Positions 1 to 32,000 of a stretch of 32,000 bases of DNA are shown here, in pieces. The translations under genes were made by a program, and so were the position numbers. Origin of the DNA: a cyanobacterium endosymbiont of Epithemia turgida isolate EtSB Lake Yunoko (GTDB lineage Bacteria; Cyanobacteriota; Cyanobacteriia; Cyanobacteriales; Microcystaceae); contig NZ_AP012549.1 of NCBI RefSeq assembly GCF_000829235.1, positions 2,070,001 through 2,102,000 on the forward strand, written 5' to 3'. Position 1 is the stretch's first letter; each line of letters opens with the position of its first letter. Under the pieces are notes generated by a model. The model saw nothing but the letters and a program-made list of their open reading frames with translations, had not been told where the DNA came from and ran no database searches.

Positions 1-169
1 CTAATGACCCCTCAGGATGATTAAATTCGCTTTCTACTCTGAGAAATTGATCAGTATGGGAATAATCTGGACGTTCGCCGTCGCGCCATTGCACCCCTTC
101 ATCATTAGCAATCACTTTGTCGCGACTTTGTACCCAAAGTGGTAATTTGGCTGAGTCATCGTAATCCAT
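1..169 (-). CDS. 5' part of an unidentified protein-coding gene that runs off the left edge
   Basis: ATG at 169..167 with GGAGAA 5 nt upstream (reverse complement of 170-180). 56 codons stay open to position 1 (MDYDDSAKLPLWVQSRDKVIANDEGVQWRDGERPDYSHTDQFLRVESEFNHPEGSL). Visibly more GC-rich than the adjacent spacer. Too short for the ORF track. Confidence 0.5.
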   Translation of the reverse strand, partial: MDYDDSAKLPLWVQSRDKVIANDEGVQWRDGERPDYSHTDQFLRVESEFNHPEGSL

Positions 170-517
170 TTAACTTCTCCTGTCGTCTAATCGTGGACTA
201 AAAACTCTCCTCTAAGAGGGTATTATAAAGACCATATCGTAATTATTAATTTTAGATTAAGATCTTTGTGTAAAAAAATATGAATTTTTTAACTATTAAA
301 TCGTACATTAAAATGCTATGTTCTGTAGTTTCAATAATTAATTGAGTGGATTACCTAACGAATTGCAACTGATTTCTTCTCAAAATTGAATCTGTAACTA
401 ACCTAACTTACCAAATATATTTTTTTTATCACTATAAGAAGGGTAAATCTGTAAAATAAACACATATAGCTTTTGGTAAATGCGTCAGGTTTAAATTTAT
501 AAAATTCTATGGTTTTC

Positions 518-549
518 TAGTAATGATTCTTTATGAAAAATCATTACTA
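518..549. repeat. Perfect 11-bp inverted repeat (TAGTAATGATT / AATCATTACTA) with 10-nt spacer
   Basis: Read directly: 518-528 pairs with 539-549. No adjacent U-run on either strand, so it is not a canonical terminator. Confidence 0.6.
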
Positions 550-612
550 ACGACTATGAATCGTTACATATAAAATAAAATTTATACATTTGAGTATTTA
601 TTTCTATCGGTT

Positions 613-696
613 ATGCTCAGTATTCAATTTCCTTGGCTTAGAGTCATCATCTTGATTTCCCTACTGGCAGCTTTCGCTATTCTCTATCATGCCTGA
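613..696 (+). CDS. Candidate 27-codon hydrophobic mini-ORF inside repeat copy 1 (MLSIQFPWLRVIILISLLAAFAILYHA)
   Basis: ATG..TGA frame; one hydrophobic helix-length segment; no clear Shine-Dalgarno. The homologous regions of the other two repeat copies are not intact ORFs. Confidence 0.2.
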   Translation: MLSIQFPWLRVIILISLLAAFAILYHA

Positions 697-722
697 TAAA
701 TGGAGAATTTTCGGTTTAATAG

Positions 723-800
723 TAAAATTTAATATTTTTCGCTCTTTCAATTCTGTTAGCTGAATTTTTAGGCAGTCTGATATCTAGCACTTGTTTTTTT
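723..800 (+). repeat. Dispersed intergenic repeat, copy 1 (core AATTCTGTTAGCTGAATTTTTAGGCAG ... T7)
   Basis: Aligns by eye with 14638-14715 and 8351-8438 on the same strand. In the 28-nt core block, 25 of 28 positions are identical to copy 2. Confidence 0.65.
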
Positions 801-906
801 AAAAAATTTTTCTACTTTATACTTACTTTAAGCCCAACTACCTGAATCCTACTTAAATACTCAGGTGAAGTTTCAAACCTTTTGATTATAACAATTAATT
901 AATCTC

Positions 907-942
907 ACAAGCTAAGAACAATACTTAGCTTGTTTTCTGTTT
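907..942 (+). terminator. Intrinsic terminator-like hairpin closing the copy-1 repeat unit
   Basis: 10-bp perfect stem ACAAGCTAAG (907-916) / CTTAGCTTGT (924-933), 7-nt loop, followed by TTTCTGTTT. Confidence 0.55.
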
Positions 943-1221
943 AAGCTAACTAAAACTAACACTGTAATTTAAGATAATGCAATTACCTCCATTCTCTGTA
1001 TCTGGAAATTGGCACTGAAAAGGAACCAGAGATATATGATTAAGTACACCAGGGTCAGAAGACAAGTTATTTTCTGCCTGTTTCTGGGTTACAAAATAAC
1101 AGTTACTGTCAAGGCAATACCCGTCCAGAACAATGTTTTACTTCGAGCAGGACACAGTCCAAAAAGTTTCATTGTTTAAGTCTCCTATTGTTTAACCCAC
1201 TTAGAATATTCCCATTTTTTG

Positions 1222-1263
1222 GTAATAACAGTTACCCCATACTAATTCTATTTGAGATAAAAT
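1222..1263 (+). promoter_or_regulatory. NtcA-type promoter candidate: GTA-N8-TAC, 22-nt gap, TAAAAT
   Basis: GTAATAACAGTTAC at 1222-1235 and TAAAAT at 1258-1263, the spacing of class II NtcA-activated promoters. In AT-rich DNA of this length a few such matches are expected by chance. Confidence 0.3.
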
Positions 1264-1640
1264 CTACTGTATCTGAAATTATGTTGAAGAAATCACGGAA
1301 TATTTATTATTTAACAAAGCTTATCCTCCAGAAGCTAGTTTTATTTCTATAGATAATCTTGGTGTCATGACAAAGTAACAGAAAGGTGGATACACAATTC
1401 AAGTAAAGCTTCTAAATATTTTTCTCCATTTTACCCCAAAAAACTCTAGTCAAGATGCCTATAGATTCAATTTAATGATATTAATTTAGTTAATAAACTA
1501 TGAACTTGTAGATTTAAAATACAATCTAAAAAACCAGATATTTTTAGTAGCCAATAATAAAAGATAGATTTGTAAAGTCTTTAAAGACTACAAAAAACTC
1601 ATAAAAAATGGGTAATAAGTAAATTGTTTATAACTTCAAC

Positions 1641-3980
1641 ATGACTATTTTATTAGACTTAGATCTTTCGGAAAAACTACAACAACTCCGCAATAGTTTG
1701 CGCCCTGGACAAAGACAGTTGGCAGATTGGGAAAGGGGAGAAATGGCCATATCCGCAGTTCCTGGAGCAGGTAAATCTCATAGTTTGGCAGTAGCGGCGA
1801 CTATCATGATCGGACGCTATAAATTACACTCTAAAAAACAACTGATTATCGTGACTTATACCCGTTCTGCGGCAGCTGGCATTAAAGTTAAGATTAAAAG
1901 ATGTTTGAAGGAATTACAATTACCTCAAACAGGTTTTGTGGTACAAACTTTACACAGTTTAGCACTTAATATTGCTAGTCGCAATCCTCAGTTGTCTCAG
2001 CTCAACTTAGACACCGCTACTATTGTTACTCCTACCCCTAGTCATCGTATTATTCGGACTTCCGTAGAAGAGTGGATTAATGCTAACCCTCACCACTATC
2101 AAGTTTTATTACAAGGATTCCAATTTGATGGAGAAGAAACGGAAAAACTACGTCGTCAATCGGTATTACGTACTGAAGTTTTACCTAAACTAGCTCACAT
2201 CATTATCCGTGAAGCTAAAAGTTCAGGACTTTCTCCCCAAGAGGTAGCACGATTAAGTGAATATTCGGCGTATCATTATAATATTTTAGGAATAGGAGCA
2301 GGATTATATCAACAGTATGAAAAAGTGATGCAATCACTCGATTTTATTGATTATGATGACATAACCTTAGCATCTTTACGGGTTTTAGAAAATAAAAATA
2401 TTCGTAATCGCTGGCAACAAGAAACTTTTGCCGTTTTTGAAGATGAAGCTCAAGATTCTAGCCCACTTCAAGAAAAATTAATTAGCTTATTAGCTCAAGA
2501 TTCAAACCATTCTGACAATCCACCCAATTTAATTCGAGTCGGTGATCCTAATCAAGCAATTAATTCTACTTTCACTCCTGCTGATCCTGTTTATTTTAAT
2601 TGGTTTTGTAACCGCTGTAAAGATCAAAACAATTTAGTCATTATGAATCAAGCTGGACGTAGTAGTAAAGTTATTATTGATGCAGCTAACTTCACTCTAA
2701 GTTGGGTTAATAGTCAATGGATAAATGAAACAAAAAATAGTCAAAAAATTGAGTTAAATAAAACTTTTTTAGATTTAACTGAAGAACATATTCCTTTTCG
2801 TCAACAGGATATTCATCCAGTCAAAAAAAATACTCTTCATGCTAACCCTAAATCTGTAGGAAAAGGGTTAGAAATTTATACACCAAAAGATATATATACA
2901 ACCGTTAAATTAATAGAAAAAAGAGTTATCAAACTTTTGAAAAACAACCCTAAACATAGTTCAGCTATTTTAGTCAGAGAAAACCGTCAAAGTCAATTTT
3001 TAGTAAAAAATTTAACTCATTTAAGAAATGATCACGGAATTAAAATATATGAAGTAGGAGAAGCAGAGAGATTCTCTAAAATTCCTGAAGAAATACTTAG
3101 AATATTACAATTCATTGATCGTCCTCATTCCGCAGAATATTTAAAATCAGCCTTAGGAATTTTAGAAAAACGAGATTTAATTGCGTCCCAAGATCTCAAT
3201 ACATTAGTTACCTATCCCGAGAATTTTATCTATCCTAATCCCTTAATTAAGGAACAAAAACAAGAAGTATTACAAGCGCGTCATTACTGTTGTAAACTTT
3301 TACGAGCTAAATTAGAATTACCATTCTATCAACTGATCCCATTTTTAGGAATAACTCTTAAATATACAGGATCAGAATTAGCTACAGTTCAAAAACTTTC
3401 TGACCGTATCAATCGACAAGTTATAGAAAATAATTCCTTAAAAGCAACTATCAAAACCCTTCAAGAAATTGTTAGTGTTGAAGGATTTGAAGCAGTAGAA
3501 GAAGACAATGAGGATCGTTATAACAAAGCTAACCAATTGACAATCATTACTATGCATAAAGCCAAAGGATTAGATTGGGACTATGTCTTTATTCCTTTCC
3601 TACATAAAGATGTTTTACCTGGTAATCCTTGGGTTCCTACTGCGGCTAAATTTCTAGGAGATTTTGCTTTTGCAGAAGTCGCCCGCGCTCAAGTAAGGTC
3701 AGCAGTTTACAGCCAACATATCACCCAAGGATTAGTCCGGGAAATACCTGAACCTAAGAAAGCTTGGGAAGAAGCGAGAAAATTTAAAAAAGCCGAAGAA
3801 TATCGTTTACTTTATGTAGCAATGACAAGGGCAAAACGCCTATTATGGATGTCTGCTGCTCATTTGGGACCCTTTCGTTGGAATGTTTTTCAAGGGAATA
3901 AAACAATCAATCTACAATCCAAAGTTCCTTGTCCTGTTATACCAATTTTGAAGAAACAATTTCCTGAGTCAATTATGTAA
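1641..3980 (+). CDS. UvrD/REP (superfamily 1) type DNA helicase
   Basis: 779-aa ORF. Walker A-like AVPGAGKSH, DExx-like FEDEAQDSS, and C-terminal SF1 motifs ITMHKAKGLDWDYVFIP and YVAMTRAKRLLWMS. TAA stop. Confidence 0.8.
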   Translation: MTILLDLDLSEKLQQLRNSLRPGQRQLADWERGEMAISAVPGAGKSHSLAVAATIMIGRYKLHSKKQLIIVTYTRSAAAGIKVKIKRCLKELQLPQTGFVVQTLHSLALNIASRNPQLSQLNLDTATIVTPTPSHRIIRTSVEEWINANPHHYQVLLQGFQFDGEETEKLRRQSVLRTEVLPKLAHIIIREAKSSGLSPQEVARLSEYSAYHYNILGIGAGLYQQYEKVMQSLDFIDYDDITLASLRVLENKNIRNRWQQETFAVFEDEAQDSSPLQEKLISLLAQDSNHSDNPPNLIRVGDPNQAINSTFTPADPVYFNWFCNRCKDQNNLVIMNQAGRSSKVIIDAANFTLSWVNSQWINETKNSQKIELNKTFLDLTEEHIPFRQQDIHPVKKNTLHANPKSVGKGLEIYTPKDIYTTVKLIEKRVIKLLKNNPKHSSAILVRENRQSQFLVKNLTHLRNDHGIKIYEVGEAERFSKIPEEILRILQFIDRPHSAEYLKSALGILEKRDLIASQDLNTLVTYPENFIYPNPLIKEQKQEVLQARHYCCKLLRAKLELPFYQLIPFLGITLKYTGSELATVQKLSDRINRQVIENNSLKATIKTLQEIVSVEGFEAVEEDNEDRYNKANQLTIITMHKAKGLDWDYVFIPFLHKDVLPGNPWVPTAAKFLGDFAFAEVARAQVRSAVYSQHITQGLVREIPEPKKAWEEARKFKKAEEYRLLYVAMTRAKRLLWMSAAHLGPFRWNVFQGNKTINLQSKVPCPVIPILKKQFPESIM

Positions 3981-4093
3981 ATATTTACCCGGTTTAAATT
4001 ACTTAAATCTATCAACCATTAGGATAATCAAATTGTCTACAGTACTACGCAAATACGTTAAGATATTTTTTCGGAAGCAAAAATCATAAGGAT

Positions 4094-5185
4094 TTATTTA
4101 GGTTCTGAGAGGCTGATCGCTCGTCCTTGAGCCTGCAATTTAGGAATTAAATAAAGATTTTGCAATAAAACTCCTGCACCAGCTACCCAAGGAGGAACAA
4201 TTAATGCCCCCAAAATTCCTAAAATTTGAACTCCACTTAAAACCGCCAATAATTGGTATAAAGGAGAAACATTTACCGAAGATCCCACTAACAGAGGATC
4301 AAGCACATAGGTTTCTACATTTTGAATAAACAAAAATAGTAATAGAACCCAAAGAAACACCCACCCCCCTTGGGCGATTGCTACAATCAAAGCAGGAATT
4401 GAACCCAAAACTGGGCCGACAAAGGGGATTAAATTAGTAATTCCAGCAATAGTTCCTAAACCTAGAGCAAACTCGGAAATTCCTAGGAATCTTAGCCCCA
4501 AACTAATAGCTGACCCCAAAATAAATGAGATTAAAAGCCTCCCTTGAATATAACCTCCCATCCGTTGACTAATGGGAACTACCTGAGCTTCTAAACGTTC
4601 ATTCCAAGGGTAAGGAAATAAATTTACAATGCCCCCAATTAATTTTTTTGACCCTGATAACATATAACCAGAGAGCAAAACCGCTAGAATTACGTTGAAA
4701 ACTCCCCCCAGAATACCTCGTGTCACACCACCGACACCGATGATGAATTTTTGACTGTAGCTTAATGTCCAAGACACCAGAGACTGAATATCTAACAGTT
4801 GATTAATGAAATCGAGAACTTCAGGTTGAGTAAAACCCCGTATAGTAGCCCAGTTTTGGAACTCTATTTCTAAAATATCTAAATATACAGGTAATTTTTG
4901 TAATAACCGTTGGATTTGGGCAATAATTGTTGGACCTAGGATTAAAATAATTCCAGTCATTAAGGTTAATAAGCCTAAATATACAATAATTACAGCTAGC
5001 CAGGGGGTAATCCCTCGTTTTTCTAAATTTTTTACCAAAGGAGCTAGAGTAGAAGCAATAACCACCGCGATCATCAAAATTACCAAAAGATTCCGCAGTT
5101 GCCATAGTATAGTCAATAGCAAACCAGATCCTACTAGTAGTAGTAGGCTAGACGGAGAAATAGAAATTAGTCGCTTAGGTATCAT
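4094..5185 (-). CDS. AI-2E family transporter (PerM/UPF0118-like permease)
   Basis: 363-aa ORF, hydrophobic throughout, with the family-typical segment NLIPFVGPVLGSIPALIVA. Family assignment is from memory of the family, not a search. Confidence 0.75.
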   Translation of the reverse strand: MIPKRLISISPSSLLLLVGSGLLLTILWQLRNLLVILMIAVVIASTLAPLVKNLEKRGITPWLAVIIVYLGLLTLMTGIILILGPTIIAQIQRLLQKLPVYLDILEIEFQNWATIRGFTQPEVLDFINQLLDIQSLVSWTLSYSQKFIIGVGGVTRGILGGVFNVILAVLLSGYMLSGSKKLIGGIVNLFPYPWNERLEAQVVPISQRMGGYIQGRLLISFILGSAISLGLRFLGISEFALGLGTIAGITNLIPFVGPVLGSIPALIVAIAQGGWVFLWVLLLFLFIQNVETYVLDPLLVGSSVNVSPLYQLLAVLSGVQILGILGALIVPPWVAGAGVLLQNLYLIPKLQAQGRAISLSEPK

Positions 5186-5956
5186 AGTTTTATTAAACTC
5201 AAATTGGTTTATAAGAAGCTAGTTAGGTATTTCAAGCCACAACTATGGATCATCCCACTATAATTATCCCATTGTTGTTGTTACCAGTGATGTTTTTCCA
5301 TCGTTGCCTCTTGAGTTTTTTCCATAAACCGACGGCGAATTTTTTAATATTTAGTCTATTATCTAGAGATAAATATTTTATTATTTAGCCATTTTGCATG
5401 GACTACATTAGTAATTAAAGGAGTTATGACAGCTCTTTTTATCGTCAATATTATCAGAATCATCGTCCGATTTATGATACAAAGAGTTTAAGGTTAAAGG
5501 ACTATAAAAAAATAACCGATAGATATGTATGGTTGGTCTTAAAAGAAGCTGCAATAATTTTGTATAAATCATTTAATCTAAAATATTTTTTAACTTTATC
5601 ATTAGTCACTGTAGCTCTTGACTGTTAGTGAAAATCTTTAGTTTTCAATTCTTCTATAATAGACTCATAAATATTGTTAATGGAACGGCAACGTATCCTT
5701 GTTCAACCAACTGGAATATTGAGGTTTTGCTCATTGAGCTAATTTTTTATTCTCATAAATAACCTGAAAAAAGTCTAAATTAATTTCATCCACTGCTATT
5801 ATTGATTTTGTTTTAAATTTTTTATTTTCTAGACCATTAAACTTTTTAAGTTCTCTTCTGTTCTCATTTTCTATAAGTAGTCTATGGTTGTATCTGACAT
5901 AACAACTAACCTTGATATAATCGTACTCTTTTTATAGATTGACACAATGATTGTTT

Positions 5957-5994
5957 ACCTTGATAAATTACGGCGGTAATAAATTTATCAAGGT
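5957..5994. repeat. Perfect 13-bp inverted repeat (ACCTTGATAAATT / AATTTATCAAGGT) with 12-nt spacer
   Basis: 5957-5969 pairs with 5982-5994. No flanking U-run on either strand. Confidence 0.6.
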
Positions 5995-6426
5995 TGTTTG
6001 GAACTGATGCCAAGGAATAGAAAGATAACATTCCTCATACTGATTAAAACAAGTTTTAAAGTATCAAGAAATCTTCTAAACAATTTCTTCTTGAAGGGGT
6101 TTAAAATATCAGTATTTTTTTGGGGTTAAGATTTTATCCTTGATAGGATCTACAAATTTTATTGATAACTAAAATATTATTTACACCCAGTTTTTATAAA
6201 CTGAGAGCTGTTGCTAATCTCACTGGGAAAAATCTAAATAATTAAAAAATTATAAACCTTTTTGGGTTAAGTATTAGACTTTAAAGTTATGTTGGTTACT
6301 CTCAATTATTTTAGACAGTAAGATAACTTTTTTAACAGATGGATTTTGTCATCAGCTAAAAAAACTAATTTTTAACTTGAATCTTCCTATTTTTCTTCTT
6401 ATTTAAATTATCAATGTCAATGCTTG

Positions 6427-6975
6427 TTAGTCATTAATTTTCACAGCTCCTGCACGGCAATCTCGTAACCATAAACGAATACCTTGCCCAATTGGCCCAT
6501 TACTAGCGTCTTTAGGAGGTAAGGGAAGACCTCCATCATCAAAAGACGCTAATTGGGAAAATAATATTACTGATCGCCACCCTTTCTCCGTTTGAGTTAG
6601 AAATAGCCAATAATAATTTTCTAGATGAACCAGACTTTCTTCTCCATATTGGCGTTCTAAGGTGGTAAAAAAGACTTGTTGAGTTGTATCTTCAAAAACA
6701 GGTTGATATTGCAGATTAGTCAGGGGTAATGGCTCAAATTCTGGACTCCCTGACACTAAAATATATAGTGATGGAGGAAAAGGACGATTACGTAATCTTT
6801 CTCGTTGAATCACCCTGTTAGCGTAACTAGGTAAATCTTTCAACATCAACTCAGTTAACCTTTCAAGATCGGATGGGCAAGAAGTTGACTTAGGATTGTT
6901 TTGAGAATAAACCTCTGATAATTGGCTTAAGCAACCTACTGTTATTAACAGTCCTATCAATGTTCGTCTCATCAT
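6427..6975 (-). CDS. Hypothetical exported protein, translationally coupled to pyrF
   Basis: The ORF track gives 6427..7008. I prefer the ATG at 6975..6973 because it forms an ATGA overlap with the pyrF TGA (6974..6972) and gives a signal-peptide-like start, [18 protein letters not shown]. No family recognised. Confidence 0.6.
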
Positions 6976-7673
6976 CCTATTTCTAATTCTTCGCAAATTT
7001 TCTCCCATGCTGCTATTGGATCATTTGCCATTGTAATAGGACGGCCAATAACTAAATAATCTGCCCCCGCTTTTATTGCCTCCGAAGGAGTCATTACCCG
7101 TCGCTGATCTCCATTATAAAACCAACTTGGTCGTATCCCTGGACAAACCAGCAAGAAATCGTTCCCACATACCTGCCGTAGTTGACTGACTTCCCTAGGA
7201 GAACAAACTGCTCCATTTAAACCATACTTTTGGGCAAAAATAGCCATATATAGGACGTATTTGGGTAAATCTAGGGAAACTTTGAGGTCAAAAGCTAACT
7301 CTCGCACATTTAAACTAGTCAGCAAAGTTATGGCTAATAATTGAGGACGAGATGCAGTATTATTAATAGCTTTTGTAGCTGCTTTTAGGGCGGTTTGTCC
7401 TGCTGTGGCATGAAGGGTAAGAAAATCTACCCCATATTCACTGGCACTACGACAAGCTCCCGCTACAGTGTTAGGAATATCGTGGAATTTGAGGTCTAGA
7501 AAAATGCGTTTTTTTCGTTCTTTGAGAATAGTCAGAATACTTGGTCCAGTAGCTGTAAACAATTCTAGTCCTACTTTCCAAAAACTGACTTGAGGCAATT
7601 TATCTAAAAGCGTGATCGCCTCAGTTAAATTGGGAACATCTAGGGGAACAATAACCTGATTAGCCGGTGACAT
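6972..7673 (-). CDS. pyrF: Orotidine 5'-phosphate decarboxylase
   Basis: 233 aa; [11 protein letters not shown] motif and C-terminal LVIGRPI typical of OMP decarboxylase. Confidence 0.9.
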
Positions 7674-8350
7674 TATGTTTAGATGACGTCAATATAATTA
7701 ACATACTAATCTTAAAAGTTGTAAATTGTCATTGACCATTCTCTTTCTCTCCTTAAAATCTAACCTAGATCAGTAGCTCTAAATAAACATAAAAAAACAA
7801 TACATTTTGTGTTTTTATATTCTAAGCACTTATAGTTCAAATATTATTACTTTAATAGATATTTTTTATATAAATTATTTTGCGCAATACTTTAAACTGC
7901 TTTAGCCAAATTATCTCTAAACATCCTTACGTCAATTTTATTTACTTTTGTTTGCTGCCACTCTTCTTATATTATATTTTATCCTAGATTAGGAGGAGGT
8001 TTTTAAAACAATAGATACAACATTTTATCCTCTCATTGTTTCACTTTGACTCTAACTAAAATACTTGTATGCACTGAGTTATTATCAATAATGTTTATTT
8101 TATTCCTTTTTCTTTGCAATTTCTCTTTGGGTTACATACTGATATCATATTCTGTATTATTCTTTATTTTCACTTTTTAAAAAATTCTATAATCTTTTTT
8201 TTAGCATAATTTATATAAAAATAATTATCATAACTATTTTTATATAAGATGGTATTTCTGCCTAATCTACAATTTATTTGACTTTTTTTCTCTTGTATTT
8301 AAACACAAAATTTATAATCTTGTCAGGGAAAAATTTTTAAAATCGCTAGT

Positions 8351-8438
8351 AAACTTTAACAATACTTGTTCTTCTAATTGTATTATCTTAATTTTTAGGC
8401 ACACTGGTATCTAAGTAATGATTGCTTGGTAGTTTTTT
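8351..8438 (+). repeat. Dispersed intergenic repeat, copy 3 (CTAATTGTATTATCTTAATTTTTAGGCAC ... T6)
   Basis: Same-strand alignment with copies 1 and 2 (24 of 29 core positions identical to copy 2). Ends 82 nt upstream of the sqdX start. Confidence 0.6.
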
Positions 8439-8478
8439 CTATTTAACATTTATTTAAACTCACTTACTTGGAGGTACC

Positions 8479-8486
8479 GCGATCGC
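8479..8486. repeat. HIP1 octamer GCGATCGC
   Basis: Exact match. A second exact copy is at 13151-13158, inside the M56 peptidase gene. Confidence 0.9.
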
Positions 8487-8520
8487 CTATATTACTATTT
8501 GTCCCCGAATAGTTAATCTT

Positions 8521-9654
8521 ATGCGAGTTGCCTTATTCACAGAGACCTTTTTACCCAAAATTGACGGAATCGTGACTCGTCTGCGTCATACCGTTGAACA
8601 TTTGCAGCGTAACGGCGATCAAGTATTAGTTTTCTGTCCTGATGGAGGTGTCACTGAACACAAAGGAGCCAAAGTTCATGGAGTCAAAGGAATATCTCTT
8701 CCTCTGTACCCAGAATTAAAATTAGCCATCCCTACCCCCAGTGTCGGTAAAGCAATGGAACGATTTAAACCTAATTTAGTTCATGTGGTAAATCCTGCTG
8801 TTTTAGGATTAGGGGGAATTTATTATGCTAAAACAATGAATATTCCGCTTGTTGCCTCCTATCATACCCATTTACCCCAATATCTACAACATTACGGATT
8901 AGGTTCACTAGAAGGGTTACTCTGGGAATTATTAAAATTAGGGCATAATCAGGCACAATTAAACCTCTGTACCTCAACCGCTATGGTAAATGAATTAGTC
9001 ACCCATGGTATTGAGCGAGTTGACTTATGGCAACGGGGGGTAGATACAGAAATGTTTCAACCTTATTTAAGCTCTCAACAGATGCGATCACGGTTATCAG
9101 AGGGACACCCTGAATATCCCTTATTGTTGTATGTCGGGCGAGTTTCCCCAGAAAAGCAAATTGAGAACATCAAACCTGTTCTGGAAGCTATTCCTGACGC
9201 TCGTTTAGCTGTTGTTGGGGATGGACCTCATCGAGAGGCGTTGAAAGTTCATTTTGCAGGGACTAAGACAAATTTTGTAGGTTATCTACAGGGGTTAGAG
9301 TTAGCTACCGCGTTTGCTTCATCAGATGCCTTTATTTTCCCTTCAAGAACAGAAACCCTAGGTTTAGTCTTATTAGAAGCCATGGCTGCAGGATGTCCAG
9401 TCGTAGCTGTTAATTCTGGGGGAATACCCGATATTGTTACTGATGGGGTTAATGGATATTTATTTGAGCCGGCTGATGCTGATGGGGCTATTGTTGCAAC
9501 TCAACGCTTGTTGGCAGCAAAAGAGGACCGAGAAAAATTACGAGGAAATGCTCGTCTTGAGGCAGAACGTTGGGGTTGGGGAGCGGCTACTCGCCAGTTA
9601 CGCGACTATTATCAAAAGATTCTTTATAAAGAGTCTTTATCAACTGCAGCTTAG
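8521..9654 (+). CDS. sqdX: Sulfoquinovosyl diacylglycerol synthase-like GT4 glycosyltransferase
   Basis: 377 aa. The N-terminus MRVALFTETFLPKIDGIVTRL and LPLYPELKLA match my recollection of cyanobacterial SqdX. GT4 C-terminal region TETLGLVLLEAMAAGCPVV. Confidence 0.75.
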   Translation: MRVALFTETFLPKIDGIVTRLRHTVEHLQRNGDQVLVFCPDGGVTEHKGAKVHGVKGISLPLYPELKLAIPTPSVGKAMERFKPNLVHVVNPAVLGLGGIYYAKTMNIPLVASYHTHLPQYLQHYGLGSLEGLLWELLKLGHNQAQLNLCTSTAMVNELVTHGIERVDLWQRGVDTEMFQPYLSSQQMRSRLSEGHPEYPLLLYVGRVSPEKQIENIKPVLEAIPDARLAVVGDGPHREALKVHFAGTKTNFVGYLQGLELATAFASSDAFIFPSRTETLGLVLLEAMAAGCPVVAVNSGGIPDIVTDGVNGYLFEPADADGAIVATQRLLAAKEDREKLRGNARLEAERWGWGAATRQLRDYYQKILYKESLSTAA

Positions 9655-9682
9655 ATCAACTCTAAATAAATAAGTTCAAGAA

Positions 9683-9706
9683 AGAGACGTTTGAGCAAAC
9701 GTCTCT
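9683..9706. terminator. Hairpin between convergent genes (possible bidirectional terminator)
   Basis: 10-bp perfect stem AGAGACGTTT / AAACGTCTCT with GAGC loop, located between the sqdX stop and the stop of the 9752-10225 gene. No strong U-run. Confidence 0.45.
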
Positions 9707-9751
9707 ACAAGGGTTATTCAACACAAAAAAGATTAAGGTTACAAAAACTAA

Positions 9752-10225
9752 TTAGGACATTCTATCAATAATTTTCATAAGAATATTCATGCCACTTATT
9801 GCCTGCCAACCAAACAAACTAACAATCAGAATATTAAAGGTGATATGGGCATAACGGGCTAATTCATTACCTTTTTGCATGAGAGGGGAAAGGGAAGCAG
9901 AAATAGCGATAATTGTGGTTAGACTCAACCCAACTAATAAATGAGGACCGAAAAATAATTTCTCATTATTAATATATGTAATGGCCATTCCGCCCATGTT
10001 ACCCATTACGATTAGGGACAATAGTAATGATCCTAGTTGGTAATGTCGAGTATTGAAGTATTTTAGTAGTAATTCTTTTTTAAGATCTTTATCGGCTGTC
10101 CGAGTTCGTCGCCATTGTATGCCTAAATATGAGGCATAAATGGTTAATCCGAATAATACCCACATCAGAATGGGATGGCCAAACTGTGACCAGATTTTAA
10201 TAGGTTCTGGAATATCTACTGTCAT
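9752..10225 (-). CDS. DUF4079-like integral membrane protein
   Basis: 157 aa with four hydrophobic segments. Resembles conserved cyanobacterial/plastid DUF4079 proteins (recollection, not searched). Confidence 0.6.
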   Translation of the reverse strand: MTVDIPEPIKIWSQFGHPILMWVLFGLTIYASYLGIQWRRTRTADKDLKKELLLKYFNTRHYQLGSLLLSLIVMGNMGGMAITYINNEKLFFGPHLLVGLSLTTIIAISASLSPLMQKGNELARYAHITFNILIVSLFGWQAISGMNILMKIIDRMS

Positions 10226-10319
10226 GGATGGTTCCTCTCCCTAAAATGAATACTTTACATAAGTCAACTCATTACCTAACCTATCACAATCTGCACGGAA
10301 AGCGAGAACAACTAACGGC

Positions 10320-10360
10320 AATGCTCTCAATCTAAATTAAACACTTAGCTTGAGAGCATT
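10320..10360 (-). terminator. 11-bp hairpin enclosing the stop codon of the 10337-10546 gene
   Basis: AATGCTCTCAA (10320-10330) pairs with TTGAGAGCATT (10350-10360), 19-nt loop. On the minus strand it is followed by the U-rich GCCGUUAGUUGUUCUCGCUUU. Confidence 0.4.
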
Positions 10361-10546
10361 AACTGGGACTTCGTCCCAAGAGTCTACAATTCTGATGTTG
10401 GCGATCCAACCTTCTTGTTTTTGTTGCTCACTTAAGTCTTTAAGCCAAGTTTTGTGGCATTCTTCTGCTGTTTCTTTATCACAACAAGCAATACAAGAAT
10501 AAACAATTCCACAAGGATCGATTTGTTCATTAACCCAAATTATCAT
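10337..10546 (-). CDS. Small Cys-rich hypothetical protein
   Basis: The ORF track start is a TTG at 10552; the ATG at 10546 is more likely (MIIWVNEQIDPCGIVYSCIACCDKETAEECHK...). No family recognised. Confidence 0.45.
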   Translation of the reverse strand: MIIWVNEQIDPCGIVYSCIACCDKETAEECHKTWLKDLSEQQKQEGWIANIRIVDSWDEVPVNALKLSV

Positions 10547-10585
10547 ATTCAAGAATTATCCTAATGTTTATTGATATCTCTAATT

Positions 10586-10644
10586 AATTAGTTTATTACC
10601 CTTGAATAATCAATGAAGTGATGCTCAAGGGTAATAAACTAATT
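10586..10644. repeat. Perfect 20-bp inverted repeat (AATTAGTTTATTACCCTTGA / TCAAGGGTAATAAACTAATT) with 19-nt loop
   Basis: 10586-10605 pairs with 10625-10644 at 20 of 20 positions. The right arm contains the last codons and the stop of the decayed response-regulator reading frame. Confidence 0.7.
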
Positions 10645-11231
10645 TAGCGCGGTTATTGGTTTCAGGTTTTCGAAGTAGGCTGCTAACATATTTTTCTAAT
10701 GTCTTCATTAGATAACCCAGTTGTAAGTAATTGAACTTCTCGTGGAGTAAAGTAGAAATAATTGGCGATAGACTGATTTTTATTCTCTGTTTCTTGAGAG
10801 TAATTGTTTTTTTTTCCAAAAGACTTCCGTTTCAAAAACCCTAATTCAGATTAGATCATTTGAGTTTATTCTACAAGATTTCGGACTACTGCCTTGAGTT
10901 CTTTCATTTCAAAGGGTTTAAGAAGATAAACCTCACACCCCACCTCATATCCTTGAATTCGTTCTCCCGTACTATCTCGTTCGGTCAGAAAAATCACTGG
11001 TAAAAGACGTAATTCTGGTAATCGCCGTAGATGGCGAACTAAAGTATAGCCATCTTTTTGTGGCATTTTAATATCGGATATGAATAAATGAGGACGATAT
11101 GCCCCTAAAAGAGACAAGGTTTCTTGTCTCTTTTAGACAGTTATGACAGAATAACTCTAAAGTTCTAAATAATCTTTGACAGCTAATCGAACTCCTGGAT
11201 CATCATCAGCTATTAAGATCAATAACGGCAT
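10625..11231 (-). pseudogene. Decayed NarL/FixJ-type response regulator (REC + LuxR-type HTH)
   Basis: From ATG 11231 a single frame reads MPLLILIADDDPGVRLAVKDYLEL*SYSVITV*KRQETLSLLGAYRPHLFISDIKMPQKDGY...KPFEMKELKAVVRNLVE*TQMI*SELGF...FTPREVQLLTTGLSNEDIRKIC*. In-frame stops: TAG 11157-11159, TAA 11133-11135, TAA 10866-10868, TAA 10851-10853. The end of the HTH (TLEKYVSSLLRKPETNNRAKLV) is in another frame, which implies a deletion/frameshift. ORF-track entries 10866..11117 and 10625..10819 are fragments of this gene. Confidence 0.7.
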
Positions 11232-11670
11232 AAATACAAAGCAGTCCAGTCTTTACTCTTACTAACAATCTAGAATTAGTAAGCTTATAGGGTTATATTA
11301 CCATTAGCGGTGGAGAATCTACAGAAAAGCTTTGAGGGAACTCGGAGTATGATCTTTGATCTAATCAAAGAAACATTAGATGACTTTAGGCTTCTGATTT
11401 ATATCTAAACAAAGGCTTCTAGCAAAATTTAAGATCCTTTGTTTCGCATTATGAGTTGGAGAGACTCTAGATTTTATCCAACGAATAGTAATAGTACTAG
11501 TACCGGAAAATATTTTATCACTAGACCGACACTAAGTAACCTTGCATCGAATTTAGTTATTTTTTTGTAAAATAGCAATTAATTAATCTTTTCAGTTACA
11601 AATGAGGAAACCCTTGTCGACTATTCTCTGGTTGATTGATAATCATTGATATTAATGGGGAATTAAATAA

Positions 11671-12510
11671 ATGGCTATTAAATTTACTAAGTATCATGGA
11701 TTGGGCAACGATTTCATTTTGATTGATAATCGTTTGAGTAATTCACCGTTAGTGTCTCCAGAGCAGTCCGTTAAAATGTGTGATCGCCATTTTGGAATTG
11801 GGGCAGATGGGGTTATTTTTGCTCTTCCAGGAATAGGCAATACCGACTACAGCATGCGGATTTTTAATCCTGATGGTTCTGAACCCCAAATGTGTGGTAA
11901 TGGAATTCGCTGTCTAGCCCGCTTTATTGCTCAGCTAGAAGGTGGAGAAACTCTAGGAAAAACTTATTCTATTCACACCCCAACTGGAGTAATTTCCCCT
12001 CGTTTAGAAGCTGAAGGACAAGTGAGAGTCAAAATGGGACCCCCTTATCTATTGGCCCATGAAATTCCCACCACTTTAGGAAATCCTAACGAAACAGTGA
12101 TTAATCAACCCCTAGCTGTAGCCGGAAAACTTTGGTTAGTCACCTGTGTAAGTATGGGCAACCCCCACTGTATTACTTTTGTTGACGATGCATCAGCAAT
12201 TGATTTAGCTGTCTTGGGACTTCAATTTGAATACCATCAAATGTTCCCTGAGCGAATCAATACCGAATTTATCGAGGTAGTTCGTCCTGATTATCTAAAA
12301 ATGCGGGTTTGGGAAAGAGGTGCAGGGGCTACCTTAGCCTGCGGAACAGGCGCCTGTGCATCCGTGGTGGCTGGGGTGTTGACCAAAAACTGTGTTCGCA
12401 ATTGTACAGTAGAATTACCAGGAGGCTCTCTGATGATTGAATGGTCTGAAGCCGATAATCAACTTTATATGACGGGACCGGCTCAAATAGTGTTCACAGG
12501 AAGTTATTAA
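11671..12510 (+). CDS. dapF: Diaminopimelate epimerase
   Basis: 279 aa; [21 protein letters not shown] and both catalytic Cys contexts ([16 protein letters not shown]). Confidence 0.9.
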
Positions 12511-12550
12511 AAGTAATTTTTAAAGATATAATAAGTTCAGAAATGTTACG

Positions 12551-13003
12551 ATGAAGGATCGTTTAGAAGAAAGAAATAGATTAATGTCTCCCTTACCTGA
12601 CTATCGACCTCAAAAACTTTCCCTCGGTCATCTGGAAGCCGAAATTTTAGAGATTATTTGGGACTTAGAGACGGCAACGGTGAAGCAGATTCATGATCGC
12701 ATTTTATCTGATCCTGAACGAGAGTTGGCTTATGCTTCTGTCACTACCGTTTTACATCGTCTTACTCAAAAAGGATGGCTAGAATACTCTAAAAAAGGGC
12801 GAGCTTTTTCTTGGCATCCCCTTGTATCTCGCGAACAAGCGCGGGCCATACAGGCTTATGAGCAATTGCAGCAATTTTTAGCTATTAGTAATCCTGATAT
12901 CGTGGCAGCCTTTGCGGATAGTTTAGATACAGCTAGTCTAGAACAGTTAGATGCGATTGCGTCTCGTTTACAAACTATTCGTCGTCAACGAGAAGAGACT
13001 TAA
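12551..13003 (+). CDS. BlaI/MecI/CopY family transcriptional repressor
   Basis: 150 aa with a winged-helix region (LSLGHLEAEILEIIW ... YASVTTVLHRLTQKGWL). Its stop is 3 nt before the M56 peptidase gene. The true start may be the internal MSPL. Confidence 0.75.
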   Translation: MKDRLEERNRLMSPLPDYRPQKLSLGHLEAEILEIIWDLETATVKQIHDRILSDPERELAYASVTTVLHRLTQKGWLEYSKKGRAFSWHPLVSREQARAIQAYEQLQQFLAISNPDIVAAFADSLDTASLEQLDAIASRLQTIRRQREET

Positions 13004-13006
13004 GTT

Positions 13007-13861
13007 ATGCATTTATTAATCATAGTAGTAGCTTTAATTTTGGCTTGGAGTATTCGTCTTTATACCCCTTTATCTCATATTCCTTGGACAACTCGCTGGC
13101 AGCGATCACTATTTTGTTTTGTATTTTCTCCTTTGTTATTATTGATGACGGCGATCGCTGTCGTGGTGATGGGATGTCACGGAACAATGCTAGGATGGCA
13201 GTCTGGTTGGTATGGTTACTTATTTGCAATAGGCTTTCTTATTTTTACTGCCACTTCTATCGTGAAATTGTTTTTTCAAGGATGGCAATCTATCCAAACA
13301 ACCAATAAGTATCCTCAAAAAACTATCGAAGGAAAGACTGTAAGACTTCTTGATACTTCTTTTCCCTACAGCGCACAGGTTGGTTTTTGGAATTCTAAAT
13401 TGGTCATTAGTCAAGGACTTTTAGATACCCTAGATAAGGACCATTTCAGTGCAGTTGTTGCCCATGAAGAGGCTCATACTCAGTACCGAGATACTTTTTG
13501 GTTTTTTATATTAGGTTGGCTAGGTTATATTAGTCCTTGGTTGCCCAATACTGATGAGCTATGGCAAGATTTATTATTGTTACGAGAAATTCGGGCTGAT
13601 CGACGAGCTTCTCAACAGGTAGACCCTTTATTAATTGCCGAATCATTAGTAATTATCGCTCAAAAAATACATACAATTTCAGGAAATATAACAACAGGAA
13701 TTATGGAAGTTGCCTTCCATGATAAGACTATTTCTGGTCGTATAAATGAACGAATTGATGCTTTATTAAGTGAGTCAGAAAATTTAATCAATACTTCCTG
13801 GAAGTTGAGTTATATTTTATTAACTTTAGCTCCATTAATTTTGATTCCTTTTCATGGCTAG
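13007..13861 (+). CDS. M56 (BlaR1-like) membrane metallopeptidase without a large sensor domain
   Basis: 284 aa: N-terminal hydrophobic segments followed by HEXXH (VAHEEAHTQYRD). Operon partner of the BlaI-like repressor. Confidence 0.75.
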   Translation: MHLLIIVVALILAWSIRLYTPLSHIPWTTRWQRSLFCFVFSPLLLLMTAIAVVVMGCHGTMLGWQSGWYGYLFAIGFLIFTATSIVKLFFQGWQSIQTTNKYPQKTIEGKTVRLLDTSFPYSAQVGFWNSKLVISQGLLDTLDKDHFSAVVAHEEAHTQYRDTFWFFILGWLGYISPWLPNTDELWQDLLLLREIRADRRASQQVDPLLIAESLVIIAQKIHTISGNITTGIMEVAFHDKTISGRINERIDALLSESENLINTSWKLSYILLTLAPLILIPFHG

Positions 13862-14637
13862 ATTAGTAAATTTTAGAGATATTTCGTTTTTTTAGTCAAA
13901 TTTTCTAAAATTTAAACTATTGTAAAAAACATAGTTCCATAATTTTAGTTTTTTATTCTGAAAAATTAGCGATCAATAAAAATATAGTTTTAGTTAGATG
14001 AAGTCAATATATTAACAACTTTTTGGGAAACTTTTTGTTATTAAGACTAATAAAATATACAGCATTATTCAGTAATATACATATTTTTTCGCTATTTTTC
14101 TAATCAATTGAGAATTTAATTCTGTATTTTTTTCGTAAAATTTTGGGTTTTTAATAGTAGATATTCTATAAATAAAGAAAAACCTAAGTATTTTAAATAA
14201 AAATCAATTATTTACTAAAAAAATAATATTAAAACTTTAATTTTTTAAAAGAAATTTAATATTATTTAGCTAGATACTACTGTTACTAATTATTAGTGTT
14301 ACTTGTATTAAGTATTTTGAGCTTTTCAAAAAAGAATAAACCTAAAATAAATTTATTTAAATCATAAATTAAAAGACTATAGTATTTAATACTAAAATAA
14401 ATTATTTTTTGCCATAATATTGATTATTATTAAATCAGAAATAACAAAATAATAAGTAAGCATCAACGATAACGCTAAAATATTTTTTAGTATCTACATC
14501 TATTTTATAAGTTTAAAAATAGAAAACTTTCAATTTATCCGCCCAATCTATATATTGAAAAATTTTCTATTTTATTCGATTTAAATATAATATTTGTGCG
14601 CTTATTTTTATCATGAAGTAATTTGTTGGCTCACGGA

Positions 14638-14715
14638 TGAACTTTAATAGTTCTTGTTCCCCTAATTCTGTTAGCCTAATTTTTAGGCAGGACAGTATGT
14701 AGTTACTGCTTTTTT
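14638..14715 (+). repeat. Dispersed intergenic repeat, copy 2 (CTAATTCTGTTAGCCTAATTTTTAGGCAG ... T6)
   Basis: Same-strand alignment with copies 1 and 3. Contains the hairpin GCCTAA-TTT-TTAGGC. Ends 213 nt upstream of the ABC ATPase start. Confidence 0.65.
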
Positions 14716-14928
14716 GAAGACGCAACATATAGTTTAATCAACAGAGATAACGAACTCAGTTCAACCTTATTAATTCACAATCAATTTAGTATATCTCAAT
14801 CAGACCTAATTGTAGATTGACGACAGACCCTAGCAGTCAATGATGAGGTGAGTCATAATAGGGTCAGCGTCCTAGTCTTTTCCACGACAGGTCAGTAAGT
14901 CATTTAACCGTAGTATCGTGTCTAATCA

Positions 14929-15714
14929 ATGGCAAAAGAACCATTAATTGAACTTAAAGGAGTCAGTAAAACTTTTAGTGATCAAGTCATTCTCGATCAA
15001 ATTGACTTGACCATTTATCGAGGGGAGGCACTTGTAATTATTGGACCTTCAGGAACTGGTAAATCAACAATTTTGAGGCTTATAGCTGGATTAATCTCGA
15101 TAGATGCCGGAGAAGTTTATATCAAAGGAAAACTACGCAAAGGACTGATCGATGATGGCAATAAACCCATGAGAATTGCTCTCGTTTTTCAGCAAGCAGC
15201 CCTTTTTGACTCTCTCAATGTTGATGAAAATGTAGGATTTTTCCTTTACGAACATTCTAAACTCCCTCGTCAAAAAATTCGTCAATTAGTTGAAGAAAAA
15301 TTAGCGATGGTGGGGTTACAGGGAATAGCTACTCGATACCCTTCTCAACTTTCTGGAGGAATGCGTAAGCGAGTTAGTTTTGCTAGGGCTTTGATTGCCG
15401 ATCCTGATAATCCAGTTGATAACCCTGAAATTGTTCTCTATGATGAGCCAACAGCAGGATTAGACCCGATTTCCTCCACTATTATTGAAGATTTAGTACG
15501 CCGTCTTCAAAAAAGCTCTGGGGGATGTGATACGTATGTTATGGTCAGTCACCAAAATAGTACTATTCGTCGGACTGCTGATCGCGTAATTTTTCTCTAT
15601 GGGGGTAAAATCCAATGGGAAGGTGCAGTTGACGAGATCGATAGTAATGATAACCCTCTGATGCGACAATTTTTCAGTGCTAGTGTTCAAGGCCCAATTC
15701 GAGTCATCGATTAA
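14929..15714 (+). CDS. ABC transporter ATP-binding protein, MlaF/TGD3-like
   Basis: Walker A GPSGTGKST, signature LSGGMRKRVSFARAL, Walker B VLYDEPTAGLD. Followed by an MCE-domain gene. Confidence 0.8.
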   Translation: MAKEPLIELKGVSKTFSDQVILDQIDLTIYRGEALVIIGPSGTGKSTILRLIAGLISIDAGEVYIKGKLRKGLIDDGNKPMRIALVFQQAALFDSLNVDENVGFFLYEHSKLPRQKIRQLVEEKLAMVGLQGIATRYPSQLSGGMRKRVSFARALIADPDNPVDNPEIVLYDEPTAGLDPISSTIIEDLVRRLQKSSGGCDTYVMVSHQNSTIRRTADRVIFLYGGKIQWEGAVDEIDSNDNPLMRQFFSASVQGPIRVID

Positions 15715-15794
15715 GCTATATAGGAGGAAATTTATTCAATGAAACATATCTAAGTAATTGTCCTTCATATTCTTAGACAAAGTGAGGAGAAACC

Positions 15795-17207
15795 ATGCTA
15801 CGAATGCGAACCATTCAAGAAGGCTCTGTGGGCTTATTTGCTCTCTTGGGACTAGTTTTATTTGGAGGACTGGTAATCTGGTTACGCGGGGGAGTCTTAG
15901 GTAAAAAAAGCTATCAAATTCAGGCTACTTTCAAAGATGTAAGTAGTCTACAAATTGGGGCTCCTGTGCGTTATCGAGGGGTGGCAGTGGGAAAAATTGC
16001 TGGACTTCAACCTAGAAGCAATGGAGTCAAGGTATTGCTTGAACTTTCTTCTACTGACTTACGGATTCCCAAAAACTCTAAAATACAGATTAACCGCTAT
16101 GGACTGATTGGAGAAGCTTCAGTCGATATTACTCCATCGATAAACTTGTCTGAACAAGCCTTAGCTATTGACCCCACCAGTGCTGAATGTCTCGATAAAA
16201 GTTTGATTATTTGTGACAGTGATGAGATGACAGGAGAAACCGGTTCTCAATTATTAGAAGCGTTAACTAAACTTAGTAACGCTTATAGTGATCCCAAATT
16301 TGTCAAAAATCTCAGTAATGCTTTTGCTAGTGTTTCCGTTGCTGGGAGCAAAGTTGCTAAATTAACCGATGAAATAAGTCTTTTTTCTAAAACTGCTCGT
16401 CAAGAAGTTGGAGGTACTTCTGAGGCTATTGGAAAGATTAATCAGGCAGCTCGGGATGCCTCTCAATTAATGCGTACTGTTAATACAGTAGTTGATGAAA
16501 ACCGTAATGATCTCAATCGAGTGATTAATAATATGGCAAACTTAGTGGCTAATCTAGATGGATTAGTAGCAGAAAGTAGGGAAAATGTTATTCACACGTT
16601 AAATAGTTTGGAAAAAACTAGTGATCAAGTGCGGACTATTGCCATTGATCTAGGAAAAACCGTTAATCAAGTAAACCAAGGACTAGATTCGATAGATACC
16701 CAACAAATTGCCAGAGATTTAGAATTTTTAATGGCCAATGCGGCTGAAATGTCAGAAAATTTACGAGATGTCTCAAAATCGATTAGTGATCCTCAAGTTA
16801 TTTTAACTGTTCAAAAAACCCTGGATTCAGCACGAGTTACTTTTGAAAATGCCCAAAAAATTACCTCAGATGTAGAAGAACTTACCGGAGATTCTACCTT
16901 GAGAAATAATGTGCGTAAGTTAGTAAATGGATTGAGTAACTTGGTTTCTTTTACTAATCAATTTGAACAACAACTTTATACTGCTCAACTAATGGAGTCA
17001 GTAACAGCACAGTTAGAATATAACATGGATGTGCAAAGGAGTTTAGCTGATTCAAATATTCCTAATCAAGAAAAAAGTTTTTTCCCTAAAAAACCTATTT
17101 CTAAAGTTTTTCTTGTGTCTCCTGCTACAACATCACTTAAACAATTAAATAATCCTCTTGAGATAGTTGCTCCTGTGAATAATTCAAAAAAAATTCAAGA
17201 AGAATAA
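15795..17207 (+). CDS. MlaD/MCE-domain protein (TGD2-like) with long helical C-terminal extension
   Basis: N-terminal TM (GLFALLGLVLFGGLVIWL), then an MCE-like region (YQIQATFKDVSSLQIGAPVRYRGVAVGKI). GAGGAG lies 6 nt upstream of the ATG. Confidence 0.75.
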   Translation: MLRMRTIQEGSVGLFALLGLVLFGGLVIWLRGGVLGKKSYQIQATFKDVSSLQIGAPVRYRGVAVGKIAGLQPRSNGVKVLLELSSTDLRIPKNSKIQINRYGLIGEASVDITPSINLSEQALAIDPTSAECLDKSLIICDSDEMTGETGSQLLEALTKLSNAYSDPKFVKNLSNAFASVSVAGSKVAKLTDEISLFSKTARQEVGGTSEAIGKINQAARDASQLMRTVNTVVDENRNDLNRVINNMANLVANLDGLVAESRENVIHTLNSLEKTSDQVRTIAIDLGKTVNQVNQGLDSIDTQQIARDLEFLMANAAEMSENLRDVSKSISDPQVILTVQKTLDSARVTFENAQKITSDVEELTGDSTLRNNVRKLVNGLSNLVSFTNQFEQQLYTAQLMESVTAQLEYNMDVQRSLADSNIPNQEKSFFPKKPISKVFLVSPATTSLKQLNNPLEIVAPVNNSKKIQEE

Positions 17208-17577
17208 ACTTTAAATATCAAGTTAAATTTGAGGCTTAATAATTATGTTAGATAGTTCTAATAAACTTAGATAACTGTCTGTTTAATTATTCCTGGAACC
17301 CTAACTAATCTCCATATTCATTGTTAGAATAAATAATGGAGCACCCTAAGGACAGTAATAATGGACTTGGATTTCGATTACTGTTGAAATGACAGAAAAT
17401 TAGGTAGATAAGATTGAAAAGCGCTATCTAACTCCTTAGTTTCTCAAGGAGATTACTATCAATTTACCTTTTTTTTAACCATACTTTGGAAAACCTATCG
17501 CAATATTGCCCTTATAATGAGAGTTGGTTAACCTTAGTAGAACTTGTTATTATCTTGAGAGGAGTTACCAAAAAACA

Positions 17578-17940
17578 GTGTTTGTTCTCAATGGCTACGA
17601 ATATTTACTTGGATTTTTACTTGCATCTAGTTTGGTCCCCATTCTTGCCCTCACCGCCTCAAAACTTTTACGTCCCAGTAGAGGGGGACCCGAAAGAGTT
17701 ACCACCTATGAGTCGGGAATGGAACCTATTGGCGGTGCTTGGATTCAATTCAACATTCGCTATTACATGTTCGCGTTGGTGTTTGTCGTATTCGACGTAG
17801 AAACTGTTTTTTTGTATCCCTGGGCAGTAGCGTTTAATCAATTAGGACTGTTAGCTTTTGTGGAAGCCCTGATTTTTATCGCGATTCTAGTAATCGCCCT
17901 AGTTTATGCCTGGCGTAAAAGTGCACTCGAATGGTCCTAG
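17578..17940 (+). CDS. ndhC: NAD(P)H-quinone oxidoreductase (NDH-1) subunit 3
   Basis: The ORF track starts at 17524. The conserved N-terminus (M)[14 protein letters not shown] begins at the GTG at 17578. The remainder is typical NdhC ([25 protein letters not shown]). Confidence 0.9.
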
Positions 17941-17991
17941 CATCAGCGATCAATTGGGAATTGTTCATTGTTCATTGATAATTATCAAACC

Positions 17992-18744
17992 ATGAGTCCT
18001 AATATTACCCTCGATTTAGCTGCCATTGAGCAGCAACAAAAAGAAAAAATTCTCAATCCTATTGCTCGCAGTCAAGTTACTCAAGACCTCTCAGAAAATA
18101 TCATCCTTACTACCGTAGATGATTTACATAACTGGGCGCGTTTGTCAAGTATTTGGCCCCTATTGTACGGAACAGCCTGCTGTTTCATTGAATTTGCTGC
18201 TTTACTTGGCTCTCGCTTTGATTTTGATCGTTTTGGACTAGTTCCTCGTTGTAGTCCTAGACAAGCAGATTTAATTATTACCGCTGGAACCGTCACAATG
18301 AAAATGGCTCCGGCATTGGTGCGTCTCTATGAAGAAATGCCTGATCCTAAATATGTAATTGCTATGGGTGCTTGTACCATTACAGGAGGAATGTTCAGCA
18401 GTGATTCTACAACAGCCGTGAGAGGAGTTGATAAGTTAATTCCTGTAGACGTATACATTCCAGGCTGTCCTCCTCGTCCAGAAGCGATTTTTGATGCAAT
18501 TATCAAACTTCGTAAAAAAATCTCTAACGAAACCATTCAAGAACGAGCAACGCTAATGGAGCAGACTCACCGTTACTATAGTACAACCCACAATATGAAA
18601 GTGGTTGACCCAATTTTAACGGGTAAATATCTACAAACTGAGAATCGTCAGGCTCCCCCCAAAGAATTAACTGATGCGATCGGTATGCCTGTTCCCCCCG
18701 CTTTAGCGTTCGAGAAACAAAAGAAGGAAATTGAACATGGTTGA
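17992..18744 (+). CDS. ndhK: NDH-1 subunit K
   Basis: The ORF track start is a TTG at 17968; the ATG at 17992 (MSPNITLD...) fits NdhK N-termini better. Conserved [15 protein letters not shown] and the GCPPRPE cluster-binding motif. Confidence 0.9.
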
Positions 18745-19270
18745 AGAAGATAAGCCAGATAATACCCCTGAAGCTGAAAAAACAGCTGTTGTTAAAACTG
18801 GTCTAGTTTCCAGTTGGTTAATGGAAAACGGCTTTAAACATGAAGCCCTTGAGCCAGATCATCTAGGTGTAGAACTGATTAAAGTGGAATCAAAATTCTT
18901 AATTCCTCTAGCTACTGCGCTCTATGCCTACGGATTTAATTATCTTCAATGTCAAGGAGCGTTTGATTTAGGGGCAGGGAGAGAGTTAGTAAGTTTCTAT
19001 CATCTCATTAAGGTTGCTGATAATAGTGATCGCCCTGAAGAGATTCGGATTAAAGTTTTTTTACCTAGGGATAATCCCCGTGTTCCTTCAGTTTACTGGA
19101 TCTGGAAAGCCTCAGATTGGCAGGAACGGGAAAGTTATGATATGTATGGCATTATTTATGAAGGACATCCTGACCTGAAACGGATTTTAATGCCTGAAGA
19201 TTGGGTGGGTTGGCCATTACGAAAGGATTACGTTTCCCCAGACTTTTACGAGTTACAAGACGCTTATTAA
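18737..19270 (+). CDS. ndhJ: NDH-1 subunit J
   Basis: ATG at 18737 with AAGGAA upstream; overlaps the ndhK stop (18742-18744) by 8 nt. [20 protein letters not shown] and [10 protein letters not shown] are typical of NdhJ. Confidence 0.9.
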
Positions 19271-19293
19271 AGTCTCATTAACAGATTATTAAT

Positions 19294-19340
19294 CCCTTCT
19301 GTTTTGTTCAGTTTATCTAACAATCAGAGGGGTTATTTGT
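19294..19340 (+). terminator. Possible terminator of the ndhCKJ operon
   Basis: 8-bp stem CCCTTCTG / CAGAGGGG (one G-U pair), a long 23-nt loop, then TTATTTGTG. Confidence 0.35.
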
Positions 19341-20076
19341 GAAAATTTTAACTCTTTATATCAAAATTAATGTTCTTTATTAACTAAATAGATACAAGAA
19401 AAATCTAAAAATAGAGGATAAACTTATGAGCTTTCTCGTGAATAACACCTAACATCTCACTATAAAAGGTATTTATAATGTTTAATTTTCCCAGAACCTG
19501 TCCTATCCTATTCAAAATAACAGCTATTTCAATTTATTTTTAATTTAAACTTATATCTTATTAATGTTTCCATGGTAAATAAAATACATAAAAAAATATT
19601 TAATTTAACAATTAATTCTCAAGGAGTTGAGAGCATTATTGCTGAACTTTAATTCGAATAAAGGCTATAAATTTTCTTTTAGTCTTAGTTCCTTATTTTT
19701 CAGCATTGCAAATACTGTAGAGTAAAGAAAAATACCAATATCAACCAAGTAAAAGTGCCAAAAATAAGCGCTACGAGACAATTTTCTTATTTAAGCCAAT
19801 CATAAACTGAAGGCATTTTTGGGGCCCAATTATCCATTTCAAGTAATTTTTTAATGGTACAATCAAGAAAATTTTCACAAACAATAACTTGTTTAAGATT
19901 TAAGGATAAACCTATGTACCAAGTCATAATTTTACAAAGCCGAAGAAAAGAAAGTAAATTTATCAATAAGAAAAGGTTGTCTTTCTAGACAACCTATAGA
20001 TTTAAACATTTAGTTTTGTAAACTAAAGTAAGTCTTAAAGAAGAAGATTTATTTTCAGTATAATTTTCGTTCACTT

Positions 20077-20446
20077 CTATCGTAATTTTATTAACAGTTG
20101 AGTTGAGGTGCAAACAGCAATATGTTGCTTATCGATTTCTTCATCATTCTCCTTATTGATACTTAAACGTTCACAGAGAATAGTATCTGAGAAAATGGCA
20201 CTTGCCATTATTGCGGTATGAATTTATAATAATGCTTGAGCCACAGATTTAGACATCAGCTGTTGTCCAGGAAAGACAACTCTCTCAAAATACCAATTTG
20301 GAACATTTGCAATCCGAACAACTTGAATTTGACTTGTTGCGTTTACATAGCAACAAAGGATAATTCTCTTTTGTACAGTTGGAAGGTAATTGAGGATCTG
20401 ATCCAGAGTAATAGTAATTGAGGCAATGTGAAATCCAATTTTTCAT
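20077..20446 (-). pseudogene. DUF1830-type gene disrupted by an in-frame TAA and lacking an in-frame ATG
   Basis: The minus-strand frame reads ...RIILCCYVNATSQIQVVRIANVPNWYFERVVFPGQQLMSKSVAQALL*IHTAIMASAIFSDTILCERLSI.... TAA at 20224-20226 falls where homologues have LEIHT. The only nearby ATG (20446) is in a different frame. The NWYFERVVFPGQ block is the DUF1830 signature as I recall it. Confidence 0.6.
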
Positions 20447-20870
20447 TTCTTCTCTACCCTAACATTCAGCTATCTCAACCGACTTTGATTAATATTACAT
20501 TCAATATTTTTATCTTACAAACCAGGACACATTTAAAGAAGTAATGTACTTCCAACTTAGACAAAATTCAAAGGAAATCTTTTTTAATTGTTCGTTAAAA
20601 TTATTAATTTTTGTTAATTTAAATATTTTGTTTAAGATTAGCTAAGTTAAATTCACACTCTTTATTCTTAGATTTAAATTCACCCTTGCTATCTACTCAT
20701 AATCTCGTTAAAGTTAAAGATATATTAGAAAGTTATCACCTCTCTTAAAAAGTTTATTAGATACTGCAGTGATTCTAGGATTGTCTATTATTGCCTAGCC
20801 TAAACTGTTCTTAATCCCTAATTTGCGAGTAAATAACTCTGCCAAACTAATGTTTAGGACGGATTTTACA

Positions 20871-22415
20871 ATGACACAGCGTATTCTCTATGTTCGTCTT
20901 CCCTGTAATCCCATTTTTCCTATTGGCGTTGTCTATTTATCTGATCATGTTCACAAGTTTTTTCCTGAAATTAAGCAAAAAATTCTTGATTTTGGAACAA
21001 TTCCACCATTAGAATTCAAAAAAACTTTATATAATTGTATCGATGAGTTTAAACCAACTTTGCTAGTGTTTTCTTGGCGAGATATCCAAATTTATGCACC
21101 CGTTGGTGGTAGAGCAGGTAATCCCCTACAAAATGCTTTTGAGTTTTATTACGCTAAAAACCCTCTACTTTGTTTACGAGGAGCATTAGGTGGCTTAAAA
21201 GTAACTATGGCTTATTACGGTGAAATATGGCGAAATATAGGAATGATTCAGAGTGGACTTAAACGGGCAAAACAATATCATCCAGAAGTACGTTTAGTTG
21301 TAGGAGGCGGTGCAATCAGTGTGTTTTATGAGCAGTTAAAATCCAATCTTCCCAAGGGAACTATTGTTTCAGTGGGTGAGGGAGAAACTTTACTTCAAAA
21401 ACTGTTGCAAGGGAAAGATTTTTCGCAGGAGCGTTGTTATGTTGTGGGAGAGAATGCTCCCCGTAAAAAATTAATCCATGAACCACCAACACCTATTGAA
21501 AAAACTGCTTGTAATTACCAATATATTCAGAGTATTTGGCCTGAATTTAACTATTATCTTCAAGAAAATGATTTTTACATTGGAGTACAAACTAAGCGAG
21601 GTTGTCCCCATAACTGTTGCTATTGTATCTATACAGTAGTAGAAGGAAAACAAGTTAGAATAAACCCCGTTGATGAAGTAGTCAAGGAAATACGCCAACT
21701 TTATGATCGAGGAATTCGTAATTTCTGGTTTACTGATGCCCAGTTTATTCCTGCTCGTAAATTTATTAAAAATACCGAAGAATTATTACAAGAAATTCTT
21801 AATTCTGGGATGAAAGACATTCATTGGGCAGCTTATATTCGAGCAGACAATTTAACTCCAAAATTGTGCGATTTGATGGCTAAAACAGGGATGAATTATT
21901 TTGAAATTGGTATTACTAGTGGATCACAAAAATTAGTTCGTAAGATGCGAATGGGCTATAAGTTGCGGACAGTTTTACAAAATTGTCGCGATCTTAAAAG
22001 GGCAGGATTTAATAGTATAGTATCAGTTAATTATTCTTTCAATGTAATTGATGAAACCTTTGACACCATTCGAGAAACTATCGCTTATCATCGAGAATTA
22101 GAAAATATTTTTGGAGTTGATAAGGTAGAACCTGCTATTTTCTTTATTGGGTTACAACCCCATACTCATCTCGAAGAATATGCTTTGGAAAATAATATTC
22201 TTAAACCTGGATATAATCCTATGAGTTTGATGCCTTGGACAGCTAAGAAATTACTTTGGAATCCTGAACCTTTGGGATCATTTTTCGGAGAGGTTTGCTT
22301 AAAAGCATGGAAAGAAAATTCTAACAATTTTGGAAAGGAAGTTATGAAAATTCTAGAACAAAAGTTAGGAAAAGCTGATTTAGAAGAGTCCTTAACTGCC
22401 CCTCTTGAAAAGTAG
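20871..22415 (+). CDS. B12-binding-domain radical SAM protein (conserved cyanobacterial type)
   Basis: CX3CX2C cluster motif CPHNCCYC with an N-terminal B12-binding-like domain. The ORF track start is a TTG at 20823; the ATG at 20871 (MTQRILYVRLPCNPIFPIG) is preferred. Confidence 0.8.
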   Translation: MTQRILYVRLPCNPIFPIGVVYLSDHVHKFFPEIKQKILDFGTIPPLEFKKTLYNCIDEFKPTLLVFSWRDIQIYAPVGGRAGNPLQNAFEFYYAKNPLLCLRGALGGLKVTMAYYGEIWRNIGMIQSGLKRAKQYHPEVRLVVGGGAISVFYEQLKSNLPKGTIVSVGEGETLLQKLLQGKDFSQERCYVVGENAPRKKLIHEPPTPIEKTACNYQYIQSIWPEFNYYLQENDFYIGVQTKRGCPHNCCYCIYTVVEGKQVRINPVDEVVKEIRQLYDRGIRNFWFTDAQFIPARKFIKNTEELLQEILNSGMKDIHWAAYIRADNLTPKLCDLMAKTGMNYFEIGITSGSQKLVRKMRMGYKLRTVLQNCRDLKRAGFNSIVSVNYSFNVIDETFDTIRETIAYHRELENIFGVDKVEPAIFFIGLQPHTHLEEYALENNILKPGYNPMSLMPWTAKKLLWNPEPLGSFFGEVCLKAWKENSNNFGKEVMKILEQKLGKADLEESLTAPLEK

Positions 22416-23035
22416 AAAAAATATTTAACAGTAGCTTAGTTTATAACTTAATATAGAGAAAATACTTCAACCTTTACCAATTGTTGTTAACAGTAGCATA
22501 GATTAAATAGCTAAAATCTTATTAAAATCAGTATTATACTTTTTATATAGTGATATATCATTTTTATGAGCTTGTCATCATTTAAATGAATAACTATCTT
22601 TTAGAGTGGATAAACAGACATAGTCTAGGGTAAAAATATTAAAAATTCATATTCTTTTACACTTATCTCAAGATAATTTATTTTTTGATGATTCCCTAAT
22701 TACTAAGATAATTTTCTAGTTATTAGGTTTAATCGGATTATTTTTTGTCATTACTTTGATGATTATATATGATATTTTGAGTATAAATAATTATACTTTT
22801 GTTTCTGTAAAGATAACTGTATTTTGTGAGTTTAAATAAAAACTAGTATGATTCCTTGACTTTATTAGATAAATATTTTTAAAAAAGTCTTTTCTTAAGT
22901 TTAGATATTATTTAATAGGGGTAATAACAAGTAAATCAATAATATTAATTATAGTAAATCTATATTTTAACAAAAATATATAGACATAACATTTAACTAT
23001 TAATAATAGGCTTATCAAAATCTATTAAGCTTGAG

Positions 23036-23560
23036 ATGATATTAGATGTTAAACTCAGTCTAATGAATGAGATTCTAAATTTAGAAAACCTTAGCATTAC
23101 TTATCATCAGATTTAAGATGGGATAGAAATTATTTTATTCGTCAAAAAAATAGATTCAATAGATACAAATTTTGATTATGATTAAATAATCAAAAAACTT
23201 CATCAAAATAATAAATTAACTATCGTATATTTACTGAAGAAAAAGCAAGCGATGTATCTCAATTTTATATAAAAACGAGTTTCTAGAAGAATTAAATTTT
23301 TCAATAAAACCCGAATATAAAATAAAATATTTAAGATAAAAATTGTTTAAAACTTTTTAGAATAGTGATGTCAATAATGTATTTAAAATGGATAAAGTAA
23401 GTGAACAAAAAATAAAAAAATACTCGCAAGTTAGATAAAATATTACAGATTTAAAAACCTCAGATATTAAAAATACTGACATTGAGTGAAATTGCTGTGA
23501 TAATAAATTCAATATCTATACTTTCCTAAAAAATCACATAAATTTCACTCATTATTATTA
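23036..23560 (+). mobile_element. Decayed ISL3-family transposase relic (N-terminal part)
   Basis: One frame reads MILDVKLSLMNEILNLENLSITYHQI*DGIEIILFVKKIDSIDTNFDYD*IIKKLHQNNKLTIVYLLKKKQAMYLNFI*KRVSRRIKFFNKT. This follows the ISL3 N-terminal/zinc-finger layout (LNL..L.I......LHQN....I.DL...G..VYL....RRF.C..C.K.F) with the Cys residues and other positions mutated. A later LTLSEIAV resembles the IDEIA block. Confidence 0.45.
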
Positions 23561-23589
23561 ATTAAATTCTCAATTCCTTCTTTTATATA

Positions 23590-24330
23590 GCTAAAAATAT
23601 TGCAATAATTTAGCATAACTTATTTCATTTTACTAATTGTTTTGAAATACTCATTTACCTAAGGCTCACCTATTAAGGTTCATAATCTGTTTACTGGCTC
23701 TAATTTTTAAGAGTCAGGCAGCAAACATTTGCTGATAACTTATGAATAAATTTTTTTATTTTTGCCATGAAATTAGCTGTCATTATCTTCTATCAATAAG
23801 ACTTTTTTTTAGATATATCTACATCTTTAGCTAAATGTTAATCAATTAAATTTATAAATTTTGTATTTACTCTTAGAATTTAATTCCATAAGATTTGTTT
23901 TATTCGTGGCTTGACATATCCATAAATATATGGGAATTTATAGCCCTAGACTACCATAGCAGTTTATCTTTCTCCAATGTGACTCCAAACTTTTCTTCTG
24001 ATTGTTTTGAATTCTACTCCAGGTTCATCAAAAAATAATATATCTATATTTACTTATGGATATTGTTTTAGGTTGTTAACTTATAAATAGAAATTTTAAA
24101 TAAATTTCCTTTTTTTAAAAGGGTTTCTATTTTGACGTTTTAGTCTCAGACTCTGAGAAGAATATCTAAGCTTTCCTTAAGTGATTCTATTCTTTTTAGG
24201 TTTAAACTTTTTAAACACAATTTGTTTTTATCTAGCGAACTGCTTTCAATTTGATTTATATTTTTTCATATACTGATTTTATAGTGGTTTTTATTTAGTA
24301 AATTCAAGTTAATAAATAAAAAAATCTTAG
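23590..24330 (-). mobile_element. Decayed IS630/Tc1-mariner (DDE_3) transposase relic
   Basis: The minus strand reads FDEPGVEFKTIRRKVWSHIGER*TAMVV*GYKFPYIYGYVKPRIKQIL (fDEsgf....r.W...G..p......Y...YgaV.P.tG pattern). Downstream fragments KSLIDRR, IMNLNR*ALGK*VFQNN and AKLLQYF sit at the expected C-terminal positions. The boundaries are approximate. Confidence 0.45.
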
Positions 24331-24689
24331 TTTCACTAAAAAGTGAAGTCGTACTACATAGATATTTCTGCTAAAGTTATAAAAACTAACAATAAGACTA
24401 ACCAATCAACTCCAACACTAGCAGAATATTTTTAAGTCAGTAATAGTTCAGTAAATCTTCTTCTTAGATATTAGGAGGTAATAAACAGTATAAATCTATT
24501 ACCTTATAGCCGGCTAAAATTTCCTTTCGTTGAAATAAAACAATTTATAGAACAAGATAACGATGTTATTTTGTGAGAACCAAGTATTCACCTGTACAAA
24601 AAATAGGTATTGCAATTAGCATTTCTGTCATATGTCGTTGATAGGTGTCAAACGTCGAGATGGGGATATTTAGATAACACTTGGACAAC

Positions 24690-25115
24690 TTAAACTTTCA
24701 TACCTAGTCTTTATTGACAGAAAAACCTAAGGTTTAGTTAGCTATTATTCGTCAGTGCACCAGAGCAACTAAAGAGAAAAAAGCTTATAGAAAATAATTA
24801 AATATATCGAATAAAAAATATTACGTTAATTGGAGCACTTGCTAAACTGGGTTTTTTCACTTTTTTACTTTTGAACGATGGAAAAAAAAGAAATTTTTTT
24901 TACTAATGAAATAAAAGTACTGATATTGTAATTGTGTCCGGGTGATTATTTTGTTATCAACAATTTACCGGCTCATAAAGTAAAAAAAAGTTAGAGACAT
25001 GATTCAATTTATAGAAATACAAGTCTAATTTTTACCCTCTTATTCTTTAATTTTTAATTCTATTAAAAACTGCTGGTCAAAAATAAAAAAATATTTGATA
25101 ACTATAAAATTATAG
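24690..25115 (+). mobile_element. Decayed IS630-family transposase relic (C-terminal half)
   Basis: Reads YLVFIDRKT... then PGDYFVINNLPAHKVKKS* and, after a frameshift, LPSYSLIFNSIKNCWSKIKKYL. This matches the IS630 hallmark DNLPAHK ... LPPYSPDFNPIENCWSKIK. Confidence 0.55.
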
Positions 25116-25922
25116 AGTTCTCAATAGGGCTGTCAATAATTAGTTTTAATTGGTAAGGTAATTTTTAACGTTGTTTATCAGTTAATAAAAGTATTTTTCC
25201 TCATCTTTATCTTTCTTTTTAATTATTTCCTTTAAACTTTTAATCTATTTTTCTAGCAATTCACTTTATTTCTTTGGAATTTTCTTTCTATTAAGAACAG
25301 TTTATTCTTACAGCAAATGCGTCATTTATGATAGTTAACTTTTGAGATATTCTTGAGGATAAATATTATCTTCTTAATCCTACATGATTTTGCTTTTTTA
25401 GGTGTTTATTATTTAGCTAAAGTTGACTAGAATAAAAAGATGAATAAATTTTTTATAGATCATTTGTATCTAAATTTGGTTTCTCTTAATTATAAGTTGG
25501 TTGTTGCTACTAAATTTAGTATTATTCAAAGAGAATAAAGTTTGTATGTAGTGCTAATTCTTTTGCAGAAAGAAGTAATCATAAGGACCATAGAAAAAAT
25601 GATATTACTAGGTTTCTTAAAAATACACCGATTACAAAAGTAATTTAGAACTATGTCTTGAGGAAGATTAAGACTGGGTATACAGTCCCATTCAAATTAG
25701 CTAACTGATGTAACAACGCTTGTTTATTACAACTGATTACTAATTAACTTAGTAAGAGTCTTTTCTCTATTGATAGGTAGGAATCAATTTTTTATATAAA
25801 TATTTTTTATACATAATTTTCGATAATTATTGAAAGTTAATATATTGGTTAAAACAGATTGCAGACTAAATTAACTTTATTAAAAACCAAATCAAGATAG
25901 AAAAATTACTTTACCGTCTAGC

Positions 25923-25973
25923 TAAGAAACAAGTTTTTTGATAATTTCTACTTTTTAAAAAACTTGTTTCTTA
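25923..25973. repeat. Perfect 17-bp inverted repeat just downstream of the 83-aa gene
   Basis: TAAGAAACAAGTTTTTT (25923-25939) pairs with AAAAAACTTGTTTCTTA (25957-25973), 17-nt loop. It starts 10 nt after the stop codon at 25983-25985. Probable transcript-end hairpin. Confidence 0.55.
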
Positions 25974-25982
25974 AAAAGATGT

Positions 25983-26234
25983 TTAACTTTCAGTCACAAG
26001 TTCAGGGTATAAACCTAATTCTTTAGATAACTGACGGGCAAGAAAAATCAAGAACTTTGCTCCATCTTGATTTCCTTCATGAGCTTGTGCAGTAGCAACT
26101 TCCATTAGTGTTTGAACAAAATCTGCATCAATTAAACTCTTGTTAGCATCTAACACGTCCGGTTCTTGTCCATTGGGACAACCGACTAAATCCTCAATTA
26201 GTTGAAAATATTGCTGGCGACGAGATTCTGTCAT
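25983..26234 (-). CDS. Small helical protein resembling the N-terminal module of cyanobacterial CHAT/TPR proteins
   Basis: 83 aa with AGGAG about 9 nt upstream of the ATG. The pattern QYFQLIEDLVGCPNGQEPDVLDANKSLIDADFVQ matches an N-terminal motif (..LI..LL.CP.G.E..IL.AN..L.D.G..Q) that I recall from many cyanobacterial multidomain proteins. Confidence 0.5.
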   Translation of the reverse strand: MTESRRQQYFQLIEDLVGCPNGQEPDVLDANKSLIDADFVQTLMEVATAQAHEGNQDGAKFLIFLARQLSKELGLYPELVTES

Positions 26235-26281
26235 AGGAATGGTTCTCCTTCGGTAAATATTCTGGGTTAAACTTAACTTAC

Positions 26282-26770
26282 TTAATAGTCGTCTTCGTCA
26301 AGGGATTTGCTTAAAACTTCAAACACTGTTGCAGCACAAGATTCTCTATTTTTATCAATTTCTTTCACCCTTTTAGTTATCAGTTTGGCTTCTTCAAGTT
26401 GCCCAAGTTTAGCAAGAATAAACCCTTGCGCCGCATAGGCATTTATATACAGTCGGATAGATGAATCATACTGACGATTGACTAATATGGGCTTTAGTTG
26501 TTCCCATTGTAGCGGAAGATTTTCTGTCTCTTCGATAATTTTTAAGATTTTCTTTGCAATCTCGAGAGCAATTTCGGATTTTCTTTTATAAAAGAAGAAA
26601 CGATAAGCTCCTGTTAAAACATCAAGGTTATTTTCAGCCTTCTTTAGAGCTTCATGTATATATTGCTCTGCTAATATTGTATTTTCCCAATTGTTAGAGG
26701 CTAAAATCAATAAAGTTTTTACATCTTCCGATACGTTGTACCAGGATAGTTGATCTTGAGTTACTACCAT
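26282..26770 (-). CDS. TPR-like all-helical hypothetical protein
   Basis: 162 aa. Repeated amphipathic helical pairs (for example YINAYAAQGFILAKLGQLEEAKLITKRVKEID). Sits 47 nt upstream of the 83-aa gene on the same strand. Confidence 0.5.
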   Translation of the reverse strand: MVVTQDQLSWYNVSEDVKTLLILASNNWENTILAEQYIHEALKKAENNLDVLTGAYRFFFYKRKSEIALEIAKKILKIIEETENLPLQWEQLKPILVNRQYDSSIRLYINAYAAQGFILAKLGQLEEAKLITKRVKEIDKNRESCAATVFEVLSKSLDEDDY

Positions 26771-27855
26771 AATGCATCCTGAAATTCTATTATTATCTTA
26801 ACATTTATACCAAAAATAAGTATCAAAATCTCTACTTTAGAGACCGCTTATAATGTACATCTTAAAAGTATTATAGGGTATGTTATGCTATTTCAATAAA
26901 AAGATTTTAGCCATTATATATAAAATAGAAAATAGGAGTCTTAGTTTTATATTTTAGATAGAGAAGTTAGACTAGTTTAAAATGAATTTAGCACAAATAC
27001 TTATGGTTAAAATAGATAAAAACCAGGAAACGGATTGAGATAATCTTCTTTTTAAGTCAAAAAAGTGTATAAAGTCCAAAAATATAAAATCTTTTTAAAA
27101 AGTTTAACTGTTAATATCTTGCTGTCATAGTTGATTAAATTTATTTTTGTTTGATTAAATTATCTATCAGATAAAAGGAAAGAATTAGATGCAGGTCATA
27201 CAATATTATATATGGTTATAACTGCTAATTTTGTCTTTTTTAGAGTATTAAATTTTAACAAAGTGGGTAAAATAAAAAGATAATACTTTCATTCCATCTT
27301 AATTCTAAAAATTTTTTTATTTTTACTAGTTAAATGCAAATTTAAAAAACATTAATTTAAATATCAACAAGGTTTTAAAATGTTAACAACGTATTAAAAT
27401 AATTAAAATAGATAAGATTATTAACTATGATAAGTATTTATTTGAATGATTACATTAATTATTCAAATAAGTGTAAAAATATATTACATCATCAATCTAG
27501 AGCTAAAATTAACTATATCTTAATATAAGAAGACTTAGTAATACTGTAAAAGCTTAGCTATAAAAATATGGTTGTTAATAAATATAGCCTCAGTCATAAA
27601 ATACCTAAATACGAATCAATACATTATAAGTGCAAGTATAAAAAAAATACATTATTAAGACATAATATATCTTTATTTATAAGTAAATTATTATGCAGTA
27701 AAAATTCATAATAAATCTAAAAAATAATAGCTAATAATAATATTGTTATCTCCAAAAATAAATTAAATAAAAAAGTAGAAAAGATAATAATAAGTTTTTT
27801 TATAAAAATAAAGTATAAAGTACAAATAATAATATTTTTAATTTTTAAAAATCAA

Positions 27856-27896
27856 ATATAGCCAATAGTATTTATCAAAAAAACTATTGGCTATAT
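27856..27896. repeat. Perfect 14-bp inverted repeat (ATATAGCCAATAGT / ACTATTGGCTATAT) with 13-nt spacer
   Basis: 27856-27869 pairs with 27883-27896. It stands out as the only GC-containing palindrome in an otherwise low-complexity AT stretch. Confidence 0.6.
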
Positions 27897-28503
27897 ACTC
27901 TGTTATCATAAATAATTCGATTATTTTAATTATTTTTCACTAGAAAAACCTATTTTTTAAAGAGTTAACAACTTTCTTTAAAAAATAAAAAAACGATAAT
28001 GTAGATCTATATAAAAATCGCAATATACTGATTTATACCTTGTTAGAATTGGGAGTTAGTATATTTTATTGCCTCGGTTATTGCTTAATTAAAGTAAGAT
28101 ACTTTGTGTCTATTTAAAATATTTTTCCAACTCCATTTTCTCATATAGAGTGGCTTGTATCGGATCTAGATTAGATAAATATTGATCCACCTGACTAAAA
28201 TTACCTTTTAATAAACAAGGTCATTATTTTTCCTCATTATTCATGAATTTGTACCATAACTTCTAAATTAGAAACTAAATTTATCAGTATCTTGGTTTGC
28301 TACTACTTTAGTGTCAAAATTTTTTAATTAAATGAACGATTATTTTCTTAAATAAGAAACTTGTGGGGCTTTCTATTGATAAAATGAACCAATTTTAGAA
28401 AGTTGAAGAGCAAATTACCTAATCCATTGAGTAATTATGTCCTAAATGTTTTGAATTCAGATTATCTGATCTAAACTGAGACACTGACAATCTCAGGCAG
28501 AAA

Positions 28504-28532
28504 TTAGGGTTGCGCCCTAGGCGCAACCCTAA
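28504..28532 (-). terminator. Intrinsic terminator of the ferredoxin-modBC-feoAB transcription unit
   Basis: 12-bp GC-rich perfect stem TTAGGGTTGCGC / GCGCAACCCTAA with 5-nt loop, beginning 4 nt after the ferredoxin stop. Followed by UUUCUG on the minus strand and CUUUUU on the plus strand. Confidence 0.7.
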
Positions 28533-28536
28533 CTTT

Positions 28537-28827
28537 TTAGGCGGGAGCATGAACATAGCAATTTTTAGGACATATGCGAGCACAAGCTTCACAACCAATG
28601 CAATTGTCCTTATTAGCAATTGTCATAACTTGACGTTCGATATCGTCGTCATCTTCATCTTCGTCAACAAAATCTCCGTCTTCATTAACCCCCATTAAGG
28701 CTAATACTTTCTGCCCACAGACTTTGAAACAACGTCCACAACCGAGACAAGTATCTTTATTGATAGAGTCAACAAATTTGGGAATCCATTCAAGTCCACC
28801 AAAAGTTAAAGCAGTTGTAGTTGTCAT
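28537..28827 (-). CDS. 2x[4Fe-4S] ferredoxin of the nif-associated (ferredoxin III-like) type
   Basis: 96 aa. Two CX2CX2CX3C motifs ([22 protein letters not shown]) separated by an acidic insert (DEDEDDDD). Located next to modBC/feoAB. Confidence 0.8.
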
Positions 28828-28841
28828 GTGTGTTCTCCTTT

Positions 28842-30791
28842 TTAAGATAATTTTTGCTTTGAGTGATCCTCGCTAGTTAATCGTAAAAGTTCACTAGGCG
28901 AGTATTCAAGGGTATGATATCCACTTGAATTCTGTAATAGCAGCAGACGCTGCGGATGAAGCTGAACCCGCCAAGGAAAAGGGCGATCTTTGAGTTGCTG
29001 CCATTTATCCTTCAACACCTCCACTTGTAAGTGGTAATCGTAGGGACTGGTAGGAGCGCAATTCAGCTTTAAATAAAGAGTCATCCGATGTGGTGTTTCA
29101 CTAATGGTGGTTAACCAACAGGGGAAAACATTAATGTCGTGAAGGGAAGAAAATCTTTCAATATCGGGAAAAGTCAGTTGATGAGCGCGAATTCCGACAT
29201 GGACTAAATTCGGGGCAATGATATCAAATACCTCGAGGGTGCATCCCCAGTCAATGGCTGTAATTTTGCATTGGGAAACTTGTCTAATACGTGAGAAATT
29301 CTTACAGCCAGTCATTTGAGCCACTCTAAAGCTTTGGGGATATTCGAAAATCTCTTGTTTGGGTCCTTGAGCAATAATTTTTCCTCCTTCGAGAATCAAA
29401 AGATTAGGACAAACTCGATATGCTTCCTCTAGGTTATGAGTAACAAATAAGGTAACACCTGGATAACGAATCAAACTAGTCCTGAGGAGTTTTTCTAGTT
29501 GATCTCGTAAGTAGGTGTCGAGAGCAGAAAATGGTTCATCAAGTAGCAATATTTCTGGTTCGCTGGCTAAGGCACGGGCTAGGGCAATTCTTTGTTGTTG
29601 TCCTCCTGAAAGTTCTGTTGGATAGCGACTACCTAACGCATCCAATTGAACACTGTTCAAATGCCTTTTAAGCCTAGCGCGAGTGGCACTTATTGAGAGT
29701 CCTTTAGGTAAACCAAAAGCAATATTCTGAGCAACTGTGAGGTGGGGAAACAAGGCATAATTTTGGAACAGATAACCCACGCGACGCTCATGAATGGGTA
29801 TATTAATCCCCTGACGAGAATCAAATAAAATTCGGCCATTTAGAATAATCCGACCGTGATCAGGAGTCTCTAATCCTGTGATACAGCGTAAAATCATGCT
29901 TTTTCCTGCCCCAGAAGCCCCTAATAACCCCAAAGGAAGTCCATCGGTATGAAAAGATACATCTAACAAAAATCCAGGTAATTGCTTCTGAATGTCAACA
30001 ATTAGCTTAATTTGCGCTTTTGGAACCGGATAATCAGTAGTGTCCCAGGTCAAACCTAATGCATGAGGATCAAGGTTTTCTCTTAACAAGTTGGATTGTT
30101 TTAAAGAGGTTACTCCTTTACTTTTTCGGTTAGGCTGCTCATCAGACCAATAATTAACAATACTCATGATGCTCAGGGACAACACTAAGATGATCCCAAC
30201 CCAAGCTAATGCTTGATCCATTGCTCCACTTTCGGCAGCAAAAAAGATGGCAATGGGAATTGTCTGGGTTTTCCCTGGAATACTACCAGCCAACATTAAG
30301 GTTGCCCCAAATTCCCCCAACGCTCTGGCAAAAGACAACAAAAATCCAGCTATAAGACCAGGTTTCGCTAGAGGTAGTAATATTTGCCAGAAAACTCGTT
30401 CTTCCGATGCTCCTAGAGTTCTAGCACTAGCTAACAAATTGGTGTCAATTTGTCTGAAGGACCCCAACATGGTTTTATACATTAATGGAAAGGCAACAAC
30501 AACTGAGGCGATAACAGTAGCATACCAGGTGAAAATAACACTGATATTGAATAGAGCTAACAACCGTCCAATTGGTCCCTGCTTGCCTAACAAGAGTAAT
30601 AAGACAAACCCCATTACCGTGGGGGGCAGTACCAAAGGAGCAGTTAGTAACCCATCAATTAAACTTTTCCCTACTCCCCGATATTTGAACATCCAACGGG
30701 CTGTGGTTACACCGCAAAAGGAGGCAATTAGTGTTGCTGTTAAGGCTGTTTTTAAGGAAATCCATACTGGAGAGAGGTCAAGATGCATCAT
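28842..30791 (-). CDS. modBC: Fused molybdate ABC transporter permease-ATPase
   Basis: 649 aa. The N-terminal ~225 aa is a ModB-like permease (EAA-type loop [23 protein letters not shown]). Next comes an ABC ATPase ([34 protein letters not shown]), followed by a ~170-aa C-terminal extension. Confidence 0.85.
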
Positions 30792-30866
30792 TATTTCTGC
30801 CTTTTACTTTTTACCCGTGGTTGATCATTGCCCATCCTATAATTAATAGAGGTACTTAATTGTCTT

Positions 30867-31118
30867 CTACCGAGTTCGTCTTACGTAAATGGCACGGGCT
30901 AAGGTACGATCAATAGCAATTCGCATTTCTCCAACTTTAATAACATATGAAGGAAATCGCTGTTCTAAGGTAATTTTAAGTCCAGGCATAATACCCATTG
31001 CGATCAGTTTTCGCAATAGATTCTCATCATTCTTTCTGAATTGAGTAATAATCCCCGTATCCTTTTCTTTGAGAAGATTTAGAGCTAAAGACTCAACAGT
31101 GAAACTTTGGGCAAACAT
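30867..31118 (-). CDS. feoA: Ferrous iron transport protein A
   Basis: 83 aa SH3-like FeoA (GIMPGLKITLEQRFPSYVIKVGEMRIAIDRTLA). The start is 1 nt after the feoB stop. Confidence 0.85.
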   Translation of the reverse strand: MFAQSFTVESLALNLLKEKDTGIITQFRKNDENLLRKLIAMGIMPGLKITLEQRFPSYVIKVGEMRIAIDRTLARAIYVRRTR

Positions 31119-31119
31119 T

Positions 31120-32000
31120 TTAGAACGTGACCTCCAGAATAGATAAGAGTTGATTGAGTAAATACCCCATTAAAAAGGCAAGTACAATAATAAAACTTGT
31201 CATAGCTAGAGTTATTTTGAGTCCGTGTTGTTTTAAAATTAATTGGAATTGAGTCAGACAAGGAATAAATAGAGTTAAGGTAACTGCCGCTACGATCAAT
31301 TGACGACCCATTAAAATACCTGAGCGATGAAGGTCAAACATAGCTGCAGCCCCATAGTCTCGACGAAAAAATCCGTAAAGAAAAATGCTGGAGGTTGAGG
31401 GAGGAAGTCCTAACCAAATCATAATTGGTTCTAACTCCTTGAGTAATATTTCAAAGAGTCCAGACAGTTTTCCTAGCCAAATTAATATTGATACTAAAAT
31501 AGATATGTGAATAATTTCCTTTAAATACCATAGAGTTCTTCCATAAGTTTTGCTTAAAATAGACTGAACCCTAGGCATCCTTAATGGGGGAATTTCTAGA
31601 TAAAAACAGGCACTATCGCCAGGTAGTATCTTGGCAGTTAATAACCCTACAATAACAAAGATAAAACTCATCGTTCCCACCCAAATAGTTAGAGCAGCAG
31701 GACTTTGAGACAGTAATCCCAAAATAACTCCTAATTGAGGCGAACAGGGAACAACTAAGGCTAATAATAGGGTAGCAATCACCCTTTCCCGTTTACTTTC
31801 TAGGGTACGGGTAACCAGAGTAGCCATTGTTCCACATCCTAATCCTAAAACTAGGGGAGTAATAGAACGTCCTGATAAACCTAAAGCTTTTAACAAGCGA
31901 TCAGCTAATAGAGAAAGTCGAGGTAAGTAGCCACTATCTTCCAGTAGAGAAAACATCAAAAAGAAAGTACTGACAATAGGGAAAATAATAGCGATAACAT
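31120..32000 (-). CDS. feoB: Ferrous iron transporter B, C-terminal membrane part (5' end outside the window)
   Basis: The frame stays open past the track's internal M up to position 32000 (VIAIIFPIVSTFFLMFSLLEDSGYLPR...). Gate-motif-like LLEDSGYL and multiple TM segments. Confidence 0.85.
   Translation of the reverse strand, partial: VIAIIFPIVSTFFLMFSLLEDSGYLPRLSLLADRLLKALGLSGRSITPLVLGLGCGTMATLVTRTLESKRERVIATLLLALVVPCSPQLGVILGLLSQSPAALTIWVGTMSFIFVIVGLLTAKILPGDSACFYLEIPPLRMPRVQSILSKTYGRTLWYLKEIIHISILVSILIWLGKLSGLFEILLKELEPIMIWLGLPPSTSSIFLYGFFRRDYGAAAMFDLHRSGILMGRQLIVAAVTLTLFIPCLTQFQLILKQHGLKITLAMTSFIIVLAFLMGYLLNQLLSILEVTF

Follow-up and report, generated by a model that had tools for sequence, protein, structure and literature searches.

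Three related spacer segments in the genome of the Epithemia turgida endosymbiont are very probably decayed IS630-family insertion sequences, one of them lying between the remains of ndhD

Three gene spacers in a 32,000-nucleotide stretch of the genome of the cyanobacterial endosymbiont of Epithemia turgida (contig NZ_AP012549.1, positions 2,070,001 to 2,102,000; hereafter, the window) carry segments that resemble one another, which raises the question of what kind of element they represent. A first-pass annotation had described them as three same-strand copies of a dispersed repeat with an invariant core, and had found no standard feature class that explained them. The repetition itself was confirmed. 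A repeat finder delineated an ungapped direct family of 79 nt, the largest direct family in the window, with all members on the plus strand (copy 1, 725-803; copy 3, 8352-8430; copy 2, 14640-14718), and among all self-diagonals of the 32-kb window these three copy pairs ranked highest, with 56 to 57 matches in 79 positions versus 48 for the next best. Pairwise identities among the copies were 52, 56, and 56 of 79 positions, and 45 of the 79 columns were invariant; the G+C content of the window is 33%. The impression that copy 1 is richer in G and C, and that copies 2 and 3 have drifted toward A and T, was mistaken: of the 34 variable columns, 14 carry G or C in copy 1, 15 in copy 3, and 19 in copy 2. 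The genes around the copies encode a UvrD-type helicase, PyrF, a GT4 glycosyltransferase, a BlaI/BlaR pair, MlaF-MlaD, and NdhCKJ; the MlaF-like protein shows 100% identity to its counterpart from the E. turgida endosymbiont. No curated model names the glycosyltransferase beside copy 3, which we take to be SqdX-like and whose gene is called sqdX here.

For comparison, we used five endosymbiont lineages, namely, that of the window (Et), the R. gibba endosymbiont (Rg; L019), Cyanobacterium sp. uoEpiScrs1 (L022), presumably the E. pelagica endosymbiont and referred to as Ep, and two further lineages, L026 and L029. The core AATTTTTAGGCA matches exactly three times in the window, at 763, 8390, and 14678, and to that extent it is invariant, but the orthologous copies carry GATTTTTAGGCA, AATTCTTAGGCA, AAGTTTTAGAAA, or AACTTTGAGGAA. 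The further upstream similarity that had been claimed for copies 2 and 3 was upheld: about 110 nt inward of the repeat are common to these two copies and absent from copy 1, with z values of 12, 10.7, and 4.8 in three other lineages and a weak signal in the window itself (z 1.2). On the other hand, the downstream similarity claimed between copies 1 and 2 is of borderline significance (z 2.6). Beyond these genomes, a scan of public genome contigs with the pattern TTANCNNAATTTTTAGGCANNNNNNTAT returned 17 chance singletons from unrelated taxa, a scan of public metagenome contigs with AATTNTRTTAKCYNRATTTTTAGGCA gave no match, and a blastn search of plasmids and phages with the repeat consensus gave only noise. 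With an identity of about 70% within the family, searches for exact patterns miss copies too easily. The candidate fourth copy near 10324-10460 proved to combine coding sequence with a hairpin that is unrelated to the repeat. Segmental triplication of a unit of about 7 kb was rejected, as no paralogous gene relics accompany the copies, and relics of neighboring genes from free-living relatives were not found in the spacers.

We propose that the three copies are decayed insertion sequences (ISs) of the IS630 family (Tc1/mariner type, with a DDE transposase) with the transposase gene on the minus strand, and we hold this reading to be very probable. Thus, a standard feature class does account for the repeat, contrary to the initial assessment. 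As a reference, we used the transposase WP_013335068.1 from plasmid NC_014534 of Gloeothece verrucosa PCC 7822, which was verified as an IS630 transposase (NF033545, 165 bits, with matches to DDE_3, HTH_32, HTH_29, and HTH_23). All tblastn matches of this protein at the copy 3 loci were on the minus strand and collinear (Table 1), and remnants of both the N-terminal helix-turn-helix (HTH) region and the C-terminal DDE_3-type region aligned to the reference. The DDE-region peptide of the window matched the reference transposase with an E value of 2e-10 in a pairwise BLASTP comparison, and in 7.3 Gb of plasmid sequence it matched five cyanobacterial records only (E 8e-5 to 0.5), two of which have a transposase annotated under the match, both of the IS630 family. 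For the HTH peptide, the minus-strand translation of copy 3 was taken from less decayed lineages. Among 7.3 Gb of plasmid sequence, this peptide matched best an annotated IS630-family transposase of Gloeothece verrucosa PCC 7822 (52% identity over 48 amino acids, E 0.02), and the next matches were Nostoc IS630/HTH genes. Matches of this peptide to Pfam HTH_23 (E 0.006 to 0.045) and to NCBIfam transpos_IS630 (NF033545, profile positions 2 to 58, E 0.026 to 0.055) were weak and subthreshold, a PDB sequence search with it returned nothing, and the relic peptides by themselves reached no family model at its curated cutoff. An intact transposase open reading frame (ORF) was found nowhere, since every copy in every lineage contains stop codons, frameshifts, and large internal deletions.

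Copy 3 occupies most of the pyrF-sqdX spacer and would be the IS preserved almost from end to end, with both inverted repeats and the TA duplication. TA dinucleotides flank it at 7818-7819 and 8475-8476; they are present on both sides in Et, L026, and Ep, and the right-side TA is kept in all five lineages. The presence of TA on both sides points to the target duplication of IS630/Tc1-mariner elements. The terminal inverted repeats of copy 3 form arms of 22 nt with 82% complementarity in L026 and are matched over about 30 nt with one 4-nt gap in Ep; in the window, they are badly eroded, and about 10 nt still pair. The pattern TTCTAAGCACTTATAGTTCAAAT of the right arm was found once in the window. 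Both target-site duplications and terminal inverted repeats, for which a search had been suggested at the outset, are thus found at copy 3, and copies 1 and 2 each have one end missing. According to this reading, the block containing AATTTTTAGGCA would be the left end of the IS seen backwards, consisting of the terminal inverted repeat, the 5' untranslated region (5'UTR), and the first 28 or so transposase codons. The core at 8390-8401 translates on the minus strand as ..LPKNSANRI.., and about residues 82 to 220 of the transposase are missing from copy 3.

Table 1. Features assigned at the three repeat loci and transposase matches at the copy 3 loci (coordinates are those of the window unless another locus is named)
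Feature	Position	Strand	Basis
ndhD upstream region and codons 1-29 of dead ndhD, outside the repeat	470-699	plus	Alignment to SU2, tblastn
Copy 1, probable left-end ~150 nt of the IS only, followed by TA at 850-851	700-849	minus	nhmmer E 2e-38
ndhD 3'UTR and intrinsic terminator (hairpin 907-933, T tract), outside the repeat	850-942	plus	SU2 alignment, terminator scan
Copy 3, probable 655-bp internally deleted IS630-family relic	7820-8474	minus	Ends, TA flanks, and inverted repeats mapped in five lineages
Right inverted repeat of copy 3, TTCTAAGCACTTATAGTTCAAAT	7820-7842		Pairs with outer end at ~8445-8474
Transposase C-terminal DDE remnant, residues 267-342 of the reference, broken by stops	7862-8086	minus	tblastn, BLASTP
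Transposase N-terminal helix-turn-helix remnant, ~residues 29-76 (approximate ends)	8185-8326	minus	Orthology to L026 15775-15915 and L029 9974-10186
Repeat of the first-pass annotation in copy 3: left inverted repeat, 5'UTR, and ~28 transposase codons	8327-8474	minus	L029 match (residues 11-81) enters this segment
Copy 2, probable N-terminal part of an IS relic	14527-14720	minus	nhmmer; upstream similarity to copy 3
Transposase residues 11-81	L029 10186-9974	minus	tblastn E 2e-7
Transposase residues 30-76	L026 15915-15775	minus	tblastn E 1e-5
Transposase residues 221-267	L026 15684-15547	minus	tblastn E 0.065
Transposase residues 267-342, DDE C-terminal region	8086-7862	minus	tblastn E 9e-5, 38% identity
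Transposase residues 263-337	L019 9468-9244	minus	tblastn E 1e-3

Copy 2 would keep the N-terminal HTH part of the IS. In the L029 orthologue, this region matches transposase residues 16-51 (E 0.004), and the outer end of copy 2 is intact in L029 and Ep. A weak transposase match at 14075-14170 (E 0.25) tentatively suggests that copy 2 reaches left to about 14075. Copy 1 by itself showed no significant similarity to the transposase and is assigned to the IS solely because of its DNA similarity to copies 2 and 3. Its left boundary was placed at the end of ndhD homology, at 699-716, and its right boundary by comparison of IS ends; the TA that follows it is kept in three of the five lineages. Besides, a short tandem duplication near the outer end of copy 1, in which TATACTYATTTAAGTT occurs twice, was observed in L026 (9150-9210) and L029 (3470-3500), showing that small-scale turnover within the relic continues.

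An origin from a mobile element had been among the initial candidates, and this was right in kind. The form suggested was a miniature element (MITE), that is, copy 1 and perhaps the whole family would be a nonautonomous derivative some 150 nt long rather than a truncated IS, which would agree with the shortness and sharp boundaries of copy 1 and with its having no coding remnant past about 28 codons. As in MITEs and short interspersed bacterial repeats, the units are short, AT rich, intergenic, multicopy, and transposon derived. However, none of 11 copies of the 150-nt unit showed terminal inverted repeats belonging to the unit itself, which carries one IS end only and lacks paired ends; two of the three copies (2 and 3) run on into transposase sequence; and a single deletion that also took ndhD accounts for the truncation of copy 1. 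We therefore consider a MITE very unlikely and regard the copies as truncated or internally deleted autonomous IS630-family elements.

The surroundings of copy 1 consist of the remains of a dead ndhD gene. In the free-living strain SU2 (GCA_002110465.1), which is named as the closest known relative in PMC11131595, the gene order is SnoaL-ndhD-uvrD, and ndhD is intact and encodes 527 amino acids (NF009212, 906 bits). Positions 470-716 of the window aligned to 7530-7777 of the SU2 locus (L025) with a score of 158 (shuffles, 37 ± 5), and positions 841-1517 aligned to 9241-9880, covering the 3' end, the terminator, and the spacer to uvrD, with a score of 355 (shuffles, 43 ± 5). The repeat fills the exact gap between the ndhD 5' and 3' remains. 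Thus, the unit of 613-945 that had been proposed for copy 1 does not hold, because 470-699 and 850-1517 are orthologous to the SU2 ndhD region and are unrepeated. The ORF and the terminator ascribed to copy 1 do exist (613-696, and 907-933 with a T tract), but both belong to ndhD and not to the repeat; the ORF product shares 13 of 23 residues with the NdhD N terminus in the tblastn alignment (MLSIQFPWLRVIILISLLAAFAI versus MVNFEFPWLTAIILTPLLASLAI).

These flanks bear directly on the idea that the repeat represents a gene family for small RNAs or small proteins that is transcribed on the plus strand, with the terminator at 907-942 as its end. A canonical terminator after copy 1 and a hydrophobic 27-codon ORF before it would suit such genes, but the ORF is the ndhD stump and the terminator is that of ndhD itself, with no counterpart found at copies 2 and 3. 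The E. pelagica endosymbiont has lost the start codon of the ORF, and the 7:3 ratio of nonsynonymous to synonymous changes in the ORF versus the R. gibba endosymbiont fits neutral drift. As for a structured RNA, RNAalifold predicted no consensus pairs for the plus strand and 4 pairs, all trivial, for the minus strand, and a search with Rfam found no family at the gathering score in the whole window and only noise at E ≤ 10 in the region from 400 to 1700. Such a gene family is accordingly highly improbable.

The presence of ndhD sequence on both sides of copy 1 might also suggest that the repeat consists of interior remains of ndhD-type (NuoM family) paralogues, with the core as a membrane-helix motif, all the more because three different stretches of ndhD resemble copy 1 by eye. 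By-eye likeness in AT-rich sequence is, as a warning, prone to false patterns. Indeed, the mappings to codons ~44-108, ~90-103, and ~376-425 did not exceed chance, ranking 16 to 3826 among 2802 to 4566 control windows (about 92 kb of free-living sequence), and the upstream part shared by copies 2 and 3 has no similarity to ndhD (rank 1783 of 4566). Plus-strand translations of the repeat match no Pfam family, the coding remnant being on the minus strand, and the IS630 assignment covers the same sequence with real statistics. An origin from the ndhD interior is therefore hardly credible, less so than any other alternative considered here. The related idea that copies 2 and 3 are duplicates of a collapsed ndhD pseudogene was rejected, their upstream parts being without similarity to ndhD.

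Returning to the IS630 reading, the present arrangement at copy 1 could most simply have arisen in two steps. The SU2 site that matches the TA of copy 1 reads TAA-TA-TTACTTACC and lies directly after the ndhD stop codon. The IS would first have landed on a TA at or just after this stop codon, and one later deletion would then have taken ndhD from about codon 30 to its end, together with most of the IS. What remained after such a deletion would be the start of ndhD, 150 nt of the IS, and the 3'UTR of ndhD including the terminator.

Two further observations concern this neighborhood and its sequence. A 40-nt segment downstream of copy 2 (14760-14799) is similar to the ndhD 3'UTR, both that of SU2 and that at the copy 1 locus; the Et sequence ranked top of 3654 control windows, the Rg orthologue did not, and in Ep and L029 the counterpart lies about 370 nt from the IS end. 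This likeness is either due to chance or a second small fragment. Between SnoaL and uvrD, an ORF of 27 amino acids on the minus strand (1089-1172; MKLFGLCPARSKTLFWTGIALTVTVIL) is preceded by AGGAG and is nearly identical in free-living SU2. It lies within the best-conserved block of the spacer (1051-1310; 0.8 to 0.95 identity to the E. pelagica endosymbiont) and has no NCBIfam match, and it is probably a real, unannotated gene for a small membrane protein.

Gene order is conserved across the endosymbiont lineages at the matching region, and an nhmmer profile of the repeat placed all three copies at orthologous positions in each of the five lineages. The same profile found no copy in about 92 kb of matching loci from three free-living cyanobacteria, SU2, Rippkaea PCC 8801, and Crocosphaera XPORK-15E. 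The copies thus predate the radiation of the endosymbionts, and their identical positions in the five lineages indicate that the IS was active before these lineages split. Reconstructed ancestral copies are 71 to 76% identical to one another, compared with 56 to 66% today, which is consistent with neutral decay of elements that inserted not long before the radiation. The insertions would thus have occurred before the diatom endosymbionts diverged, and the copies would have been decaying ever since. An intact progenitor IS was not recovered from a close free-living relative.

The relics are presumably functionless now, although it may be asked whether some of them have been taken into use. The original proposal of a portable promoter cassette was not supported, because the -10-like box TATCTA is destroyed in several orthologues, with changes at critical positions in copy 1 of L026 and copy 3 of Rg and L026, and because copy 2 has lost its core in L026 and Ep. 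A more restricted possibility is co-option of the IS ends: the outer end of copy 3 would form part of the sqdX promoter, e.g., its -35 element, copy 2 would provide an upstream promoter for mlaF-mlaD, and the repeat would now be a regulatory module common to these genes. Hybrid promoters formed with IS sequences are well known. The distance from the end of copy 3 to the sqdX start codon is 46 nt, the last 20 to 40 nt or so of this copy are better conserved than its interior (windows in 8434-8493 have 0.78 to 0.97 identity versus 0.40 to 0.80 further in), and copies 2 and 3 both face plus-strand genes. However, a sigma-70 scan called no promoter within the repeat, the -10-like sequence is replaced by CATTTA, CACCTA, or CGTCTA in some orthologues, and copy 2 has lost not only its core in the two lineages mentioned but also its outer end in Et and Rg. 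Furthermore, free-living relatives keep only short proximal blocks at mlaF and sqdX, and the endosymbionts keep the same blocks, so that each gene retains an ancestral proximal block. The repeat is conserved to the same degree as its immediate flanks; compared with the average of the poorly alignable spacer, the identity of its orthologues is 0.69 versus 0.59 in Ep and 0.75 versus 0.62 in L026, with more of the repeat deleted. Co-option therefore seems unlikely, though less so than the other alternatives. If true, it would mean that an extinct transposon rewired the expression of membrane-lipid genes in a nascent nitrogen-fixing organelle.

The proximal blocks are of some interest in themselves. 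About 90 nt just upstream of mlaF (14817-14907) are approximately 88% identical to SU2 and recognizable in Rippkaea PCC 8801, the spacer around them being unalignable; the block has no significant fold (z -0.5) and is probably the ancestral promoter or leader of mlaF. In the 45 nt that precede the start codon of the sqdX-like gene (8478-8520; TATATTACTATT..CGAATA), conservation extends to Crocosphaera XPORK-15E, and the TA beside the IS end of copy 3 is immediately adjoined by a HIP1 site (GCGATCGC).

Taken as IS630-family relics, the copies share with the Gloeothece element on NC_014534 the two transposase regions, HTH at the N terminus and DDE_3 at the C terminus, whose remnants lie collinearly on the copy 3 minus strand, as well as terminal inverted repeats and TA at both ends of copy 3. 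ISY100 of Synechocystis is a further example of this family. Unlike the Gloeothece IS, which measures 1488 bp with 36-bp inverted repeats, the relics are dead, with stop codons and internal deletions; copy 3 is reduced to 655 bp, one copy is cut to 150 nt, and identity to the reference transposase is 38 to 53%. They are decayed members of a well-known family and ordinary genome fossils, not a new regulatory or RNA element.

In earlier reports, 18 degraded IS elements are counted in the spheroid body of E. turgida (EtSB) and 22 in RgSB, with none transposable in EtSB (Nakayama and Inagaki 2017, PMC5638926), and spheroid-body genomes are described as holding "only fragments of transposases" (Abresch et al. 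2024, PMC11131595). Recent papers hold that mobile elements were lost early from these genomes, and they stress the lack of mobile elements and an unusual genome stability (PMC11131595; bioRxiv 10.64898/2026.03.19.712447). The relics described here resemble the published degraded EtSB elements in coming from the same organism and in their fragmented or severely truncated transposase ORFs, and they differ in the link between an IS relic and the loss of ndhD, which is not mentioned in the available text of PMC5638926 or PMC11131595. In a lineage said to lose its mobile elements early, copy 1 may be a rare preserved case of an IS insertion followed by a gene-removing deletion, and a relic at the site of ndhD loss would be a concrete trace of transposon-associated gene loss. 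The finding carries little weight in itself and is of modest value for studies of genome reduction in diatom diazoplasts; it also removes a false lead, in that a supposed repeat, small RNA, or promoter family is resolved into transposon debris and the stumps of a dead ndhD.

Other parts of the window also show decay. A GerE-type response regulator gene on the minus strand (10560-11120) is reduced in the window to an ORF of 83 amino acids (10866-11117) and is intact at the Rg, Ep, L026, and L029 loci (e.g., L019 12071-12745), which suggests a pseudogene confined to the E. turgida endosymbiont. Two stretches, 19270-20823 and 22415-25983, contain no ORF of at least 80 amino acids, in agreement with the low density of coding sequence and the degraded fragments of genes reported for spheroid-body genomes (bioRxiv 10.64898/2026.03.19.712447), and these stretches may hide further IS or gene relics.
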